A stretch of 64,000 nt of DNA from Spirochaetia bacterium (GTDB lineage: Bacteria; Spirochaetota; Spirochaetia; UBA9216). The position numbers and the translations under genes were made by a program. The stretch is taken from the NCBI GenBank assembly GCA_965140585.1, contig OZ223265.1, positions 320,001 through 384,000 on the forward strand. Direction: 5' to 3'. Numbering within the stretch: position 1 is the stretch's first letter; each line of letters starts with the position of its first letter. The notes beneath the pieces are model-generated. The model had not been told where the DNA came from and ran no database searches. It worked only from the letters and a program-made list of their open reading frames with translations. Shown one piece after another: positions 1 through 64,000 of this stretch.

Positions 1-363
1 GATTAGAAGAACTACACGTTTATCGGCGGTAAAGGCCTGACCGATTTTCCCCATACGGATATAATCATCAATACGGCTTACATCACGATCTGAATCACCG
101 AAACGGCTGTCATTAAGTCTTGTCAGAGTATCATACTGGTAGAGGGCATCAACCAGCTTCATACTTGATTTAACATTCAGAATAATAAGCGGCATATTCA
201 AGCTGTCGGCAACCGCATGAGCGAGCATCGTCTTTCCAGTTCCAGGCTCCCCTTTTAAAAGCAGGGGCATTTCCAGCTGAATTGAAATATTAACTATATC
301 AGACAGCTCGCCGTCAAGAACGTAACTGCCCGAACCGCTGAAAATTTGTTTATCTGATGACAT
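1..363 (-). CDS. MoxR-family AAA+ ATPase, 5' part (runs off the window edge)
   Basis: Not in the ORF track. Manual translation from ATG at 363: MSSDKQIFSGSGSYVLDGELSDIVNISIQLEMPLLLKGEPGTGKTMLAHAVA...YQYDTLTRLNDSRFG...RVVLLI. Walker A GEPGTGKT; the frame ends just before Walker B. Confidence 0.88.
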   Translation of the reverse strand, partial: MSSDKQIFSGSGSYVLDGELSDIVNISIQLEMPLLLKGEPGTGKTMLAHAVADSLNMPLIILNVKSSMKLVDALYQYDTLTRLNDSRFGDSDRDVSRIDDYIRMGKIGQAFTADKRVVLLI

Positions 364-374
364 AAAAAATCCTG

Positions 375-1340
375 TTACTGCTTGTGGTTTCTGAGTCTGA
401 GAAGTTCGTTCGCCGTATCTTCATCAGTGATAAGCGAGTTGATATATCCGCCGTTGATAGCTCCGAGAATAGGCAAAGCCTTTTCTTTTCCGGAGGTAAC
501 ACCGATTCTAAGCGGAATAGCCTTCAGCTCCTCAAGAGATATTGCCATTACCCGGTCGGCAATACTGCTTTTTACAACTTTGCCCTTCAGATCATAATGA
601 CGGCAGAGGATATCGCCCACTGCACCTGCAAGCTTCAATTCGTGGTTCTCCTCACGTGTGATCGAACCGGTGACAACAAGCGAAGCCGTGTCGCTGAAAT
701 CTCCTATACCGACAAGAGCCTTTGTACAGCTGCGTCCCAGTGTCAGGGCTTCATTGATGCTTGAATCGCGGATAAGAGCCTTCTTAATGTCCAGATGTGC
801 AACAACAGCCGGAGTATTCAGCCATATCCCCTTTGCACTCAGTTTGGAAACCATCATTTCCATAACCTTCTGAGGCAGAAGCTCTCCGCCGGTGTTCATT
901 CCGCCGCTGAGCTGCACAACTGTCAAGTCACGGTCCTTCACAGGCCTTATGGCCATACCGACATGAAAAAGGTTTCTTCCCCAGGAACATCCGATTATAT
1001 CGCCGTCCTGCAGATTCTGTTCAAGGAAACCTGCACATGCTACACCTACGCCTTCCCGTGTATCTTCGGGGTTATCACCCTGCGGAACAACCCGGACAAG
1101 GTCCAGATCAAAGGTTTCACGTACCATTTCTTCTATTTCAAAGCAGGTTCTGAATGTTCTGCTGATATTTATCTCGACAACACCCTCATCCTTTGCCTGG
1201 GCAAGGAGTCTGGTGACTTTTGTCCTTGAAAAATCTAACTTCCTGGCAATCTCTTCCTGTGTAAGGCCCTGTATATAGTACATCCAGGCGATTCGGGCCA
1301 GGAGAGATATTTTTCTATGCGAACTGGTTTTCTCACTCAT
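375..1340 (-). CDS. SorC/DeoR-type sugar-binding transcriptional regulator (LsrR/CggR-like)
   Basis: N-terminal HTH (YYIQGLTQEEIARKLDFSRTKVTRLL), then sugar-binding domain motifs SWGRNL, GAVGDI, SLITDEDTA. Confidence 0.92.
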   Translation of the reverse strand: MSEKTSSHRKISLLARIAWMYYIQGLTQEEIARKLDFSRTKVTRLLAQAKDEGVVEINISRTFRTCFEIEEMVRETFDLDLVRVVPQGDNPEDTREGVGVACAGFLEQNLQDGDIIGCSWGRNLFHVGMAIRPVKDRDLTVVQLSGGMNTGGELLPQKVMEMMVSKLSAKGIWLNTPAVVAHLDIKKALIRDSSINEALTLGRSCTKALVGIGDFSDTASLVVTGSITREENHELKLAGAVGDILCRHYDLKGKVVKSSIADRVMAISLEELKAIPLRIGVTSGKEKALPILGAINGGYINSLITDEDTANELLRLRNHKQ

Positions 1341-1437
1341 TGCATAACTTTAACCATATATTGTAGAGAAAATCAACTAAAAAGTTTGACATTTGTGCAT
1401 TTTTTTACTCTGTAACCAATGTGCGGATTCAGCGGAT

Positions 1438-1476
1438 AAAAAAAGAGCTGAACAGAACATTTGTTCCGCCCAGCCC
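1438..1476 (-). terminator. Intrinsic terminator after the serine protease gene
   Basis: Minus strand reads GGGCTGGGCGGAAC-AAAT-GTTCTGTTCAGCTC followed by a T run; the stem includes G-U pairs. Confidence 0.7.
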
Positions 1477-1501
1477 GCAATTAACACAACTAATTTACCT
1501 A

Positions 1502-2992
1502 TCAGGAAGCAGCCCTTATCATTTTCAGCCAGGCTTCCGGTATCATCGAAACTGGGTATATATAGCCCATTGAGCTGTTGTCCGAATCGATGACAAAGCC
1601 GGGAAAACCGATTAGCTCAAAGTAACTGTCTATCACTGCACCTCCGGAGTTTCCGCTGTTGATAAGGCTGTCGGTTTTCACCAGCAGACCGCTTGAGGTA
1701 AGCTCAAAACCGCTTACTATGCCGGTAGTAAAAGTAACCGAAGTCCTGGAGCCGCTGCCTCCTATAGCCGGGAAGCCTATGGTTCCGACCGGCTGACCTA
1801 TGCGCAGCCTTGAGGAATCCCCGATGCTCAGAAAAGGAAAACTGTAGCCGAAGGGAAGCTCCTGACCATAGAGTCCGCCGCTGACTTTCAGCAGGGCAAG
1901 ATCGAGCTCTTCATCGTACTCCAGTACCGACAGACTGAACAGCTCCTGCGGAGGATAGCGTTCATCAAAGGTCAGAGCAGCGTACAGCGCATCCGACGGA
2001 TTCCCGTCAGGACCGCGAATTACATGCCAGTTTGTAATTATCAGACCGTCACGGCTTACTAAGCAGCCGGAGCCCTTTCCATTTGATGATATAACCTCTA
2101 CCACCGCCTGAAGTGCAGAGCCGAAGCTGCTGTCTTCCGAAGGAGCGGAAGGGATCTGCAGAAGTGCCTCAGGAACATCTGCCCCGTATGTAATATAAAT
2201 AGAAAACTTCTGCGGGATGTCATGGACTACCTGATCGGTAAAGGAAATAAAATACTTTCCCGGAATCAGTCTGGCACCGTCCATTCCGCGGACAATCAGA
2301 CTTTCATTGCCGAGAAGGCTTTCTGCAGCATACATAGCCTCAGCCCGGGTCTTGGCCGGAGTTTTCATTGAAGCAAATATATCTATATCAGCGTTTGTAT
2401 CAAAAACATCAATTCTAAAGCTCTCTGTTCCGGCCGGAATGTTTACAGCGGCTGTGAGATACATTCCGTTTTCCGGCAGCAGTTCAAGATTATAACGCTG
2501 ACCTTCAACCGCTGTAACTTGCGGATCGGCAGAGATAATTTCGCATTTAATGGAAAAGTCCACAGAAGTACGGGTTTCACCGTCAATCACCGGAAGATAA
2601 TCGAACTGATAGGCAACCTTGACAAAGTAGATGCCGGTATCAAGACCGGGGTCATCCATCCTTGTAACAAAGAGTTCTTCGTTATAGTCTTCAGTTTCCG
2701 CAACATAAAGGGCATCTGAAGCCTGCTCAGCAGGAGCACCGGGATTGATAAAAAGATCCAGATCCGCAGAAGCACCGGAAAGGCTGATCCTAAGACCGTA
2801 GGCATTTTTCGGGATTCGTATCCTGAAGTTTTCAGACTGTTCTGTAAAACTGCCGGAAAGGTCGATAGTGCCGTTCAGGCTCTGTCCATTGTTAAGATCT
2901 GTATATCGGATTCCCTTGTAGGTCTTTTCTGCTGAAACGTTAAAAACCGAAAGCAGGAAACAGAATGCAAGTAATAAAACTTTTGACTTCAC
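1502..2992 (-). CDS. Secreted trypsin-like (S1) serine protease with N-terminal PPC-type beta-sandwich domains
   Basis: Signal peptide; two ADLDLF/ADIDIF PPC-like repeats; catalytic triad motifs TNWHVI, DLALLK, NSGNSGG. GTG start. Confidence 0.85.
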   Translation of the reverse strand: MKSKVLLLAFCFLLSVFNVSAEKTYKGIRYTDLNNGQSLNGTIDLSGSFTEQSENFRIRIPKNAYGLRISLSGASADLDLFINPGAPAEQASDALYVAETEDYNEELFVTRMDDPGLDTGIYFVKVAYQFDYLPVIDGETRTSVDFSIKCEIISADPQVTAVEGQRYNLELLPENGMYLTAAVNIPAGTESFRIDVFDTNADIDIFASMKTPAKTRAEAMYAAESLLGNESLIVRGMDGARLIPGKYFISFTDQVVHDIPQKFSIYITYGADVPEALLQIPSAPSEDSSFGSALQAVVEVISSNGKGSGCLVSRDGLIITNWHVIRGPDGNPSDALYAALTFDERYPPQELFSLSVLEYDEELDLALLKVSGGLYGQELPFGYSFPFLSIGDSSRLRIGQPVGTIGFPAIGGSGSRTSVTFTTGIVSGFELTSSGLLVKTDSLINSGNSGGAVIDSYFELIGFPGFVIDSDNSSMGYIYPVSMIPEAWLKMIRAAS

Positions 2993-3083
2993 GTGTCTTA
3001 CCTCGATGGAAAATATAGCACACTTTATCTCTATTGCCTATTGTGATTAAGGGATTTATAATTTCCACAAATAAGGAGTAATT

Positions 3084-4868
3084 ATGAATAATGATATTCC
3101 AAAATGGAAAGCGGAAAATCCCTACAAGGGCTTTGATGACCCCGATTACCTTTTACTTAAAAGAGAACTTAAAGAATATACAGAAAAGCTTAATAAAGCG
3201 GTTACAGATCACAGCGGACATCTTACCGCAGAAAAACTCACAGAAATAATGAAGATGTACAACGCGGCATCCGACCGTTTTGAGGAACTCGATTCCTATA
3301 TATACTGCTGTCATTCCGTCGACACATCCGACCAGAAAAGCCTGAATGAAATGAATGAATTTGAGGGAATGTCAGTTCCCTTGCAGTCCTTCAGGGTAAA
3401 ATTCAGGGACTTGCTGGCTGCCGAGGGTGAAAGCATCTCCATTCTTATTAAAAATGATCCGTATCTCTCAAAATTCTCATTCTTCTTTGAAGAGGAGATA
3501 CTTCTCCAGAAACACCAGATGACAGCCGAGATGGAAGAATTTGCCGCAGATCTGGCCAGATGCGGGGCTGAATCATGGACAAGACTGCATAACAACATCA
3601 CTTCCACAGCATCAGCCCTCTGGGATGAGAAAACAGGAGAAATGAAGACGGCTACCCAGCTGCGGGCCCTGGCCTTTTCTCCTGATGCTGAAACAAGAAA
3701 AAGAGCCTGGGAACTTGAGAACGTAATATGGAAGGATAACGAAGTTCCCCTTGCATTTGCTCTCAATGGGGTTAAAGGATTCAGCACCGCTGTAAACTCA
3801 AGACGCAGCTTTGAATCAACACTCCAACGTTCAACCATGCAGTCCAGAATAAGCACTAAGACCCTTGAGTCCCTCATCGGTTCACTAACAGATTCACTGC
3901 CGGTATTCAGACGCTATATGCGTCTTAAAGCAGGACTTCTGGGACGAAAGACCCTGCCTTTCTTTGACCTGTTCGCCCCTGTTGGAACTTCGGATAAGGT
4001 ATGGAGCTTTAAGGAGGCATCTGATTTTATAGTTGAAAAATTTACAGCCTTCAGCAGCGACCTGGGTGAGCTTGCATCAACAGCCTTCCGCGAAGGATGG
4101 ATTGATGCCCTTCCGCGTAAAAATAAGATAGGCGGAGCATACTGTGCCGGCCTCCCGGTCGCAGGCGCCTCCAGAATAATGAGCAATTTTGACGGCTCAT
4201 TCAGCGGACTTACAACAGTCGCCCACGAACTAGGTCATGCATACCATAACTATGTGCTTAAAAACGAGGAAGGACTCCACCGCGACTTTCCTATGACGCT
4301 CGCAGAAACCGCTTCAATATTCTGTGAAACCATTGTCTTTGAGGAATCACTTAAAACCTCCCCGGAAAGCGACAAACTGGGAATTATTGAAACCGAACTG
4401 ATGGAAGCCAACCAGGTTGTTGTCGACATCCTTTCAAGGTTCATCTTTGAAAAGGAAATTATGGAGAGACGAAAGACCGGAGAACTCTCTGCTTCGGACT
4501 TCTGCAGCATAATGCTTGATGCACAGATGAAGACCTACGGAGACGCTATGGATCCGGATTATATGCACCCCTACATGTGGGCGGTAAAGGGACATTACTA
4601 TCGTCAGGACCTGGCATTTTACAACTTTCCCTATGCTTTCGGAAAACTCTTCGGTATGGGCCTATACTCGCTCTATCTGAAAGAGGGTGATTCATTCCCC
4701 GAAAAATACCGCAATCTGCTTCTTATGACCGGAAAAGATAGCGCAGAACAGGTGACATTAACAGCCGGCTTTGATATAACAAGTAAAGACTTCTGGATGC
4801 AGGGTATCGACCTTATTGAAAAAAAGGTCGATGAGTTCGAAGAACTCTGCAGCAGAAACATGGGGTAA
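3084..4868 (+). CDS. pepF: M3 family oligoendopeptidase F
   Basis: HELGH zinc motif, KIGGAYC, LAETASIFCE, FYNFPYAFG; AAGGAG SD upstream. Confidence 0.92.
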   Translation: MNNDIPKWKAENPYKGFDDPDYLLLKRELKEYTEKLNKAVTDHSGHLTAEKLTEIMKMYNAASDRFEELDSYIYCCHSVDTSDQKSLNEMNEFEGMSVPLQSFRVKFRDLLAAEGESISILIKNDPYLSKFSFFFEEEILLQKHQMTAEMEEFAADLARCGAESWTRLHNNITSTASALWDEKTGEMKTATQLRALAFSPDAETRKRAWELENVIWKDNEVPLAFALNGVKGFSTAVNSRRSFESTLQRSTMQSRISTKTLESLIGSLTDSLPVFRRYMRLKAGLLGRKTLPFFDLFAPVGTSDKVWSFKEASDFIVEKFTAFSSDLGELASTAFREGWIDALPRKNKIGGAYCAGLPVAGASRIMSNFDGSFSGLTTVAHELGHAYHNYVLKNEEGLHRDFPMTLAETASIFCETIVFEESLKTSPESDKLGIIETELMEANQVVVDILSRFIFEKEIMERRKTGELSASDFCSIMLDAQMKTYGDAMDPDYMHPYMWAVKGHYYRQDLAFYNFPYAFGKLFGMGLYSLYLKEGDSFPEKYRNLLLMTGKDSAEQVTLTAGFDITSKDFWMQGIDLIEKKVDEFEELCSRNMG

Positions 4869-4875
4869 TTTTTTT

Positions 4876-5964
4876 ATGGAGAAACCAAACGGCAAGAAAG
4901 TCGGCATAATAAACGCAGGAGCCTGGGGCACTGCAATCGGAAAAGTACTTGGAGATTTGGGACATGATGTAACTATGTGGGATTTCATGGCCGATGTCGT
5001 CTCCGAGATAAACAGCAAACACTCAAACTCCCGCTATCTGCTGGGAGTCAATCTGAAGGAAACTGTAAAAGCAACCACTGAGCTTACAGAAGCTGCTTCA
5101 GATAAAGATTTTATTATTATTGCGACCCCTTCACTGTACATCCTGGATATAGTGAAGAAACTCGTACCCATTCCCGACATAATGGAAGGAAAACCGGCAA
5201 TCGGAGTCCTTACCAAGGGATTTATACAGACTCCAACTGGGCCTATGCTTATAACAAGAGCAATGGAATCATACCTTCCCGGTTTCTACAAGGACAGCCT
5301 GGTTTACATTTCAGGTCCGAGCCATGCCGAGGAAGTATCAAGGGGAAAGATTACAGGTCTTATCAGCGCCAGTAAAAGCGGGCTGAACTCTATCAGGTTC
5401 AGGGAACTGCTAACAGGCTCAAACCTCCTGGTGTACTCTTCTTTAGATGTCGAGGGTGTTCAGACCTGCGGTGCCGTAAAAAATGTTATTGCAATTGCAT
5501 ACGGAATACTCGATGCACTGAGTGAAATATCAGACAACTTCGGAGATAACACCGAATCGCTGCTGCTCGCTGCAGGTCTTAACGAGATTCAGATACTCGG
5601 TAAAACCCTGGGTTCAGAATACCCGGAAACCTTCACAAGCATTGCAGGTGTTGGCGATCTTGATGTTACCTGCCGAAGTATTCACGGCAGAAACCGGAAA
5701 TTCGGACGCGAGATCATAAAGGCCCATGTCCTTGACAGCTTTGATTCTCTGGATGATCTTATAGCCAACATTTCAAGAATCGGATATCTGCCGGAGGGTG
5801 TGGTTGCCGCCCGTTTTGTAAAGCAGATAACAGAAATATCAAAACTGAAACTTCCAATTTCGGAAGCAGTCTACCGGATCCTAAATAAAGAGCAGATGCC
5901 GATGCAGGCAGTTCAGGATATTGTAAAAAGCCTCAGTACGCAGGCTTCTTCGAAAGAACTTTAA
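4876..5964 (+). CDS. gpsA: NAD(P)H-dependent glycerol-3-phosphate dehydrogenase
   Basis: AGAWGTA Rossmann motif, SGPSHAEEV, GAVKNVIAIA, GVGDLDVTC, RN. ATG 4876 preferred over the ORF-track start at 4816. Confidence 0.93.
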   Translation: MEKPNGKKVGIINAGAWGTAIGKVLGDLGHDVTMWDFMADVVSEINSKHSNSRYLLGVNLKETVKATTELTEAASDKDFIIIATPSLYILDIVKKLVPIPDIMEGKPAIGVLTKGFIQTPTGPMLITRAMESYLPGFYKDSLVYISGPSHAEEVSRGKITGLISASKSGLNSIRFRELLTGSNLLVYSSLDVEGVQTCGAVKNVIAIAYGILDALSEISDNFGDNTESLLLAAGLNEIQILGKTLGSEYPETFTSIAGVGDLDVTCRSIHGRNRKFGREIIKAHVLDSFDSLDDLIANISRIGYLPEGVVAARFVKQITEISKLKLPISEAVYRILNKEQMPMQAVQDIVKSLSTQASSKEL

Positions 5965-7261
5965 GCCGCTGCATATCGGCGCGCGTAAAGCCTTCCCATT
6001 CCATGGGGAAGAAGCTGTTGTTGTGAAACAGCGGCTCTTCCTCAATCGGATACCGGCATTCTTTAACACATTCATTCCATAATGGAGAACCGGGAACCGG
6101 CGAAAACTCGGAAACCGAGAGCCGCACACCTGTCCTAGAAGCAAAGCGGATCGACTGCTCAACTTCATCCGCTTTTTGACGCGGAAGACCTGCCAGCAGG
6201 TAGACTATTATCTGATTTCTCTCAAAACCGGCATCGGTAAGCATTTCAATACGGTCGTAAAAATCCTGGATACCGAACTTCCTGTCGTGGTTTTCATGAA
6301 AATCATCTGAAGAGCTCTCAAACCCCAGACGGATTTCCCGAAATCCAGCCTTCTTCATCAGATCAGCAGCTTCAGTATCCATATAGCGGATATGCATGGC
6401 ATTGGGTGAATAAAAACTGTACTGAACGCCACTCTTTTCTGATTCATGTATTATTCCCTCAAGAAAGGGTTTAAACACGTCATCTGAACGAAAAAGAAGG
6501 GCATCGTCATAAAATGCAAAATTAAAAGTGCCGTGGACTCTGTTTACCATTTTTATCCATTCGACTGCAGTATCCGGACGGCCCTGATAAAACCCGTCGG
6601 TGAGTTTAAAAGAAGCGCAGTAATCACAGCGCAGCGGACATCCGGAATTAAGATTGATAATTGCAGAGTTATCCCAGACAGGCCCGTCGGAGGGCAGCCG
6701 CCCGGCCTCCACTGAGATCCCCGGCAGAGCCCTTTGCTTCAGCCATAGGTCAAGCCCGGCTCCGGCTGTCCCGGTGTTAACAAAATCAGAGCCGGTTACA
6801 GCTGTGCAGTGCTCCGGCATCAGGCTTGCATAGACTCCTCCTGTGATTACAGGGACATCAGGCCACAGCCTTTTTGCAATTTCAGAAGCCTCCACTGCCC
6901 CCTCATACCAGTATGTCATCCCTGTAGAGATAAAAACAGCATCCGGTGTGTTCTCCGACATCCTGCGTTCAAGCTCAACCCGACCAATACCGTAACAGGC
7001 AAAATTACGGGGAATATTATTCAGTGCATCAGGTTTTTTAACAAGGGTTCTTATAAATTTCCCTGTTCCGTTCTCTTTGGTCTTCCCCGGAGCATGCTCA
7101 AGAGAATTTATAAGCTCAACCTTCCAGCCTGCGGCCGAAAGCATGGCATGCAGCCTCATCAGACCATATGGCTTAAGATAGAGATCAAATAATGCAAACT
7201 CATAGACATTCGGATATATTAGAAGGGCAGAAGGCCGGTCCGGTCTTCCGCGATCAGTCAT
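5933..7261 (-). CDS. Radical SAM protein with N-terminal B12-binding-like domain
   Basis: CPLRCDYC cluster motif, GGVYASL, FYDDALL, LGFES. 3' end overlaps gpsA convergently by about 32 bp. Confidence 0.85.
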   Translation of the reverse strand: MTDRGRPDRPSALLIYPNVYEFALFDLYLKPYGLMRLHAMLSAAGWKVELINSLEHAPGKTKENGTGKFIRTLVKKPDALNNIPRNFACYGIGRVELERRMSENTPDAVFISTGMTYWYEGAVEASEIAKRLWPDVPVITGGVYASLMPEHCTAVTGSDFVNTGTAGAGLDLWLKQRALPGISVEAGRLPSDGPVWDNSAIINLNSGCPLRCDYCASFKLTDGFYQGRPDTAVEWIKMVNRVHGTFNFAFYDDALLFRSDDVFKPFLEGIIHESEKSGVQYSFYSPNAMHIRYMDTEAADLMKKAGFREIRLGFESSSDDFHENHDRKFGIQDFYDRIEMLTDAGFERNQIIVYLLAGLPRQKADEVEQSIRFASRTGVRLSVSEFSPVPGSPLWNECVKECRYPIEEEPLFHNNSFFPMEWEGFTRADMQRLKVLSKKPAY

Positions 7262-7616
7262 CGCGCCTCACTGTATCCGGTGAGAATGCCGGAAGGCAGA
7301 CTGCAATATACTCAGCACCTTCAGGCTCGGGCGAGCTGTAGCGGACCCATTCACCTGCAGTTATGTGGACGCCTTCGCCGGCGCCTACCGTAAAATTTCC
7401 GGTTTCAGTTTCGACAAGAAGCTTTCCTGCAAGGACAACTGTATACTCATCAAATTCTGGCCGCTGTCCCGGTTCAACCCAGCCGCCGGGGCTCTTCATC
7501 TTTGCAATACTGACAGAACTGTCTCCGCTGTTAACCAGTCCGAAAAACTCTTCAATACGTTTCGGCATGTTTCCGGCAGATTCAACTACCGAAGGCTTAT
7601 CTATTTTGATACTCAT
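7254..7616 (-). CDS. Cupin domain protein (EutQ-like)
   Basis: EPGQRPEFDEYTVVLAG...GEWVRYSSP; overlaps the radical SAM start, suggesting translational coupling. Confidence 0.8.
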   Translation of the reverse strand: MSIKIDKPSVVESAGNMPKRIEEFFGLVNSGDSSVSIAKMKSPGGWVEPGQRPEFDEYTVVLAGKLLVETETGNFTVGAGEGVHITAGEWVRYSSPEPEGAEYIAVCLPAFSPDTVRRDD

Positions 7617-7694
7617 GAATTAATAATAACGTACAATTATTGCGGTGTCACGCAATGAAAGGGACATAATTTTACAAATTTGTGAAGATTTTCC

Positions 7695-7722
7695 TTGCAT
7701 TTTTACAATTCTGGTTTAGAAT
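7695..7722 (+). promoter_or_regulatory. Putative sigma70 promoter
   Basis: TTGCAT-N16-TAGAAT, about 315 nt upstream of the next CDS. Confidence 0.45.
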
Positions 7723-7728
7723 AAATTC

Positions 7729-7970
7729 ACATCCAAAATGAGAGAACAATTCATAACTTATCAAAGATTATTTTTTCACATAAAAGGTTGATTAATAGAG
7801 GAGCTGTTTAGACGTTTCCGGAGGTTGGTTGAAAAAAGAGGCGTTTAAACTACTTTTCAGGGGGAGATTTAAAAAAAGCCCCTCAGGGGAAAGGAGGTAG
7901 CAAAACCCTGAGGGGAATATCTAAAAAAAGGAGGTTAATGAAAAAAACTCCACGCTTCATAAATAGGAAC
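7729..7970 (+). ncRNA. Candidate structured sRNA or leader with GGA-bearing hairpin loops (strand uncertain)
   Basis: Hairpin 7806-7850 (13 bp with G-U pairs, loop CGGAGG...) and hairpin 7879-7915 (10 bp perfect, loop AAAGGAGG); eight GGA trinucleotides in 7800-7968. Confidence 0.35.
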
Positions 7971-8037
7971 AACATAGCCTGGTAAAGGTTACAAATCATT
8001 TAAAAAAAAGTTATAATTTTTCCGGACGGATAAAAAA

Positions 8038-9102
8038 ATGAAAATCATCAAGGCAGTTCTTATACCCATAGCGGTCATTCTTTTTCTTTTTATTGCATTT
8101 CTTCTTTTTTTCACAGTTACAGAATATAAGCCCGATTCAGTTGAAAAACTCAGTTCTATCAGCAGCCCCGTTATCACCACATCAAACCCGGGCGGTATCA
8201 GCATACTTTCCTGGAATATCGGCTACTGCGGACTCGACAGGGATAATGATTTTGTAATGGAAGGCGGGAAAAACAGCAGGGCAGAGTCAGTGGAAGCTGT
8301 GAGAAAATCGCTTGACGGAATACTTGAATTTGCCCAGCTCCAGGAACCGGACATCTATTTTATCCAGGAGGCCGACAGCGGTTCCAGAAGATCATTTAAT
8401 ATAGATCAGGTTAAAACTATTACTTCAGTTCTTGGGCAGTATGAAGCCTGGTACGGGATAAACTACAAATCACTCTTTGTTCCTTATCCCGCCTCCTCGC
8501 CCATGGGGAAGGTAAAATCAGGAATTTTGACACTGTCACGATTCAGTACAGATTCGGCACAGAGGCTGAGCCTCCCGGGCAGTTTCGGATGGCCGGTTAA
8601 GCTTTTTCATCTTAAAAGATGCGCCGTAATTACAAGATTTCCTTCTGCCGTTGAAGGAAAAGACTGGTGCATTGTCAATCTGCATCTGAGCGCCTACGGT
8701 GACGGCAGCATGAGAGAACAGCAGCTTGAATATGTAAAACAGCTGCTTACCGGGCTGTATAATGAAGGACATTATGTTGTCGCCGGCGGCGACTGGAACT
8801 CGATTTTCCCGGGAATGGATATGGACAGCTTCGGACCCTATACAACTCCTGCTGAAAACCTGTTCTGGGTTAAGTCGATTCCGGATGGATGGACGCCTGC
8901 CGACTGGCAGTGGTGCTATGACAGAGATATTCCTACCTCGAGATCACTTGAAAAACCGTACAGAGGCGGTGAAAACTTTACAACTGTAATTGACGGCTTC
9001 CTGGTTTCGCCCAACCTGAAGGTTGACGACATAAGGGGATTTAATCTGGGCTTTGAATATACAGACCACAACCCGGTATCACTGACTGTCAGTATCAGAT
9101 AA
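8038..9102 (+). CDS. Endonuclease/exonuclease/phosphatase family protein with N-terminal membrane anchor
   Basis: SWNIGY, FIQEAD, NLHLSAY, GGDWN, IDGFLVS, TDHNPV motifs. Confidence 0.9.
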   Translation: MKIIKAVLIPIAVILFLFIAFLLFFTVTEYKPDSVEKLSSISSPVITTSNPGGISILSWNIGYCGLDRDNDFVMEGGKNSRAESVEAVRKSLDGILEFAQLQEPDIYFIQEADSGSRRSFNIDQVKTITSVLGQYEAWYGINYKSLFVPYPASSPMGKVKSGILTLSRFSTDSAQRLSLPGSFGWPVKLFHLKRCAVITRFPSAVEGKDWCIVNLHLSAYGDGSMREQQLEYVKQLLTGLYNEGHYVVAGGDWNSIFPGMDMDSFGPYTTPAENLFWVKSIPDGWTPADWQWCYDRDIPTSRSLEKPYRGGENFTTVIDGFLVSPNLKVDDIRGFNLGFEYTDHNPVSLTVSIR

Positions 9103-9123
9103 TCAGTTAGGTTTGAATTGGGC

Positions 9124-9930
9124 TCAGTAAACAGAATCTATTAAGAGGCTGCCGTCCCAGTTGAGATAGGCGGCCTTTATTTTATCATTTTCAAAAATCA
9201 GCGCTGATGCATTCGCCTCATTCAGGCCCATAGCCGTATCAACGCAGATATATCTGCCGTCAAGACGGCTTTTTATCTGCCCATCCACCGACGGTGTATG
9301 GCCGCAAACCCAGGTTTCCGCTTCATTAGCCTTAAGAAAGTCACCCAGTGCAAGTTCATAATTCAGGTCGGCCTTCCGTACTTCACGGCTCCAGATTATT
9401 CTGTTTTCACCCTGATCTCCGTATTTAAGTGACTTTTCGAACAGCTCCCAGCTGGTCTTTTCTACTTCATCAACAGTCATTTCGGCGTACTCTGCAGGAA
9501 AATCAGCATGTGCGACAATAAAGGGTTCTTTTTTTACTATGAAATGCTGCTTTAAAAGCCAGTCATAGACCCAGCCGCCCCGGGAAAAGGCTTTCAATTT
9601 TTCCGCAGAGCCGTCACTATCAGCCGATTCTGCATATGATCGTGTTTCGGCTTCGGTGTTGTAAAAATAGTATCCGCAGATGTTCATTACCTCATGGTTT
9701 CCGATGATGAAATCAACTGAGGAACCGAAGGCCGGAGCCTGCTGCTGCCATTTCATTATACTGCTGTAGATGATCGCAGAATCAGTCCCTCGGTCGCATA
9801 CATCACCGGTAAAAACCAGAGACACACCAGCCATCTTCCAGTTCATATCTTCGTCTACAAGCCCCAGAGCCGTCACAATCCTTTTAAGAGGATAAGGATT
9901 ACCATGAATATCGCCGATTACTGCTATCAA
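9124..9930 (-). CDS. Calcineurin-like metallophosphoesterase (Shewanella-like phosphatase type)
   Basis: GDIHG, GDVCDRG, GNHE, GHT, VDTAM motifs; directly downstream of pfkA. Confidence 0.88.
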   Translation of the reverse strand: MIAVIGDIHGNPYPLKRIVTALGLVDEDMNWKMAGVSLVFTGDVCDRGTDSAIIYSSIMKWQQQAPAFGSSVDFIIGNHEVMNICGYYFYNTEAETRSYAESADSDGSAEKLKAFSRGGWVYDWLLKQHFIVKKEPFIVAHADFPAEYAEMTVDEVEKTSWELFEKSLKYGDQGENRIIWSREVRKADLNYELALGDFLKANEAETWVCGHTPSVDGQIKSRLDGRYICVDTAMGLNEANASALIFENDKIKAAYLNWDGSLLIDSVY

Positions 9931-9931
9931 A

Positions 9932-11251
9932 TCAGTTTTTCATTGTCAGCGGCATTCTTGTTGTCTGAAGAACATCTCTCCATAAACTGCCTTCGGGATC
10001 TACAAAGTTGCGCTTTGAAACGGCAAGCTCCATCGGTACAAGGACGAAACGGTCATTAACCATGCTTATAAGGGCCTTTGTCTTTCCGGCCATAGCAGCA
10101 TGAACTGCGTGGGTTCCAAGCCTGAGACAGTAAATTGAATCATTAGCATCTGCAGCTGTGCTTCTTATAAGATAGCTTGGATCGATGTACTTGATGTTAA
10201 CCTCAATCCCCTCTTTATCAAAGTATTCAGCTATCTGCTCTTTCATGAAACGGCCGATATTTCCAAGGGTCTTGTTGCCTGAATCATCGGTTTGTTTCAG
10301 ATCCTCCAGCATATCCTGGCCGGCACCCTCAGCGACTATGATTACTGCCCTGTGCTTCTCACTGATCCTCTTCTTCAGATGCTCCAGAAAACCGTTGGGT
10401 CCATGCAGGTCAAAAGCGATTTCAGGAATGAGCACGAAATTAACTACGCTCATTGCAAGGGCTGTGTGGGCAGCAATAAAACCACTTTCACGCCCCATCA
10501 GTTTAACAAGACCTATTCCGTTAAAAGCGTCCTTGGCTTCAACATGGGCAGCAGCAACAGATTCAACAGCCTTTGATACCGCAGTTTCAAACCCGAAGGA
10601 GCGCTGAATAAAACTCAAATCATTATCAATGGTCTTGGGAATACCGATGATGGCAACTTTAAGACCGCGTTTTTCTATTTCATTGCTTATGGCTATGGCA
10701 CCCTTGGTTGTTCCGTCGCCGCCGATGGTGAAAAGCATATTCATGTTCAGCCGTTCAATGGCATCAACAACCTCTTCAATCTCACCGCCGCCGCGGGATG
10801 AACCGAGCATGGTTCCGCCCATATTATGGATATCATCAACAACATCGGGGTTAAGCTCAACTATCGGAAGGTTATACTCAGGAAGAAACCCCCTGTAACC
10901 GTTTCGTATTCCGGTGATGCGTCTTACACCGTACTGGTACCAAAGAGTCCGCACTATCGCCCTTATGACATTGTTAAGCCCCGGGCAGAGCCCACCGCAG
11001 GTTACAACACCGGCATGCACATGACCGGGGTTAAAATAGAGCAGTTCATGAGGACCGGATTTTTCCAGACAGAAATTTGAGTCGCATTCCGGCAGCACCT
11101 CACCCTTTTCAACTTCAACGTCGTAGAGGATGCATTCCTCATCCCTTATATAATTGACTATTCGGTCTCCGTATGTCTTTGACATCTGTATCGGTGACTT
11201 AATCTTGGCTTCACCAAGCTTCGGAATACTGAAATTATATTTCTTCGCCAT
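9932..11251 (-). CDS. pfkA: ATP-dependent 6-phosphofructokinase (group X type)
   Basis: VTCGGLCPGLNNVIR, GGTMLGSSRG, GGDGT, PKTIDND, MGRESGFIA, KYIDPSY. Confidence 0.93.
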   Translation of the reverse strand: MAKKYNFSIPKLGEAKIKSPIQMSKTYGDRIVNYIRDEECILYDVEVEKGEVLPECDSNFCLEKSGPHELLYFNPGHVHAGVVTCGGLCPGLNNVIRAIVRTLWYQYGVRRITGIRNGYRGFLPEYNLPIVELNPDVVDDIHNMGGTMLGSSRGGGEIEEVVDAIERLNMNMLFTIGGDGTTKGAIAISNEIEKRGLKVAIIGIPKTIDNDLSFIQRSFGFETAVSKAVESVAAAHVEAKDAFNGIGLVKLMGRESGFIAAHTALAMSVVNFVLIPEIAFDLHGPNGFLEHLKKRISEKHRAVIIVAEGAGQDMLEDLKQTDDSGNKTLGNIGRFMKEQIAEYFDKEGIEVNIKYIDPSYLIRSTAADANDSIYCLRLGTHAVHAAMAGKTKALISMVNDRFVLVPMELAVSKRNFVDPEGSLWRDVLQTTRMPLTMKN

Positions 11252-11282
11252 CCGGGTTCTCCTGATGTTACAAAAAGTATTG

Positions 11283-11355
11283 TAAACACCTGAAAACAGC
11301 TTTTTTCAGGTGTTTAGCGTACACTAATACTAAGGTTTTTGTGCCCTGTTTTCAA
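11283..11355 (-). promoter_or_regulatory. pfkA promoter with 14-bp inverted repeat at the predicted transcript 5' end
   Basis: Minus strand TTGAAA (11355-11350)-N17-TAGTAT (11332-11327). Perfect inverted repeat TAAACACCTGAAAA/TTTTCAGGTGTTTA at 11283-11316. Confidence 0.55.
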
Positions 11356-11383
11356 GCAGGATTTTCTGCCTTAATACCGCAGC

Positions 11384-12685
11384 TCAGTTACTTGCAAGAT
11401 AGGTCCGTATTGAGTCGCCAAGCGTTTTATAAATATTCCTGCGTTTCTGATCATCAGCCTCAAGCAGTGTGAATCTGAATCCCTTGAGCTGCGAACAGAA
11501 ACCTGTAAGCGGTACTACACATATTCCAGCCGCACCAAGAAGGTAGTAAACAAAGCGCTTATCAAGTTCAAGGCCTTTAACCTTTTCTTCAACATAGTTT
11601 CTGATATCCGGCTCGGAAATCTCTAGAAACTGACCTTCATTCAGAACTCCATCTTTAAAAAGGACTGTAAAATAGAGGGCCCCCTGCGGTTTTAGAACCT
11701 GAATACCCGGAATATCCTTCATATTGATATAGGCTTCCTCAGCTCTTGAAGCCAGCATTTCAGACTGGGTACGGATATGTTCAGGGTATCTTGGATCTCC
11801 CATAATCAGAGGGATTGAAAGCTGAGGCAGAGTCGTTGAACAAACCTCAAGGCGCTTGGCGTTGATAAGGCTCGAAATGTATGTATCAAACTCCGGATCT
11901 TTTTTACGGTTGTAGACTTCAATCCAGCCGCATCTTGCACCGGGCCAGGGGTATTCCTTGCTTACGCTTTTCATCGAAACAGCAGGGACATCGCCGATGA
12001 CCTCGCATATATAGCTGAAATCGACATCGGGAAAAACCACCCTGCTGTAAGTCTCATCGGCAATAATAAACAGGTTGTAATCAGCAGCTATCTGTACGAT
12101 CTCACTTAGAAGTTCACGTGAATATACAATGCCTGTAGGGTTATCGGGATTTATAAGCAGAATTCCGGCAATTGAGTCATTGTATTTTACTTTGTTCCTC
12201 AAATCTTCGATATCAGGCAGCCAGTTATTTTCCGGATCGAGCTTGTATGTCAGATGCTCATAGCCTGAGTGAGCTGCTTCAGCTGATGAGTGGGTTGAAT
12301 AGGCAGGAGACGGTCCTATGACCCTTGCTTCTCTCTTTAAAAAACCGAAAATCTTTGCAACAGCGTCTCCAAGGCCGTTGAAAAAAATTACATCATCGTG
12401 ACTGATATGAGCTCCGCCTATTGCGTTGCATTCGGCGGCAAGAAATTTTCTTGTTTTAAGATCACCCTGACTGTCCGTATAGCGGTAACTGCTGTCGGCA
12501 GCCGCCAGGCTGGAAATTATGTCTTTCATCCAGGGTTCGATGTTGTTCCCCTTTTCAACCGGATCACCGATGTTCTCCCAGCTTATTTCCCTGCCGAGCT
12601 CTGCAATCTCATTTGCAACCGATACGATCTGCCTGATCTCATAAGTCAGCTGCCTTGCACCTTCATGTACTATCGCTCTTCTCAT
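11384..12685 (-). CDS. PLP-dependent class I/II aminotransferase, AlaA/AlaT-like (probable alanine-synthesizing transaminase)
   Basis: LTYEIR, NIGDP, INPDNPTG, ADETY, SVSKEYPWPGARCGW (PLP lysine). The N-terminus resembles the AlaA 'YDIRG...NIGNP' pattern. Confidence 0.82.
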   Translation of the reverse strand: MRRAIVHEGARQLTYEIRQIVSVANEIAELGREISWENIGDPVEKGNNIEPWMKDIISSLAAADSSYRYTDSQGDLKTRKFLAAECNAIGGAHISHDDVIFFNGLGDAVAKIFGFLKREARVIGPSPAYSTHSSAEAAHSGYEHLTYKLDPENNWLPDIEDLRNKVKYNDSIAGILLINPDNPTGIVYSRELLSEIVQIAADYNLFIIADETYSRVVFPDVDFSYICEVIGDVPAVSMKSVSKEYPWPGARCGWIEVYNRKKDPEFDTYISSLINAKRLEVCSTTLPQLSIPLIMGDPRYPEHIRTQSEMLASRAEEAYINMKDIPGIQVLKPQGALYFTVLFKDGVLNEGQFLEISEPDIRNYVEEKVKGLELDKRFVYYLLGAAGICVVPLTGFCSQLKGFRFTLLEADDQKRRNIYKTLGDSIRTYLASN

Positions 12686-12723
12686 TTCAACTCCACTCCA
12701 CCGTTTTTAGTAATCACCTCTGC

Positions 12724-12756
12724 AAAAAAAAAGCAGAGTCTGTAAAAAGACTCTGC
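12724..12756 (-). terminator. Attenuator terminator in the aminotransferase leader
   Basis: GCAGAGTCT-TTTTAC-AGACTCTGC followed by T9, about 40 nt upstream of the aminotransferase start codon. Confidence 0.85.
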
Positions 12757-12814
12757 CATCAGCTTCAATATTAACCGGACCGCGAGCCTTTTATAAAGAC
12801 TGCGGCGAAATATG

Positions 12815-12892
12815 TCAGAACCTGTTCAACCCCGCAGTCAAAGTAGCTGCGGCCGCGGCGGATATATTCTTGTTTAAGATTGATTCCAACAT
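12815..12892 (-). CDS. Alanine-rich leader peptide MLESILNKNISAAAAATLTAGLNRF (25 aa)
   Basis: ATG at 12892, TGA at 12817-12815, five tandem Ala codons GCC GCG GCC GCA GCT at 12859-12845. Lies between the promoter and the terminator. Confidence 0.75.
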   Translation of the reverse strand: MLESILNKNISAAAAATLTAGLNRF

Positions 12893-12898
12893 ATTGAG

Positions 12899-12927
12899 AA
12901 TGTACCGTCAGTCAGTGTTTATGTCAA
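12899..12927 (-). promoter_or_regulatory. sigma70 promoter giving a leaderless leader-peptide transcript
   Basis: TTGACA-N17-TACATT; the leader ATG lies 7 nt after the -10 box. Confidence 0.8.
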
Positions 12928-13058
12928 GGGGGATGATATTCTGCGATTATCATCCCGGCACAAAATCATAGATTTTCTGCGAAACCGAACTAATAAAATT
13001 GACAATCGCTTTTAACCTGAGTTAATTTGTCAGGATTTAATTTTATAAGGATTATTAT

Positions 13059-14072
13059 ATGAAAAAAAAAATTAAAACTTAAAGCTTTTCTGATAGTACT
13101 TGTCATTACTCTATTCGCATTTTACAGCTGTGATGGAATCACTACAGCAAACAGCGGTATAACCGTAACAAACCTGTCACTGAATGATACTGAGCTGACA
13201 GTTAAACTTACATCTACAGCTCAGCTTGCAGCAACAGTTGAGCCTGAGGCAGCTTCAGAGATAAGCCTCATATGGGCCACTTCTGATGAAAGCATCGTTA
13301 CCATCAGCGATGACGGAACCGCAACAGCGGTTGGTGCAGGAACTGCTGAAATAACAGTATCAACTACTGACGATTCTTTCTCTGCATCGGCGAGCGTTAC
13401 GGTACTGCCCATTTTATATGGAGTCAGCAAAGGAAACAGCAGCCTGGGAACAAGCATCCTTTATGAAATTGATTCAGAAACAGGCGAACAGCTTGCCGAA
13501 ATTGGTGATACCGGCTACTACCTTAACGGGGTCTGGTTTATGATAATGATAACGGAAAACTGTATGGAACTACATCAACTAATGATACAACACTCTCTTC
13601 CGGAATTGTAGAGGCCGGTTTTCTTAATCCGGCATTCGGACCTTCGGGTACTCTTTACGCCTGGAGTGAAAATACAGATGTACTGGTTACCGTAAACCCG
13701 TCAACCGCAGAAATAACAGAATTTGAATCATCCGGACTTTCAACATGGACACATGGTATGGATTTTGACAGCAGCGGCAATCTATATCTGATTAATCCGG
13801 AACAGGAAAATGAATCAATCGATGCTGTAGATATATACAGCATCAACACTTCCACCGGTGCTGCAACATTTGTCAAAAAGATAACAACAGATACCACCCA
13901 TGTCTATGCTCATCATGGAAAATTCAACCCTCTGACCGGATTTTTCTGGGGCATAGATAACAATTCCGGAACAGAACGTTACTTCAACATACTGGATGTA
14001 GACGCCGGAAGCAGATCATCAACCGCACAGACTATCAACAATCTGCATTCCATAGCTTTCAGAAGTAAATAG
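13059..14072 (+). pseudogene. Frameshifted lipoprotein with Ig-like (Big_2) domain and beta-propeller-like C-terminus
   Basis: ATG followed by A10 gives TAA at 13080. With A9 it reads MKKKLKLKAFLIVLVITLFAFYSC (lipobox) then LAATVEPE...WATSDESIVTISDDGTATAVGAGTAEITV (Big_2). A second shift at G4 (13528-13531) joins the 13758-14072 ORF. Confidence 0.8.
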
Positions 14073-14091
14073 ATTAGCCGGTTCAACTAAT

Positions 14092-14120
14092 AAAACAGCC
14101 CCTGTAGAGGGGCTGTTTTT
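14092..14120 (+). terminator. Intrinsic terminator
   Basis: AAAACAGCCCCT-GTAG-AGGGGCTGTTTTT. Confidence 0.85.
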
Positions 14121-14150
14121 GTCTTCATAAAAAGCCGGTATATCTAAATC

Positions 14151-15296
14151 ATGCTTGCAATTATGCCTGATCTGATATTATTATTCACTATGGCTTTTTC
14201 CTGCATACGCATTCACCGAAAACTGTTATTTGCCTCAATCCTTCTAACAGCAGTCTTTCAATCCATATGCGCTCAGGATGTGCAGGTTAATCTTTTTATC
14301 GGAAGCAGTCCAATAAATGCAGCCGTGTTTATAGACAGAGAACCGCAGGCCCAGGCAACACCGGTGCTTCTGAGGGGAATCAGCACCGGAAGCCATGAAA
14401 TAAAAATAATCAGCGAAAATTATCAGCCTTGCATAGATATTATTGAACTTACTGATAAAAACAGCAGCTTCTTTGCCGACCTTAACTCAAAGGTCATACC
14501 CTCATCCTTTGTTTCCGAGGAAAATATTATCCTGAGGGCTGATGAAGATAAGATCCTGGGGAATAATCTGTTAATGCCTGAAAGCTGGTACAGAATCTCA
14601 CGAGAAGGACGGGATGTAATTATCACCCCGATTTATCAAAAGGAAAAACTTTTAACCGCAATATCCACCCTGCTTCCAATATCATTCGGATTTACAGCTG
14701 CAGCCTTCGGAATAGACTGGTATGAGAGCAGCCGGATAAGATGGCCGCAGCCGCTGTATCTTACAGCGCTGGAAAGCACAACTCTGCTTCTGGCAGCTAC
14801 TGAAATTGCCCTGCTGATTGACAGAAGCGATTATCTTAAACATTACGAGATAGCCGAATTCCAGCCGGGAAGCACCGAAGCCGATGCGGAACTGATTTTC
14901 CAGCAGGCTGGTGATGCTCTTGCCGGAGGAAGCCTTGAAGAAGCGCTCAGCCTTTACAGTGAAATAATCAGCTTTCACAAAGACTCAAAATTCTACGCCG
15001 AGTCTATCTACAGGAGCGCAAAAATCCACATTATAACCGGCGACACTCCGCTGGCTGTAGCAGAACTGAATATGATAATAATGCGTTACCAGACCCCCGA
15101 AGTCTACGACAGGGCCTGTCAGGCAATTGCCCTTCTTTACTACAATCTTGATGAACCCGGAAAAAGCAAAGAATATGCAGAAAAGATGGTTTTTATTGAT
15201 CCACTGTTCTCAGGCACCGAAGAAGAGATTCAGGCAAGCGGGATAGAAACGGTCATTGAATCCTGGGCCCGCAACCCCGGGGAGAGGCTTGAATAG
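14151..15296 (+). CDS. PEGA-domain / TPR-containing membrane protein
   Basis: SSPINAAVFID...TPVLLRGISTGSHEIKI (PEGA), two central hydrophobic segments, C-terminal TPR-like helices. True start may be 14190. Confidence 0.7.
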   Translation: MLAIMPDLILLFTMAFSCIRIHRKLLFASILLTAVFQSICAQDVQVNLFIGSSPINAAVFIDREPQAQATPVLLRGISTGSHEIKIISENYQPCIDIIELTDKNSSFFADLNSKVIPSSFVSEENIILRADEDKILGNNLLMPESWYRISREGRDVIITPIYQKEKLLTAISTLLPISFGFTAAAFGIDWYESSRIRWPQPLYLTALESTTLLLAATEIALLIDRSDYLKHYEIAEFQPGSTEADAELIFQQAGDALAGGSLEEALSLYSEIISFHKDSKFYAESIYRSAKIHIITGDTPLAVAELNMIIMRYQTPEVYDRACQAIALLYYNLDEPGKSKEYAEKMVFIDPLFSGTEEEIQASGIETVIESWARNPGERLE

Positions 15297-15297
15297 C

Positions 15298-15891
15298 ATG
15301 AAAAAGACTACCCCCGCAACAATACTTATACTTTTTCTTTTACTGCCTCTTGGCACTGTTTATGGACAGGAATCCGAAGTTTATGTTGATGAACTGCTGA
15401 ACCGCTACATGGAGCTGGAAAATTCTATAATTGAAAACCAATCATTAACTGAATCTGATATCACTGACATCGATAATCTGATTAATACTGCGATAAATGA
15501 AAACCGCAGGGATATTATCAGCAGAGCCAGAATGCTTAAGTTCATAGCAGAATCTTCAATAAATAAAAACAGGACTGTTCAGAACAGCACTGAAATTACC
15601 GCCTCACTGCTTCTGGCTGAAAAGGACAGGATAAATTCCGGACGGACAGAAAAACTCATAAAAAGCCTTACTACTGCAGATCTATGGGTTGCCGGAGTTT
15701 CCACTGTTGTTTTTGCAGCCTCTGCAGCGGGCTATGAACACTTTTTCAATAAATACACTGAGACTGAATACAATGATCAGGCAGCCTTCTACCTCTTCTG
15801 GTGGCAGCTTCTTGAGGATACATCGATAATATCGGGAATCACAGCAGTCACAACCCTGCTTACAGCAGGAATCCTGTCAGCAGTATTTTAA
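15298..15891 (+). CDS. Hypothetical membrane protein
   Basis: Signal peptide MKKTTPATILILFLLL and two C-terminal hydrophobic helices; ATG 1 nt after the upstream stop. Confidence 0.7.
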   Translation: MKKTTPATILILFLLLPLGTVYGQESEVYVDELLNRYMELENSIIENQSLTESDITDIDNLINTAINENRRDIISRARMLKFIAESSINKNRTVQNSTEITASLLLAEKDRINSGRTEKLIKSLTTADLWVAGVSTVVFAASAAGYEHFFNKYTETEYNDQAAFYLFWWQLLEDTSIISGITAVTTLLTAGILSAVF

Positions 15892-15920
15892 TCTTCTCGA
15901 TTCAAAAAATCAGAGGCTTT

Positions 15921-17579
15921 TTATTTAGTAGTCATTATCTCAACGCCGGTCCAGTCATCGGGCGGCGGAGTGGTCATGTACCTGCGGCTTCGCTCCATGA
16001 ACATGTTTGAAAGATAGTCGTCGTGGTCGATGCTCATAGCAGCACCGAAGTATTTTATGGCTTTTTTAAAATCACGTGAATAAAAGAGTCTTGCCCCGGC
16101 GTTATGGTAAGCCCAGGCCTTCTTTTCTCTATCGGAGAGGCTGGTACTTGCGGTGTAAATGCTTTCCCCCTGAGTTTTGCCCTTAACCTGGACCTTGTCG
16201 ACAACCCTGCAGGGCACCTTGCTTCGAACCTTCCGGTACACGCTCTCAGAAATTATAACGCCCTGTTTATAGGGTTTGGTTAGGCCTTCAAGCCTTGAAC
16301 CAAGGTTTACCATATCACCGATAAGAGTGTAATCCATTTTCTTCTCTGATCCGATGTTTCCTACAGTCACAACACCATAGTTTATACCGATGCCTGTCTT
16401 GAATGGATGCTTGCCTTCACTTTCAAGCTGCTCATTAAACTTTGCCAGGGCATCCTGCATCTCAAGAGCAGCCATAACCGATTGGTATGCATCATCATCG
16501 TGTTTAACAGGCGCGCCGAAGTAAGCCATTATAGCATCACCTATATACTTATCAATAACACCACCGCGGCTGATGATTATATCAACCATGATCTCAAAAT
16601 ATTTATTAAGATCAATGACAAGCTGATCCGGAGAATAACTTTCAGAAATCGTCGTAAAACTTCTGATATCCGAGAACAGGATTGAAATTACCCGGTTTTC
16701 TCCTATCAGCATCGATTCAGGATTCGCAAAAACGGTTTCTATAACATCCTTTGGTACATATTTCTGGAAAATATTTCTAATCTTGTGCTCGCTCTTCTTT
16801 GCAAGTACGGCCTCTATTGCGTGTTCCTTGATCTGCTGGTTTGCCCGCTCGAGAGCACCGATCATGGTATTGAATGTATCTGCAAGCTGTCCGGTCTCAT
16901 CACGGTATTCAACCTCAACACGGCGTGAAAGATCGCTGTCGCGGATTATACCTTTCATAGCCGAGACAACCCTTGTAAGAGGGCCAATCAGATATGAGGC
17001 AAGAATCAGTATAAATATCAGCGAGATTACTATTGATATACCAAGAATTATGTAATTCTGCTGCAGCAGTTCAGAGACTTCACGATAGAAGGCTTCACTG
17101 TCTTCGGTAAGAAAGACATACCAGTCAAATGGCTCAAAATAAAAGTAATCTCCTACCCTGGCTTCACCTGAGATATCGAGTTCTACCCATCCTGTTTCGG
17201 GTCGTTTAAGAGTATCTGTAAAAACATCTTTTTCCTCAGGAAGAACCGAAACTCCTGCAGTTTTCATTACAACATTAGAATCAGGTGTTACAGCAAAGAT
17301 TAGCTCAGTCTCGCTTCGCAGAAGGGTAAAGGCATATGAAAGCACGGCACTCTTTGCTACCTCTACATATTCCGGGCGCTCACTGAATCCGTTATCCTTC
17401 AGAAGGGTCCACTGGTTCTGCATGTATTTTTCAAGTTCTTCGGATTTAAAACCCAGAGAAGACATCGCGAGCCTTGTCATACCGCTTCTGGCCGAATATG
17501 ATGAGAATATTCCCGTAATGAGCAGGGCCGCCGCAAGGAGAGGCATTACAATAAGGATAAGTCTCGCGCGAATTTTCAT
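15921..17579 (-). CDS. Membrane-bound class III adenylate/guanylate cyclase with Cache-like sensor and HAMP domain
   Basis: Two TM helices; HAMP (GPLTRV...RDETGQLADTFN); FSDIRSFT, DKYIGDAIMA, DYTLIGDMVNLGSRLEG, VKGK. The K/D specificity residues indicate ATP. Confidence 0.92.
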   Translation of the reverse strand: MKIRARLILIVMPLLAAALLITGIFSSYSARSGMTRLAMSSLGFKSEELEKYMQNQWTLLKDNGFSERPEYVEVAKSAVLSYAFTLLRSETELIFAVTPDSNVVMKTAGVSVLPEEKDVFTDTLKRPETGWVELDISGEARVGDYFYFEPFDWYVFLTEDSEAFYREVSELLQQNYIILGISIVISLIFILILASYLIGPLTRVVSAMKGIIRDSDLSRRVEVEYRDETGQLADTFNTMIGALERANQQIKEHAIEAVLAKKSEHKIRNIFQKYVPKDVIETVFANPESMLIGENRVISILFSDIRSFTTISESYSPDQLVIDLNKYFEIMVDIIISRGGVIDKYIGDAIMAYFGAPVKHDDDAYQSVMAALEMQDALAKFNEQLESEGKHPFKTGIGINYGVVTVGNIGSEKKMDYTLIGDMVNLGSRLEGLTKPYKQGVIISESVYRKVRSKVPCRVVDKVQVKGKTQGESIYTASTSLSDREKKAWAYHNAGARLFYSRDFKKAIKYFGAAMSIDHDDYLSNMFMERSRRYMTTPPPDDWTGVEIMTTK

Positions 17580-17611
17580 ATGTTCCTACTACAGAATCGG
17601 ATTGCACAGCT

Positions 17612-17638
17612 TTAAAATTAACCGGCTTTTGCCGATAA
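17612..17638 (+). promoter_or_regulatory. Putative sigma28 (FliA) promoter
   Basis: Perfect GCCGATAA -10 at 17631-17638, with TTAA/TAAA 15/14 nt upstream, followed by an AGGAGG SD. Confidence 0.5.
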
Positions 17639-17657
17639 AAAAGTCAGGAGGAAGGCT

Positions 17658-19991
17658 TTGAGCGAACATCAGACTGATAACGGGATAGAAGAACAGGAAC
17701 GTCTTGAAATTCTCGAAGAAATTGACCGTGTTATTGCCGATAACCGTCTTACCTCCTCCGATGAATCAGGTTTAAAAAAGGCAAAGACAGGAGCTATTCT
17801 GCCTCTTATTATAAACATCCTTGCAATTTCCGCCGTTGCAGCAACGGTATATTTTTCAGGCAGGATGTTCGAGCAGAAAAAAGATAATCTGAACCAGCTT
17901 AACTCTACATATACCTCCGCTGAAGGAAAACTGCTTGAGGAACTAAAAAAGGAATCTGAACAGAAACTTTCCGAAAAAGACAGCCAGATAAATCAGATTC
18001 AGTCCGAACTTTCTGAACTCGACAGGCAGAGCCGTGAACTGGCAGATACCATGGAGCAGAGGATAGCCGACAGGGAGACTGAGCTTAGAACAGCACTTGA
18101 AGCAGAACTTGAACGTGAACGCCAGAGCATGAGAAGCGCCGGAAGGACTGAGGCTGATATAAGTACGGAACTTGAGCGAATTGAAGCTGCCCGAATGGCT
18201 GAATACCAGGCAGAAATAGAATCATTCCGTGAAGAAAATGAAAAGGCTCTTGAAGCACAGCGGGAGGAGCTTGATGCAGCAAGAAGGCAGAATGAGCAGC
18301 TTCTTGCCCGGGTCAATTCCGAGAAGGACCAGATAAGACAGGAAACTGCAGCCAGGGAAAACGAACTCACCGCCCAGTATGAAGCCGAAAAAAGCGCCTT
18401 AGCCGAGGAAGCCGCAGCTGCAGCGGCCAAAATTGAAGAGCTTACCCGGAACAGGGAAAGAGAATCTCTTATCATTGACCAGATAAACGGTTCATATGAA
18501 CAGATCTTCAACCTAATCAGAAACAGCAGTTACGAGCAGGCCATTTCGGCTATTCAGTCTCTAAATGACTATATAAATGACCCGACACTTTCAAATCTGG
18601 CAGCGGTTCAGAGAAGAAAAGCTAATGATATAGAAATCCTTAATGTGCTCAAACAGCGGATTGAGGAGCAGACCTATAAAACCAGTGTGGATAACAGAAG
18701 CCGCACAGAGACGGCGGAACTTCTGCTGTCGGCGCGTGAGCTGGCAAGACTGGGCGATGAGGCCCTCAGCGCCGGTGATTCTTCGGCTGCGGCTGATTAC
18801 TACAGCAGGGCTGTTGAAAAGCTGCCGTCAATCTCAACCGCGGTTAACAATCTGGAATCTATTACCAGGCAGAGAGAAGCTGAACGAATCAGCCCTGCAC
18901 TGACTCAGGCTGAAGCCCTTGAGAGCAGCGGCAGTCTGGAAAAGGCAGCTCAGCAGTATGTAAACGCAGCAGCAGGGGCGGAAACCGAAAATCCGGAGCT
19001 TCTGAACAGTGCTATCGAAGGGCTTATCAGAAGCTATGAGAAATCATTTTCAAGTCAGCTTGCAGCGAAGGATACTGCAATTAAAAACCTTGAAGCGGAA
19101 CGCAAGAGTGCCGTAGCTGAGATTCAGAAAACACTTGATGACACTATCAGCGGATATGAAACACGGATCACCGAGGCCGACAGCCGGATTACCGAGCTGA
19201 CAGAAGCAAGGAATGCGGAACTTCAGGAGCTTACCGCAGCCCGCGAAGCCCAGGTTGAAGAGTTAACCGCACAGCGGGATGCCGAAGTTAAACAGCTTAC
19301 TGCCGAACAGAATACCGAGATTGATCGCCTATCCAGGATGATAGGCGAAAGAGACCAGGAAAACCTTAGGCTGAACAGTCTTAATGTCGAAAGCGGTGAA
19401 AAGATAGCCGAACAGGAAGCTTCAATTGAAGAACTCAACCTGAAGCTTACAGAAGCTGCATCAGAGATGACTGCTCTCAATGAGTCTTTCGAAACAGAGA
19501 AAGACAATCTTGAACAGAAAGCTGTGGCGGCAGAAAAAAGCGGATATACTAGCGGATATGGCGACGGAAGAACCGAAGCCCTGGAGGATGTCCTGACGCT
19601 TACCGACCACCTTTCAGGTACAGCTTCAGCTTCATCAGCACAGAAGATAAACGAACTCAGTTCAAAGGAACTGCTTTTTGCCCAGGCAGTCAGGGAAATA
19701 TCAGCCCTTGCTTCCAGATCTGACGGTTCATCAACCGGACTCACCCGTGAAATACTCGTCGGCTCAGTATCCTGGGCATCAGGCAACAGACTTATAATTG
19801 AACGACTTTCCGATACAAGGATTGCAGACGGAGCGGAGATTATCATAAGGCGGAAGGAACGCGGCAAGAGCGAGTACCTAATCGGAACGGCAACGGTAGT
19901 ATCCTCTAATTCGGGAAGGATAGAAGCGGAACTGTCGGCAGACTCAGAGCAGTCGCCTCGTAGTCTGGACCTGGTTTATGTCAGGGAGTAG
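17658..19991 (+). CDS. Membrane-anchored long coiled-coil protein with C-terminal beta domain
   Basis: TTG start after AGGAGG; one TM at about aa 46-66; E/Q/R/A-rich coiled coil; 11-residue repeats; C-terminal beta-strand pattern. Confidence 0.8.
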   Translation: MSEHQTDNGIEEQERLEILEEIDRVIADNRLTSSDESGLKKAKTGAILPLIINILAISAVAATVYFSGRMFEQKKDNLNQLNSTYTSAEGKLLEELKKESEQKLSEKDSQINQIQSELSELDRQSRELADTMEQRIADRETELRTALEAELERERQSMRSAGRTEADISTELERIEAARMAEYQAEIESFREENEKALEAQREELDAARRQNEQLLARVNSEKDQIRQETAARENELTAQYEAEKSALAEEAAAAAAKIEELTRNRERESLIIDQINGSYEQIFNLIRNSSYEQAISAIQSLNDYINDPTLSNLAAVQRRKANDIEILNVLKQRIEEQTYKTSVDNRSRTETAELLLSARELARLGDEALSAGDSSAAADYYSRAVEKLPSISTAVNNLESITRQREAERISPALTQAEALESSGSLEKAAQQYVNAAAGAETENPELLNSAIEGLIRSYEKSFSSQLAAKDTAIKNLEAERKSAVAEIQKTLDDTISGYETRITEADSRITELTEARNAELQELTAAREAQVEELTAQRDAEVKQLTAEQNTEIDRLSRMIGERDQENLRLNSLNVESGEKIAEQEASIEELNLKLTEAASEMTALNESFETEKDNLEQKAVAAEKSGYTSGYGDGRTEALEDVLTLTDHLSGTASASSAQKINELSSKELLFAQAVREISALASRSDGSSTGLTREILVGSVSWASGNRLIIERLSDTRIADGAEIIIRRKERGKSEYLIGTATVVSSNSGRIEAELSADSEQSPRSLDLVYVRE
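19194..19325 (+). repeat. Four degenerate 33-bp (11-aa) repeats within the coiled-coil gene
   Basis: ELTEARNAELQ / ELTAAREAQVE / ELTAQRDAEVK / QLTAEQNTEID. Confidence 0.7.
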
Positions 19992-19993
19992 AT

Positions 19994-21199
19994 TCAGTAG
20001 GTATCGAACTCAGCAGCCGTTACGCTTATAAGACCGGTTGAGGCTCCATAGATTTCATTCAGCATCCAGCCTATAGTAGTTGCATTCATGTGCATATTAA
20101 CCCCTGCAGCAACTGCATCTGTATACGGAGTTATTGTGTAATATTCCATTGAGACAACAATCAGCTGGTATGTATCTCCGACCGACATTGTGGAATTTGG
20201 AACCGAGAGAACACCGGTGCTATTATAGATACTGTCATCTGCGGGATAATAAGAGCCATCTGTTTTATTCACTATATATGCAAACACTGAACCGGTCGAA
20301 GTAGTATCCGGAATTTCCCAATCAAATGTATGAATGATTGTGGAATCGACATCCGTTGATATAACTCCGGCTCCATCCATTCCTGTAAGAACCGGAATCT
20401 TATCTTCTGTGACCAGATTGTAATCATAAGTCAACCGGACAATATTACTCGAATTATCAACAGCCTTGACAGTATAAGATCCGTTAAAAGAATCAAAAGC
20501 CCTGCTGAATCCGTCCTGTATACTTATAAGGCTTTCTTCAACATCCGATCCGCCAAGAAACAAATCCTTCGGGTAATATTCATAATTACTCACTCTGACT
20601 GTGGAATCATCAGGAGATGTAATCTCAAGATAATTAAGCCCATTCAGAAAATTGGTTCCTGAGACCTCAAAGGCAGCGTACCCGAGTTTTGTATTACCAC
20701 GGTAGGACTTGAGTATTAGCGGACTTACTAACAACGAATCAACTGTAATTGCAACTGTTGAACTGCTGCCGTCACTTCCATCCGAATCCCACCAGTTTAC
20801 ATAGTAATTGTAGTCTGTACCGTTAAAACTGACATCAATTCTTCCTCCCGTCTGTTGATCTGAAACTATTTCAAAATCAACAGGTGAATCAAAAACTGTA
20901 TCAGCATCAGGCAGAATTGTTACATTAAGCTGCCATGTCCCTATATCCATATTTTCCACATCAAGGCTGCAGAAACCGCCCTCAATTGCTTCTGTGAATA
21001 TTACATCACCGCTGCCGTCCGGCGGAGTCAGGGTAAATTCTATTTCAGTTGCGGAATAATCGCCGTTAAACTCAAGTTCAAATCTGAAATAGCCTGTTTC
21101 TGCAGAAAAATTAAAAATACCGTAACTGCAAGAGAAAAGAAATAACATTAAAAAAAAGAATAAGGCTGTTATTCCAGAAAATCTAAGCATTCGCTTCAT
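19994..21199 (-). CDS. Acidic beta-rich lipoprotein (paralog of the upstream gene)
   Basis: Start MKRML at 21199, lipobox LFSC followed by YGIFNF; S/T/D/G/Y-rich. Confidence 0.78.
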   Translation of the reverse strand: MKRMLRFSGITALFFFLMLFLFSCSYGIFNFSAETGYFRFELEFNGDYSATEIEFTLTPPDGSGDVIFTEAIEGGFCSLDVENMDIGTWQLNVTILPDADTVFDSPVDFEIVSDQQTGGRIDVSFNGTDYNYYVNWWDSDGSDGSSSTVAITVDSLLVSPLILKSYRGNTKLGYAAFEVSGTNFLNGLNYLEITSPDDSTVRVSNYEYYPKDLFLGGSDVEESLISIQDGFSRAFDSFNGSYTVKAVDNSSNIVRLTYDYNLVTEDKIPVLTGMDGAGVISTDVDSTIIHTFDWEIPDTTSTGSVFAYIVNKTDGSYYPADDSIYNSTGVLSVPNSTMSVGDTYQLIVVSMEYYTITPYTDAVAAGVNMHMNATTIGWMLNEIYGASTGLISVTAAEFDTY

Positions 21200-21215
21200 A
21201 TCTTTTCCCGATACC

Positions 21216-22382
21216 CTAGTTGGAGTACACCGATATTCCGATGTAATGAATTGAGCTGCCGTAGTATGTATACAGCCATTCAGGAACAAGTCCAACGCTC
21301 ATATCAGTTGTTCCAGGTATATAAATTGCACTTAAATCACTAAGCGGAACTGTGTAATCGGTTGTAACCAAAACATAATCATAACTGGGAGATCCTATTC
21401 CCGGAAGAGCTATGCTCGAAACACCATCGGGATTTTCGACAATCGTGAGGCTTGAGCCCTGAACCATTGTTCCGGTTCCCTGAAGCACACAATATGCAAT
21501 ATATGAACCGACACCCGTGGCATCACCCGAATCATAACCGCTTGTGGTTATGGGGTTTGCCTCGCCATAGGATGATGTAAAAATCGCTGTTCCGTTATAG
21601 GGATCCAAATCAAAATAAAGATTGAAAGTCTGTTCAACTACATTTCCATAAACATCGATCAGCCTGATGTAATAATCTCCCTTTGAATAAAAACCCTTCC
21701 GGCTAATCGTCATATATGATGCATCAGTTGATATACTCAGCCCCGATATTGCACGCGAGGCATCGCCGGAACTGAAGCTGCTTCCATCAGGATATTGTAT
21801 GTATAAACCGGCAAGACCGCTTGTGAAGCCGTAGCCCTTAACCATAACTGAACAGGTAAAATTGATTGAATCTCTGGAGTCGTCTCCCGCAGCATGAATA
21901 CCAACCACTAAAACATCCATAGCGGAAATTCCGATTACGGGATCCTCAGTTCCATCACCTACATCGATGTCCGCCTCGATCCAGTAATTGGTACCATCGT
22001 AATTTAATATAAGATCAACATTTGCTGTTTCCGCCAGTTCCAGATCAAAGGAAAAGGGACCGTCAGAGTTCTGAAAGATCTGAGTTCCGCTTGAATCATA
22101 TACTGTTATTGTCAACTGCCAGCTGCCGGTATTTATACGTGATATGTAATCATCAATACTACCGTCATAATCATATTCCTTTCTGAGATAATCGCCGGAA
22201 TCCTGATTTTCCAGAATAAACACAACACTGCCTATATCAATCGAATATGTTGTGGATTTTTCAAAGGAGAGCGCGAGATTCCCTGTCTGGTCATTAAAAT
22301 TAAAAATTCCCTCATCACAGGAACTGAAGGTTAGTAATAGAAGAATTACTGCAGTAAAAGCAGTGATTTTTATTCTGGACAT
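21216..22382 (-). CDS. Acidic beta-rich lipoprotein
   Basis: Lipobox FSSC followed by DEGIFNF; GSWQLTITV motif shared with the neighbouring gene. Confidence 0.78.
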   Translation of the reverse strand: MSRIKITAFTAVILLLLTFSSCDEGIFNFNDQTGNLALSFEKSTTYSIDIGSVVFILENQDSGDYLRKEYDYDGSIDDYISRINTGSWQLTITVYDSSGTQIFQNSDGPFSFDLELAETANVDLILNYDGTNYWIEADIDVGDGTEDPVIGISAMDVLVVGIHAAGDDSRDSINFTCSVMVKGYGFTSGLAGLYIQYPDGSSFSSGDASRAISGLSISTDASYMTISRKGFYSKGDYYIRLIDVYGNVVEQTFNLYFDLDPYNGTAIFTSSYGEANPITTSGYDSGDATGVGSYIAYCVLQGTGTMVQGSSLTIVENPDGVSSIALPGIGSPSYDYVLVTTDYTVPLSDLSAIYIPGTTDMSVGLVPEWLYTYYGSSIHYIGISVYSN

Positions 22383-22394
22383 CGACAACTTCTC

Positions 22395-22775
22395 CTAGGG
22401 AATATCCACAGTAAATGTATATGATTCATCAAGAAATTTAAGGGCAGTATATTCACCGTTCTTTTCCGTGTAGACTGTAAAATCGAGCTGATAATCTCCT
22501 TCCGCCAGCCCTTCGAACAGCAGGAAATCTGATTCAGGCAGTTCGCCATAATATTCATAGCCAAGATAAGCTGATGAATAATCATTTTTATTGTATAGTG
22601 CATAAGAACAGGTCTGAGCTTCCCCCTCACAGACATATGTATAGTATATCTTTACAGTTGAACTGCTATAAGTATTTTCTACATTAAGATCCAGATAAGG
22701 AATGACATAACTGCTGCATGATAATATGAGAAATACCGCGGCCAGTACTTCAGCCGTCAATTTGAAGGTCCTCAT
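22395..22775 (-). CDS. Small Tyr-rich lipoprotein
   Basis: Lipobox ILSC; GLAEGDYQLDFTV Ig-like strand motif. Confidence 0.72.
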   Translation of the reverse strand: MRTFKLTAEVLAAVFLILSCSSYVIPYLDLNVENTYSSSTVKIYYTYVCEGEAQTCSYALYNKNDYSSAYLGYEYYGELPESDFLLFEGLAEGDYQLDFTVYTEKNGEYTALKFLDESYTFTVDIP

Positions 22776-22886
22776 AACGATAAGATATCACATCTTGGGG
22801 TTAAAATACCACTAAAAAACTTCTCAGGATAGAAATGTTGTTGAAAAAAGAAATCTCAGTCCTTAAAATGATTATAGAGGAAAATT

Positions 22887-24053
22887 ATGCCCGATATAAA
22901 AGACATTCTTGAAATTCTTCCAGATTATGAAAGTAAACTGAAGGAACTCAGCGAAACGGTGCTTGCCAATCTGGTGATGATTGGAGAGATTCCATCCCCC
23001 ACTTTTAACGAGGAAAAGCGGGTAAGGTTTCTCATTGAACGTTTTGCTGACAATCACATGCTCAACTGTTCTACAGACGAGAAAGGCAATGCTCTTGGAA
23101 TACTTCCCGGAGAACGGGGAGACCGCAACATACTTATTGTAGCCCACACAGACAGTATTTTTGACGAAAAGATTGATCATACAATTAGTGTTCAGCCTCA
23201 GTATATTACAGGCCCCGGAATAGGCGACAATGCCCTTGGTGTAGCAGCAATTGCCAGCCTTCCCACAATACTGGAACACCTGGACATTAAGCTGCGGTCC
23301 AACCTGGTGCTTATGGGATCTTCCCGGAGCCTCGGCCGCGGCGATATCGAGGGGCTAAGCTTCTTTCTTGACAATTCAAACATTCCCATCCACGCAGGAT
23401 TATGTGTAGAGGGAGTAAAACTCGGGAGACTGAGCTACAGTTCAATAGGAATGATAAGATGTGAACTGAAATGCGAGGTTCCGGAGCAGTATGACTGGAC
23501 CCGCTTTGGCGCGGTCGGTTCAATAGTAACCATAAACGAGGTTATCAACCGGATTCTTGAGATACCGCTGCCTAAACGCCCCAGGTGCAACATTGCTTTC
23601 GGTTCAATCGAAGGCGGAAAATCATTCAATGCCCTGGCCTCAAAGGCTATTCTGCGTTTTGAGATTCGCAGTGAATCCGGCGATATGGTTTCCAAGGTTC
23701 TCCGATCTATTTCAAACATTGCATCCGAGGTTTCAAGTCATACCGGGGAAGAAATAGAACTTGATGTACTTGCCAGAAGACATCCGGGAGGAATTGATTT
23801 TTCACATCCTCTGGCTTCATCAGCAAGGCAGATAATGACACATCTAAAAATTAAACCGAGAATCTCGCCGAGTACATCTGAACTGGCAGCTTTTATTGCC
23901 CATGACATTCCGGCTCTTACAATCGGTCTTACAACAGGTGATTATCTGGACGGAATAAATGAAAGCATAGAGGTTGACCCCATCTATACGGGGCTTACCC
24001 AGCTGATAGGACTGATTCTTGCAATTGACCGGGGGTATTCCAGTGAATCTTGA
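22887..24053 (+). CDS. M20/M25/M40 peptidase-fold protein with a degenerate catalytic site
   Basis: IPSPTFNE, AHTDS, GPGIGDN, GGKSFN and a dimerization domain; the expected EE motif and C-terminal His are not evident. Confidence 0.8.
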   Translation: MPDIKDILEILPDYESKLKELSETVLANLVMIGEIPSPTFNEEKRVRFLIERFADNHMLNCSTDEKGNALGILPGERGDRNILIVAHTDSIFDEKIDHTISVQPQYITGPGIGDNALGVAAIASLPTILEHLDIKLRSNLVLMGSSRSLGRGDIEGLSFFLDNSNIPIHAGLCVEGVKLGRLSYSSIGMIRCELKCEVPEQYDWTRFGAVGSIVTINEVINRILEIPLPKRPRCNIAFGSIEGGKSFNALASKAILRFEIRSESGDMVSKVLRSISNIASEVSSHTGEEIELDVLARRHPGGIDFSHPLASSARQIMTHLKIKPRISPSTSELAAFIAHDIPALTIGLTTGDYLDGINESIEVDPIYTGLTQLIGLILAIDRGYSSES

Positions 24054-25044
24054 TAAATGGATTAAAAATAACACATTTCATCATTCAGATTTCGAGGATC
24101 TGAATGCGCTAGTAAAAGAAAAGGAAAAAAAGAACCTTAAAATATCCCTTTGTATTCCCACTTTAAATGAGGAGAAGACAATCGGTAAGGAAGTCGTCAT
24201 ATTCAAATCAGAGCTGATGACAAGGATTCCGCTGCTTGATGAGATAGCCATTATTGACTCAGGTTCAGAAGATCGAACCCTTGAGATTGCAAGCTCCTTC
24301 GGCGCAGACACCTACCTTGCTTCGGATATTCTGCCCGGCATTGAACCCAGACGCGGTAAGGGCGAGAACTTATGGAAAGCGATATACCAGTTGAAAGGTG
24401 ACATTATCGTCTATATTGATGCTGATATCAAAAACATTCACCCCAGATTTGTCTACGGCCTTGTTGCGCCGCTTATTTTCAACGATGAAATTCAATACGT
24501 AAAGGCCTTCTATGACAGGCCGCTGGCTTTTTCTGAGGGTATAAGGCCATCAGGAGGCGGCAGGGTAACAGAGATTCTTGTACGCCCGCTTTTTTCACTT
24601 TATTTCCCTGAGCTTTCAGGCGTTATACAGCCTCTTTCCGGCGAATATGCTGTAAGACGTGAAGTTCTTGAAGCAATCCCCTTCCCTATCGGCTACGGTG
24701 TTGAAACCTCACACCTTATTGATGTTTACTTAAAATGGGGGCTTAAGGCTTTTGCACAGACTGATCTGGATCAGAGGGTTCACCGGAATCAGGCCACCAG
24801 AGACTTAGGAAAGATGGCTTTCGGTATTCTGCAGGCCTTCCTGAAAAGGCTGCATATGAAGGGTTTGGTAAATGATATTCCGGAACACAATATTCTAAGA
24901 CAGTTCATCGCGCATGACAGTGTTTTTGAGGCAATTGAGCACCGGATTATAGAATTCGAAAGGCCTCCAATGATAGAAATACCTGAATACCTTGAACGAC
25001 GGAAAGAGCTTCAGAATGAGATTGAGCAACCGGGAAAGAAATGA
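24043..25044 (+). CDS. gpgS: Glucosyl-3-phosphoglycerate synthase (GT81)
   Basis: PTLNEEKTIG, DSGSED, GKGENLW, DADI, GGGRVTE, QPLSGEYA, GYGVE, RVHRNQ. GTG start overlaps the upstream stop. Confidence 0.9.
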   Translation: MNLDKWIKNNTFHHSDFEDLNALVKEKEKKNLKISLCIPTLNEEKTIGKEVVIFKSELMTRIPLLDEIAIIDSGSEDRTLEIASSFGADTYLASDILPGIEPRRGKGENLWKAIYQLKGDIIVYIDADIKNIHPRFVYGLVAPLIFNDEIQYVKAFYDRPLAFSEGIRPSGGGRVTEILVRPLFSLYFPELSGVIQPLSGEYAVRREVLEAIPFPIGYGVETSHLIDVYLKWGLKAFAQTDLDQRVHRNQATRDLGKMAFGILQAFLKRLHMKGLVNDIPEHNILRQFIAHDSVFEAIEHRIIEFERPPMIEIPEYLERRKELQNEIEQPGKK

Positions 25045-25916
25045 AGCGGTTTTCCAATAAACGCTGATAGTTCAGAATAATGATTTATACGGCTGCTGTC
25101 GGAAGGGTTAATCTCCGATACGCAGCCTTTTTTAATTGAAAACCTGTAGTTTTCGGCTGAATCCCCGGCCTCTGCTGTATAAAGAAATGAAAACTCGGGT
25201 GTGTTTCCATATATCCATTCAGGGCTTATCATCCGTTTATAAAACCCATCTTTAACAGCTCCAGCCCCGTCAGCAGTTGCTGTATCAGCACTGCCGTATT
25301 CCGATTCAAATGAATCAGAGAGGGCTGTTTTCAATACATCAACAGTTAGATTCGGATTGTAACGGCTAAGATTAACAACACTTGAGCGGACAGAGCGAAT
25401 GCCCTTTGATTCTATACCTTCAAGCGAAGGGCCTGAAAGCGATGCCTTTAACGGATGAAGATCTGAAGAAACCAGCAGGGTTCCGTGATGAAGAACACGT
25501 CCGCTGCTTATCCTAAAGGCGCTTCCTGATACCTTTTTACCTTCGACAACAACATCATGACGCTCATTAATCTCTGCGCTGACACCCAGAGCTCCAAGGG
25601 CTTTGACTACTGTTCTTAAGTTTCTTTCCCTATCGTATAGCTCCTTCCCGCAGATAAAACTGAAATTGAGGTTGCCTTCATCATGATAGACAGCTCCGCC
25701 TCCGCTTTGCCGCCTTGCAAGACTGATACCGGAATCATTCATTGACTCAAAACTGCATTCAAGCCATGGATTCTGGTAACGGCCGATGATCACAGAGGGA
25801 TTGTTTACCCAGAGTAACAGCGTATGTCCGCTTCCGGATGCATCCGTAAAGAGAGAATTTTCTATTGTAAGATTTATGTAAGTATCTCTATTCTGTGATA
25901 TAACAAGCCTGTTCAA
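25011..25916 (-). CDS. lplA: Lipoate-protein ligase A
   Basis: IGRYQNPWLE, RRQSGGGAVYHDEGNLNFS, KKVSGSA, HHGTLL, KGIRSVRS. Confidence 0.92.
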   Translation of the reverse strand: MNRLVISQNRDTYINLTIENSLFTDASGSGHTLLLWVNNPSVIIGRYQNPWLECSFESMNDSGISLARRQSGGGAVYHDEGNLNFSFICGKELYDRERNLRTVVKALGALGVSAEINERHDVVVEGKKVSGSAFRISSGRVLHHGTLLVSSDLHPLKASLSGPSLEGIESKGIRSVRSSVVNLSRYNPNLTVDVLKTALSDSFESEYGSADTATADGAGAVKDGFYKRMISPEWIYGNTPEFSFLYTAEAGDSAENYRFSIKKGCVSEINPSDSSRINHYSELSAFIGKPLHFFPGCSISF

Positions 25917-26034
25917 GCTAAATTTCCTCCTGAATGAGCATATAATGGGATTAATCTACGAATCACCCCTATGGGTGATTCAATCATACCATAAAACTAT
26001 AGCTAATTTGTAAAATCAGCTTTATATTAATATT

Positions 26035-27639
26035 ATGAAAAGCCTTTATAATTACAGCATCGGCGAGGTATGGGACTTTGCAGCTTCAAGCTATTCCGAC
26101 CTTCCGTTCACAGCGTCACTTAACGGACGAAACTTCACATATAAAAAAGCAAATTCAGTAATAGACAATCTCATCAGTCACCTGGAGTTAACCGGAATTG
26201 AAACCGGCAGCAGAATAGCTCTTTTGAGTGAAAACAGGTCCGAATGGGGATTATGCTGGCTTGCAGCAGTTACGTCCTCCAGGATTGCCGTTCCTATTAT
26301 GACTGATTTTGCTGCTGAACAGATTCAGAATATACTTGAGCATTCCGATGCATCATTTATATTCATCTCTGAGAAGATGCTTCCCAAAATCAGGGATACA
26401 AAACTTTTCAGTGAAAGGAAATTCCTGCTTATAGATGAGGCTGAACTCTTTGATAAGCCTGATACTGCGCTTTCTATCTCAGAATACAGCCCTGCATCAG
26501 AAGATACTGCAGCTATAATATACACATCAGGCACAACAGGAACATCCAAGGGAGTTATGCTCTCTCATAAGAATATTGTTGTAAATGCCTGTGATTCAAC
26601 ACTTGTCGGCGGAATGGAGGCAGGAGATGCGCTTCTGTCGGTTCTTCCTCTTGCACACATGTACGAGTTCACTCAGGGTTTCATGCTTCCTATTCTTGAA
26701 GGGGCTAACATAACCTATCTTGGAATGAAACCCTCTCCCAGACTGATGCTTGACGCAATAGCGAAGACTAAACCTCATTTTATTCTTAGTGTTCCCCTGC
26801 TGATAGAAAAAATATACCGAAGCTCTGTACTTAAAAATATCAACAGCAGTAAAGTACTGAAAACTGTCTACAAAATTTTACCGGTTAGAAAACTGCTTAA
26901 CCGCTTTGTAATCGGAAAAAAACTAATGAAAACCTTCGGAGGCAGACTCAAATTCTTCGGAATCGGAGGAGCTCCGCTTTCTGAAGATGTTGAAAGATTC
27001 CTGAGGGAAGCAAAATTCCCCTACGCTGTAGGATACGGACTTACCGAGACAGCTCCCTGCCTTGCAGGCTCTCCACCGAATAAATCAGTCTTCAGAGGCC
27101 CGGGACAGCCGTTTAAAAGTGTTGAACTTAGAATATTAGATGGTGAGATCCAGGTTAAAAGCGACTGTGTAATGCAGGGCTATTACCTTGATGAAGAAAG
27201 AACTGCAGAAGTCTTTACTGAAGACGGCTGGTTCAGAACCGGGGATATCGGTGAACTTGATGCTGCAGGCAACCTTTATGTTAAGGGTCGTATAAAAAAT
27301 GTCATTCTCGGCCCGGCAGGTGAAAACATCTATCCTGAAGAAATTGAAAACATCCTCAAAACAGATCCTGTTGTTGCTGAATGCCTTGTTCTTGGCAAGG
27401 GGTCCGAGCTTGTTGCCAGGGTAATGCTGGATGAAGAAAAGCTGAAGCAGTATTTTGAAGAGCTTAAGCACAACATCAGTCATTTTCCGCAATGGAAGGA
27501 AGAATTCCTCGAGAATATGCGTAAAAAGATGAATACAAGTCTGAGCTCTTTCTCAAAGATAAGCAGAATAATTGAGCAGGAAGTGCCCTTCGAACTAACT
27601 CCTTCTTTAAAAATAAGAAGATTTCTTTACCAGAACTGA
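26035..27639 (+). CDS. Long-chain acyl-CoA synthetase (AMP-binding protein)
   Basis: YTSGTTGTSKG, GYGLTET, GWFRTGD, GENIYPEEIE, final LKIRR lysine. Confidence 0.9.
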   Translation: MKSLYNYSIGEVWDFAASSYSDLPFTASLNGRNFTYKKANSVIDNLISHLELTGIETGSRIALLSENRSEWGLCWLAAVTSSRIAVPIMTDFAAEQIQNILEHSDASFIFISEKMLPKIRDTKLFSERKFLLIDEAELFDKPDTALSISEYSPASEDTAAIIYTSGTTGTSKGVMLSHKNIVVNACDSTLVGGMEAGDALLSVLPLAHMYEFTQGFMLPILEGANITYLGMKPSPRLMLDAIAKTKPHFILSVPLLIEKIYRSSVLKNINSSKVLKTVYKILPVRKLLNRFVIGKKLMKTFGGRLKFFGIGGAPLSEDVERFLREAKFPYAVGYGLTETAPCLAGSPPNKSVFRGPGQPFKSVELRILDGEIQVKSDCVMQGYYLDEERTAEVFTEDGWFRTGDIGELDAAGNLYVKGRIKNVILGPAGENIYPEEIENILKTDPVVAECLVLGKGSELVARVMLDEEKLKQYFEELKHNISHFPQWKEEFLENMRKKMNTSLSSFSKISRIIEQEVPFELTPSLKIRRFLYQN

Positions 27640-27673
27640 TGCAGATATAAACCGCATTAGAAACTGATTAATC

Positions 27674-27709
27674 AAAAAAAAAGGCTGTTCAAACTGAACA
27701 GCCTTTTTT
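27674..27709. terminator. Bidirectional intrinsic terminator
   Basis: A9-GGCTGTTCA-AAC-TGAACAGCC-T6 between convergent genes. Confidence 0.88.
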
Positions 27710-27740
27710 CATATACGCAGCTTTCTAAAAGCCGCGTCAT

Positions 27741-28448
27741 TTACATTCCAAGATAGGCTTTCTGTACCTCATCGTTTTTAAGCAGGTTCTCACAGGTATC
27801 AGCCATGGTAATACGGCCGGTTTCCATAACATAGCCCTTGTGAGCTATCTTGAGAGCCAGGTTGGCGTTCTGCTCAACAAGGAATACTGTTGTACCCTGT
27901 TCTTCATTTATCTTCTTAACAATGTCGAAGATCTGACGAACGATGATTGGAGCAAGCCCGAGTGAGGGCTCATCAAGAAGCAGTATCCGCGGTTTTGCCA
28001 TAAGCGCACGGCTTATAGCCAGCATCTGCTGTTCACCGCCGCTGAGGGTACCTCCACGCTGGTTTCTTCTGCGTGAAAGGATAGGAAACAGTTCGTAAAC
28101 ATATTCAATGTCACGCTTAATCTGTTCCTTGTCCTTTCTGAGGAAGGCTCCCATATCGAGATTCTCAGCAACCGTAAGATCGGGGAAAATCCGCCGCCCT
28201 TCAGGAACCTGAATAATTCCCATAGGAACTATATCATCAGGATTCTTTCCTGTAATATCCTTACCGTCGAGGGTAATTCGACCTGACCGGGCGGGAACTA
28301 CTCCGCTGATTGACATAAGAGTTGTTGTTTTACCGGCACCGTTGGCGCCGATAAGAGTAACTATTTCACCGTCGGCAACTTCAATACTTATCCCTTTAAG
28401 GGCCTGAATGTTTCCGTAATAGGTTTCAATTTTATCAAGTTTAAGCAT
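27741..28448 (-). CDS. livF: Branched-chain amino acid ABC transporter ATPase
   Basis: GANGAGKTT, VPEGRRIF, LSGGEQQML, DEPSLGLAP. Confidence 0.95.
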   Translation of the reverse strand: MLKLDKIETYYGNIQALKGISIEVADGEIVTLIGANGAGKTTTLMSISGVVPARSGRITLDGKDITGKNPDDIVPMGIIQVPEGRRIFPDLTVAENLDMGAFLRKDKEQIKRDIEYVYELFPILSRRRNQRGGTLSGGEQQMLAISRALMAKPRILLLDEPSLGLAPIIVRQIFDIVKKINEEQGTTVFLVEQNANLALKIAHKGYVMETGRITMADTCENLLKNDEVQKAYLGM

Positions 28449-29232
28449 CTACATCCTCCCCAAGGTAAGCCTTGATTACATCAGGGTTTTTCTTAATATC
28501 TTCAGGAACTCCAGTTGCTATCAGTTTTCCGTAATCGACAACATAGATTCTCTCGGACAGGCTCATTACCAGGCTCATATCATGCTCGATGAGCAGAATT
28601 GTTATCCCCTCAGTGTCACGAATCCTGACAATGGTCTCGTCGAGTTCCCTGGTTTCCTGTGGATTCATACCGGCTGCAGGTTCATCAAGAAGAAGCAGGA
28701 AGGGGTCGGTAGCCATAGCTCTGGCTATTTCAAGCCGTCTCTGCGCACCGTAGGGAAGATTCTTGGCCAGGTCATTGACATGCTGCTCAAGATTCAGTTT
28801 TTTGAGAATTTCGTAACTCTCATCAATGACATTCCGTTCTTCCGCTCTGGTTCTGGGATCCCTGAGAATTGCGCCGGGAACACCGGCTTTCATCCTTGGA
28901 TGCCGTCCGATCATAACGTTCTCAAGCACACTCATGTTCTGGAACAATCTGATATTCTGAAAGGTTCTTGCAAGACCCTTTTCTGTTATCTTGTTCGGCT
29001 TCATGCCGTTAATCCGCTGCGCCTTGCCTGTTGAGGGAGGGGTCAGAATAATATCGCCTGCGGTAGGCTTGTTTACACCTGTAATACAGTTAAAAAAGGT
29101 TGTCTTGCCTGCACCGTTTGGCCCGATCAGGGCAACAATCTCTTTCTCGTTTATAAAAAGATCGACATCATTTACAGCTCTGAGTCCGCCGAAGTCCATC
29201 CTGAGTTTTTTAACATCTAGTATAGGGGCCAT
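28441..29232 (-). CDS. livG: Branched-chain amino acid ABC transporter ATPase
   Basis: GPNGAGKTT, RTFQNIRLF, LPYGAQRRLEIARA, DEPAAG. Confidence 0.95.
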   Translation of the reverse strand: MAPILDVKKLRMDFGGLRAVNDVDLFINEKEIVALIGPNGAGKTTFFNCITGVNKPTAGDIILTPPSTGKAQRINGMKPNKITEKGLARTFQNIRLFQNMSVLENVMIGRHPRMKAGVPGAILRDPRTRAEERNVIDESYEILKKLNLEQHVNDLAKNLPYGAQRRLEIARAMATDPFLLLLDEPAAGMNPQETRELDETIVRIRDTEGITILLIEHDMSLVMSLSERIYVVDYGKLIATGVPEDIKKNPDVIKAYLGEDVDA

Positions 29233-30497
29233 TATTTCTCTCCCTCAGCAGGTGCTTTTTTCTGTTTGAACTCGTACTTCTGCCTGATAGCAGGAATAAT
29301 TCCGCCCGGCTTGAATACCATCATCAGTACAAGAACAGCACCGAAAATAATCATTCTAAGCTCGGAGAAAGCACGCAGATATTCGGGAAGAAGCGTCATT
29401 ATCAGCGCTCCGGCAATTACACCCGGAATTGACCCAAGGCCGCCAAGAACAACCATACATAGAACTATAATTGACTCCCACATTGTGAAACTTGCCGGGT
29501 TAATAAACGTTGTCTTACCCGCAAAGATTACACCGGCGACTCCGGCCCAGAAAGCACCGAGAGCGAAGGCGGCAAGCTTTGCCTTGGCAATATCGATTCC
29601 CATTGACTCACTTGCAATTTCATCTTCACGCATAGCAACCCAGCTTCGGCCCAGTCTTGAATCTTCAAGCCTTCGAACAACAAAAATTGTTACGATTACA
29701 AAAACAAGGATAATGTAGTAAGTGAGGTTTGTTGACTGCTTCAGACCGAAATCAAAACCGGGGAGCGAAGGCCTGGGGATATTTGCAATTCCGCTGGGAC
29801 CGAAACTGAAAGCATTCCAGTTTTCCATAACAATCCTGAATATCTCACCGAAAGCCAGTGTAACTATTGCAAGATAGTCGCCGCGAAGCCGGAGTACCGG
29901 AATTGCTATGATTGTGCCGAATAATGCTGCAAAAATACCGCCGAGAGGCAGTGCAAGCCAGAAATTGACCCCGAAGTGGTGGTTTAAAAGTGCATATGTG
30001 TATGCTCCTACACCGTAGAAAACGATGTAGCAGAGGTTAAGCAGACCGCCAAGACCGACAACGATATTAAGACCGAGAGCAAGCACCACATAAAGCAGAG
30101 CTGTGGTCATGATGCTGGTCTGGTACATGCCGGTTATAAATGGAAAAATTGCCGCAAAGGCAAGAATCACAATGCTTCCGGTTCGTACTATCACAGGCTT
30201 CTGTCCAATCCGTTCCCGGAGGGTCACAGTCTCAGCCTTGTCCGCTGAAGGTTTTTTCCCGATAAGACCGTTCTTGCGGTCGATCAGAAGCTTCCATACA
30301 TGTGAAAGGATAAAGGAGGCGAAACCTACAATTATCATATTTTCCCATCGCCACTCTACCGTATCGGTTACAGTGTTGACCTTAATAACCATAATAGGAA
30401 AGGTCAGGAACATAAACCATACAGCAAGTATTGCCGAACGTTTAATATCCGCAGGCGTCAGAAGTTTATAGCTGTTATCTTTAATAGTATCAGACAT
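29232..30497 (-). CDS. livM: Branched-chain amino acid ABC transporter permease
   Basis: LRLRGDYLAIVTLAFGEI, AMREDEIA, VVLGGLGS. Confidence 0.93.
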   Translation of the reverse strand: MSDTIKDNSYKLLTPADIKRSAILAVWFMFLTFPIMVIKVNTVTDTVEWRWENMIIVGFASFILSHVWKLLIDRKNGLIGKKPSADKAETVTLRERIGQKPVIVRTGSIVILAFAAIFPFITGMYQTSIMTTALLYVVLALGLNIVVGLGGLLNLCYIVFYGVGAYTYALLNHHFGVNFWLALPLGGIFAALFGTIIAIPVLRLRGDYLAIVTLAFGEIFRIVMENWNAFSFGPSGIANIPRPSLPGFDFGLKQSTNLTYYIILVFVIVTIFVVRRLEDSRLGRSWVAMREDEIASESMGIDIAKAKLAAFALGAFWAGVAGVIFAGKTTFINPASFTMWESIIVLCMVVLGGLGSIPGVIAGALIMTLLPEYLRAFSELRMIIFGAVLVLMMVFKPGGIIPAIRQKYEFKQKKAPAEGEK

Positions 30498-30506
30498 ATA
30501 ATCCCC

Positions 30507-31412
30507 CTAAACCTTTTTACTCGGAGCCTTACCGAGAAGTCCGGAAGGTCTGAAAATAAGGATGACAATCAGGATGATAAAGGCGAAAACGTCTTCATAG
30601 TCACTGGAAATATATCCGGTTCCGAAACTTTCAGTCAGTCCGAGAACAAAACTTCCGAGCACTGCTCCCGGAATACTTCCGATTCCACCAAGCACCGCAG
30701 CAACAAAGGCTTTGATACCGGCGATAAAGCCGATATAGAAGTTAATCTGGCCTACATGAGAACTGATTAGAACGCCGCCGATAGCAGCAGTTGCAGAGCC
30801 GAGAAGGAAGGTCACCATAATCACATTATTGATGTTGACACCTACAAGCTGAGCCATGACCTTATCCTGCGCTGTAGCACGCATAGCCTTACCAATTCTT
30901 GTATATTTAATGAGTAATGTAAAAAGTATCATTACTACAGTTGATGTCACGAGGATAATGAACTGTGTGGTATTCATGATGTTTTCAATCGGTTTCAGAA
31001 ATCCAAAATCCGGAATAAGGATTGGAAATGGCTGAAAGTCTGAAGTCTGAGCAAGAAGCACATAGTTCTGAAGGAACATTGACATTCCGATGGCGCTTAT
31101 AAGAGCAGAAAGACGCGGTGCGTTTCTAAGCGGTTTATAAGCTATCTTTTCCATTGTAATACCGTAGCCTGCTGAATAAACTATAGCAACAACCGCGGCA
31201 ATTAGAAAAATAAGTACAGGAGGAAGTCCTGTAAAAGCGAGAGCACCTGAAACAATAAGAGCAGTGAAAGCTCCTATCATGTAGATCTCGCCGTGAGCAA
31301 AATTAATAAGCTGAATAATACCGTAGACCATTGTGTAGCCCAGGGCGATCAGTGCATAAATACTTCCTCTTGTCAGCCCTCCAAGAAAAAGCTCAATAAA
31401 ATAAGTATTCAT
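30507..31412 (-). CDS. livH: Branched-chain amino acid ABC transporter permease
   Basis: GSIYALIALGYTMVYGIIQLINFAHGE, KAFVAAVLGGIGS. Confidence 0.95.
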   Translation of the reverse strand: MNTYFIELFLGGLTRGSIYALIALGYTMVYGIIQLINFAHGEIYMIGAFTALIVSGALAFTGLPPVLIFLIAAVVAIVYSAGYGITMEKIAYKPLRNAPRLSALISAIGMSMFLQNYVLLAQTSDFQPFPILIPDFGFLKPIENIMNTTQFIILVTSTVVMILFTLLIKYTRIGKAMRATAQDKVMAQLVGVNINNVIMVTFLLGSATAAIGGVLISSHVGQINFYIGFIAGIKAFVAAVLGGIGSIPGAVLGSFVLGLTESFGTGYISSDYEDVFAFIILIVILIFRPSGLLGKAPSKKV

Positions 31413-31508
31413 TGCAGAATTACTCCTCTAAGTATTTGAGGCTGGATTCATGTCGAGGGTATCAACGAATCCTCAGAAATCCGGATAGGACATTTTATAA
31501 TTGCAAAT

Positions 31509-31530
31509 AAAAGCGGGCCGTGTGGCCCGC
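31509..31530 (-). terminator. Stem-loop after the binding-protein gene (terminator or stabilizer)
   Basis: Minus strand GCGGGCC-ACAC-GGCCCGC-TTTTATTT. Confidence 0.7.
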
Positions 31531-31540
31531 CTGTGATTAA

Positions 31541-32683
31541 CTATTTGAGTTCGACATAAGCGCCGTTCTGTACCTGGAATACAGAGAAACCAACGCCAAT
31601 TGCATCACCCTTCTCGTCGAAGCTGATGCTTCCGAGAGTTGTGTCTACGTAGTTGCTCTTAAGAGCTTTTGAAACTGCTTCATAGTCAGTTGAACCGGCT
31701 TTTTCAATTGCATTGAGGATTGCAGCAGTTGCAGCATATGCATTGAGGAAAAAAGCACCTGGATCTTCGCCGTATTCAGCTCTGTGAGCTTCTTCAGCAG
31801 CCATTGTCAGTGCGTTTGTAGATGTATCCATAGGACCTGTTGCGTAAACGCCTTCTGCAAATTCACCTGCAACCTTGATAAAAGTATCGTCTTTTACACC
31901 GTCGTCAGAGATGAAGATAGTGTCCATACCTTTCTTTTTAATCTGGCTGATAAGCTTTGAAGCTTCCGGATGGTATCCACCGAAGATAATTGCTTCTGCG
32001 CCTGAGTTCTTGATTTTATTAATTACTGCTGAGTAGTCAACAGCACCTACAGTGATACCTTCATAGAGAACGACTTCCATCTTTCCGTCTGATTCGATCA
32101 TTGCTTTTGCAAACTCTGCAAGCCCCTTACCATAGTCGCCCTTATCATGAAGAACTGCAATTTTCTTGATTCCGAGAGTATCAGCAGCGAAATCAACCTC
32201 AAGTCTGGCCTGGGCATCATCCGGAGCAATAGTTCTATAAAAGTTGGGATAATCGCCGCTCTGTGTAAGAGGCGGGTTTGTGGCTGAAGGTGAAATACAA
32301 ATTATATTCTCATCTTTGTAGATACCAAGAGCAGCCTTTGTTGCACCTGAACAGATATGTCCGATAACGGCAACTACGCCTTCACCTACAAGTTTTGCAG
32401 CAGTATTTGTTGCAACTTCGGGTTTACACTGGTCGTCTTCAACAACAAGTTCAATCTGTCTGCCGAGCACGCCGCCCTTAGCATTCCATTCTGCAACTAC
32501 AAGTTCTGCAGCCTTTACTGAAGGAATACCGTAAGAAGCAAGGTCACCTGAGTGAGCGCCTGCAACACCAATTTTAATAGGTGCGCTGCTTCCGGCTGAA
32601 TCCTGCTGACCACCGGCAAAAACGGGAAGTCCAACTGCACTGATAAGTACAGCAACAAGAAGAAGTACGCTGATTTTCTTCAT
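31541..32683 (-). CDS. livK: Branched-chain amino acid ABC transporter substrate-binding protein
   Basis: EDDQCKP, GHICSGAT, SATNPPLT, HDKGDYGKGLA. Start MKKIS at 32683 after GGAGG. Confidence 0.9.
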   Translation of the reverse strand: MKKISVLLLVAVLISAVGLPVFAGGQQDSAGSSAPIKIGVAGAHSGDLASYGIPSVKAAELVVAEWNAKGGVLGRQIELVVEDDQCKPEVATNTAAKLVGEGVVAVIGHICSGATKAALGIYKDENIICISPSATNPPLTQSGDYPNFYRTIAPDDAQARLEVDFAADTLGIKKIAVLHDKGDYGKGLAEFAKAMIESDGKMEVVLYEGITVGAVDYSAVINKIKNSGAEAIIFGGYHPEASKLISQIKKKGMDTIFISDDGVKDDTFIKVAGEFAEGVYATGPMDTSTNALTMAAEEAHRAEYGEDPGAFFLNAYAATAAILNAIEKAGSTDYEAVSKALKSNYVDTTLGSISFDEKGDAIGVGFSVFQVQNGAYVELK

Positions 32684-32841
32684 TATAAATGCCTCCATTT
32701 ATTTAATTGAATACGTTAAACATATCCTTTATAACAAACAGCTATTTTATCAATAAATCTCAAATCGATCTACAATAATATCTGTTAGAAATTGCGGAAT
32801 ATGTTAAAATAGTAATATACAAACAACATTTAGCGGAGAAA

Positions 32842-33366
32842 ATGATGATCGATTTACTCTATAAACGAAGAAGCGTTAGAAAGTTTACTAATACTGAAAT
32901 TGAGCCTGAAAAAATTGAATTATTACAGCAGGCCCTTTTACTGGCTCCTACATCAAGGAATAAAAAGCCATGCAGATTTTTCTTTGTTCATGGACAAGAT
33001 GATGTAAAAAAGCTGAAAGGATGCCGGAAGGCAGGAACTCTGGCGCTTGAAACAGCAAGCCTTGCAGTTGTTATTACATCCGATACTTCAGTCGGTGATG
33101 TGTGGATTGAAAACGCTGCAATTGCAGCAACAATCCTTCAGCTTGAGGCGGATAGTCTCGGCCTGGGCTCCTGCTGGATTCATGGAAGAGACAGGCAGGC
33201 CGAAGACGGCAAATCCACTGACCAGTGGCTTAAAAACCTGCTTGGTATCCCGGCGGATCTGATGATTGATTCGGTTATCGCTATAGGATACGAAGCTGAA
33301 AGACCGCGGGCTTATACACCAGCCGACCTTGACTATTCAAAAGTGTTCACCGTAAAATCTGAATAA
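32842..33366 (+). CDS. Nitroreductase family protein
   Basis: RRSVRKF, APTSRNKKP, LGLGSCWI, IAIGY. Confidence 0.9.
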   Translation: MMIDLLYKRRSVRKFTNTEIEPEKIELLQQALLLAPTSRNKKPCRFFFVHGQDDVKKLKGCRKAGTLALETASLAVVITSDTSVGDVWIENAAIAATILQLEADSLGLGSCWIHGRDRQAEDGKSTDQWLKNLLGIPADLMIDSVIAIGYEAERPRAYTPADLDYSKVFTVKSE

Positions 33367-33368
33367 TT

Positions 33369-33408
33369 AAAAAAAAAGCCGCGGATCTTCTTCAGATCTG
33401 CGGCTTTT
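33369..33408. terminator. Bidirectional intrinsic terminator
   Basis: A-run GCCGCGGATCT-TCTTC-AGATCTGCGGC TTTT between convergent genes. Confidence 0.8.
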
Positions 33409-33442
33409 GCAATTAGCTGATATTAAAGTTCAAAAAAGGCTG

Positions 33443-34702
33443 TTAATCAAGATTCAACGAGGCTATCCCCTCTTTCACAATCTCAAGCCCCTGCATTAAT
33501 GTCTCGTCTTCAATTGTGAGCGGCGGCATTATTTTAAGCACACAGTCATCGGTTCCCGCAAGCTCAATAATAAGACCGCGCTCAAAGCATGCCCGGCTTG
33601 CAAGCTTGGCTGTGCCTGAGGGATATTTCTCAAAGTTAATACCCCAGATAAGACCGATTCCCCGATAATCCAGTTTCGGGCTGAGGGTCGGAACAGTCTC
33701 TTTCAGAAAAGCTTCAACCATCGCTCCTTTTCGCTCTGTCTCATCCTCAATGTTGTTTTCAAGGGCAAACTCCAACCCTGCCTTGCCGGCCACCATTGCA
33801 AGCTGAAATCCACGAAAGGTTCCGTTATGCTCCCCCGGGGAGAAAACATCGAGTTCCGGCTTCAGCAGAGTAAGCGCAAAAGGCATGCCTATGCCGCCGC
33901 CTATTGATTTGGCGAGTACTACGATATCAGGAACTATCCCTGCCCTTTCAAAAGAGAAGAATCTTCCGGTTCTTGCACAGCCCATCTGTATCTCATCGAG
34001 AATAAGCAGAATATCATGTCTGTCACAGAAATCTCTTGCTGCTTTAAGCCAGTCTGAAGGAATGACATTTACACCGCCTTCGCCCTGTACAGCTTCAACA
34101 ATAAGCGCTGCAGGCTTATCAACACCGCTGTGATCATTGGTTAGAAGAGTCTCCATATAATGGATGGTATCAAAGTTTTCGAACATTCCAGGCGCCGGGA
34201 TATGCGTAACATTTCCAAGAGGAACTCCGGCTGCATCCCTTGCCGCCCTCTCGGTACAGAGACTGAGCGAACCGAGAGTCATTCCATGAAACCCGCCCAT
34301 GAGTGCGAATATATTTGTCCGTTTCTTAATCTTTCTGGCAAGCTTTAATGCTACCTCAACGGAATTGGTTCCGGTTGGACCTGGAAAGAGGAGCTTATAT
34401 TCAAGTCCGCGGGGTTTAAGAATTTTTTCTTCAAGAAATTCAATAAACTCACCCTTGGCGGTCGAGAACATATCCAGCCCGTGGATAATTCCGTCTCTCT
34501 TCAGGTATTCTATGACCCTGTCCTTTATTGCGTCATTGTTATGACCATAGTTCAGACTTCCGGCACCTGAGAGGAAATCTATGTATTTCTTTCCCTGTTC
34601 ATCTATCAGGAAAGCATTCTTTGCTGTGTTGAACACAGTCGGGAATTTGCGGCAATAAGATCTTACATTACTTTCATACATTTCGTATGTATCAAGATTC
34701 AT
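33443..34702 (-). CDS. ectB: Diaminobutyrate--2-oxoglutarate transaminase
   Basis: ESNVRSYCR, GAGSLNYGHN, GPTGTNSVE, FHGMTLGSL, VQGEGG, PGEHNGTFRG. Start probably at 34702. Confidence 0.9.
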   Translation of the reverse strand: MNLDTYEMYESNVRSYCRKFPTVFNTAKNAFLIDEQGKKYIDFLSGAGSLNYGHNNDAIKDRVIEYLKRDGIIHGLDMFSTAKGEFIEFLEEKILKPRGLEYKLLFPGPTGTNSVEVALKLARKIKKRTNIFALMGGFHGMTLGSLSLCTERAARDAAGVPLGNVTHIPAPGMFENFDTIHYMETLLTNDHSGVDKPAALIVEAVQGEGGVNVIPSDWLKAARDFCDRHDILLILDEIQMGCARTGRFFSFERAGIVPDIVVLAKSIGGGIGMPFALTLLKPELDVFSPGEHNGTFRGFQLAMVAGKAGLEFALENNIEDETERKGAMVEAFLKETVPTLSPKLDYRGIGLIWGINFEKYPSGTAKLASRACFERGLIIELAGTDDCVLKIMPPLTIEDETLMQGLEIVKEGIASLNLD

Positions 34703-34833
34703 ATTGAAGTACCCCCTATTCTGGTTTTTGTAGAAATCAATAGACAATACACAGTTATTTCGGGTGAGTAAAGATAAAAAATGTCGATTTATTAGAAATT
34801 TATCAAGAATTAATTAGAGCTATAACAGAGCCT

Positions 34834-34878
34834 CAAAAAAAAGAAGCAGGTCCGGCTTTCAGCTGAAACCGAACCTGC
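34834..34878 (-). terminator. Intrinsic terminator after creD
   Basis: Minus strand GCAGGTTCGG...CCGGACCTGC followed by TTCTTTTTTTT. Confidence 0.7.
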
Positions 34879-34929
34879 AAAGATAGAGAGGATATGTCAA
34901 ACAGGCTGGAGGGGGCCTGCCGGAGCCAG

Positions 34930-36282
34930 TTATTCCCCGGACTTATAGAAGTCGATTTTACGGGTAATAAACATCAGAAAGCCCGTGATTGCAAAAACAC
35001 CTACCGAACCGATGAGAAGCGACCAATCTTCCGACTGAAGTGCAATAAAAAGAAACAGATAAACAGCAGTCATTACCGGTGCCATATACCAGGCCTTTTT
35101 ATCGCCTTTCAGAACTGAAAAAGTATAGAGACAGAGCATGATGGTAACCGAGGCTGCGGATACAAGGTAGGAGAGATTAAAGCTGATATGCTCGGACATC
35201 GAGAGCAATAAAAGATAGAATATTATATTCGCGATCCCGGCGAGTATGTACTGAATAACATGAATCCGGCGCCTGAAGAAGTGCTCAAACAAAAACAGGG
35301 TAATAAAGGGTATAAGAATAAAAAGTACAGCATATTTGGCAGCCCTTTCATTCTGCTCATAGTGGTCATGAATATTTATAAGCCCTGCATTTATTCCGGC
35401 GTCATACAGCTGATATTCATCAAAGGTCTTTCTGTCATCCCATTTAACCGGGAGTCCGCTTGAAAGACTGCTGCAGTTCCAGACGGCAGAGAAACCGGCG
35501 TCAGTAATGTTATGTTCTGCAGGAAGAGAAAAACCGCTGAAAGAAGGAGACAGCCAGTCCGCGGCTATACTGATCGCAGACGATGAAGCCAGGGGCAAAA
35601 TCCTGACATTTTCAGCTCCGGCAGCAAGAATATTGAAATAAAACCCGAAGTTCTCAAGTGAAGCATCAGCTAAGGGAGCCTCCGAATAGATTCCGCCATT
35701 ACCGAGCTTCAGCCCCCTGTTTCCGGGTTTAAAGGTGACATTATTTCCATTCCAGGATGCTTCAGCAATACCTCGTATTCCTTTCTGATTGAAAAATGGA
35801 ATAATTATTTCAGCCTGACCGGGATGCAGCACTTCATTTTCGGCTGCATCAGAGGCTAAATCAGCAAGATTAAAACTGCCCTTCAATTCAATACTGCCTG
35901 TAAAAACCGGTGTGTAGAAAATCCCCCTGAATTTATTTTCAGTATCAAGGACTACATTTATATCAAGAGACTCCGGGCTGTACCACATAGAAAAAGATTC
36001 TTCATAGTACTCTCTGCTTTTATGTCCGTCCGCATCGGTAATTACACGTTCAATTCTTCTGGTTCCCGGAACCTTCAGTACAGGACCCGCAAAACTCAAT
36101 TCCCCGCCTGCGGCAGAGGATATTTCGCTTTTTACTTCATAAGCCCTGTAAAGGCGCTCATTTATAAGCGATCTCACCATCGAAAGCGGTATAAGCATTA
36201 TAAGTGTCAGAACCACCAGTACCGCAGCCTTGAAACCCTGAGTTCCGGTTATCTGCGACAGTTTTTTCTGTCTCTGTGTCAT
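34930..36282 (-). CDS. creD: Inner membrane cell-envelope integrity protein CreD
   Basis: LIPLSMVRSLINER, RGIF, WLSPSFSG, RAAKYAVLFI, HVIQY, FYLLLLSMSEHI, QSEDWSLLIGS, TRKIDFY. Confidence 0.92.
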   Translation of the reverse strand: MTQRQKKLSQITGTQGFKAAVLVVLTLIMLIPLSMVRSLINERLYRAYEVKSEISSAAGGELSFAGPVLKVPGTRRIERVITDADGHKSREYYEESFSMWYSPESLDINVVLDTENKFRGIFYTPVFTGSIELKGSFNLADLASDAAENEVLHPGQAEIIIPFFNQKGIRGIAEASWNGNNVTFKPGNRGLKLGNGGIYSEAPLADASLENFGFYFNILAAGAENVRILPLASSSAISIAADWLSPSFSGFSLPAEHNITDAGFSAVWNCSSLSSGLPVKWDDRKTFDEYQLYDAGINAGLINIHDHYEQNERAAKYAVLFILIPFITLFLFEHFFRRRIHVIQYILAGIANIIFYLLLLSMSEHISFNLSYLVSAASVTIMLCLYTFSVLKGDKKAWYMAPVMTAVYLFLFIALQSEDWSLLIGSVGVFAITGFLMFITRKIDFYKSGE

Positions 36283-36339
36283 AGAATTACTCCTTCATAA
36301 TTTGATACCAAGCTTATACCCGATCCCGGGCGTTACCGC

Positions 36340-36366
36340 GGCAGAAAAAAGGCAGAATTATGGCAG
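36340..36366. promoter_or_regulatory. Three GGCAG direct repeats with 11-bp period (OmpR-family operator)
   Basis: GGCAG at 36340, 36351 and 36362 in the divergent region between creD and the response regulator. Confidence 0.6.
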
Positions 36367-36426
36367 TTAATAATAGTGTTTAAAGTCATGATTACAGTTC
36401 GATATAATTGTGGTATTTTATTGAAT

Positions 36427-37119
36427 ATGCATAGTGTTGCCGTTGTTGATGATGAACAGGGAATAAGAAATCTCATATCTCTGGCTCTCCGTGAGGAAGG
36501 CTTTGATGTAAGCGAATATTCAAATGGAGAAACCGCCTGGACCGACTTCAAAGAACAGAGGCCGGATGTCATTGTACTTGATATAATGATGCCCCGGATT
36601 AACGGTCTTGAGCTCTGCCGCAGAATAAGAAGCATAGACAGTGCTGTTCCAGTTATTTTTTTATCATCACGGGATGATGAATACGACAGGGTCCTGGGTC
36701 TTGAAACCGGGGCGGATGACTACGTTTGCAAACCGTTCAGCATGATGGAGCTTACAGCACGAATACGGGCTGCCGTAAGGCGGACCGGCGCATCTGTTCC
36801 TGCCTGCAATGCCTGGAATATAGAAACAGGTCCGCTTCAGATGTGCTCGACAGAACTGTTATGCCGTTGGAAGGCGCAGCAGGTAAAACTGTCGGTTACA
36901 GAGTTCAGGATTCTCGAATCTCTGGCGGCTGTGCCCGGAACCGTTAAAACCAGGGAGCAGCTGATGTCAGCCGCCTTCCCCGAAGATTTGTATGTCAACG
37001 ACAAGGCCGCCGACAGTCATATAAAGCGTATAAGAAAAAAAATCAAGGATTTTGATTCCGATGCTGAAGTATTTGAAGCTGTCTACGGACTTGGATACCG
37101 CTTGAGGATTGATGAATGA
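36427..37119 (+). CDS. OmpR-family response regulator, ChvI-like
   Basis: Receiver motifs DD, LDIMMP, KPF; effector domain VTEFRILESLA...DSHIKRIRKK...VYGLGYR closely follows the ChvI pattern. Confidence 0.9.
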   Translation: MHSVAVVDDEQGIRNLISLALREEGFDVSEYSNGETAWTDFKEQRPDVIVLDIMMPRINGLELCRRIRSIDSAVPVIFLSSRDDEYDRVLGLETGADDYVCKPFSMMELTARIRAAVRRTGASVPACNAWNIETGPLQMCSTELLCRWKAQQVKLSVTEFRILESLAAVPGTVKTREQLMSAAFPEDLYVNDKAADSHIKRIRKKIKDFDSDAEVFEAVYGLGYRLRIDE

Positions 37120-38708
37120 AGTTCGGACTCCGGAAAATATCGGTAAAGCTGCTGGCTTTCAACATTCTGCTGCTTTCTCTGCCTATGGCAAGCATACTTT
37201 ATCTGGACACATACGAGAGCCAGCTGCTGAAAGCCCAGGAAAACTCGATGATACAGCAGGGACGAATGCTGAGCGCTGCACTGAACGCCTCGGAGAACCT
37301 GAAGGAGGATTCAGAGCGGATAATAGGAGATCTCAGGCAGCGGGTTGATTCAAGAATAAGAATAGTTGATGCGCAGGGGAGGCTTCTTGCAGATTCGGCA
37401 CGTCAACAGGACACGCCTGAGCTGCTCGAAAATGAATGGACAGCCTCAAAACGGGCAGCTTCCGGATCCTATGAAAAATATTCTGAAGAAATCACCGCAG
37501 CGCAGGATACTCTGCTTTACAGAATCTCTGTCTATCCGCTGAATACAATTGAAAAACTGATATTTCCGCCCTCTCCCGACATGGGCAGCGGTGAATACTA
37601 CAGCGGAAAAACAATACTCGACGGCGCCGAAATCAAAGCGGCGCTAAGCGGCCGGTACGGAGCAGCAACCAGACTTTCCACCGGCGGCCAGCGTTCAATA
37701 AACCTCTACTCGGCGCTTCCGGTTTACTCCGATGAACAGCAGTTCGAGGTCTGCGGGGCGGTTCTGGTTTCGCGGTCAACCTACCAGATTCTCAGCTACC
37801 TTTATGAACTACGTCTTGATATTATCCGGATATTCCTGCTTTTTCTTGCAATTTCGGTACTGCTTTCAATTATTCTTGCCCGCAGCATAACAATTCCGGT
37901 AGTGAAATTGAAAAACGAAGCCGGAACAATCCTTGACAGTTCAGGTAACTTTAGAAACCATTTCACCGGATTTAGACGGGGTGATGAAATAGGCGAACTT
38001 TCACGCTCACTTACAAAACTCAGCGGTGATCTGGAAAACAAGATGGAGTTCATAGACAGATTTACTTCTGACATGCTGCACGAACTTAAAAACCCGCTCT
38101 CTACAATAAAAGCCTCTGCCGAAATTGCCTCTAAAAAAGCTGCAAAGCTGTCCGAAGACCCGGACCTCTCGATCCTGCTGAACCAGATTCTTGATGAAGA
38201 GAAACGGATGGAGAGACAGCTTGGTGAACTTCGTGAAATCAGCAGCCTTGAAAATATGTTTGAAACTGAAAAAAAGGAAGAGGTTAATCTTTGTGTGGTT
38301 CTTCCAGTTATCCTATCAAGATACAGCCGGATAAAATTCACCGACCTGACAGGCAAAGAATGCGACATCAGAATAAACATAGACCGCCTTGTTCAGGCAG
38401 TGACGAATCCTGTTGATAACGCCGTCTCATTCAGTCCGGGAGGGGCTGATGTAGAAGTAATGCTCTGTGACGATGAGAACACATGCAGGATTGAAATATC
38501 AGATGCCGGGCCTGGAGTTCCGGCAGGCACAGAACAGGAAGTGTTCAGACGGTTCTATTCAGACCGGGGTGATGAAGATCGGAAAAATCATTCCGGCCTG
38601 GGATTATCCATTGTGCAGGCGATTACCGACTACTACGGCGGGAGCTGCAGCATAGAAAACCGTAAGCCGGGAGGCTGCCGCTTTGTCCTCTGCTTTCCGA
38701 AGGCCTGA
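37116..38708 (+). CDS. Sensor histidine kinase, ChvG/CreC-like
   Basis: Two TM helices, HAMP (GDEIGELSRS), HELKNPL H-box, DNAVSFSP, DAGPG, HSGLGLSI; ATGA overlap with the regulator. Confidence 0.92.
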   Translation: MKFGLRKISVKLLAFNILLLSLPMASILYLDTYESQLLKAQENSMIQQGRMLSAALNASENLKEDSERIIGDLRQRVDSRIRIVDAQGRLLADSARQQDTPELLENEWTASKRAASGSYEKYSEEITAAQDTLLYRISVYPLNTIEKLIFPPSPDMGSGEYYSGKTILDGAEIKAALSGRYGAATRLSTGGQRSINLYSALPVYSDEQQFEVCGAVLVSRSTYQILSYLYELRLDIIRIFLLFLAISVLLSIILARSITIPVVKLKNEAGTILDSSGNFRNHFTGFRRGDEIGELSRSLTKLSGDLENKMEFIDRFTSDMLHELKNPLSTIKASAEIASKKAAKLSEDPDLSILLNQILDEEKRMERQLGELREISSLENMFETEKKEEVNLCVVLPVILSRYSRIKFTDLTGKECDIRINIDRLVQAVTNPVDNAVSFSPGGADVEVMLCDDENTCRIEISDAGPGVPAGTEQEVFRRFYSDRGDEDRKNHSGLGLSIVQAITDYYGGSCSIENRKPGGCRFVLCFPKA

Positions 38709-38755
38709 ACAAAGCAGCAGAAGTCTGCAGAAAAGACAGAACCGGATCACTGTGT

Positions 38756-39343
38756 TTAAACAGCTTTTTTAACTATCTCATTGATAAAGTATTCATGCAC
38801 ACCGGAATATCCGGCAAGCTCGGGATGAAAACTGGAAGCAAGGATATTGCCCTGATGCAACATTACGGGGCTGTCACGCCATGATGATAGAACTTCCACA
38901 TCCTCTCTAAAACTGACAACTTTAGGCGCCCTGATAAAAATACCGACAAAATAGCCGCCTTCCATCGGGCCGGACTCCCACTTAAGCGGAGCCTCAAAGC
39001 TGTCGGCCTGGGATCCGTAGGCATTGCGTTCAACCTCAATATCCATCACATCAAGCGTCTTTACGGTTTTTCCCCCGGAGGCTGATTTCGACAGCATGAT
39101 CATTCCGGCACAGGTACCGAATACCGGAAATCCGTCAGCAATCTTTTCTTTAAGCGGTTCAAACATGCCGTTACGTACAAGCAGATCAGCAATCACAGAG
39201 CTCTCACCGCCGGGAATAACAAGAGCATCCGCCGCGGCCAGCTCCCTTTGAGTCCGAACCTCGGATACTTCAGTACCCATTTTTTCAAGAATGCCCAGGT
39301 GGGCGGAAAATCCGCCCTGCAGAGCAAGCACACCTATTGTCAT
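38756..39343 (-). CDS. pdxT: PLP synthase glutaminase subunit
   Basis: GVLALQG, PGGESS, GTCAGMI, RNAYGSQ, FIRAP, FHPEL. Confidence 0.95.
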   Translation of the reverse strand: MTIGVLALQGGFSAHLGILEKMGTEVSEVRTQRELAAADALVIPGGESSVIADLLVRNGMFEPLKEKIADGFPVFGTCAGMIMLSKSASGGKTVKTLDVMDIEVERNAYGSQADSFEAPLKWESGPMEGGYFVGIFIRAPKVVSFREDVEVLSSWRDSPVMLHQGNILASSFHPELAGYSGVHEYFINEIVKKAV

Positions 39344-39344
39344 T

Positions 39345-40235
39345 TCACCATCCTCTGACAGCTATACGCTGTTCCGGAAGCAGTTCATCCATATTTATTC
39401 CAGTCATCGGCGCGCCAAGATTTCTAGACACGGAAACAAGCCTCTCCGCATCTTCATAGTGACTCACCGCTTCAACTATTGCTGATGCTCTTTTAGCCGG
39501 ATCGGATGATTTAAAAATACCTGAACCGACAAACACAGACTCCGCGCCCAGATACATCATTAAAGCGGCATCGGCAGGAGTTGCCACACCGCCAGCTGAA
39601 AAGTTCGGCACCGGAAGCCGCCCCGCCTCCGCCGTCAGGATAACAAGCTCTGCCGGAGCCCCTAGCTCCTTTGCTTTTGATACAAGGGTTTCCCGAGGCA
39701 GAGAAGCGAGCTGAGCAATATCCTCTTTCAGAGTGCGCATGTGACGTACTGCCTCTACGATATCTCCGGTACCCGCCTCACCCTTGGTCCTGATTAAAGC
39801 CGCGCCCTCAGCCATACGTCTTAGAGCTTCTCCAAGGTTACGGCAGCCGCAGACGAAGGGAACGCTAAAATCATGTTTGTAGACATGGTAGCGATCATCA
39901 GCCGGGGTAAGGACCTCCGATTCATCGATAAAGTCTATTTTCATAGCCTCAAGCATCCTCGCTTCCATCACGTGACCGATTCTGCATTTTGCCATGACAG
40001 GAATGGATACAGCTTCCTGAATCCGCTGTATCAAATCAGGATCGCTCATTCTGACAACTCCGCCCGAGGCACGTATATCAGCCGGAACACGCTCCAGGGC
40101 CATAACCGCCGAAGCTCCTGCGTCTTCGGCAATTTTAGCATGTTCTTCGGTGACTACATCCATAATCACGCCGCCCTTGAGCATCTCGGCAAGACCGACC
40201 TTAAGTTTCCATGTCGCATTTTGTTTTTCTTTCAT
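39345..40235 (-). CDS. pdxS: PLP synthase lyase subunit
   Basis: [47 protein letters not shown]. Confidence 0.97.
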
Positions 40236-40253
40236 CTAATCCTCCGATGAAGA

Positions 40254-41027
40254 TCAGTTCAGATTATACAGATGAATCTGTTCGAGTCCGAGGAGGACAA
40301 GTTCGGGAACATTTTTGTCGAATAGGCCGAAGCCTGAATAGAGATCAGCATACATCCCGGTAGAGATAATCCTGCAGCCTTCGGAAGAAAAACACTCATC
40401 CTCCATACGGCCGGTAAGTTCCTTCAGCATTCCAAGGGTACCGTAATACAGTCCGCTCTGAATTCCGCCGGACACATCCCGGGCACAGACCTTTTCAACA
40501 GGCTGTATTTCAACCACCGGCAAGCCCGCAGTCCTTGTAGACAGGGCTTCCATAGCAACGGCAAGCCCGGGAATCAGGGTACCGCCGAGGTATTCGCCTG
40601 CCGAACTGACCGCGCAGAGGCTTGTAGCCGTACCGAAGTCAACGATAATCAGGTTTTCATCCGGATACAGTTTGGAAGCCGCCACAGCGTTTGCAATAAG
40701 ATCAGCCCCAAGCTCACGGGGATTTGAATACCTCAGCTTAAGCCCGCTTTTCACGCCGGCCTTCAGGCTAAGGGCCTGAATACCGAAATATTTCCTGATG
40801 CAGCCGTTCATAACCGCATTGAGCTCCGGCACAACCGAGCAGAAGACTGCATCGTCAACGTCATCCCGGCTTTTCCCGTTTGCAGCCAGCCAGCTCAGAA
40901 AAAAGAGTCCAAGCTCATCCTCCGTCAAGGCAGAAGCCGTACTCTTTCTGAAATCGGCTAGAAGCCTTCCTTCCTTCAGGAGTCCGCCGAAGATTACAGT
41001 GCTGCCGATATCAACCGCAAGAACCAT
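40254..41027 (-). CDS. coaX: Type III pantothenate kinase homolog with divergent substrate motifs
   Basis: AVDIGST, CSVVP, NPRELGADL, VDFGTATS, GGTLIPG, IQSG, LVLLGL. Start MVLAV at 41027. Confidence 0.8.
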   Translation of the reverse strand: MVLAVDIGSTVIFGGLLKEGRLLADFRKSTASALTEDELGLFFLSWLAANGKSRDDVDDAVFCSVVPELNAVMNGCIRKYFGIQALSLKAGVKSGLKLRYSNPRELGADLIANAVAASKLYPDENLIIVDFGTATSLCAVSSAGEYLGGTLIPGLAVAMEALSTRTAGLPVVEIQPVEKVCARDVSGGIQSGLYYGTLGMLKELTGRMEDECFSSEGCRIISTGMYADLYSGFGLFDKNVPELVLLGLEQIHLYNLN

Positions 41028-41192
41028 AACCCTTCCCTTCTTCAATATTCTTTATGTGTAAATTTAAAATTTGCTGATTACTGAATTTGTTCATTAGTAC
41101 CTGTCCTCCCCAGATCAAGTCTGAACCAATTAATAAGATATGATTTAAATTCTGCACATCATGGCCGCTGAACCAGTCGACCTGATTATCTC

Positions 41193-41221
41193 AATTTAAT
41201 TACTCCCGCTTGTATAGTCAA
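41193..41221 (-). promoter_or_regulatory. sigma70 promoter for coaX-pdxS-pdxT
   Basis: TTGACT-N17-TAAATT on the minus strand. Confidence 0.6.
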
Positions 41222-41238
41222 GAAGAGACGGCTATTTA

Positions 41239-41267
41239 TTGCCGGGATTGTTTTTCTGGTATATATT
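41239..41267 (+). promoter_or_regulatory. Putative sigma70 promoter of the RiPP-like operon
   Basis: TTGCCG-N17-TATATT, 9 nt before ATG 41277. Confidence 0.45.
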
Positions 41268-41276
41268 TGGAAACAT

Positions 41277-41489
41277 ATGAAAAAAATTACAGCCGTATTA
41301 CTAATGTTAATGCTAATAATCGGTTTTTCCCTTTCCGCCTGTAATCCCGATCCCGGGGCAGGTACCGACACGACCGATACCGACACGGAACAGGATTATC
41401 CGGATACTGATACTGACAGCGATACTGCAGCATCAGATTCAGATACTTCAGAACCTGACGACACTTCCGGAGCGTCTACCTCAGGCTGA
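41277..41489 (+). CDS. Small Asp/Thr/Ser-rich lipoprotein-like peptide; candidate precursor or substrate of the downstream modification enzymes
   Basis: Signal MKKITAVLLMLMLIIGFSLSA|C (lipobox). The 49-aa mature part has 13 Asp, 11 Thr, 7 Ser and no Lys or Arg. Confidence 0.75.
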   Translation: MKKITAVLLMLMLIIGFSLSACNPDPGAGTDTTDTDTEQDYPDTDTDSDTAASDSDTSEPDDTSGASTSG

Positions 41490-41541
41490 CATGCGTGGGG
41501 GCCTTATTACAGAAAACAGCAGTTTTTCATAAAACAAAAAT

Positions 41542-42711
41542 ATGATAAAGTCTTTTTGTAAAATGAAATTAAGCACAAGACTATCAGAGGAAGAGAATTT
41601 CATACTCAGTTTCTTTACGGATCGAAAAGACCGGACTGCAGAAGCCGGGATAAACACCGCCGATCTTGACTGGAATTTCATTTTTAAACTTCTTCAAACT
41701 CATAAACTGCTGAGAAGTTTCGCACATCTTATATTGGATGAGTCGGAAAGCAGACTTTCTGAAAGGACAATATCTGCATTGCAGCGGATTGATAAACTTG
41801 CCGCTGTAGAAAAAAAGATATATTTTGAAAAACTTGAACTTATAAAATCACTTCTTGAAAAAGCCGGTATCGAGCTCTGCCTCTTAAAGGGATTCAGCCT
41901 TGGCAGCGCCGAAGCCCCGCGGGATGTGAACGACCTGGATCTCCTGATAAAGGAGAAGGATATAGCGGAAGTACACCGGATTATGCTTGAAAACGGATTC
42001 ACCTACAAGGGTGATGACAGAAAGCTTTATCTGAAAAGCGAAGATCTGGACGGTAATATAGACTCCCTTAAAAACTGGACTAATCAGTTTGAATACCTCG
42101 CGAAAAAAGATGATCTGCTCACTGAAATTCACACCCACCCATTTGAAAGGAGCCGGGTTTACAGTTTCAACCTTGATAAACTATGGCTGCACAGCGACCT
42201 TCTTCTCGAACGGGCGGTTTATTCCAAAGATTTAGACTGCAGAATACTAACACCATCAGACAACCTCTGGCTTATCTGTATGCATAACGCTTTCAGGCGC
42301 TCGGTTGTAAAATATAAGTTTACACTACGGTACATTCTTGATATGAAATACCTGTGTTCACAGCCCGTTTTTGACTGGAAAGACTTTCTTGCGACTGCAG
42401 AAATCACCGACACTGTAGGTTTTTCGCTATTTTCACTGGAAATGCTTGAATACTTTTTTTCAGGAACAGTACCGGAAACAGTCATCATTACCCTTAAAAC
42501 AAGGCTTCGAAAAAGCGAACGTTTTTTCAGACTCATCCAGCATGGCTGCCTTCACTCAATGACCGAATCAAAGCGGACATTCACAGTCCTTTATAGCATA
42601 CTGCTGCCCTTCGTATACGGGGGACAGTTAAAAAACAAGGTGAAAAGCATCTTCATCATACATCGGATCTTTAAACCGCCGGTAAAACGCTTTTTCAGAG
42701 GCTCAGTCTGA
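41542..42711 (+). CDS. Nucleotidyltransferase family protein (NTP_transf_5-like)
   Basis: LLKG, PRDVNDLDLLI (DxD), EIH, H...LRYILDM...DW pattern. Start may be 41563. Confidence 0.85.
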   Translation: MIKSFCKMKLSTRLSEEENFILSFFTDRKDRTAEAGINTADLDWNFIFKLLQTHKLLRSFAHLILDESESRLSERTISALQRIDKLAAVEKKIYFEKLELIKSLLEKAGIELCLLKGFSLGSAEAPRDVNDLDLLIKEKDIAEVHRIMLENGFTYKGDDRKLYLKSEDLDGNIDSLKNWTNQFEYLAKKDDLLTEIHTHPFERSRVYSFNLDKLWLHSDLLLERAVYSKDLDCRILTPSDNLWLICMHNAFRRSVVKYKFTLRYILDMKYLCSQPVFDWKDFLATAEITDTVGFSLFSLEMLEYFFSGTVPETVIITLKTRLRKSERFFRLIQHGCLHSMTESKRTFTVLYSILLPFVYGGQLKNKVKSIFIIHRIFKPPVKRFFRGSV

Positions 42712-43166
42712 TGGCGGGAGCTGTTAATATTCTCTCCATGAAACCCGGCGACAGGGCGTGGGTCCCGGTACTTTCGGGAAGCATGGCGCCCGGATTTCTG
42801 CCCGGAGATGAAGTTGAGATTCTTATTCTTGACCGGATAGAGGCAGAATCTGAACTCAAGCCCGGTATGATTGCAGTATTTTATGAAAACGGCATTATTT
42901 ACTTTCATCGTATACTTTTTATAAATATATTTTCAGGAAGAATCTATCAGAAGGGCGACGGCAATCCCGAAGGCTCATGGATTTCAGCAGGCCGGATTAT
43001 AGGAAAAGTAACATCCGGCAGACGAAGCAGTCAGGACGGGAGTCTGGAATATGATGATGGAAGATGGACAACAGGGCAGGCCAGGCGACAGTTTATAAAA
43101 ACACAAATCATGGCCGTACTGCGATATGCTAAAGCTGTATCGAAAAGGATAATAAAGGGTGTTTAA
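42711..43166 (+). CDS. S24/S26 family peptidase (Ser-His type, no TM anchor)
   Basis: SGSMAPGFLPGD, FHRI, KGDGN, IIGKV; TGATG coupling to the upstream gene. Confidence 0.85.
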   Translation: MAGAVNILSMKPGDRAWVPVLSGSMAPGFLPGDEVEILILDRIEAESELKPGMIAVFYENGIIYFHRILFINIFSGRIYQKGDGNPEGSWISAGRIIGKVTSGRRSSQDGSLEYDDGRWTTGQARRQFIKTQIMAVLRYAKAVSKRIIKGV

Positions 43167-44001
43167 ATTCATGCTTGAGGCAGGCGAAAAAACAGTCTGC
43201 CTTGATTTCAGAAAAAGATGGCTCAGGGATAACATGCTTGAGTACTTCATGGGACAAAACAGCAGCAGCCTTCTCGATGTGCGGCTGAAAATAAGGCTGA
43301 TGGATCGGAATACTGAAATTGATCTTGTTCCCGATTCTCTTTTTCATGCAAAACGCCGGAATGGTGACGGATTCACCATCGAGGGCGGCATGATGTCGGG
43401 AATGTACGAGGCCGAAAGAAAAACAGCGGAACTTCTGATTCATCCTTTACTTGTTGAAACTTCCGCATCAAGAGTGTTTGAGCAGATTATCTATCAGGCT
43501 TATGTAACCGCCTGTGATGAATCATACGGCTTGATGCCGCTTGTGCATTCCAGCGGAGTTATAAAGGACGGCAGGGGATACCTGTTTGTAGGAGCCTCTG
43601 AAGCCGGCAAATCAACCGCCGCGGCGCTTTCTTCCGGTTATAAAATTATAAATGATGAAATATGCATCGCCGACATATCCAAAGAAGTCCCTAAGCTTGT
43701 TTCGACCCCCTTCAACGGGCTGTACAGAATCAAGCAGTCCGGGCGCGCCCCGCTTGCAGGTATTTTCATACTGAAAAAAGCGGACGAACACAGTGTTGCT
43801 CCGGTAAGCGGCGCGGCAGCGGTCAAACTAATCGCATCTCAGCTGATTCCGCCGGTGGGCCTGGGAGATATCATGCAGAGCGAGGATTACCTTAAACAGA
43901 TTGATATTGCCTCTGAATTATGCAGTAGAGTTCCGGTATACGAGCTGAGCTTCAGAAAAGACCCCGGGTTCTGGAAAGAGATTGAGCAGATTTCAGACTG
44001 A
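43159..44001 (+). CDS. HPr-kinase-like (HprK-related) peptide kinase
   Basis: VHSSGV, Walker A GASEAGKST, IINDE, STPFNG, PLAGIFIL. GTG start overlaps the peptidase stop. Confidence 0.82.
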   Translation: MFKFMLEAGEKTVCLDFRKRWLRDNMLEYFMGQNSSSLLDVRLKIRLMDRNTEIDLVPDSLFHAKRRNGDGFTIEGGMMSGMYEAERKTAELLIHPLLVETSASRVFEQIIYQAYVTACDESYGLMPLVHSSGVIKDGRGYLFVGASEAGKSTAAALSSGYKIINDEICIADISKEVPKLVSTPFNGLYRIKQSGRAPLAGIFILKKADEHSVAPVSGAAAVKLIASQLIPPVGLGDIMQSEDYLKQIDIASELCSRVPVYELSFRKDPGFWKEIEQISD

Positions 44002-44022
44002 GCCGAAAACAGGAGATTTTAA

Positions 44023-44304
44023 ATGAATACAGAGAATAAACTTCCCCTAACCGTAACTATAGCCTCCAACCTGAGCGAAAGAGATCTCGGTGATGAAATA
44101 GTGGTTGTGATATCAGGCAGTGATGAAATTCACACATTCAGGGAAACCGGTATGGAAATATGGAAGATGCTGGCAAAAGGCCTGAATACCGGAGATATTA
44201 TTTCCGCTATGATGAAAGATTACGGTGTTGAAGAAGAAGAGCTTGAGACCGATCTCAAGCTCTTTCTTGAAGACTGCAGATCGAAGAAACTGATAAATTA
44301 TTAA
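44023..44304 (+). CDS. PqqD-family RiPP recognition element (stand-alone RRE)
   Basis: 93 aa: RDLGDEIVVV...FRETGMEIWKML...YGVEEEELETDLKLFLEDCRSKKLI; AGGAG SD. Confidence 0.88.
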   Translation: MNTENKLPLTVTIASNLSERDLGDEIVVVISGSDEIHTFRETGMEIWKMLAKGLNTGDIISAMMKDYGVEEEELETDLKLFLEDCRSKKLINY

Positions 44305-44394
44305 ACAGATATAACCGCACCCCATACAGCTGATTTAAATACAGTCGTATTGAGTGCTGCAAAATCGGGTACAGCCGCAGAATACATCCAGCAG

Positions 44395-44712
44395 CTACTC
44401 CAGATAAAAAACTTCCTTAAGCGGAATGCTTACAGGTGAATTGTCCGGATTTGTATCCATAATATCGGCCATATATTCCCACCATCGGTGAACCACAGGA
44501 TTTGCACCCAGGTCCTGACTGCCGCCTTCACCGGAGGATTTCTGAACTGCAAAGAGCGTATTAGTCTCCTCATCCAGGAATATAGAATAATCAGAGACTC
44601 CCGCATCTTTGAGCAGTCCGACCAGTTCCGGCCAGATTGCATCATGCCGGGCCTTATATTCATCTGCCATACCAGGCTTCAGTTTCATCTTAAAGGCAAG
44701 CCTTTCTTTCAA
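44395..44712 (-). CDS. rhaM: L-rhamnose mutarotase
   Basis: AFKMKLKPG, EYKARHDAIWPEL, DYSIFLD, WWEYMADIM, EVFYLE. Confidence 0.95.
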   Translation of the reverse strand: MKERLAFKMKLKPGMADEYKARHDAIWPELVGLLKDAGVSDYSIFLDEETNTLFAVQKSSGEGGSQDLGANPVVHRWWEYMADIMDTNPDNSPVSIPLKEVFYLE

Positions 44713-44751
44713 ATCAGTCCTCCTTGCGCTGACTGGAGAACAGCTGCCGCC

Positions 44752-45792
44752 TTAATCGGCATGCTGCTGTTTAAGCAGTTTCCTTCTGTTCTTTATTGTA
44801 TCAAGAACTCCGGGAAGAAGTACAGCGATAATCAGCAGGAGCCCGGTTGTAATAATCATCACCTTTGCCGAAAGATTCAGCAGTCCCATACCGAACTTCA
44901 GGTAGCCGATAAAAAAGGTTGCCACAATAACACCGAAGATATTGCCCTTTCCTCCGGTTATTGCAACACCGCCCAGAACTACGAGGGCAATTGCCTCCAA
45001 TTCAAAACCAGTGGCAATATTAGGCCTTGTACTGCCTATTCTAGATGTAAGGAGAACAGCAGAAATTCCTGCAAAAAGTCCGTTGAGTGTAAAATTGATA
45101 AATCGAATCCGGTTTACCTTTATACCTGAAAACCTGGCGGCTGAACTTGAATTTCCAATCGCGTACAGCTTTCTGCCGTAGGTAGTTTTATGAAGAATAT
45201 AACCCATTACTGCTGCAAGAATTATAAAGAGCAGCAACTCAAAGGGGACCAGACTGTCGCCTACATAACCCTGTCCGAAGTATGCGAAGGATTCGGGATA
45301 AACAGTATATGCCTTATCTTCAAGTATCGCCTGTGAGATTCCTCTGAAAAGCGAGGATGTTGCAAGGGTTACCGCAATCGCCGGCATTCCGAATCTGGTG
45401 ATAAAAAAGCCGTTGAACGCTCCGGAAAGAGCTCCCACGAGAAGACCTATAACAGTTATAGTTCCGGCACTCATCCCGGCGTCGGCGCCGAAGCCCATCG
45501 CGAAGGAACACAGGGCTATGATGGCTGCAACTGAAATATCAATATCACCGGACATGATTACGAAGATCATTGGAAGCGCCAGAATTGCTTTTTCCATAAA
45601 AGTGAATGTGGCATTCATCAGGTTGAAATAATCGAGAAAATAAGGGGTTATACTGCTGAAGAGGATAACCTCGGCTATAAACATTATGACCAGGATAAAT
45701 TCCCACTGTACTATAAGGTTGCCGAGACGGCTTTTGAGGCTGTTTTCGTTAATTAGTCTTGAGCCGTCTACAAGGCTGTTTCTGTCACTCAT
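44752..45792 (-). CDS. rhaQ: Rhamnose ABC transporter permease
   Basis: RbsC-type permease (GDIDISV, GFELEAIALVVLGGVAITGGKG) in the rha context. Confidence 0.85.
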   Translation of the reverse strand: MSDRNSLVDGSRLINENSLKSRLGNLIVQWEFILVIMFIAEVILFSSITPYFLDYFNLMNATFTFMEKAILALPMIFVIMSGDIDISVAAIIALCSFAMGFGADAGMSAGTITVIGLLVGALSGAFNGFFITRFGMPAIAVTLATSSLFRGISQAILEDKAYTVYPESFAYFGQGYVGDSLVPFELLLFIILAAVMGYILHKTTYGRKLYAIGNSSSAARFSGIKVNRIRFINFTLNGLFAGISAVLLTSRIGSTRPNIATGFELEAIALVVLGGVAITGGKGNIFGVIVATFFIGYLKFGMGLLNLSAKVMIITTGLLLIIAVLLPGVLDTIKNRRKLLKQQHAD

Positions 45793-46775
45793 CAGCTTGC
45801 TCTCCTTTTCATTGCTGCCTTATCCTGCTTCTGGTCCATCAAAGTATTGATAAGCATGGCAGCAAGAACAACAACACCCTGTATCAACATCTGAAAGAAA
45901 GGCGACAGGTTAACAACCGGCAGTGCATTGTTGATAATACCCAGAAAAAGAGCACCGAGAACAACTCCGGGAATGGCTCCGGCGCCTCCTGCAATATTCA
46001 CACCGCCGAGAACACAGGCGGCTACAGTCTGAAGCTCGAAGCCGCTTGCAGTTTCATTCACAGCCGCGGCATATCTTGATGTCCACATTACCCCGGCAAG
46101 CCCGCAGAGCAGTCCGCTGATGGAGAAAATGATCATGTTCACCTTTTTAACGCTTACACCGACAAACTTTGCAGCGGTCTTGTTTCCGCCGATTGCATAT
46201 ATTTCGCGGCCGGAGCGTGAGTACCTGCTGAAGTAATATGTGATGGCAACTACGATAATCGCTGACCATATCAGGTTTGTAATACCCAGAAAGCTTCCGT
46301 GAGGAAGAGCCATGTAGTTTTCAGACATCTCATGGGCTGTAACCCACTGGCCGCGGCTGAGAACAAAGGTGAATCCGCGGTAGATACTCATTGTACCGAG
46401 AGTTGCAATAATTGGCGGAACCTTGCCGAAGGTAACTACTGCTCCGTTGATTGCGCCGAGTCCCAGTCCAATTACTGTTCCGAAAAGCAGTACGATAAAA
46501 ACCGGAACCGCCGGGTAATACTGATTCAGCATGGAAGCGGCCATACCTGCAAAAGCAATTATTGACCCTACCGAAAGATCGATACCGCCGGTAAGTATTA
46601 CAAAAAACTGACCTATTGCAACCATTATCAGGATAGATGTATCATTGATAATCCTGTTTATATTTTCGCCCTTGATAAATCCGGGAGCCCTGGCTGTTAC
46701 GATAATAGTGAGCAGTACAATCAGAACAATCAGAGTTGCTTCACGCCGCGCTGCCAGCTGTTTAATCTTTGTCAT
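45792..46775 (-). CDS. rhaP: Rhamnose ABC transporter permease
   Basis: GGIDLSVGS, PPIIATLG, GFELQTVAACVLGGV. Confidence 0.85.
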   Translation of the reverse strand: MTKIKQLAARREATLIVLIVLLTIIVTARAPGFIKGENINRIINDTSILIMVAIGQFFVILTGGIDLSVGSIIAFAGMAASMLNQYYPAVPVFIVLLFGTVIGLGLGAINGAVVTFGKVPPIIATLGTMSIYRGFTFVLSRGQWVTAHEMSENYMALPHGSFLGITNLIWSAIIVVAITYYFSRYSRSGREIYAIGGNKTAAKFVGVSVKKVNMIIFSISGLLCGLAGVMWTSRYAAAVNETASGFELQTVAACVLGGVNIAGGAGAIPGVVLGALFLGIINNALPVVNLSPFFQMLIQGVVVLAAMLINTLMDQKQDKAAMKRRAS

Positions 46776-48283
46776 TTATCTCCTCCGGCTTCAATATGAC
46801 CGGTAGCGGCCTTGATGATGTTGTCGGAATCCGCTTCATCACGTTTAAACTCGGCGGTCATTTCCCCCTCATGCATGACGATAATCCTGTCCGACATTCC
46901 GAGGACCTCCGGAAGTTCCGATGAAACCATGATTACCGCCAGCCCTTCCGCCGCAAGTTCGGATACAAATTTATGCACGGCAGCCTTTGTGGCGACATCA
47001 ATACCCTTTGTCGGTTCATCGAGGATGAGTATCTGCGGTTTTGTTGCAAGCCATTTGGCCAGAACTACCTTCTGCTGATTTCCTCCGGAGAGGGTATCGG
47101 CATCCACATTCCATCCGGCTGCCTTTATTTCCATCATGCTGCCGTATTCCTGGGTAATCTGCTTTTCTGTCGAAGATTTCAGGTATCCGAGAGTACTGAT
47201 CATGTCGATCTGAGGAAGTGTTATATTCTTACCTATGCTCATCTCAAGGATAACACCCTGAGTCTGACGGTCTTCCGGTACATAGGCTATTTTTTTCTTC
47301 ATTGCGTCGCCGGCTGAACCGGGATTGAATTTCTGTCCGAAGAGGGTAATTTCACCCCCCGTTTTTTTATCGATACCGAAGATGACCCTCATTACTTCGG
47401 TCCGGCCTGCGCCGACAAGACCAAAGAATCCGAGGATTTCTCCCTTCCTGAGGCTGAACGAAATATCTTTAAAAACACCCTCATTTGAGAGGCCGTCAAC
47501 CTTGAGTACCTCTTCGCCGGGTTCAACATCCTTCTTTGGAAACATCTGGTCAAGGCTTCGTCCGACCATCATCTTTACAATATCGTCTACTGTGTGTTCG
47601 GAAACCTTACCTTCGCCGATATAGCGCCCGTCCCGCAGAACGGTAAAATAATCGCAGACATCAAAAATCTCTTCGAATTTGTGGGAAATAAATATTATTG
47701 CCTTCCCGTCGGCCTTGAGCTGCCTGACAATCTTGTAAAGGTCTTCAACTTCTCTCAGCGTCAGTGCCGAAGTAGGTTCATCCATAATGACTACCTCAGC
47801 ATCGATTGACAGCGCCTTTGCTATTTCAACCATATGCCTCTGAGCTGTTCCCAGATTCTTTACGAGTGTGTCAGGGTTTATATTAAGCTCCATCCGGTCC
47901 AGAAGAGCTTTGGTATTCTTCTTCATTGCGGACCAGTTAATCTTTCCGATGCCCCTGCCCCGTAAATGATGCCCCATATATATGTTTTCGGTAACGGAAA
48001 GTTCTGAAAACATTGAGGCTTCCTGATGAATGGCGGTAATGCCTGCTTCCTGAGCTTCAATTGCATTTTTAAAAGCAGCGGGTTCGCCTTTGTAGATAAT
48101 ATCTCCGGAGGTTGGAGAATAGACTCCTGTCAGAATCTTTACAAAGGTGGATTTACCTGCACCGTTCTCTCCGATAAGTGCATGAACCTCACCGGGACGT
48201 ATATTAAGATTAACACCGTCCAGTGCTTTGATTCCGGGAAAATATTTTGTGATGTTTCTGAGTTCTAAAATAGATTCACCCAA
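46772..48283 (-). CDS. rhaT: Rhamnose ABC transporter ATP-binding protein (two ABC domains)
   Basis: GENGAGKST, DEPTSAL, LSGGNQQKV, DEPTKGIDV. TTG start at 48283 after AAGGAG. Confidence 0.88.
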   Translation of the reverse strand: MGESILELRNITKYFPGIKALDGVNLNIRPGEVHALIGENGAGKSTFVKILTGVYSPTSGDIIYKGEPAAFKNAIEAQEAGITAIHQEASMFSELSVTENIYMGHHLRGRGIGKINWSAMKKNTKALLDRMELNINPDTLVKNLGTAQRHMVEIAKALSIDAEVVIMDEPTSALTLREVEDLYKIVRQLKADGKAIIFISHKFEEIFDVCDYFTVLRDGRYIGEGKVSEHTVDDIVKMMVGRSLDQMFPKKDVEPGEEVLKVDGLSNEGVFKDISFSLRKGEILGFFGLVGAGRTEVMRVIFGIDKKTGGEITLFGQKFNPGSAGDAMKKKIAYVPEDRQTQGVILEMSIGKNITLPQIDMISTLGYLKSSTEKQITQEYGSMMEIKAAGWNVDADTLSGGNQQKVVLAKWLATKPQILILDEPTKGIDVATKAAVHKFVSELAAEGLAVIMVSSELPEVLGMSDRIIVMHEGEMTAEFKRDEADSDNIIKAATGHIEAGGDK

Positions 48284-48297
48284 CTGAAACTCCTTAG

Positions 48298-48329
48298 AAA
48301 AAGAAGCAGACCCTTTTAAGGTCTGCTTC
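48298..48329 (-). terminator. Intercistronic stem-loop after the binding-protein gene
   Basis: GAAGCAGACC-N7-GGTCTGCTTC-TTTTT. Confidence 0.75.
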
Positions 48330-48348
48330 ATTAAATTATTGATTCTGT

Positions 48349-49365
48349 TTAGAACATTGCCGCATAAGTGGCTATGTTGTCCTTGTTGAATACGAAGGGT
48401 TCGCCCATAACTGTAACACCGTTTTCACCGATTGTTATGTCACCCATTCTTCCGGCCTTAACAACATCACCGGGGTTACCCTCAATTTTACCTGTTGCAA
48501 GAGCTTCAAGAATATAGGTTGATGTATAACCGAGATCTACCGGATTCCAGAGAGCCATCTGGCCGCAGGTTCCGTTTTCTACGTAGTGCTGCATTTCTGA
48601 TGGAAGACCAAGACCGGTAAGCTGAACTTTGCCCTGCTTTCCTTCATCTTCAATAGCCTTAGCTGATGCAAGAACACCAACGGTTGTCGGAGAAATTATA
48701 CCTGCAAGGTTGGGATATTTCTGCATAAGGCCTACAGCTTCTCTGTAGCTCTTGTCTGCAGCGTCATCACCATAAACAACTTCAACAATCTTCATGTCTT
48801 TGTATTCAGGTTTCTTGACTTCTTCGTACATCCATTCAATCCATGCATTCTGATTTGTAGCCTGTGAGGTAGCTGAAACTATACCAATGTCACCCCTGTA
48901 ATCACAGAGTTCAGCAATAAGTTTAACCTGCTGTCTTCCGATGAGTTCTGTAACTGAAGGTACGAGGTCTGCAATTCTTCCGCCGGGATTGATACCGGAG
49001 TCAAAAGAAATAACCTTGATACCTGCTTTCATTGCTTTTTTGGCAACGGGAATAAGCGCATCAGCATCATTTGCTGAGATAGCAATACCGTCAACCTTCT
49101 GAGCAATCAGGGTTTCAATAATATCAATCTGGCCTTCAGCAGTAGCTGAACTTGGTCCCATATAAATTGATTCAACATTTCCGAGTTCTGCTGCGGCTTC
49201 CTTTCCGCCGTCTGCACATGCTTCGAAGAATCCGTTTCCAAGACTCTTAACAAGCAGAACAAGCTTAAGCTGTTCACCGCCGGCAGCTGCTTCTTTCTGT
49301 CCGCCTGCGAAGGCAAGACCGCTCACCAGAGCAAAAACTGTCAAAAGTACAAGCAGTTTTTTCAT
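48349..49365 (-). CDS. rhaS: Rhamnose ABC transporter substrate-binding protein (Rhizobium rhaS nomenclature)
   Basis: VKSLGNGFF, TAEGQI, ATNQNAWI, YGDDAADKSYREA, PTTVG, LWNPVDLGY. Confidence 0.9.
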   Translation of the reverse strand: MKKLLVLLTVFALVSGLAFAGGQKEAAAGGEQLKLVLLVKSLGNGFFEACADGGKEAAAELGNVESIYMGPSSATAEGQIDIIETLIAQKVDGIAISANDADALIPVAKKAMKAGIKVISFDSGINPGGRIADLVPSVTELIGRQQVKLIAELCDYRGDIGIVSATSQATNQNAWIEWMYEEVKKPEYKDMKIVEVVYGDDAADKSYREAVGLMQKYPNLAGIISPTTVGVLASAKAIEDEGKQGKVQLTGLGLPSEMQHYVENGTCGQMALWNPVDLGYTSTYILEALATGKIEGNPGDVVKAGRMGDITIGENGVTVMGEPFVFNKDNIATYAAMF

Positions 49366-49462
49366 AATACTCTCCTTTAACCTCTATAAATATTTATTAA
49401 TAATTTTAAACCTGATGATCGTGTATGTGTTAGGACGGTAATCTACGAAAAGGGATCTAAAT

Positions 49463-50680
49463 CTACGATCCTGCAATAAAATCAGACGGAGATTTCCCGT
49501 ATTTTTCCTTAAACAGCCGTGCGAAATGCCTGCTTGACTGATATCCCAGACCGGTTGCGACTTCTTTTACAGTAACTCCCGGTTCGCCCAGCTTTCTGGA
49601 AGCCTCTTCCAGACGGATGTCGGTTATAAATCGGGTAAACGGCATGGCCTTGTGTTTTTTAAATATCGAGCTTAAATAGTTGGGTGTCACATTCAAAAGA
49701 TCTGCAATTTGAGCTACACCGACAGCTTCCATATACTTCTCACGTACAAGAACCTCCGCCTGCCTGACCAGGCGGACCGATCTGTCGCTTATTTCGGCAG
49801 TATCCGCCGGAGCAGTCGGTACGGAAGGTTTTGACTCTCCGGCATAAATAAGTTCACCGAGAGAACAGATTCTCTGTCCGCTGAGCAGCACCTCTACTGA
49901 GGAGTAATCATCAATCTTTTCGATGTCGGCAATCAGGCCTCCAAGTGATTCGTTTTCCGGAATTAAAACCATGGAATGGAAAAATGCGTCCGTATCCTCC
50001 AGCTTCCCGGCAATTGTTTTTACAAGCCTTTCAGGATCAGCACCGCTTGTTATAAGAGCCGGACTGCCGTCCTGGAGCACAACTACAGCAATGAGGTGCC
50101 TGTGATCAATTTTATAAATATCGCTTCTAAGTTCTGAAAATTTCATGTTGAATATTTCCGCCGAAGGCTGCTGATCGGAAGCGGACAGGCAGAAAACCAT
50201 TCCGGAAAATCTACCGGTCCCGTTAAAGTAGGTATCGAATTCTTCAGAAAGTGTATTATTAAGGACGGCGGAAACCTTCTGTTCAAAAAGCTGCAGCCGT
50301 GTTGCCTTAATCTGCTCTATCCTCTCCCCGGCTCTGATCATAACAGCTTTCAGTTCCGATGTAGCCGCGGGTTTAAGCAGATAATCCATAATCCCCAGGT
50401 TTATGGCTTTTCTTGCATACTGAAACTCCGAATATCCGCTGAGTATTATCCAGAGGATATCCTTCTTTTGCGCACTGATGGTCTCGATGGCTTCAAGTCC
50501 CGAGATCCCGGGCATCCTGATATCGACGAAGCAAAGATCGGGGTTTATTTCATCTACAAGGCGAATCAGCTCCCGCCCGTTTACAGCCTCATGAATTTCA
50601 TATCCGGGTTCAATTTCAAGAAGCTGATTTCTGATATCAAGCCTTACAAGCTCTTCATCATCAGCTATGAGTATTTTCAT
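49463..50680 (-). CDS. YesN-like response regulator with AraC output domain
   Basis: ADDE, DIRMPG, LLKP receiver; C-terminal NYLSSIFKK...HFARLFKEKYGKSPS. Confidence 0.9.
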   Translation of the reverse strand: MKILIADDEELVRLDIRNQLLEIEPGYEIHEAVNGRELIRLVDEINPDLCFVDIRMPGISGLEAIETISAQKKDILWIILSGYSEFQYARKAINLGIMDYLLKPAATSELKAVMIRAGERIEQIKATRLQLFEQKVSAVLNNTLSEEFDTYFNGTGRFSGMVFCLSASDQQPSAEIFNMKFSELRSDIYKIDHRHLIAVVVLQDGSPALITSGADPERLVKTIAGKLEDTDAFFHSMVLIPENESLGGLIADIEKIDDYSSVEVLLSGQRICSLGELIYAGESKPSVPTAPADTAEISDRSVRLVRQAEVLVREKYMEAVGVAQIADLLNVTPNYLSSIFKKHKAMPFTRFITDIRLEEASRKLGEPGVTVKEVATGLGYQSSRHFARLFKEKYGKSPSDFIAGS

Positions 50681-52590
50681 ATCTTCAGCTCCACTGAAGT
50701 TCCCGCCCCCGGACTGCTTTGAATTCTGAATGTGCCTTCAGGAAAAACAACATCGAGCCGCTGCCTTACATTGCTTATACCGATATTCGCTCCGGTTTCA
50801 AGATTTTCCACCATAAAGCCTGTACCGTTGTCACTGATATTAATATCAGCCCGCATTTCACCGCGGCGACGGACGGCTTTTGCATATATGAAAAGCTTAC
50901 CTCCCCCTTCAAGCGGTTCAATGCCATGAATTACCGCGTTCTCAACAACAGGCTGAAGAATAAGCCGCGGAAGCTGAAGATGTCTGATTTCATCATCTAT
51001 ATCAATCTCAAAATCAAGACGCTCGCCGAAGCGTATCTTCTGAAGAAGCAGATACTGTCTTATAAAATCAATCTCCTCCTCAAGAGATGTCCAGCTGTTG
51101 CCCGACTGTATGTAGCGAAGCATCCCTTTAAGAGCTTCAATGGTACGGCGGATGGCCTCACGATCACCCCGGCTGTTCAGCCCGAGAATCCCGCTCATGA
51201 CATTGTAGATAAAATGCGGCTGAACCTGTGAGCTTAAGGCCTGGTACTGGGCCTCGCGTCTTTCAAGCAGCTCGTTGTATGTAAGAAAATTTTCAATCGA
51301 CAGGGAGGCATATTCGGCAAATGTCATGAGCCTTGTGATACCCAGGTCGGAAAACGGGTCATCCTCGGAATTCTTAACAGAAACCAGCAGCCCGAAAGTC
51401 CGCCCCTGAACAACAAGCGGTACCGCAAGAAATGAGGTTACCAGTTCCATATCAAGAACAGACCTGTCATCGAAAACCTGTGCGGCTGCCGACCTGTATA
51501 GAAAATGACTGTTGGGTCTTATAATTCTCCGGTTTATTATTCCAAGCATCTTCTCCAGATCTTTTTCATTCTGCTCTGCCCCCTTGCTTAGATCAAGGCT
51601 TGCTGCTCCGTCATGGTCAAAACGGTAAATTACAACTGCATCTGCAGTTGTGTCCTGAATAACAGCCTGGGCTACAATATCAAGAAGATTTGTAAGATCG
51701 GAGCCGTCGGTAATAAAAGCTCCTATATCTCTGGTCAGATTAAGAATACTGTCTACATTTTCTTTGAGATCCGTGACAAGATTGGTAAAAGTGGTTGCAA
51801 ACGCCCCGAACTCATCCTTTGAACTGATATCGATGCGGACCGAAAAGTTTCCGTGCGAAACCTGCCGGAACGACTGCTCTACCTTCAGCAGCTTTCGACT
51901 TAGATCCCTTGCAATGTATAGTGTCAGAAATACGGAAACACAGAGGATCAGCACAGCAGAGACAATAAAAAAAGTAGTAAGCCGCCGTCTAAGCCGGGCG
52001 CCCTCCTCCTCGAGGGTTTTAATAAAGTAATTCATGAAACTCTCAAAGCTGTTGGTAAAGTAATATGATGTTTCCTGAAATTCCCTGAAAAATGAATTGA
52101 GTGAATCATTCTTCTGCATTTCATTGTAAAGATTGTCTGAGGTCCGGTATTTTTCACGGAGAATGAAAAGAGTGCTTTCCATCTTATCAAGCATCTCCAT
52201 TGCCTTGTCATTCATCATGAGAGCGGTAAAATACTGATCACGTATTACCTCATCATCCGATTTAACCAGATCAGAAAGCCCCATGAAATCCGAGAAGGTT
52301 TTTTTATACTTGAGAACAGCTTCCTGCCACTGCTTCAGTGTCACAGCGGAACGCGGAGAATAAGTCAGTGAGCGGACCTGTCCATAAACCTTCGGAGTAA
52401 AGAGATCGAAAACAATATCTTTCATAAGACTCTTTACTTCCCGGGACTCCTTCTGAAGCTCTACTCCAAGGTTTATAGAATCCTGTATCTGCATATTCCG
52501 GTTCCAGCTGTATACTGAAAGAATAGCAAAGGAAACAATACCTGCTACATAGAGTACCATCAGGATACTGAGCTTATATCGGATTTTCAT
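50677..52590 (-). CDS. YesM/LytS-family sensor kinase with HAMP and GAF domains
   Basis: QVQPHFIYN, EEIDFIRQYL...RFGERL, QPVVENAVIHG, DNGTG, GISNVRQRL; GAF-like SFLAVPL...FGLL. Confidence 0.9.
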   Translation of the reverse strand: MKIRYKLSILMVLYVAGIVSFAILSVYSWNRNMQIQDSINLGVELQKESREVKSLMKDIVFDLFTPKVYGQVRSLTYSPRSAVTLKQWQEAVLKYKKTFSDFMGLSDLVKSDDEVIRDQYFTALMMNDKAMEMLDKMESTLFILREKYRTSDNLYNEMQKNDSLNSFFREFQETSYYFTNSFESFMNYFIKTLEEEGARLRRRLTTFFIVSAVLILCVSVFLTLYIARDLSRKLLKVEQSFRQVSHGNFSVRIDISSKDEFGAFATTFTNLVTDLKENVDSILNLTRDIGAFITDGSDLTNLLDIVAQAVIQDTTADAVVIYRFDHDGAASLDLSKGAEQNEKDLEKMLGIINRRIIRPNSHFLYRSAAAQVFDDRSVLDMELVTSFLAVPLVVQGRTFGLLVSVKNSEDDPFSDLGITRLMTFAEYASLSIENFLTYNELLERREAQYQALSSQVQPHFIYNVMSGILGLNSRGDREAIRRTIEALKGMLRYIQSGNSWTSLEEEIDFIRQYLLLQKIRFGERLDFEIDIDDEIRHLQLPRLILQPVVENAVIHGIEPLEGGGKLFIYAKAVRRRGEMRADINISDNGTGFMVENLETGANIGISNVRQRLDVVFPEGTFRIQSSPGAGTSVELKI

Positions 52591-52693
52591 TAATTTCGAT
52601 CATACTGTGTTATATTCGGCTCTGCAACAATAATTTATATGAGTATGGCTGCGGAAAATGAAAAATATTTCCGCAGCTGCTTTTAACGGCCTG

Positions 52694-53812
52694 TTATTTC
52701 TGAACCGAGGCCCGGTAGCTTTCAACTTCCCAGTCACGTATGAAAATTATCTGTTCTTCGGTCATCGGCTTAGGCCCTCCGAAGGATTCCGAATAGATGG
52801 CAATTGCAGCAGAATCAAGAACGAGGGATCGCGCAGACTCGGTTTTTTTTTCAGTTACATCGAAAGCAAAAAGCCCCTCTCCGGCAACAAGCGCCCCCCC
52901 GGGCTTACGGTTCCATCGCTTCATATATTTTTTATATACAGAGCCGAAGTCGGTAACCTTATCAAGCCTAAGCGGGCCGGGACCGGAATATACAATCTGA
53001 TCAGGATTAAACGGCAGGCTTAGCGGCTCAAAAGCTGTTTCTGATTCGGCAAAAGCAAGAATATCGCGGTTAACCGCTGTTTTTATAAAAAGCTCCCCGC
53101 CGAGAACCGCTTCGGCCTCCGATTTAAAAGCACCGACAAGAGCCGCATCCCCAATCTCTTTGGTGTCGGAAAGACTTACAGGTGTCCGTTTAAGTCTCGC
53201 TTTCAGTTCAGCAGTCACCTCGCTGTGGATGCTGTCAATCTGCTCTTTTGATTCACCGGAGACAAAAAGGCCGTGATTCTGCAGGACGAGTATTGCAGGA
53301 TAGGGTTTTCCTGCCGAGACGGCGGCCTCAATCCTGTCACGGATTTCCTTTGCAAGAATATATCCTGGATTAACAGAAGGAACCCATACAGCCATGTCCC
53401 CGAATATTTCAGCAGTCATTGCTTCACCGGACTTCCCGCAGGTCAGCCCGTTTATAAGACCGGGATGGGTGTGTACGACATATTTGCCCTTAATAAGCGA
53501 ATGAAGCAGAGCCTCAACACTCGGCCGTGCGGTTTCACCTTCAAGCCTCGCAGCCATCATATCGGCCAGAACCTCAGCCTCCCTCGCTTTTACCTCATCC
53601 GGATAGTTTTTGCTCCAGATGGCATTCAGAGAATCCATGCTCATTTTTACAAAGCCTTCCTCCCCGATTGTAGCCAGGGGATAGCCTGAAGCCTTCACAT
53701 AGAGGGTGCCATCGTGCTTGAGCGAGGTATTACCTCCCCCGGCAAGAACATAATCCGGATTGCTCCCGTAACTTCTGGAAAGATCAATTATTGTCTGCAG
53801 CTCATTAAACAT
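52694..53812 (-). CDS. rhaD: Class II aldolase, probable rhamnulose-1-phosphate aldolase (no SDR fusion)
   Basis: GGGNTSLK, VKASG, RPSVEALLH, HTHP, QNHG, WEVESYR; coupled to rhaA. Confidence 0.8.
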   Translation of the reverse strand: MFNELQTIIDLSRSYGSNPDYVLAGGGNTSLKHDGTLYVKASGYPLATIGEEGFVKMSMDSLNAIWSKNYPDEVKAREAEVLADMMAARLEGETARPSVEALLHSLIKGKYVVHTHPGLINGLTCGKSGEAMTAEIFGDMAVWVPSVNPGYILAKEIRDRIEAAVSAGKPYPAILVLQNHGLFVSGESKEQIDSIHSEVTAELKARLKRTPVSLSDTKEIGDAALVGAFKSEAEAVLGGELFIKTAVNRDILAFAESETAFEPLSLPFNPDQIVYSGPGPLRLDKVTDFGSVYKKYMKRWNRKPGGALVAGEGLFAFDVTEKKTESARSLVLDSAAIAIYSESFGGPKPMTEEQIIFIRDWEVESYRASVQK

Positions 53813-55077
53813 TATGCCCTTCCTTTAAGAACGGAAGATTCATATTCACTGACAGCAGGAAATATTTCAGCCTCGGTCGGAACACCCTCGGTTGCGCAGT
53901 AATAATCCCAGACGGCACCTACAGGCATTGTTTTCAGCCTTTCAAGAAGGGCAATTCTACCATAGTAATTGCCTTCCGCTTCATACTTTATAAGAGTTTC
54001 GGTCGGCTCAAGCATTGCGGCAAGCAGGCCTTTTAACGTTGATCTTGAACCGGTTGTCCAGGCTCCAATCCTGTTGAGAGTAGCATCGAAGAAATCAAGG
54101 CCGATGTGAACCCGGTCTATCATCTTTGAACGGACAAGTTCCTCAGTGAGGTATCTTATGTCATCATTGAAAATAACCACATGGTCACTGTCCCATCTCA
54201 TCGGCCGGCTTACATGAAGCAGAAGCTCATCTGAAAAAAGAAGGGCTGATGATATTTTGTCCGCGATAAGTTCAGTCGGATGAAAGTGACCAAGGTCAAA
54301 ACAGGGCATTTTATTATTCTGAAGGGCATAGCCCATATAAAATTCATGTGAACCGACAACAAAGGCCTCGCTTCCTATGCCGAAAAGCTTGGTCTCAACA
54401 GCGTCCTTCATATATTCAGCAGGAAGATCTTCACTGAAAACTTCATCAAGAGCATCCTTGAGAATTCGGCGGTAACCAATTCTGTCTACAGGGATATCCT
54501 TGTGACCGTCGGGAATCCAGAGGTTTTCAATACATGGAGAGCCCTGGTTCCTGCCGAATTCAGCAGATATAGTTCTTACGCGTTTCGCATGTTCGATCCA
54601 GAACTTTCTGATATCAGGATCTTTGCTTGACAGGGTAAATCCCGCATCTGCCTTTGGATGAGAAAAAAAGCTTCCGTTAAAATCGAGCGGAATCTTATTA
54701 TCTGATGACCACTTCATCCAGCCTTCAAAGTGGGATGGTTCAATTTCATCGCGGTCGACCATTTTGCCGCCGAACTCTCCGTAGATGGCATGAAGATTAA
54801 GCCGGTGATTTCCGGGAATCATTGAATATACCTTATCAAGATCTCTACGCAGCTCTTCAACGCTGCGTGCTTTTCCGGGGTAATTTCCGGTAACCTGAAT
54901 TCCGCCGCCTGACAGCGAAGAGTCGGGAGTTTCGAATCCGCCTACATCATCACCCTGCCAGCAGTGTATGGACAGAGGAACCTTCTTAAGATTCTCCATT
55001 GCTTTCTGTGTATCAACTCCAAGCTCGGCATACTGCTCTTTTGCCAGCTCATAAGATTTAGCTAAGTTCTCTTTCAT
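53812..55077 (-). CDS. rhaA: L-rhamnose isomerase
   Basis: HCWQGDDVGGFE, TGNYPGKAR, LNLHAIY, KLFGIGSE, GHFHPTE, RWDSDHVV. Start MKENL at 55077. Confidence 0.96.
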   Translation of the reverse strand: MKENLAKSYELAKEQYAELGVDTQKAMENLKKVPLSIHCWQGDDVGGFETPDSSLSGGGIQVTGNYPGKARSVEELRRDLDKVYSMIPGNHRLNLHAIYGEFGGKMVDRDEIEPSHFEGWMKWSSDNKIPLDFNGSFFSHPKADAGFTLSSKDPDIRKFWIEHAKRVRTISAEFGRNQGSPCIENLWIPDGHKDIPVDRIGYRRILKDALDEVFSEDLPAEYMKDAVETKLFGIGSEAFVVGSHEFYMGYALQNNKMPCFDLGHFHPTELIADKISSALLFSDELLLHVSRPMRWDSDHVVIFNDDIRYLTEELVRSKMIDRVHIGLDFFDATLNRIGAWTTGSRSTLKGLLAAMLEPTETLIKYEAEGNYYGRIALLERLKTMPVGAVWDYYCATEGVPTEAEIFPAVSEYESSVLKGRA

Positions 55078-55278
55078 AAAACACTCCTTCGATAATATCT
55101 TCAGAATCCTGCCACGATGGCAAGAGAAAACATGAAGTTGCAATGTGAAACATTCAAGGTTTTTCTCTGCAACTTCAAAATATACACAGCACAGAGAGGT
55201 GCGGTGTATATTCAGTGTAAAACGGGTATAGAAAATCTGCCTTGACTAAACAGTCTATTTTTAGCACAATTCCGTCAT

Positions 55279-56145
55279 ATGCCGGAATCCATTAAAAGCC
55301 ATCTTAAGCACAGCGATGTTTTCCCCAACCCGGATCTCCATCTCACGGTGCTAAACCGTGCTCCCCAGATACCCTTTCCCAGTCATACTCATGATTTTTC
55401 CGAGCTGGTTATTGTATATAACGGAAAGGGAGTTCATTTTACCGAGGATGAGGAATACACGGTAAAACGAGGTGATGTTTTTGTGCTGCACGGAGACAGG
55501 GCTCACGGCTACCGTGAAATAGAAGATCTCAAGCTAGTGAATATCCTGTTTGATCGCGAAAACCTCTATCTGCCCGGCATGGATCTTTTCGACATTAAAG
55601 GCTATCACGCTCTTTTCACCTGGGAACCAAGACTGCGCAGCGAGCTGAAGTTCAGAAGCCGTCTGAGACTTAACAGAAAGGATCTCGCTGAAGCCCTTGA
55701 TTATATAAAACTGATCGAAATTGAACTTGATAAGAAAACTCCCGGATACCGCTTCATGAGCATATCACTTTTCATGCAGCTTGCTGCATATCTGAGCAGG
55801 CATTATGAATCTAGCGAAGTTCCGGAGATGAAGGAACTATCGAGAATAAGCAGTATTCTCAATTATCTTGAGCAGAATTCCAGCCGCTTTGTGAATATCG
55901 CTGAGATTCTTGAAGTAGCCGGAATGTCTGAGAGCAGCCTTCTTCGGCTGTTCAAGAAGAATACCGGTTTAAGCCCCATTGAATACCACAGCAGGATGCG
56001 TATTCAGCAGGTACGCAGGATGTTGAAAACTACCGATATGAGCATCACTGAAATAGCCTATGAAACAGGCTATACAGACAGTAACTACCTCAGCCGGCAA
56101 TTCAAGAAGATAACAGGACTTTCACCAACCGAATATCGTAATTAA
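55279..56145 (+). CDS. AraC-family activator, RhaR/RhaS-like
   Basis: PQIPFPSHTHDFSELVIV, HALFTWEP, DSNYLSRQFKK; divergent from rhaA. Confidence 0.88.
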   Translation: MPESIKSHLKHSDVFPNPDLHLTVLNRAPQIPFPSHTHDFSELVIVYNGKGVHFTEDEEYTVKRGDVFVLHGDRAHGYREIEDLKLVNILFDRENLYLPGMDLFDIKGYHALFTWEPRLRSELKFRSRLRLNRKDLAEALDYIKLIEIELDKKTPGYRFMSISLFMQLAAYLSRHYESSEVPEMKELSRISSILNYLEQNSSRFVNIAEILEVAGMSESSLLRLFKKNTGLSPIEYHSRMRIQQVRRMLKTTDMSITEIAYETGYTDSNYLSRQFKKITGLSPTEYRN

Positions 56146-56160
56146 AATTCAGAAAAAAAT

Positions 56161-56237
56161 TTGACAGCTTATTTTGATGGTGTTATCATGTTCACAAATT
56201 GGAACAGTGTTTATAATTGGGAACACCATACAGGAGG
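56161..56237 (+). promoter_or_regulatory. sigma70 promoter, tandem palindromic operators and an orphan SD for the TRAP-kdu operon
   Basis: TTGACA-N17-TATCAT; TGTTCACAAATTGGAACA (56189-56206) and TGTTTATAATTGGGAACA (56208-56225); AGGAGG at 56232. Confidence 0.75.
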
Positions 56238-56242
56238 TATTT

Positions 56243-56505
56243 ATATCGGAGTTTTTACCGACAACCTTCCAGTACCGGCTAAAGCTGTTGTTGAAATTAT
56301 TGGAATTATCCTGATTGCTGTTCTGAATATTGTCTTTATCAAATACAGCCTTCCATGGATTTCCAAGGTAGGTGCATCCGAATCTCCTGTGCTTAGAATG
56401 CCCATGAAATACATCCAGATGAGCGTACCCCTGAGCTGCGGAATGTCAGTACTCTACTGCTTTTTCAACATATTTAAAATCAGAATCAGAGGAGCGCAAA
56501 GGTAA
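56243..56505 (+). pseudogene. 5'-truncated TRAP small permease (DctQ)
   Basis: Only the C-terminal half is present (IGVFTDNLP...SPVLRMPMKYIQMSVPLS); there is no start codon after the SD. Confidence 0.72.
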
Positions 56506-57779
56506 TGGCATTTCTGTTAATCAGTCTTACAATTTTACTAATTCTCGGAATCCCCATTGCATACTCACTTGGAATCTCCGGCTTTCTATATTTCACCATT
56601 CTCCAATCCGAACTGATATCAATACTGCCCCAGCGGCTGTTTGCAGGTATGCAGTCATATTCAATGATAGCATTGCCGCTGTTCTGCCTTATGGGTTCAC
56701 TTATGAACTCCAGCGGAATTACCGGAAGGCTTATCGAGTTCTGTCAGCTCTTTGTAGGAAGACTTCGCGGTGGTTTGGGTCTGGTTAACGTTTTTGCAAG
56801 CATGATCTTCGGCGGGATATCCGGTTCTTCAGTATCAGACACGGCTTCAGTTGGAGCCATACTGATCCCCGAAATGAATAAAAAGGGCTATTCACTGGAA
56901 TACGCAAGCGGAATCACGGTTGCATCTTCTACAATGGGCATGATTATTCCGCCGAGTGTACCAATGGTTGTCTACGCAATGGCAGCCGAGGAATCAGTAG
57001 GAAGACTCTTTCTGGGGAGCGCAATACCCGGAATAATGATCGGTCTGATAATGCTTGCCGTAACACTGCTTATAAGCTACATAAAACAGCATCCGCGAGA
57101 AGAAGTAAAACCGGGAGCTGCTGAAACTGCAGTAACCATTCAGCGTTCGATTCTGGCTCTGATAATGCCGCTTTTTGTAATCGGCTCGGTAGTTCTGGGA
57201 ATAGCTACAGCTACTGAATCGGCGGGTATCGGAGTACTGTATGCATTGATAATCGGGATGTTTGTGTTCAAAAGCCTTAAACTCAGGGACCTGCCTCCGC
57301 TTATTAGAGATGCAGCTTTTACAAGTGCCAGAGTCATGATTATTATCGCACTTTCAAAACTGTATATCTGGATTCTTGCCATCGAGAGAGTTCCTGAAAC
57401 CCTCGGCATGTTTGTATCAGGACTTGATATTCCGCCCTTTGTTGTTCTTTTGATAATTGATGTAATCATCCTGCTGGCAGGAACTTTTCTTGATGTTACC
57501 CCGGCCATACTGCTTCTTACCCCAGCGTTTCTTCCGATTGCATCGATTCTGGGTATCAATGCAGTACAGTTCGGTGTAATTCTAATATCAGGTCTTGCTG
57601 TAGGCCTTGTAACTCCCCCGGTCGGAATGTGTCTGAATGTAGCCTCTTCACTGTCCGGACTTGAAATAGGAACAATATTCAAGTCAGCGCTGCCCTTTCT
57701 TACCGCAAATCTGACAACTCTGGTTGTCATCACTTTTATACCGCAGCTTACATTATGGCTGCCGTCAATACTAATGTAA
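56505..57779 (+). CDS. TRAP transporter large permease (DctM)
   Basis: IALPLFCLMG, FGGISGSSVSD, IIPPSVPM, TATESA, VTPPVG. Confidence 0.93.
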   Translation: MAFLLISLTILLILGIPIAYSLGISGFLYFTILQSELISILPQRLFAGMQSYSMIALPLFCLMGSLMNSSGITGRLIEFCQLFVGRLRGGLGLVNVFASMIFGGISGSSVSDTASVGAILIPEMNKKGYSLEYASGITVASSTMGMIIPPSVPMVVYAMAAEESVGRLFLGSAIPGIMIGLIMLAVTLLISYIKQHPREEVKPGAAETAVTIQRSILALIMPLFVIGSVVLGIATATESAGIGVLYALIIGMFVFKSLKLRDLPPLIRDAAFTSARVMIIIALSKLYIWILAIERVPETLGMFVSGLDIPPFVVLLIIDVIILLAGTFLDVTPAILLLTPAFLPIASILGINAVQFGVILISGLAVGLVTPPVGMCLNVASSLSGLEIGTIFKSALPFLTANLTTLVVITFIPQLTLWLPSILM

Positions 57780-57794
57780 TCCAAGGAGTTCTAA

Positions 57795-58625
57795 ATGGAT
57801 ATTCGTTATCCGGTACATCCGGACCATGCTAAAAAAATGGAAACAACACAACTGAGGGATGAATTTCTTATCAGCAGCCTGTTCGTCGAAAACAATATAA
57901 GTCTTATTTACAGCCATTTCGATCGAATCATAACTTCAGGCATCGTGCCTGCAGGAAAAACCCTAAAACTTGAGGCCGGAACCGAACTTGCCAGTGATTT
58001 CTTCTTTGAAAGAAGAGAGGGCGGCATTATAAATGTCGGAGGTAAAGGCAGCCTTAATATTGACGGTAAAAGCTATAATATGGAGAAAAGCGACGGTTTC
58101 TATATTGGTATGGGGACCAGGGAGATTTCATTCACCAGTGAAAATCAGAAGGATCCGGCTAAATTCTACATGCTCTCAGGTCCGGCCCATGCAGCCTACA
58201 CTTCAAAATGGATTCCGCTTTCAGAAACAAAACAGGTAAAACTCGGGTCCCTGGAGGAATCAAACAAGAGGACTATTCATCAGTATCTGCATCCTGCGGT
58301 CTTAGAGACCTGCCAGCTCTGCATGGGTATGACTATACTTGAACCGAACTGTATATGGAACACAATGCCTGTACATACACATGAACGACGAATGGAAGTG
58401 TATTTTTATTTTGACATGGAGAAGGATACTGTCGTATTTCATCTGATGGGAACGCCTGATGAAACAAGGCACATTATTGTGCGAAACGAGGAAGCAGTAA
58501 TTTCCCCAAGCTGGTCTATTCACTCCGGTGCAGGAACAAAAAACTACACATTCATTTGGGGAATGGTAGGTGAAAACCAGACATTTACTGATATGGACGG
58601 TGTTTCAATGGAGAACCTGAAATGA
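57795..58625 (+). CDS. kduI: 5-dehydro-4-deoxy-D-glucuronate isomerase
   Basis: YSHFDRII, ERREGG, CQLCMGMT, WNTMPVHTHERRMEVYFY, SPSWSIHSG. Confidence 0.96.
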   Translation: MDIRYPVHPDHAKKMETTQLRDEFLISSLFVENNISLIYSHFDRIITSGIVPAGKTLKLEAGTELASDFFFERREGGIINVGGKGSLNIDGKSYNMEKSDGFYIGMGTREISFTSENQKDPAKFYMLSGPAHAAYTSKWIPLSETKQVKLGSLEESNKRTIHQYLHPAVLETCQLCMGMTILEPNCIWNTMPVHTHERRMEVYFYFDMEKDTVVFHLMGTPDETRHIIVRNEEAVISPSWSIHSGAGTKNYTFIWGMVGENQTFTDMDGVSMENLK

Positions 58626-59383
58626 TTCTTGATCAGTTTTCGCTTAAGGGGAAGACCGCTATCGTAACTGGCAGCTCGACCGGCCTCGGTCAGGCAATCT
58701 GCTGCGGGCTTGCGGAAGCTGGTGCAAATATTGCCGGAATAGGCAAAACCAGGCCAGAGGAAACCTCAGGAATGATCAAAAAGTCAGGCGGACAATTTGA
58801 ATGGATTGAAGCTGATCTGATCAGCACAGAACCGGTTGACAGGATAATCAATGAAACCCTCGAGGCCTTCGGTTCTATTGATATCCTTGTTAATAATGCA
58901 GGGATAATCAGACGGGAGGATGCAGTAGAATTCAGTGAAAAAGACTGGGATGATGTAATGAATATCAACCTTAAATCTTTATTCTTCCTGTCCCAGGCGG
59001 CGGGGAAGCAGATGATAAAACAAAACCACGGAGGGAAAATAATAAATATAGCTTCAATGCTATCATTCCAGGGCGGCATAAGGGTAGCATCCTACACCTC
59101 CAGCAAAAGCGGAGTTCTCGGATTAACCCGCCTGCTTGCAAATGAATGGGCTGCTCACAATATAAACGTAAACGCTATCGCTCCCGGATATATGGTAACA
59201 AACAATACCGAAGCACTGCGTGCCGATCAAAACAGGTATAATGAAATCCTTACACGAATACCAGCCGGACGCTGGGGAAACCCATCCGACCTTGCAGGAA
59301 CAGCGGTCTTTCTGTCGTCGGCAGCATCCGACTATATAAACGGTTTTACGATAGCAGTAGACGGAGGCTGGCTTTCCCGTTAG
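58622..59383 (+). CDS. kduD: 2-dehydro-3-deoxy-D-gluconate 5-dehydrogenase
   Basis: TGSSTGLG, NNAGIIRR, SMLSFQGGIRV, YTSSK, VDGGWLSR. Confidence 0.95.
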   Translation: MILDQFSLKGKTAIVTGSSTGLGQAICCGLAEAGANIAGIGKTRPEETSGMIKKSGGQFEWIEADLISTEPVDRIINETLEAFGSIDILVNNAGIIRREDAVEFSEKDWDDVMNINLKSLFFLSQAAGKQMIKQNHGGKIINIASMLSFQGGIRVASYTSSKSGVLGLTRLLANEWAAHNINVNAIAPGYMVTNNTEALRADQNRYNEILTRIPAGRWGNPSDLAGTAVFLSSAASDYINGFTIAVDGGWLSR

Positions 59384-59449
59384 GGGATAGCCGGCGCCCT
59401 GCCCTATGCAGAATTATCATTATTCTGTATTATCAACAGGCGGGTAAGC

Positions 59450-60211
59450 ATGGCAGCAAGTTATAATGTTCCGGTACTGGAAAAAACTTTTAATGTAATA
59501 AAATATATCTCCGAGCATGATGAAGGGCTTACACTCAGCGATCTGGTAAAAAAAAGCGGTATAGCCAAGACAACAGTCTATAAAATTTTATTCACACTTG
59601 AAAAAGAGCTGATTATAGAAAAACGGGGTGACAGATATTTTCTAGGCAGTATGCTTATTCATTACGGGCTTCAGACACTGTCGAGAAGAGATTTGAAGGC
59701 TGTAGTAAATCCATACCTTATTAAATTAATGGAAAAAACAGGTGAAACCGCACATCTGGCAGTACCGGTCGGCATGCAGTCAATGATACTGGATGTGGTA
59801 CTGACCACTCATCCTATTCGTTTCTCTTCACCGGTCGGAAGCCTCTTTCCGCTCTACTGCACATCCCATGGGAAGATATTTCTTGCAATGGAAAGCAATT
59901 TCACTCTTGATGAATACCTGACCGGCAACAGCATTCCTGCCAGAACAGAACATACAATAGTGACACACCAGCAGATGAGAAAGGAAACAGAAAAAATTCG
60001 CGAACAGGGATTCTCCCTTGATGAACTTGAATTTGCAGATGATATCAGATGCTGTGCGGCACCGATTTTCAATAGTGAAGGAAATTGTATCGGGGCGATA
60101 GGTATAACATCAACAGTCATTACGTTTACCGCTGAAAGAATTCCCGAGATATCACGGGAAGTGAAATCCGCAGCTGAAGAGATATCACTTAATATGGGAT
60201 ATAGAAAATAA
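59450..60211 (+). CDS. IclR-family transcriptional regulator (KdgR-like)
   Basis: VPVLEK...KTTVYKIL HTH, TGETAHL, PLYCTSHGK, CCAAPIF. Confidence 0.9.
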   Translation: MAASYNVPVLEKTFNVIKYISEHDEGLTLSDLVKKSGIAKTTVYKILFTLEKELIIEKRGDRYFLGSMLIHYGLQTLSRRDLKAVVNPYLIKLMEKTGETAHLAVPVGMQSMILDVVLTTHPIRFSSPVGSLFPLYCTSHGKIFLAMESNFTLDEYLTGNSIPARTEHTIVTHQQMRKETEKIREQGFSLDELEFADDIRCCAAPIFNSEGNCIGAIGITSTVITFTAERIPEISREVKSAAEEISLNMGYRK

Positions 60212-60298
60212 TCAGAATCGCAGCCTAATAATTTCTCAATGTATATTTTACTTAACGTTAGTATACTGGTATAATTCCACTCATGGAGGCGGCATAAA

Positions 60299-60715
60299 AT
60301 GGACCATGAACATCTTGAAAAACTTAAGGAAGAGCAGCTCCAGCTGCAGGAAGAGATAGCAGAATTCAACAAGGAAAAAGAAAGGATAAAAACCCTCATC
60401 GGGGGCATCGGGGGACAGACATATTCCAAAAGAGACAATATTATAAACATTGCCTTTCTGTTCCTGATTCTCACTTTTTTCATACTTGAAGTTACAACAC
60501 ACTGGCTTCCAAGTAACATCTCAATTGAAGTATCAATCCTGCTGGTATCGGTCAAGATTGTATGGATGATACATTCACAGCACAAATATAATCACTTTAT
60601 CTTCTGGATGCTTAATTCAATTGAATACAGAATAAATGAAACTACAAAAAAAACTCCGAGAGATAGACAAGAAAGTCAGCTGATAAAAAACTCGGAGGAT
60701 TACCAAAACGGCTGA
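60299..60715 (+). CDS. Hypothetical two-TM membrane protein (C-terminus possibly frameshifted)
   Basis: GGAGG SD; EKERIKTLIGGIGG, two TM helices, HFIFWMLNSIEYRIN; A8 tract at 60646-60653. Confidence 0.75.
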   Translation: MDHEHLEKLKEEQLQLQEEIAEFNKEKERIKTLIGGIGGQTYSKRDNIINIAFLFLILTFFILEVTTHWLPSNISIEVSILLVSVKIVWMIHSQHKYNHFIFWMLNSIEYRINETTKKTPRDRQESQLIKNSEDYQNG

Positions 60716-60725
60716 TAATGCTAAA

Positions 60726-61655
60726 TCAGCCTTTTTTTTTAGCTTTACCGGGAATCTGTATAAACATTATTGCTGCAAGAACAACGGCAATCCCCAGGTA
60801 GACCCAGAGATTGGCTCTTTCACCCAGAAGTATAACGGAGAGAACCACTCCGAATACCGGGACAAGAAACTTGAATCCTATAGCCTTTGTGATACCGATA
60901 ACATTCAGAGCCTTGTTGAAAATAATATTGGACAATCCCGTTGCAATCACGCCGATATAGAGCATCTGCAGCCATGAGACAGGACTTACATCTGTAAGGC
61001 TTCGAAAATCAGCTCCACCTGCAATTGCAGCAAAAAGAAGTACTATCGCACCCGATACTGAGGTTATCAAACTAGGAATAGTTGAGCCGTAGATATTTAT
61101 ATATTTTTTAAGGTAGACATAATGCAGACTGATAAAGAAGGCTCCCGCAAGACACATAAGATTGCCAATCAGATAATCATTTGCAAATGAAAGAGAGGTA
61201 AAGTCTCCCCTTGTAACAACCATTACAATTCCGAAGCATCCCAGAATAAGACCAAGCAGAGGCCGTGTTTTAATCTTATCTTTCAGAAGCACGGCTGCCA
61301 GAAAAACAGTAAAAACGGGCTGAGAATTGATAAGAATCGAACTGCTCGTTGCGTTTGTATAGCTGAGCCCGAAGCTCAAAAGCAGTGAAAAAAAACCTAC
61401 ACCGTAGAGGCCCAGAACTGCCATAACTGCAGCATCCCTGAAAACAAGCTTCTTCCGGCCCTCTGATTTTACAAAACAAAAAGGCAGAGTTGTCATTGAG
61501 GCAATAAAAAATCGAAGAAAGGCAGCCAGAAAAGGAGCCATGCCTGAATTGAGTACACTCTTAAGTGAGGGATGAATACCTCCCCAGGACAATGCACAGA
61601 GAGTAATAACAACTGACCATCCTATCATTTTTTTGTTTGACAGTTTCACTTCCAC
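60726..61655 (-). CDS. DMT/EamA family transporter
   Basis: About 10 TM helices, LSWG, FLRF, NSQPVF, LVPVFGV..ILLGE. GTG at 61655 after GGAG. Confidence 0.88.
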   Translation of the reverse strand: MEVKLSNKKMIGWSVVITLCALSWGGIHPSLKSVLNSGMAPFLAAFLRFFIASMTTLPFCFVKSEGRKKLVFRDAAVMAVLGLYGVGFFSLLLSFGLSYTNATSSSILINSQPVFTVFLAAVLLKDKIKTRPLLGLILGCFGIVMVVTRGDFTSLSFANDYLIGNLMCLAGAFFISLHYVYLKKYINIYGSTIPSLITSVSGAIVLLFAAIAGGADFRSLTDVSPVSWLQMLYIGVIATGLSNIIFNKALNVIGITKAIGFKFLVPVFGVVLSVILLGERANLWVYLGIAVVLAAIMFIQIPGKAKKKG

Positions 61656-61672
61656 AAAGACTCCATAGTAAT

Positions 61673-61703
61673 AAAAAGGGCAGAACAATAAGCTTGCCTG
61701 CCC
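61673..61703 (-). terminator. Intrinsic terminator after iolD
   Basis: Minus strand GGGCAGGCAA...TTGTTCTGCCC-TTTTT. Confidence 0.65.
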
Positions 61704-61751
61704 CGGTTATCATGATTATAAATCAATTATTAAATATTTTGCGAGATATTT

Positions 61752-63686
61752 TTAATACTTTCTGGCTTTCTTAAGCTCTTGCTTCATATTTCTGTTCAGG
61801 TTGACAATTTCGGGATTCTTTGCGACTTCTGCGCTGCCGACTCTCCAGAAAGCCTCATAACCATGAGTCATGGTTTTGGGAAGAACCTTGATATCAATTA
61901 AAGTGGATACTGTCTGCTTCTTAGCGTCTTCCAGCGCTGCAACGAGCTCATCCTCTGTTTTGGCAGTATAGGTTTTACATCCGTATGCGGCTGCGCTCAT
62001 TGCATAATCGATATTGATAAAAGGTCCGTCAAGTTTACCGGTTTCAGGGTTTCGATGCCTTGTTTCAGTACCGAAGCTGCCCTGACCGTGCTCCATCTGA
62101 AGATTATTGATACAGCCGAAGGAGGCATTATCCAGAAGAATTACATTTATCTTCCGGCCTTCCTGAACGGCGGTAACCAGTTCCGAATGAAGCATCATGT
62201 AGGAACCGTCTCCTACCAGCGCATATACTTCCTGTTCAGGACAGGCAAGCTTGACACCGAGTGCAGCATTTATTTCGTAGCCCATACAGGAAAATCCGTA
62301 TTCCATATGGTAGGTTTCAGGTCTTTTGGCCCGCCAGACTCTCTGCAGGTCTCCCGGAAGTGACCCCGCAGCACCCACAACAATTGAGTCATCGGCAAGG
62401 TTGGCATCAAGCAACCCTAAAACCTTGGTCTGAGTGAGTGCGGCACCGAACTGACTGTAGAACTCAGGCAGGATCTCATCACGCTGGCCGTCAACCTCCG
62501 GAACAAAGCCATCACCAGTAAAATCAATATCATAGAGTCTCTGAAGTTCAGCTGCCCATTTAGCACAGGCGTCTGAAATCTCGTTCTTCCAGCTGCTCTT
62601 ATAGCCTTCTGCCTTAAGCGCCTCAGTCAGCCTGGAAAGAGCTGTGCCGGCATCTGCGGTTACCCTGACAGCATCCATCTTGTAGCTGTCAAATGGCGCT
62701 ACATTTATATTTACAAACTTGACATCTTCATTCTGATAGAGCCATTTTGACGCTGTTGTGAAGTCGGTATATCTTGTGCCCACACCGATTACAAGATCAG
62801 CTTCAGGAGCAATAAGGTTGGCAGCAAGGTTTCCGGTTGTTCCGACACCGCCAAGATTCAGTTCATGATCCCATACAATTGCAGACTTTCCGGCCTGGGT
62901 TTCACCGAAGGGAATATTGAATTCCTCAGCAAATTTCCTGAATTCTTCGGCCGCCTCAGAGTAGCGAACTCCTCCTCCGCAGATAAGCATCGGCTTTTTA
63001 GCAGCCTTAACTGCTTTAACCGCATCGGCTATCATAGCATCAGTCGGCGGTCTTCTTTCTATTCTATGTACACGCTTTTCAAAAAAAGATTCAGGATAGT
63101 CATAGGCTTCACCCTCAACATCCTGCGGCAGCGCAACAGTTACTGCTCCGGTATCAGCAGGATCGGTAAGTACTCTTACCGCATTTATCATCGCGGTCAT
63201 AAGCTGTTCAGGACGGTTTACCCTGTCCCAGTACTGGCTTACAGCCTTGAATGAATCGTTTACGGTTACCGTATAGTCGCTGAACCTCTCAACCTGCTGT
63301 AGAACAGGATCCGGCTGTCTTGTAGCATAGGTATCGCCCGGCAGAAAAAGCACAGGGATTCTGTTTGCCGTGGCATTGGCTGCAGCGGTGACCATGTTTG
63401 CTGCACCCGGTCCGACAGATGATGTACAAACATAGATCTGCTTGCGAAGCATCTGCTTTGCAAACCCCATGGCGGCATGACCCATACCCTGCTCGTTCTT
63501 TCCCTGGTGAACGATAAGATCGCCCGCATCCTCTTCCAGCGCCTGTCCAAGACCTACTACGTTTCCGTGACCGAAAATTGTAAAAACCCCTCTGAACATC
63601 TTGTTCTGCTTTCCATCAAACTCAATCCACTGGTTATCGAGGAAACGTACAAGTGCCTGGGCTACTGTTAATCTTACTGTTTTCAT
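61752..63686 (-). CDS. iolD: 3D-(3,5/4)-trihydroxycyclohexane-1,2-dione acylhydrolase
   Basis: [56 protein letters not shown] (TPP motif). Start at 63686. Confidence 0.96.
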
Positions 63687-63702
63687 ATTCTCTCCCGCTC
63701 TC

Positions 63703-64000
63703 CTATTCAGCTTCCGAATACTTAAGTTCCGGCCAGATTTTGGCATCCTTTTCCTTAAGCCATTCATGGTCTTTTCTGAAGAATCTTGTTGTAGGAAGCC
63801 ATTTATCGCCGGGAAGGTGAGCAATCATCCAAATATAGTACATTGCATAACCGGCTGAGGCAACCTGTGAATGTGTCTTATCGGGAAAGATTAGACTTGA
63901 ATCTCCATCCTTGACAACATAGGCATCTTCTTCAAGAAGTGAAACACCGAAGCCCTGCTTCGGGAAAAAACGGTAATGATAAATTTCCGGATGCGGATGA
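63703..64000 (-). CDS. iolB: 5-deoxy-glucuronate isomerase, 3' part (runs off the window edge)
   Basis: Manual translation: [18 protein letters not shown]...[21 protein letters not shown]...[21 protein letters not shown]; directly upstream of iolD. Confidence 0.85.

Follow-up and report, generated by a model that had tools for sequence, protein, structure and literature searches.

The gene for a 433-amino-acid aminotransferase in the 64-kb stretch of DNA analyzed here (the window) is preceded by a short open reading frame (ORF) harboring a run of alanine codons and by an intrinsic terminator, an arrangement which raises the question of whether, and by what means, this leader governs expression of the downstream gene. 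It is very probable that the element represents a ribosome-mediated transcription attenuator which senses alanyl-tRNA. The features on which this proposal is built are collected in Table 1.

Table 1. Features of the leader region and of the aminotransferase gene that follows it (positions in the window)
Feature	Position	Strand	Remarks
-35 hexamer TTGACA, sigma-70-type	12922..12927	-	sequence match
-10 hexamer TACATT	12899..12904	-	17 nt past the -35 hexamer; ATG 6 nt on
Leader-peptide ORF, 25 aa, without Shine-Dalgarno sequence	12815..12892	-	ATG at 12892
Five tandem Ala codons (putative sensor; segment 1)	12845..12859	-	partners when untranslated: segment 2 or 4
Segment 2 (A), core GACUGCGG	12829..12839	-	inside codons 18-21; core invariant in 8/8 family loci
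Segment 3 (B), core CCGCAGUC	12795..12807	-	partners: segment 2 or 4
Segment 4 (C)	12778..12791	-	partners: segment 3 (protector) or 5 (antiterminator)
Segment 5 (D)	12746..12760	-	5' arm of terminator, 3' arm of antiterminator
Segment 6 (E)	12732..12741	-	3' arm of terminator
U9 tract of intrinsic terminator	12724..12732	-	nine T in the sequence
Shine-Dalgarno-like GGAG, twice, of the aminotransferase gene	12691..12699	-	sequence
433-aa PLP-dependent class I/II aminotransferase, NCBIfam PRK06855	11384..12685	-	AlaA-like active site

The TTGACA-N17-TACATT promoter with the ATG 6 nt behind it, the 25-codon ORF with its five tandem Ala codons, and segments A to E with their U9 tract were all found where an earlier note on this DNA had placed them, and the pairings A:B, B:C, C:D and D:E were each computed to be energetically feasible. 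The chain of mutually exclusive pairings described in that note is upheld, but the five segments from which it was built are too few: because the Ala codons (12859-12846) themselves pair with A or C, the leader is composed of six segments, numbered 1 to 6 in Table 1. Its Ala residues are specified by codons 12 to 16 (GCC GCG GCC GCA GCT), with a further one at codon 20. Constrained folding returned energies of -11.6 kcal/mol for helix 1:2, -15.6 for 2:3, -14.1 for 3:4, -13.5 for 4:5, -15.6 for 5:6 and -14.1 for 1:4, and the terminator hairpin (12757-12732) comprises 10 pairs, including a closing G-U, ahead of the nine T residues. Taken alone, the promoter-like sites (2 in a 1-kb region versus 2.2 in shuffled sequences) and the terminator matches (1 versus 0.7) are at chance level; the leader as a whole folds with a z score of -4.06, and none of 200 shuffles was equally stable. 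No Rfam covariance model matched at its gathering score within the window, the leader itself yielding nothing other than a chance snoRNA match (E 8.6), and the leader peptide has no match in Pfam.

A PRK06855-type gene (E <= 1e-100) is present in 67 of the 401 genomes of the class, and the removal of two which have no upstream DNA left 65 orthologues, the present locus included. Their upstream regions were searched for ATG-started ORFs of 10 to 45 codons with an Ala cluster, terminators being scored additionally. Failure of the Ala run to persist in relatives had been set beforehand as grounds for abandoning the alanine reading; the run is in fact conserved at the amino acid level, an Ala-run ORF being found upstream of 52 of the 65 orthologues and a terminator as well in 49, in counts to which related genomes do not contribute as independent samples. 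The same detector directed at every other residue identified 0 to 2 of the 65, while the Ala detector applied to the reverse strand identified 10, GCN runs being nearly palindromic. As a control within this genome, 3,843 long ORFs yielded 24 Ala-run ORFs, just one of which, that of the present locus, is followed by a terminator. A search of the 401 genomes for the promoter-ATG-GCN pattern gave 84 matches; in the 30 of these loci that were inspected, each short in-frame Ala ORF followed by a terminator stands ahead of a PRK06855 gene, and a wider regulon may exist among the others. The run itself is 3 to 8 residues long and starts at residue 11 to 17 in 51 of the 52 leaders, its codons being GCC (96), GCA (88), GCG (80) and GCT (19). 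The residues preceding it are freely variable, and nothing apart from the Ala run is conserved across the 52 peptides.

The manner in which these leaders are initiated is suggested by the spacing of their promoters. A TTGAC motif lies 35 to 37 nt ahead of the leader ATG in 41 of the 52 cases, and the 17/6 promoter geometry of the present locus is identical in all eight loci of the six-segment family to which it belongs. Shine-Dalgarno-like motifs precede 4 of the 52 leader ATGs versus 51 of the 52 main genes. From this promoter geometry, the leader mRNA is predicted to be leaderless, with its +1 on the A of the ATG. Where the ATG was set solely by the promoter, all 41 of the 41 leaders have their GCN run in frame with no intervening stop codon, the chance expectation for frame being one in three per locus.

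At 13 of the 65 class orthologues, no leader was found by the detector. Three of these (L112, L113 and L117) retain the promoter, the terminator and a short ORF in which Ala codons are scattered, and in four (L121, L122, L129 and L143), the promoter is placed immediately at the ATG of the main gene. L112, L113 and L117, together with L019, belong to AT-rich relatives and have the appearance of degenerate or less sensitive versions. L115, L118 and L041 possess Ala-rich ORFs for which no U-tract terminator was detected, and which may be relics or translation-level variants; in L118, a promoter sits on the main ATG as well.

The earlier note had also suggested a search upstream of orthologous aminotransferases for further Ala-run leaders, and such leaders do extend to 12 loci in records with deltaproteobacterial or Desulfobacterota titles. 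These were obtained from a wider set, consisting of the 80 top-scoring matches out of 565 across all species genomes, with sufficient upstream DNA in 77: an Ala ORF is present in 22 of the 77 and a terminator in 21, the remaining 10 of the 22 being spirochaete titled and mostly from genomes already counted. In this set, no leader was found in 55 of the 77, and none was detected among those best 80 of 565 in Nitrospirota, Desulfomicrobium, Desulfoluna, anammox, patescibacterial or archaeal records. The 12 Desulfobacterota-type leaders (L043, L044, L046, L049, L050, L051, L055, L058, L062, L069, L072 and L080) differ in make, as several are led by a Shine-Dalgarno sequence, some contain two Ala clusters, and some end in two terminator-like hairpins in tandem. 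In a protein tree built by a quick method, with many open forks and with partial genes left out, leaders occur in two clades, one composed mainly of spirochaetes and the other deltaproteobacterial.

The RNA structures are conserved together with the peptide. All eight six-segment family loci, i.e., the present one and seven relatives, can form the five consecutive helices with their spacings kept, and segment 5, although its sequence is not the same in the two genera, preserves both of its pairing partners. These helices were tabulated sequence by sequence; MAFFT misplaces segment 3 in two rows. Most other leaders are made up of four segments, namely, the Ala codons, an antiterminator arm and the two terminator arms. 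Covariation was assessed in 34 of the 41 nonfamily leaders with a terminator, two longer six-segment leaders, two long ones and three near-duplicates being left out. The earlier note had proposed a search for covarying stems in relatives, and the terminator indeed covaries across these 34 leaders: 94.1% of cells are paired, a figure which kinship inflates, and 7 of the 9 pairs have changed on both sides. None of 500 shuffles scored as high, and pairing fell to 32 to 52% when the arms were slid. In 33 of the 34, an upstream arm pairs with at least 6 of the 9 core bases of the terminator 5' arm, and in 33 of the 34, the antiterminator arm starts 7 to 15 nt past the last Ala codon, while in 17 of the 34, it ends directly ahead of the stop codon. 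Such spacing would be expected if this arm were left accessible by a ribosome on the Ala run and hidden by a ribosome at the stop codon. Two longer nonfamily leaders with extra segments (L089:156-316 and L111:1317-1486) branch off separately in the protein tree, and the six-segment layout may have more than one origin.

The behavior of the leader was modeled in nascent RNA of defined length, since equilibrium folding of the full leader cannot show switching: in the full-length RNA, the terminator stands at 0.89 to 1.00 for all ribosome positions computed. The ribosome was assumed to cover 6 to 9 nt past the A-site codon in this leader, and 9 nt in a set of 49 leaders. With nascent RNA ending after segment 5, a mask of up to 57 nt (A site on Ala12 to Ala16) placed helix 4:5 at 0.89 to 0.99, whereas a mask of 60 to 69 nt (codons 17 to 20) placed helix 3:4 at 0.94 to 1.00 and left segment 5 free; in ribosome-free nascent RNA, 4:5 reached at most 0.10. 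The modeled switch point (mask 57 to 60 nt) thus coincides with the end of the Ala run. The logic set out in the earlier note, whereby stalling on the Ala codons leads to A:B and C:D, is therefore reproduced by nascent-RNA folding (C:D at 0.89 to 0.99). Its counterpart, whereby translation past A leads to B:C and the terminator, holds for codons 17 to 20 but not for a ribosome on the stop codon, where C:D (4:5) is favored at equilibrium (0.63 to 0.95) and sequestration of the terminator 5' arm amounts to 0.78. Because the stop codon of this leader lies only ~10 nt before segment 3, a ribosome positioned there fails to free the terminator arm, and termination consequently needs either the early formation of 3:4 or the release of the ribosome. 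Classical attenuators likewise depend on folding order for read-through, and on early formation of the protector helix or on ribosome release for termination.

Across the 49 leaders, sequestration of the terminator 5' arm exceeds one half in 49 when the ribosome is on the second Ala codon, in 45 when it is on the last Ala codon, and in 8, including the present leader, when it is on the stop codon; in the other 41, the ribosome at the stop codon frees the arm. Sequestration in the Ala state exceeds that in the stop state by more than 0.1 in 44 of the 49, and the opposite order was seen in none. When the stretch between mask and terminator was shuffled, this shift was 0.16, compared to 0.56 in the native sequences, and the sequestered share was 0.57, in itself a high control value, compared to 0.85; only 29 of the 49 leaders exceeded all 12 of their shuffles for the shift. 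In the present leader, the antiterminated state (-29.1) has no advantage in stability over the terminated states (-29.7 and -31.2) and persists solely by virtue of a computed barrier of ~10.4 kcal/mol, an upper bound, over which escape would proceed at ~0.05 to 0.5 per second under assumed prefactors. Because the finished RNA folds the terminator in nearly every state, read-through must rest on the order of folding.

Based on these observations, we propose that transcription starts at or beside the leader ATG and that a ribosome would load without a Shine-Dalgarno sequence and translate the leader in the wake of RNA polymerase. During a shortage of charged tRNA-Ala, the ribosome would stall on Ala12 to Ala16, where it would occlude segment 1 while segment 2 stays accessible; in the model, helix 2:3 then forms and segment 4 captures segment 5 before segment 6 has been made, so that the terminator would be pre-empted and the aminotransferase gene transcribed. 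When alanine is ample, the ribosome is modeled to overrun segment 2, allowing 3:4 to form and 5:6, with its U9 tract, to terminate transcription. If no ribosome is present, the RNA would adopt either 1:2 plus 3:4 or 1:4 plus 2:3, and the terminator would again be free; OFF is therefore the likely default state. Compared to the four-segment version of most relatives, the present family has one additional relay pair.

Three other explanations of these data were considered. The leader might respond to stalling of another cause, such as nascent-peptide arrest, a ribosome-targeting drug with an effect after Ala residues or general translation stress, rather than to alanyl-tRNA. Any stall inside codons 12 to 16 would, according to the folding analysis, have the same outcome for the RNA, and both chloramphenicol and oxazolidinones stall ribosomes after Ala. 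Arrest peptides are, however, conserved in more than a single run of one residue, unlike the 52 peptides described above, and the regulated gene is that of an AlaA-like aminotransferase rather than a resistance or translation gene, which makes this explanation very unlikely. Marginally less probable again is that the attenuator operates in relatives and is leaky or nearly inert here, where either the terminator would win kinetically or a ribosome that lingers at the stop codon would allow read-through whatever the alanine supply. The dominance of the terminator at equilibrium and the preference for C:D with a ribosome at this particular stop codon would fit such a view, as would the existence of the degenerate leaders with scattered Ala codons (L112, L113 and L117), yet all six segments and their spacings have been kept here as in the seven family relatives, and the modeled switch point falls at the end of the Ala run.

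The GCN run could, alternatively, be no more than a structural RNA motif, as in a riboswitch or a protein-binding leader, in which case the ORF would be incidental. The run does double as a helix arm by pairing with segment 2 or 4, and GCN repeats are nearly palindromic, with 10 of 65 detections on the reverse strand. A purely structural motif would nevertheless sit poorly with a run that shares the frame of the promoter-defined ATG, with no stop codon, in every one of the 41 leaders, that accepts all four bases at its third codon positions and that lies one ribosome edge away from the antiterminator arm; there is, moreover, no Rfam match. This is the least probable of the three, and attenuation by a ribosome reading alanine codons is retained as the preferred interpretation.

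The identity of the regulated enzyme bears on the same question. The 433-aa protein matches NCBIfam PRK06855 over positions 1 to 433 of 434 with 657.5 bits (cutoff, 443), a family whose name carries no substrate, and scores 164 bits against the alanine aminotransferase model PRK08363, under the cutoff of 534. Among proteins of solved structure, E. coli AlaA (4cvq; E 7e-43) is its best relative, at 28% identity, and its closest named relatives are from spirochaete metagenome-assembled genomes (77%). Identity as an AlaA orthologue was rejected on the basis of the PRK08363 score, the 28% identity and a separate canonical alaA, an AlaA-like paralogue, elsewhere in the genome (G000:C2:105727-106692). 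Fifteen active-site positions of AlaA, most of them drawn from PMC4094517, were compared. Fourteen are identical (Tyr15, Ile17, Arg18, Ile40, Gly41, Tyr68, Tyr129, Asn179, Asp207, Tyr210, Lys240, Arg248, Tyr333 and Arg378), with Val in place of Leu at residue 276. Tyr68, Lys240 and Arg248 are further active-site residues of AlaA. The Gly19-Pro20 anchor of AlaA is absent from the protein, which also carries an insertion of ~25 residues near its C terminus. Annotation does not settle the substrate, as the source labels seen in two clusters (2 of 6 proteins) run from "alanine transaminase" to "aspartate aminotransferase". The proposed ON-when-scarce polarity of the leader, coupled with the composition of the active site, suggests the synthesis of alanine from pyruvate, and we consider it likely that this is the reaction performed. 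A downstream pfk gene was rejected as part of the system, being within reach in only 7 of 152 loci, many of which are too short to show it.

With moderate confidence, these findings may be extended to a general proposal in which a widespread family of classical terminator/antiterminator attenuators, hitherto without description, would read alanyl-tRNA and control an alanine-making enzyme, PRK06855 representing a distinct class of alanine-synthesizing transaminase; the leaders would be leaderless in spirochaetes and mostly Shine-Dalgarno led in deltaproteobacteria, and their extension from four segments to six would have occurred repeatedly.

Elsewhere in this genome, no Ala-run leader with a terminator was found at alaS, at ald or at the alaA paralogue. 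The alanine dehydrogenase gene (L188; G000:C1:162904-163998, plus strand) is flanked by a small divergent ORF, which we take to resemble a regulator of the Lrp/AsnC type. An Ile-rich 30-aa leader with a terminator and the same 17/6 promoter geometry precedes an ilvB-like gene (G000:C6:646552, minus strand), and a Val-rich 41-aa leader with a terminator precedes a second (G000:C1:310035, minus strand), both genes being recognized by their N-terminal sequence. The leaderless pattern opens 54 long and 39 short ORFs in the genome, alaS being among the long ones. Because such Ile and Val leaders and leaderless-pattern ORFs are present, both leader-peptide attenuation and leaderless initiation look native to this organism. 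A T-box-like match of 75.4 bits, below the cutoff of 93, was also noted (L184; G000:C9:498278-498598, minus strand) ahead of a gene that is thrS-like by its N terminus.

In its short ORF with tandem cognate codons and its exclusive helices, the element resembles trpL, hisL, thrL, leuL, pheL and ilvL of E. coli and Salmonella, and it shares with classical attenuators an intrinsic terminator, a predicted ON state when the amino acid is scarce and a downstream gene that is probably of biosynthetic type. It differs from them in that it would sense alanine, is predicted to be leaderless, occurs in spirochaetes and deltaproteobacteria, and has no homology to Rfam leaders. The his leader also has a six-segment layout and is the nearest to the Ala leader in this respect. 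The classical mechanism is summarized in 10.1101/834739, which also describes leaderless polycysteine short-ORF attenuators of mycobacteria, and leaderless trpL, leuL and ilvL of actinobacteria are covered in PMC8079986. As in those cases, a leaderless short ORF (here so predicted) with a run of one residue would control downstream metabolic genes; the mycobacterial Ms5788A acts on translation by hiding a Shine-Dalgarno sequence, whereas the Ala leader would switch an intrinsic terminator and involves another residue and another phylum.

The earlier note knew of no classical Ala-specific example. An Ala-rich leader, alaL, has, however, been proposed as an attenuator before alaS of Streptomyces lividans, a type which the relevant passage of PMC8079986 calls undescribed before, and an Ala leader as such is therefore not unprecedented. 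The S. lividans peptide consists of 22 aa with 6 Ala, only three of them in tandem, and the passage presents it as a proposal, without terminator or antiterminator analysis, conservation or test; it precedes the gene for alanyl-tRNA synthetase, while the present leader precedes that of a transaminase, and alaS of the present genome has no alaL-like leader. Motifs with upstream ORFs for Ile/Leu/Val, Cys and Phe appear in PMC11109978 and PMC8632094. The aspC motif of PMC11109978 was rejected as a counterpart, as it lacks an upstream ORF and is described as a junction of three stems immediately ahead of the start codon, hence a different element. Alanine is not mentioned in the parts consulted of PMC8632094 and PMC2965389, and no account of the element or of PRK06855 was present among the literature matches listed, although subscription papers or the supplement of PMC11109978 could hold one.

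If the proposal is correct, the element would constitute the first terminator/antiterminator alanine attenuator on a biosynthetic gene, and PRK06855, a family with no substrate to its name, would be assigned as a distinct alanine-synthesizing class of transaminase, the leader thereby serving as a functional pointer for the enzyme. Leader-peptide attenuation would be extended to alanine biosynthesis, to spirochaetes and to deltaproteobacteria, and would be coupled to leaderless initiation. The ~50 natural variants (four- or six-segment, degenerate or lost) would render its design rules directly testable, and the leader could provide a ready, genetically encoded alanine sensor.

Two further observations concern the region upstream of the promoter. 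A perfect 9-bp dyad with a 9-nt spacer (12930-12956) lies immediately upstream of the -35 hexamer, between two divergent genes; it is a possible operator, is present in a single copy in the genome and is partially duplicated in a relative of the same genus (L082). The divergent lipoprotein-like gene (13059-14072, plus strand) is broken across two frames, at an A tract after the ATG and again near 13530-13560, and is thus either a pseudogene or affected by an assembly error; its counterpart in the same-genus relative is one open frame of 361 codons.

Follow-up and report, generated by a model that had tools for sequence, protein, structure and literature searches.

A candidate split, cyclase-free peptide-modification pathway in a spirochaete genome, resembling LPP of Bacillota

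Background

Five open reading frames (ORFs) on the same strand at 41277..44304 of a 64,000-nucleotide stretch of DNA from a Spirochaetia bacterium (GCA_965140585.1, contig OZ223265.1, positions 320,001 to 384,000; the whole stretch is termed 'the window') raise the question of which peptide their products modify, and whether the pathway they form is of a kind already described. A first-pass annotation had regarded them as a self-contained RiPP-like operon of an uncharacterised kind, acting on the acidic lipopeptide encoded by the first gene. A cyclase-free RRE pathway, that of the 'linear polyphosphorylated peptides' (LPP), has been demonstrated in Bacillota (Popov et al. 2026, PMC13381572), its genes in Paenibacillus alginolyticus DSM5050 being lppA-K-B-S-D-N; it was described in 2026 as restricted to that phylum (PMC13381572). 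The comparisons presented here suggest that the spirochaete locus is most likely an undescribed variant of an LPP-like pathway, of which the window holds the enzyme half.

Results

Layout of the locus

All five ORFs were confirmed as co-oriented (Table 1), as were the overlaps between enzyme genes, consisting of a TGATG at 42709-42713 and 8 bp at 43159-43166. The flanks also proved to be as annotated, with a divergent type III pantothenate kinase gene (coaX; Pfam E 9e-56) on one side and a convergent rhaM (E 2e-31) on the other; pdxS and pdxT, adjoining coaX, are known from the ORF list only. Relative to the sister genome G002, purifying selection is evident on all five ORFs (dN/dS 0.11-0.15), with coaX and rhaM at 0.06, approximately half the value of the enzymes. 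An Rfam search of 40900-41700 gave no match, promoter scans found signal at or below chance, and a contig scan with a single kinase query returned one locus.

Table 1. Features of the enzyme locus in the window and of the remote precursor locus
Feature	Position	Strand	Evidence or remark
Lipoprotein, 70 aa	41277-41489	+	lipobox LSAC, Cys22
Nucleotidyltransferase (NTP_transf_5, LppN/PsmN-like), 389 aa	41542-42711	+	Pfam E 3.5e-25
Soluble archaeal-type signal-peptidase-I-like (S26) protease, LppS-like, 151 aa	42711-43166	+	TIGR02228 E 8e-8, below cut-off
PEPCK/HPr-kinase-fold P-loop kinase, LppK-like, 280 aa	43159-44001	+	invariant residues and model fold
Stand-alone PqqD/RRE, 93 aa	44023-44304	+	Pfam E 9.4e-13
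Candidate precursor P0084, 69 aa, outside window	G000:C7:163779-163988	+	tblastn, family motif
MsbA-like ABC exporter, 625 aa, outside window	C7:164108-165985		follows P0084 gene

Enzyme families, conserved residues and predicted folds

Profile searches upheld the NTP_transf_5 and PqqD assignments above cut-off, whereas those of the S26 peptidase and the kinase fell below it. The peptidase scored 32 bits against sigpep_I_arch (TIGR02228; cut-off 52), and the kinase 38 bits against ScmC (cut-off 125) and 20 bits against HprK_rel_A (cut-off 200), on which basis membership of HPr-rel-A was rejected. The nucleotidyltransferase has K116-G117, R127 and D131-x-D133 invariant across 11 aligned rows and, like the PqqD/RRE, is single-copy in the genome.

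Residues H130, G145-x4-G150-K151-x-T153, D166 and E167 of the kinase are invariant over 73 rows, and its predicted model (pLDDT 96) adopts the PEPCK/HPrK fold, aligning with PEPCK at Z 13.8 (rmsd 4.1, 236 aligned) and with HPrK at Z 9.2-9.7; searching PDB sequences with a profile of the kinase returned P-loop noise only. Phylogenetically, it falls into a 100/99 clade with P0003 and with G519, where the precursor is adjacent. The peptidase, which lacks a membrane segment and probably serves as the leader peptidase, has an invariant S24 and conserved H66 and K81-G-D83. Foldseek searches with its model (pLDDT 83) gave nothing at E <= 0.001, and only weak rows to S24/S26 proteins. PDB relatives of the PqqD/RRE include TbiB1 (E 6e-5) and 9x8z_B (E 0.006), 9x8z being the LppB complex (PMC13381572).

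Absence of a cyclase and of a radical SAM partner

As had been annotated for the locus, neither a lasso cyclase above cut-off, nor a B2 protease, nor a family radical SAM partner was found anywhere in the genome, which is 98.5% complete. Two Asn_synthase matches lie above cut-off: one is AsnB, a full-length glutamine-dependent enzyme scoring 434 bits on TIGR01536 and 197 bits on the lasso cyclase model (cut-off 525), and the other is a weak match of 436 aa with no lasso-cyclase hit, a third match being below cut-off. A lasso reading was rejected, since neither a lasso cyclase scoring above cut-off nor a B2 cysteine protease was found in the genome. The genome encodes four SPASM proteins, and its best matches to the family radical SAM are at 27-29%, compared with 40-46% among cluster members. 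SynChlorMet (Scm) clusters have similar gene types, and of the NCBIfam models ScmC matches the kinase best, but the radical SAM proteins of related loci score 110-116 bits against 400 for ScmE; membership was rejected on the low ScmC score, the lack of a ScmD match for the RRE and the absence of a family radical SAM from the genome.

A candidate precursor on another contig

When precursors of related clusters were used as tblastn queries, a single genome match was obtained (C7:163779, E 9e-5), corresponding to the peptide P0084. The family is characterised by YxxP-x9-GVFG-x-Y, and a family motif has one match in the six-frame genome, and one in total across 10 shuffles. The P0084 gene possesses a GGAGG ribosome site and a 10-pair terminator-like stem, and has a dN/dS of 0.07; the peptide has Y5-x-x-P8 as its leader YxxP, a core rich in Gly, Asn, Pro and His, and no Cys. 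The predicted complex of the RRE with precursor residues 1-35 scored 0.71, against 0.55 for a control in which the RRE was replaced, and was given no weight for or against the pairing; P0084 retrieved only unnamed clusters under 0.9 from the ESM Atlas. P0137 is 59% identical to P0084 and P0132 53% identical; P0003 and P0137 probably share one source, as P0021 and P0132 probably do.

The MsbA-like exporter gene is likewise outside the window operon, adjoining that of P0084 with a terminator-like stem between the two, and is putatively linked to the pathway. Among five genomes tested, its best match (36%) is in a G529 cluster that has two lasso-type precursors and a kinase, and the genome holds no clear ortholog of the family's ABC-2 pair (best matches 37% for the ATPase and 28% for the permease). 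In G002 the enzyme and precursor loci lie on one contig, ~808 kb apart, and the split is therefore not an assembly effect. The description of the unit as self-contained accordingly gives way to one in which precursor and exporter likely lie on another contig; a canonical precursor that lies apart from these genes but travels with them was among the findings named beforehand as counting against the original interpretation, and P0084, with its YxxP, is such a peptide. Judged from sequence, P0084 is very probably the substrate of the window enzymes, in which case neighbourhood mining alone would have picked the wrong peptide, the lipoprotein.

The precursor family across spirochaetes

The family comprises 288 representatives at 50% identity (E up to 0.001) and has no Pfam or NCBIfam model. 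YxxP is present in 19/19 locus precursors. A neighbourhood check across Spirochaetota, proposed with the annotation, found kinase, RRE and precursor adjoining one another in all 17 other spirochaete genome loci; the lipoprotein is missing from every one, two lack both the S26 and nucleotidyltransferase genes nearby and four lack the nucleotidyltransferase. Among 401 class genomes, the kinase and precursor profiles identified one and the same set of 11, without a single disagreement; these positives are partly so by construction because the precursor profile was built from kinase-adjacent peptides. Within the order, both profiles hit the same two of 11 genomes. A metagenome scan yielded six loci, one with 16.7 kb of context, none having a precursor of the GVFG-x-Y family; one (L019) has a different YxxP peptide.

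The usual exporter of the family is an ABC-2 pair (14/17 loci). Only some loci have a radical SAM gene; a C-terminal Cys is found in 9/9 precursors with it against 0/10 without, and this match points to where an uncharacterised radical SAM/SPASM family would act on its substrate. The link to polysaccharide genes is weak, with 3/17 loci beside them (two Pfam-checked and one by eye); the P0084 gene itself has an MBOAT gene at a distance of 8 kb and the priming sugar transferase at 15 kb, separated from it by unrelated genes. Neither the precursor family nor a Tyr-directed version was found described in the literature searched, which excludes most subscription journals.

Discussion

Alternative substrates, target residues and fates of the locus

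As first annotated, the adjacent lipoprotein could itself be the substrate, undergoing Ser/Thr phosphorylation and nucleotidylation, or else be a surface acceptor for the modified peptide or a glycan. Its gene is co-oriented with the enzyme genes, 52 bases upstream of them, and is under like selection (dN/dS 0.12 vs G002), while its mature form of 49 aa contains 13 Asp, 11 Thr and 7 Ser, making 18/49 residues Ser or Thr; in G529, where the ABC-2 pair is also lost, the precursor is followed by a 979 aa lipoprotein with a Thr/Asp-rich start. However, it lacks YxxP and any match to the precursor HMM, is genus-restricted (2/61 class genomes), and has neither a homologue nor an acidic lipobox counterpart at any of the 17 other cluster loci, so it precedes no homologous cluster outside the genus. 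Four of five cluster-bearing genomes have no match to it, the fifth having a weak low-complexity match on a different contig, and similar N-termini open unrelated larger ORFs elsewhere in the genome. Furthermore, a lipobox directs a protein to the Sec/LspA route, away from cytoplasmic enzymes. A substrate or acceptor role is consequently improbable, and the lipoprotein gene, although a real one, is probably a passenger or accessory, not the precursor. Least likely of all is that the locus is what remains of a larger radical SAM cluster in decay, its product no longer made following loss of radical SAM, exporter and precursor. Such decay would fit the absence of the family radical SAM and ABC-2 pair, the enzyme dN/dS values about twice those of coaX and rhaM, and a peptidase without a counterpart of LppS D93, but two genomes have every gene intact and under purifying selection; moreover, radical-SAM-free loci recur (8/17), the genomes concerned having no ortholog elsewhere either, and their precursors, like P0084, have no C-terminal Cys.

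Given the pairing of P0084 with the window enzymes, it is reasonably likely that the modified site is the Tyr at position 19, the leader Tyr being taken as position 1 (Tyr23 of P0084). This residue occurs in 210/214 anchored homologs, being at position 20 in the other four, a count towards which profile searches are biased. It is the one invariant hydroxyl residue of the family and lies in the same register as the phospho-Ser3 of LPP (Y-16 to S3 in LppA; PMC13381572), which suggests a Tyr-directed variant. With the pairing unchanged, the kinase might instead be Ser-directed, acting on Ser27 in P0084 and, in relatives, on a Ser found at 18, 21 or 22. In that case the invariant Tyr would serve only in recognition or at the cleavage site, or else be modified by the nucleotidyltransferase and not by the kinase. 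LppK (PMC13381572), which did not phosphorylate S3Y or S3T, and PadeK and PsmK (lasso) and BsfK (PMC9266682, PMC10368454) all act on Ser, this being Ser3 in BsfK. In addition, Ser outnumbers every other residue at positions 18 (68/214) and 21 (56/214), and the P0084 core has a single Ser, four residues past Tyr23. This alternative nevertheless appears rather unlikely, as no Ser position is conserved: position 18 is neither Ser nor Thr in 141/214 homologs, 50/214 have no Ser/Thr at positions 18-24, and the G742 precursor, beside a full enzyme set, has Lys at position 18 and no Ser/Thr after the Tyr.

Proposed pathway

We therefore lean slightly towards a split LPP-like pathway, with enzymes in the window and P0084 on C7. 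By analogy with LPP and lasso structures, the RRE would bind the YxxP leader of P0084, and the kinase would phosphorylate position 19 from the leader Tyr, which is Tyr here and Ser3 in LPP. The S26 protease may then cut the leader in or just after GVFG. The nucleotidyltransferase might add a nucleotide or sugar to the phosphorylated residue, the role put forward for PsmN, before the MsbA-like protein exports the linear core. A bolder and distinctly tentative version would have an RRE-dependent Tyr kinase of the PEPCK/HPrK fold and the nucleotidyltransferase make a linear peptide bearing Tyr-O-phospho-(nucleotidyl or glycosyl), with GVFG-x-Y as a fixed platform that has time and again gained or lost a radical SAM acting on C-terminal Cys residues; once exported, the peptide may serve to prime or tether a surface polysaccharide, and in this genus the lipoprotein may be its surface partner.

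Comparison with known systems

The annotation of a cyclase-free RRE pathway with kinase, nucleotidyltransferase and S26 peptidase is supported; its uncharacterised status is not, because the four enzymes match the LPP enzyme set (PMC13381572) and the pathway type is thus already described. Both have a discrete RRE, an archaeal-type SpI protease of 151 aa, an HprK-like kinase and an NTP transferase, in addition to a YxxP leader and similar core composition (by eye against the supplement). The MsbA-like transporter of the LPP core cluster is absent from the window operon, its putative counterpart being the protein encoded after P0084. No activity was visible for LppN when LPP was studied, and the paper's table includes a column for precursors that lie away from the cluster, elsewhere in the genome (PMC13381572).

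The systems differ in several respects. Mutation of D93 stops LppS, in which S29, H68 and D93 are the residues reported (PMC13381572), whereas by-eye comparison with the LppS row finds Ser24 and His66 kept here and no Asp counterpart of D93 in 10/10 family peptidases. The LPP precursor consensus, YxxPxVLxHQxIxFETxxS with Ser3 (PMC13381572), has no convincing small-ORF match in the genome; the leader ends in GVFG-x-Y here against FET-xx-S there, Tyr replacing Ser3. Precursor and exporter are remote from the enzymes here, while relatives mostly have an ABC-2 exporter and often a radical SAM/SPASM protein. Finally, the host belongs to Spirochaetota, a phylum name with no occurrence in the text or six supplements of the LPP paper.

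Phosphorylated lasso peptides (paeninodin, pseudomycoidin, Bsf) likewise share an RRE, kinase and nucleotidyltransferase (PMC9266682, PMC10368454), and their kinase His-Lys-Asp-Asp motif corresponds to H130-K151-D166-E167; they differ in having a macrolactam cyclase and B2 protease where an S26 protease is found here, and the product here would be linear. The spirochaete locus points to a separate, unnamed precursor family, of which the radical-SAM-free version described here is the simplest system for the core chemistry. Should the Tyr be modified, the kinase would differ from the Ser-specific kinases of the same fold described in PMC13381572, PMC9266682 and PMC10368454; LppK itself rejects tyrosine.

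The five-gene unit and its enzymes

The five open reading frames described in the first-pass annotation, their two overlaps, and coaX and rhaM on the flanks were all borne out by ORF and sequence checks, and purifying selection relative to the sister genome G002 acts on each of the five genes (dN/dS 0.11-0.15). The family matches anticipated for the nucleotidyltransferase and PqqD/RRE proteins were both found, their copy numbers (see table) being counted in a genome 98.5% complete, and the reported lack of a cyclase held for the genome, in which neither a lasso cyclase nor a B2 protease was found. The 151 aa S26 protease resembles archaeal signal peptidase I with a score below the cut-off; Ser24 and His66 are kept in an alignment of relatives, and no membrane segment was found. 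The 280 aa kinase had no match in the Pfam library scanned, and its structural model (pLDDT 96) matches PEP carboxykinase over the full length (Z 13.8, rmsd 4.1, 236 residues aligned) and HPr kinases over the C-terminal domain (Z 9.2-9.7). H130, the P-loop K151, D166 and E167 are invariant in 73 kinase rows. Long open frames resembling the protease-kinase fusion of genome G102 are present in other kinase matches.

Features of the window, its genome and related genomes (G, genomes, G000 being that of the window; C, contigs; L, fetched loci)
Feature	Location	Length	Observation
Nucleotidyltransferase		389 aa	NTP_transf_5, E 3.5e-25; single copy in genome
PqqD/RRE		93 aa	E 9.4e-13; single copy in genome
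coaX-lipoprotein intergenic region	window 41046-41276		~190 bases almost identical to sister genome
P0084	G000:C7:163779	69 aa	Candidate precursor
Polysaccharide locus	G000:C7:115000-158000 (L045-L047)
Orphan precursor	G681:C252 L072:1462-1686		Second GVFG-x-Y precursor, remote from enzyme cluster
S26-kinase fusion	G102 L027:7068-8348	426 aa	Single ORF
DUF285-repeat lipoprotein	G529 L043:4334-7273	979 aa	On cluster flank
Giant acidic protein	G529 L043:10688-16501	over 1938 aa	Secreted-looking; on cluster flank
Lasso-type locus	G529:C35 L059:300-3523		Two short YxxP-type precursor-like ORFs around kinase-like gene and ABC exporter
Metagenome cluster	L019:4773-8219		Related kinase-RRE-radical SAM-S26 cluster; different YxxP precursor with C-terminal Cys
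Reduced clusters	G143 L023; G681 L044		Kinase, RRE, radical SAM, precursor; no S26 or nucleotidyltransferase within fetched stretch

A probable precursor family adjoining related kinases

The kinase profile matched 7 of 401 genomes in a phylum sample, 11 of 401 in a class sample and 7 of 122 in a second class, and surroundings were fetched for all 17 distinct matches outside the window's genus. At every one the kinase has beside it an RRE and a short peptide from a single family; an S26 protease is present in 15 (once fused to the kinase), an ABC-2 exporter pair in 14, a nucleotidyltransferase in 13 and a radical SAM/SPASM gene in nine. Conservation of the window's co-oriented nucleotidyltransferase-protease-kinase-RRE order extends to six of these loci.

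The peptides share the motif K-x-Y-x-x-P-x9-G-V-F-G-x-Y, and beyond it comes a variable tail rich in Gly and often in Trp. The final Tyr occurred in all of the first 14 peptides, though the selection patterns did not require it. One profile search returned 101 proteins and another 288 representatives, 150 of them listed. Of 215 distinct sequences, 214 were anchorable. With the leader Tyr as position 1, Tyr lies at position 19 in 210 of 214 homologs and at 20 in the remaining four; counts at positions 1, 4, 14 and 17, used for anchoring, are by construction. A residue other than Ser/Thr occupies position 18 in 141 of 214, and Ser/Thr is absent from positions 18-24 in 50. No NCBIfam model matched the four members tested and no Pfam model matched P0084; two members (P0089 and P0139) carry the automatic source label 'RiPP', and no paper on the family was found in the literature searched.

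Cys lies in the precursor's last ten residues at 9/9 loci with a radical SAM gene and 0/10 without; three of the loci joined the tally once the pattern was apparent, all fitting, and no p-value is attached as kin are not independent. This match is not one inherited event, because radical SAM presence or absence switches six times along the kinase tree, and no fewer than three of these switches cross well-supported branches. No ortholog was present elsewhere in nine other genomes lacking the gene (completeness 69-99%), where the best match was 29% identical over partial length, against 41% for the positive control. Radical SAM is an optional add-on to these clusters, and P0084, which contains no Cys, is consistent with its absence from the window's genome.

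The probable precursor and the adjacent lipoprotein

The window's genome encodes one peptide of the family, P0084, outside the window. It was the best match for six of seven neighbours' peptides (best E 9e-5), the seventh belonging to a different family. Its gene has a GGAGG ribosome site, a 10-pair terminator-like stem behind it and a dN/dS of 0.07 relative to G002, in which the enzyme and precursor loci share a contig about 808 kb apart. In the 401-genome class sample the precursor profile matched the same 11 genomes as the kinase profile and none of 390 others, although the positives are partly built in and the informative part is the lack of precursor-only genomes. Counting against the generality of this pairing, none of six metagenome loci has a GVFG-x-Y peptide. 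The nearest database kinase, P0003, pairs by shared assembly figure with P0137, and P0021 with P0132, these two peptides resembling P0084 most closely over full length; this suggests that the precursor was once adjacent to the enzymes in near relatives and relocated in this genus. The orphan precursor of G681 has no Ser or Cys near its Tyr.

The P0084 gene is followed by one for a 625 aa MsbA-like ABC protein. Among five genomes tested, the best match to this protein (36% identical) is in G529, flanked by two lasso-type precursors and a kinase; this spirochaete locus has the look of a phosphorylated lasso-type cluster. The polysaccharide locus on the same contig holds an 1844 aa acyl-CoA ligase/PKS protein, a carrier protein, an AsnB-type amidotransferase and a priming sugar transferase-PilZ-VpsT-like module, and in G327 a module of this sort lies beside the peptide cluster.

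The first-pass annotation had taken the 70 aa lipoprotein as substrate. It is a real gene product that carries a lipobox and a tail that is acidic and rich in Thr and Ser. It lacks YxxP, however, does not score against the precursor profile, turned up in 2 of the 61 class genomes and is encoded at none of the 17 other loci; in close relatives a divergent ABC-2 pair occupies its place upstream of the nucleotidyltransferase. Judged from these sequences, P0084 rather than the lipoprotein is likely to be the pathway precursor, and the lipoprotein is read as a genus-specific addition. It may act as a surface partner, since in G529, which has only an ABC-2 permease fragment, the precursor is directly followed by a large lipoprotein that begins similarly. 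Upstream of the lipoprotein gene, the conserved intergenic region contains a repeated CTGAACCA word and has no Rfam match; synonymous sites nearby are well diverged from the sister genome, and the region may serve coaX-pdxST as a leader or a regulator site.

Comparison with linear polyphosphorylated peptides

By analogy with the linear polyphosphorylated peptides (LPP) of Bacillota, the RRE would bind the YxxP leader, the kinase would phosphorylate the precursor, the S26 protease would remove the leader, the nucleotidyltransferase would elaborate the phosphate and the ABC protein would export the product. Because the invariant Tyr19 is in register with the phospho-Ser3 of the LPP precursor LppA (position 19 from the leader Tyr, Y-16 to S3), it is hypothesised to be the modified residue in place of Ser3. 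GlnD and GlnE are examples of related nucleotidyltransferases that act on Tyr; against the Tyr reading, the known kinases (LppK, BsfK and that of pseudomycoidin) are Ser-specific. Against an LPP-like mechanism, the family's protease lacks an Asp at the position of D93 in the protease LppS. Some signal peptidases of this type function with a Ser-His pair alone.

In the LPP study, Ser3 is polyphosphorylated by LppK, which rejects the S3T and S3Y variants, leader cleavage by LppS depends on the RRE, and deletion of lppN causes no visible change (PMC13381572). BsfK modifies Ser3 with RRE help (PMC10368454), and hexose addition to phospho-Ser in pseudomycoidin requires PsmN, by a route still unsettled (PMC9266682). 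The LPP family is treated as restricted to Bacillota by Popov et al. 2026, whose text and six supplements, as searched, make no mention of spirochaetes (PMC13381572). The earlier description of an uncharacterized pathway gives way, as the four enzymes encoded in the window correspond to the set of this known pathway type. What is added is the precursor family and the distant site of its member here, together with the hypothesis on Tyr and the rule tying radical SAM genes to C-terminal Cys. The operon is real and, by this analogy, probably LPP-like in its working, yet it is a variant distinct from LPP proper, since the system fails the LPP precursor-consensus test.

Follow-up and report, generated by a model that had tools for sequence, protein, structure and literature searches.

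A predicted acidic lipoprotein gene heads an LPP-like RRE/kinase operon in a spirochaete whose likely precursor peptide is encoded elsewhere in the genome

The window, a stretch of 64,000 nucleotides from the genome of a Spirochaetia bacterium (G000), carries a short operon in which a small gene for a predicted lipoprotein (hereafter the lipopeptide) is followed by genes for a nucleotidyltransferase, a peptidase, a kinase and a discrete RRE. It was compared with a congeneric genome (G001; record titled Spirochaetia) and with homologous clusters in other genera. The features that matter here, the last of them on another contig (C7) of the same genome, are as follows.

41239-41267, + strand: inferred sigma-70-like promoter candidate, TTGCCG-17-TATATT, 9 nt before the ATG
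41277-41489, + strand: small acidic lipoprotein gene, 70 aa; signal peptide 1-21, lipobox Cys22, 48-aa D/T/S-rich low-complexity tail
41542-42711, + strand: PF14907 nucleotidyltransferase (LppN/PsmN-like), 389 aa; Pfam E 3.5e-25, dN/dS 0.116
42711-43166, + strand: soluble S26/archaeal signal-peptidase-like protease (LppS-like), 151 aa; TIGR02228 E 8e-8, below cut-off
43159-44001, + strand: HprK/ScmC-like kinase (PF27840 tag), 280 aa; TIGR04249 E 1.2e-9, below cut-off
44023-44304, + strand: discrete RRE (PqqD), 93 aa; PF05402 E 9.4e-13
G000 contig C7, 163779-165985 (L026:9780-11986): YxxP-GVFGxY precursor and ABC exporter, kept in G001

The initial annotation had described the first gene as a lipoprotein with an LSA|C lipobox and an acidic, repetitive tail, and this description proved accurate. 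The lipobox Cys is residue 22 of the 70-aa translation, and the 48 residues after it (49 including the Cys) comprise 13 Asp, 11 Thr and 7 Ser with no Lys, Arg or His; the net charge of the mature part is -15. The tail holds the ten D-T/D-S dipeptides claimed for it (eight DT and two DS), against a mean of 4.9 in shuffles of the same composition, and ten or more occurred in 0.1% of 100,000 tail shuffles (p 0.001). By pattern, the lipoprotein signal is complete: MKK, a hydropathy of 2.46 over 19 residues, and LSAC, which fits the published lipobox consensus [LVI][ASTVI][GAS]C (PMC7857515). Lipobox calls were made by regular expression rather than by SignalP. Both Lgt and LspA are encoded in the genome.

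The ORF is kept in G001 at the same place and with the same stop, at 90% amino acid identity, and divergence between the two genomes begins right after that stop. The dN/dS of the lipopeptide between G000 and G001 is 0.117 overall, 0.062 in the mature part (47 codons, Fisher p 4e-7, Nei-Gojobori, one genome pair) and 0.27 in the signal peptide (21 codons, not significant), which is its least conserved part. For the same genome pair, the four downstream operon genes range from 0.12 to 0.16, above the value of the tail. Because the ORF is kept in G001 and its dN/dS is low, comparison of the two sequences indicates that it is a real gene with a constrained tail, and its product is probably a lipidated, polyanionic peptide that heads a cyclase-less RRE/kinase operon. 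A stop-codon artefact, or a read-through fusion to the nucleotidyltransferase, was rejected, as the stop is common to G001 and more stops lie downstream.

The promoter proposed for this gene in the initial annotation, TTGCCG-N17-TATATT, fared less well. The site is present, but such sites are no more numerous than chance would give (13 found, 16.7 +/- 4.3 expected), which makes it weak as promoter evidence. In G001 the -35 hexamer is changed to TTGTAG and the -10 is kept. If the candidate is real, the 5' UTR of the lipopeptide gene would be very short. Between coaX-pdxS-pdxT and the lipopeptide gene, the intergenic DNA (41046-41276) is 95% identical in G001 though dS is ~0.5, and contains a direct repeat, CTGAACCA, at 41121 and 41168; possibly a regulator of the PdxR type acts here on the vitamin B6 genes. 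An Rfam scan of 40900-44500 returned two matches, both at chance level, and none in this intergenic stretch.

The lipopeptide ORF lies 52 nt ahead of the nucleotidyltransferase gene in the same orientation, with no terminator-like site between them. The NCBIfam matches of the operon proteins are all below curated cut-offs. The S26-like peptidase has Ser24, His66 and Asp83 and no transmembrane-like stretch (from motifs and hydropathy), and the kinase has His130, a Walker A motif at 145-153 and the acidic pair Asp166-Glu167. PqqD is the only protein of its kind found in the G000 genome, and its Tyr67, Asp77 and Phe81 are invariant in 15 homologues. There is no radical SAM ORF in the operon, nor does it have the ABC-2 pair that L028, L029 and L031 carry upstream of the nucleotidyltransferase.

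Homologous clusters were sought with an alignment of the kinase and 55 of its 83 matches. The profile matched in 7/401 genomes of a phylum sample, 11/401 of a class sample, and 3/38 and 7/122 of two others (the samples overlap); a genome-contig search with the single kinase query gave a match in G001 only. An unrooted tree built from 25 kinase rows places G000 and G001 with P0004 and P0022 (support 91/82). Seventeen distinct non-congeneric loci were compared, carrying 12 genus labels, with five loci from one genus and two from another. Five distant metagenome loci (L015-L019; 28-37% over part of the kinase) were left out of this count; no small YxxP ORF was found in L015, L016 or L018. All 17 loci have a small YxxP-x9-GV[FY]G precursor gene 0.8-2.1 kb from the kinase gene. 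The nucleotidyltransferase is present in 13 (not seen in L021, L024, L030 and L034), the S26 peptidase in 15, the ABC-2 pair in 14 and a radical SAM enzyme in nine. The initial annotation had taken the lipopeptide as the precursor of the operon and had allowed that its absence next to homologous clusters would speak against this. Outside the genus that absence is what we found, as a short D/T/S lipopeptide occurs in 0/17 loci, the side in question being cut short by the end of the contig in L021, L030 and L047.

At L006, L025 and L032 the cassette adjoins apparent dTDP-rhamnose/polysaccharide genes, recognised by eye, which echoes the capsule-locus link reported for LPPs. In L033 (genome G529), which has no ABC-2 pair, the gene directly after the precursor (L033:4834-7773) encodes a DUF285-repeat lipoprotein of 979 aa that bears a D/T/S-rich tether. 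The same genome carries a cluster of a second, lasso-like type (L062, on G529:C35), also seen in spirochaetes at L058-L061, L063 and L065. Clusters of this type combine YxxP peptides bearing a different leader (two in L062) with kinase-like genes, a nucleotidyltransferase and an exporter of the subfamily described below for C7.

Scanning G000 for the motif turned up a single precursor of this family, at C7:163779-163988, with a ribosome-binding site, and directly after it a gene for a 625-aa RiPP-type (MsbA-like) ABC exporter (C7:164108-165985). Both are kept in G001, the precursor at 91% conservation and dN/dS 0.077 and the exporter at 95% and 0.070. In G001 the pair lies ~808 kb from the kinase gene, and in G000 on a contig other than that of the operon. 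G000 belongs to a taxonomic family with 11 genomes, of which the same two carry the kinase and the precursor; this counts as one independent event. The C7 precursor matches no Pfam or NCBIfam model, and its closest full-length relative among the matches listed is P0141, at 53% identity. The source of P0141 is a single ENA contig of 61,105 bases, and that of the sister-clade kinase P0022 is likewise a single ENA contig of this size; this suggests that they are neighbours on one contig, although equal size is not proof. Seven of eight relatives of the C7 exporter in other genera lie beside nucleotidyltransferase, kinase-like, B2-like or YxxP genes (assigned partly by eye; L064 has none), and its best plasmid match has a nucleotidyltransferase and an HPr kinase nearby.

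Could the RRE of the operon recognise this distant precursor? A complex modelled from the PqqD alignment and residues 1-40 of the C7 precursor scored 0.68, and the best of three controls scored 0.02; the mark for this score is reached by 116/157 solved complexes and 2/215 mismatched pairs. The runs share at least 90% of contacts, with a partner pLDDT of at least 53, and the modelled interface places precursor residues 2-15 on PqqD 34-46, 66-69 and 74-90. Because RRE-leader complexes have already been solved (9x8z, 5v1u), the pass of this model shows likeness rather than binding. The spacing of Y67, D77 and F81 in PqqD equals that of the Tyr pocket of LppB (Y60/D70/F74), while at the place of LppB Asn33 PqqD has another residue (Arg40 when counted ungapped). 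The lipopeptide offers no counterpart to such a leader. It contains no [YWF]xxP motif in either G000 or G001, shows no profile similarity to the family precursors, and has a signal peptide without Tyr, Trp or Pro. The proposals that it is the operon precursor and that its signal peptide doubles as an RRE-bound leader were thus not borne out, the genome having a YxxP precursor of its own on C7.

The family to which the C7 precursor belongs was delineated with a profile of 15 precursors, which matched at least 171 proteins, 120 of them listed. The motif is at fixed spacing in 119 of the 120 matches listed, and the leader consensus is YxxPxIxSExIExGVFGxY. Counted ungapped from the leader Tyr, the register of LppA Ser3 is occupied by Tyr in 117/119 of the matches listed; if the alignment is instead anchored on the Phe, position 3 is Ser or Thr in 44/119 of those listed and Ile in G000. 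The Tyr is kept with or without a radical SAM enzyme or a nucleotidyltransferase, which we infer points to the kinase or to recognition. The core of the C7 precursor after this Tyr has a net charge of +2 and four His, and departs from the family consensus in having His directly after the Tyr, against Gly in 109/119 (among the 120 matches listed).

Cys occurs within the last 12 residues in 9/9 precursors with a radical SAM enzyme and in 0/8 without one, although the 17 loci are related and not independent. The radical SAM/SPASM loci are L021, L022, L023, L024, L028, L032, L034, L047 and L049, where the Cys are mostly CC; precursors of the other loci have Cys-free ends that are mostly rich in Trp, His or Arg. 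Such a split hints at two subtypes of product. In source records, family members are named 'hypothetical', 'RiPP' or 'putative RiPP precursor', and a literature search, in which subscription journals were thinly covered, found nothing on the precursor family, on LPP-like clusters of spirochaetes or on Tyr phosphorylation by such kinases. That the precursor family is unnamed, that Tyr and not Ser stands at the LPP acceptor register, and that radical SAM genes accompany only Cys-tailed cores are new points.

Among known systems, the closest is that of the linear polyphosphorylated peptides (LPPs), described for the lppA-K-B-S-D-N cluster of Paenibacillus alginolyticus DSM5050 (Popov et al. 2026, PMC13381572), whose gene set consists of an RRE encoded as a discrete protein, an HprK-like kinase, a soluble archaeal-type signal peptidase, an NTP transferase, an MsbA-like exporter and a YxxP precursor (PMC13381572). 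The window operon has the RRE, the HprK-like kinase, the SpI-like peptidase and the NTP transferase; the MsbA-like exporter and the YxxP precursor are also present, but on C7, outside the operon. As in LPP systems, no B2 protease was found in the G000 genome. The system differs from LPPs in its phylum (Spirochaetota versus Bacillota), in being split over two loci, and in carrying an extra lipoprotein gene at the head of the operon. Most of its relatives use an ABC-2 pair and 9/17 add a radical SAM enzyme, again unlike LPPs. The leader reads YxxPxIxSExIExGVFGxY rather than the YxxPxVLxHQxIxFETxxS of LPPs, so that the full leader motif is missing, and the core Ser3 register holds Tyr in 117/119 listed precursors. 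Since the gene content agrees with LPP systems while the leader and Ser3 do not, the system is filed as an LPP variant, not as a member. The words 'lipoprotein' and 'Spirochaet' do not occur in the main text of the LPP paper (PMC13381572), whose supplements may list members outside Bacillota.

The phosphorylated lasso peptides (paeninodin PadeK, pseudomycoidin PsmK/PsmN and BsfK/BsfB1) share with this operon a kinase with His, Walker A and acidic pair, a nucleotidyltransferase and a discrete RRE (PMC9266682, PMC10368454). The appeal of the initial annotation to a paeninodin-type acceptor holds as far as the paeninodin-type kinases go, which modify a C-terminal Ser; the lipopeptide instead ends in Gly in both genomes, and has neither a C-terminal Ser nor the leader motif. 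A lasso pathway was rejected, as the B2 protease (PF13471) was not found in the 98.5% complete G000 genome and no cyclase lies at either locus. Asn_synthase matches number two on C7 (C7:103783-104070 and 122132-123244, ~41 and ~60 kb from the precursor) and one, weak, on C3, with none at either locus; the two asparagine-synthase-like genes on C7 are probably not lasso cyclases, because there is no B2 protease in the genome.

DAG-RiPPs (DybA/DybH; Chen et al. 2026, PMC13056109) resemble the window operon in placing a short lipobox-bearing peptide beside cytosolic modifying enzymes, and through them lipidated RiPPs are already a named class. The published examples, in contrast to the window operon, depend on an MNIO enzyme together with a Cys motif that is conserved, and the main text of that report describes neither an RRE nor a kinase (PMC13056109). 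Its authors expect DAG-RiPPs in leader-independent pathways (PMC13056109), which the RRE and peptidase set of the window is not. A further difference is that the lipopeptide does not co-occur with the enzymes (0/17 non-congeneric clusters), which have another candidate substrate. The SynChlorMet cassette and the HPr-rel-A system (TIGR04352/TIGR04353) likewise pair a kinase-like protein with PqqD, and the best NCBIfam match of the kinase is ScmC (TIGR04249), but every score lies far under its curated cut-off (for ScmC, 37.9 bits versus 125), and the operon has no radical SAM gene. Small lipid-anchored acidic proteins are also known from the PG1828 family (NF050142) and LytA (NF058647), to which matches are far below cut-off.

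On these grounds, the C7 peptide rather than the lipopeptide is very probably the RRE substrate. It is likely that the modification system is split between two loci and that the lipopeptide is a genus-restricted extra, because every one of the 17 clusters has a YxxP precursor and none the lipopeptide, and because the G000 precursor on C7 docks on PqqD in the model. In the reading we favour, at a probability of about 0.5 for all its parts jointly, the lipopeptide is an unmodified membrane polyanion, and the operon enzymes process the YxxP-leader peptide of C7 in trans. PqqD would bind the YxxP leader, as the model suggests, and the kinase, by analogy with LppK and BsfK, would phosphorylate the precursor near the leader junction. 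The candidate site is the Tyr of GVFGxY, because it is the only near-invariant hydroxyl residue near that junction. The soluble S26 peptidase would then remove the leader with the help of PqqD, as LppS does, which acts only with the RRE present (PMC13381572); the nucleotidyltransferase may decorate the phosphate in the manner of PsmN, and the ABC exporter encoded beside the precursor (C7:164108-165985) would export the product.

The choice of acceptor is the doubtful part of this scheme. LppK stacks phosphates on Ser3 only and modifies neither the S3T nor the S3Y variant (PMC13381572), and BsfK does not phosphorylate its S3Y variant (PMC9266682, PMC10368454); by analogy, this argues against phosphorylation of the Tyr. 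That the kinases of this family phosphorylate the Tyr of GVFGxY, a specificity absent from LppK and BsfK, is possible, although we consider it unlikely.

As for the lipopeptide, the favoured reading predicts that it is exported, receives its lipid at Cys22 and is not modified by the operon enzymes. It probably arose when the front part of a larger lipoprotein, signal plus tether, was split off and then domesticated. Its distribution is narrow. Of 401 genomes searched in the class, G000 and G001 alone were found to have the short version; the nine other matches there are weak, N-terminal and in open frames of 205-754 aa. A search of a 5.8-billion protein set gave one match (E 0.46), a search of 1.84 billion representatives one 260-aa lipoprotein (E 8.7e-4), and the ESM Atlas a best value of 0.85, with recognition below threshold; in every weak match, the matching part is the N-terminus of a long ORF. 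Tethers rich in D/T/S are a common feature of the 222 lipobox ORFs of G000, but the lipopeptide ranks first of them for D/T/S in the first 48 residues (0.65; the next 14, 0.42-0.52). Four other lipobox ORFs begin C-[ND]-P-D, two of which are also short. At the membrane, the lipopeptide might capture cations or, electrostatically, the mildly basic, His-rich C7 product. This is the speculative and weakest step of the scheme, and it recalls NisI, a LanI lipoprotein encoded with its RiPP, which it binds through a negatively charged domain (PMC4828448). The domains of NisI are folded, unlike the low-complexity tail of the lipopeptide, so that the analogy would be functional only. Against the favoured reading stands the constraint on the tail, which over the one genome pair is more conserved than the enzymes; this is unexpected for a plain tether and would fit a sequence-specific partner, possibly an enzyme.

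A rather less probable alternative, though the strongest of the competitors, is that the C7 peptide is processed as described above while the lipopeptide, a domesticated lipoprotein fragment, merely shares the locus and has an unrelated role in the envelope, such as cation binding, a spacer or an acceptor for a host glycosylation system. The absence of the lipopeptide from all 17 other clusters implies that the system does not need it, and other short signal-plus-tether ORFs exist in the genome, at C4:227866 (79 aa, with a 539-aa ORF 17 nt later) and C4:229772. Sub-threshold matches to the small acidic lipoproteins PG1828 (E 0.013) and LytA (E 0.021) agree with such an origin. Against this reading, the lipopeptide gene and that of the nucleotidyltransferase are co-oriented and only 52 nt apart, nothing terminator-like separates them, and both genes are missing together upstream of the coaX orthologue of G006 (a single case). 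The genome search also yielded no PMT glycosyltransferase, and its only match to Wzy_C stayed below threshold; host O-glycosylation of the lipopeptide accordingly has no support. In the C4 region (G000:C4:227866-229990), two short lipobox ORFs of 79 and 72 aa flank the 539-aa ORF, an arrangement that looks like a split lipoprotein gene plus a truncated duplicate.

It is improbable, by a wider measure, that the kinase and/or the nucleotidyltransferase modify Ser/Thr of the lipopeptide independently of the RRE before export, yielding a phospho- or glyco-DAG-RiPP beside the C7 product. This possibility stays alive because the conservation of the tail is unexplained: purifying selection on the low-complexity sequence is strong, its D[TS] dipeptides are ordered (p 0.001) and its gene comes first in the operon. 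Modification of lipoprotein precursors by enzymes of the cytosol has a precedent in DAG-RiPPs (PMC13056109), BsfK is reported to accept Thr and to retain low activity without its RRE, and L033, likewise lacking an ABC-2 pair, encodes a D/T/S-tether lipoprotein right after the precursor. Yet an adjacent lipoprotein of such a type is found in only 1/17 other clusters, the kinases characterised in the cited reports stack phosphates on one positioned Ser, and LppK rejects Thr, whereas 8/10 of the dipeptides are DT. Marginally more doubtful still is the evolutionary form of this idea, in which the signal-plus-tether of a lipoprotein was recruited in this lineage to serve an LPP-type kinase/nucleotidyltransferase as a second substrate, giving a lipid-anchored surface polyanion that is multiply phosphorylated or phospho-glycosylated. 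The original proposal of the lipopeptide as operon precursor, with its signal peptide as RRE-bound leader and its tail phosphorylated at many D-T/D-S sites, is very improbable: the lipopeptide is conserved and is the only small precursor-like ORF at the operon in G000 and G001, but its signal peptide has no Tyr, Trp or Pro although PqqD keeps an LppB-like Tyr pocket spacing, that peptide shows the weakest conservation of all its parts (dN/dS 0.27), contrary to what an RRE leader would show, a canonical precursor lies elsewhere in the genome and beside 17/17 homologues, and the characterised kinases modify one positioned residue and not repeats.

Processing of the C7 peptide in trans, with the lipopeptide as an unmodified polyanion, corrects the substrate call for this operon: the small ORF closest to the enzymes is probably not their precursor, which is likely to be encoded elsewhere in the genome. 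It would also extend LPP-like pathways to Spirochaetota, the one paper found on them being confined in its main text to Bacillota (PMC13381572). The conserved Tyr of a family of at least 171 members provides a direct test for a new kinase specificity, and clusters with and without the radical SAM enzyme or the nucleotidyltransferase are natural controls for the enzymes. The conserved lipopeptide, in turn, is a compact test of whether such cassettes touch surface lipoproteins; if it was indeed recruited as a second substrate, it would be a kinase-made DAG-RiPP beside a Tyr-modified secreted peptide.
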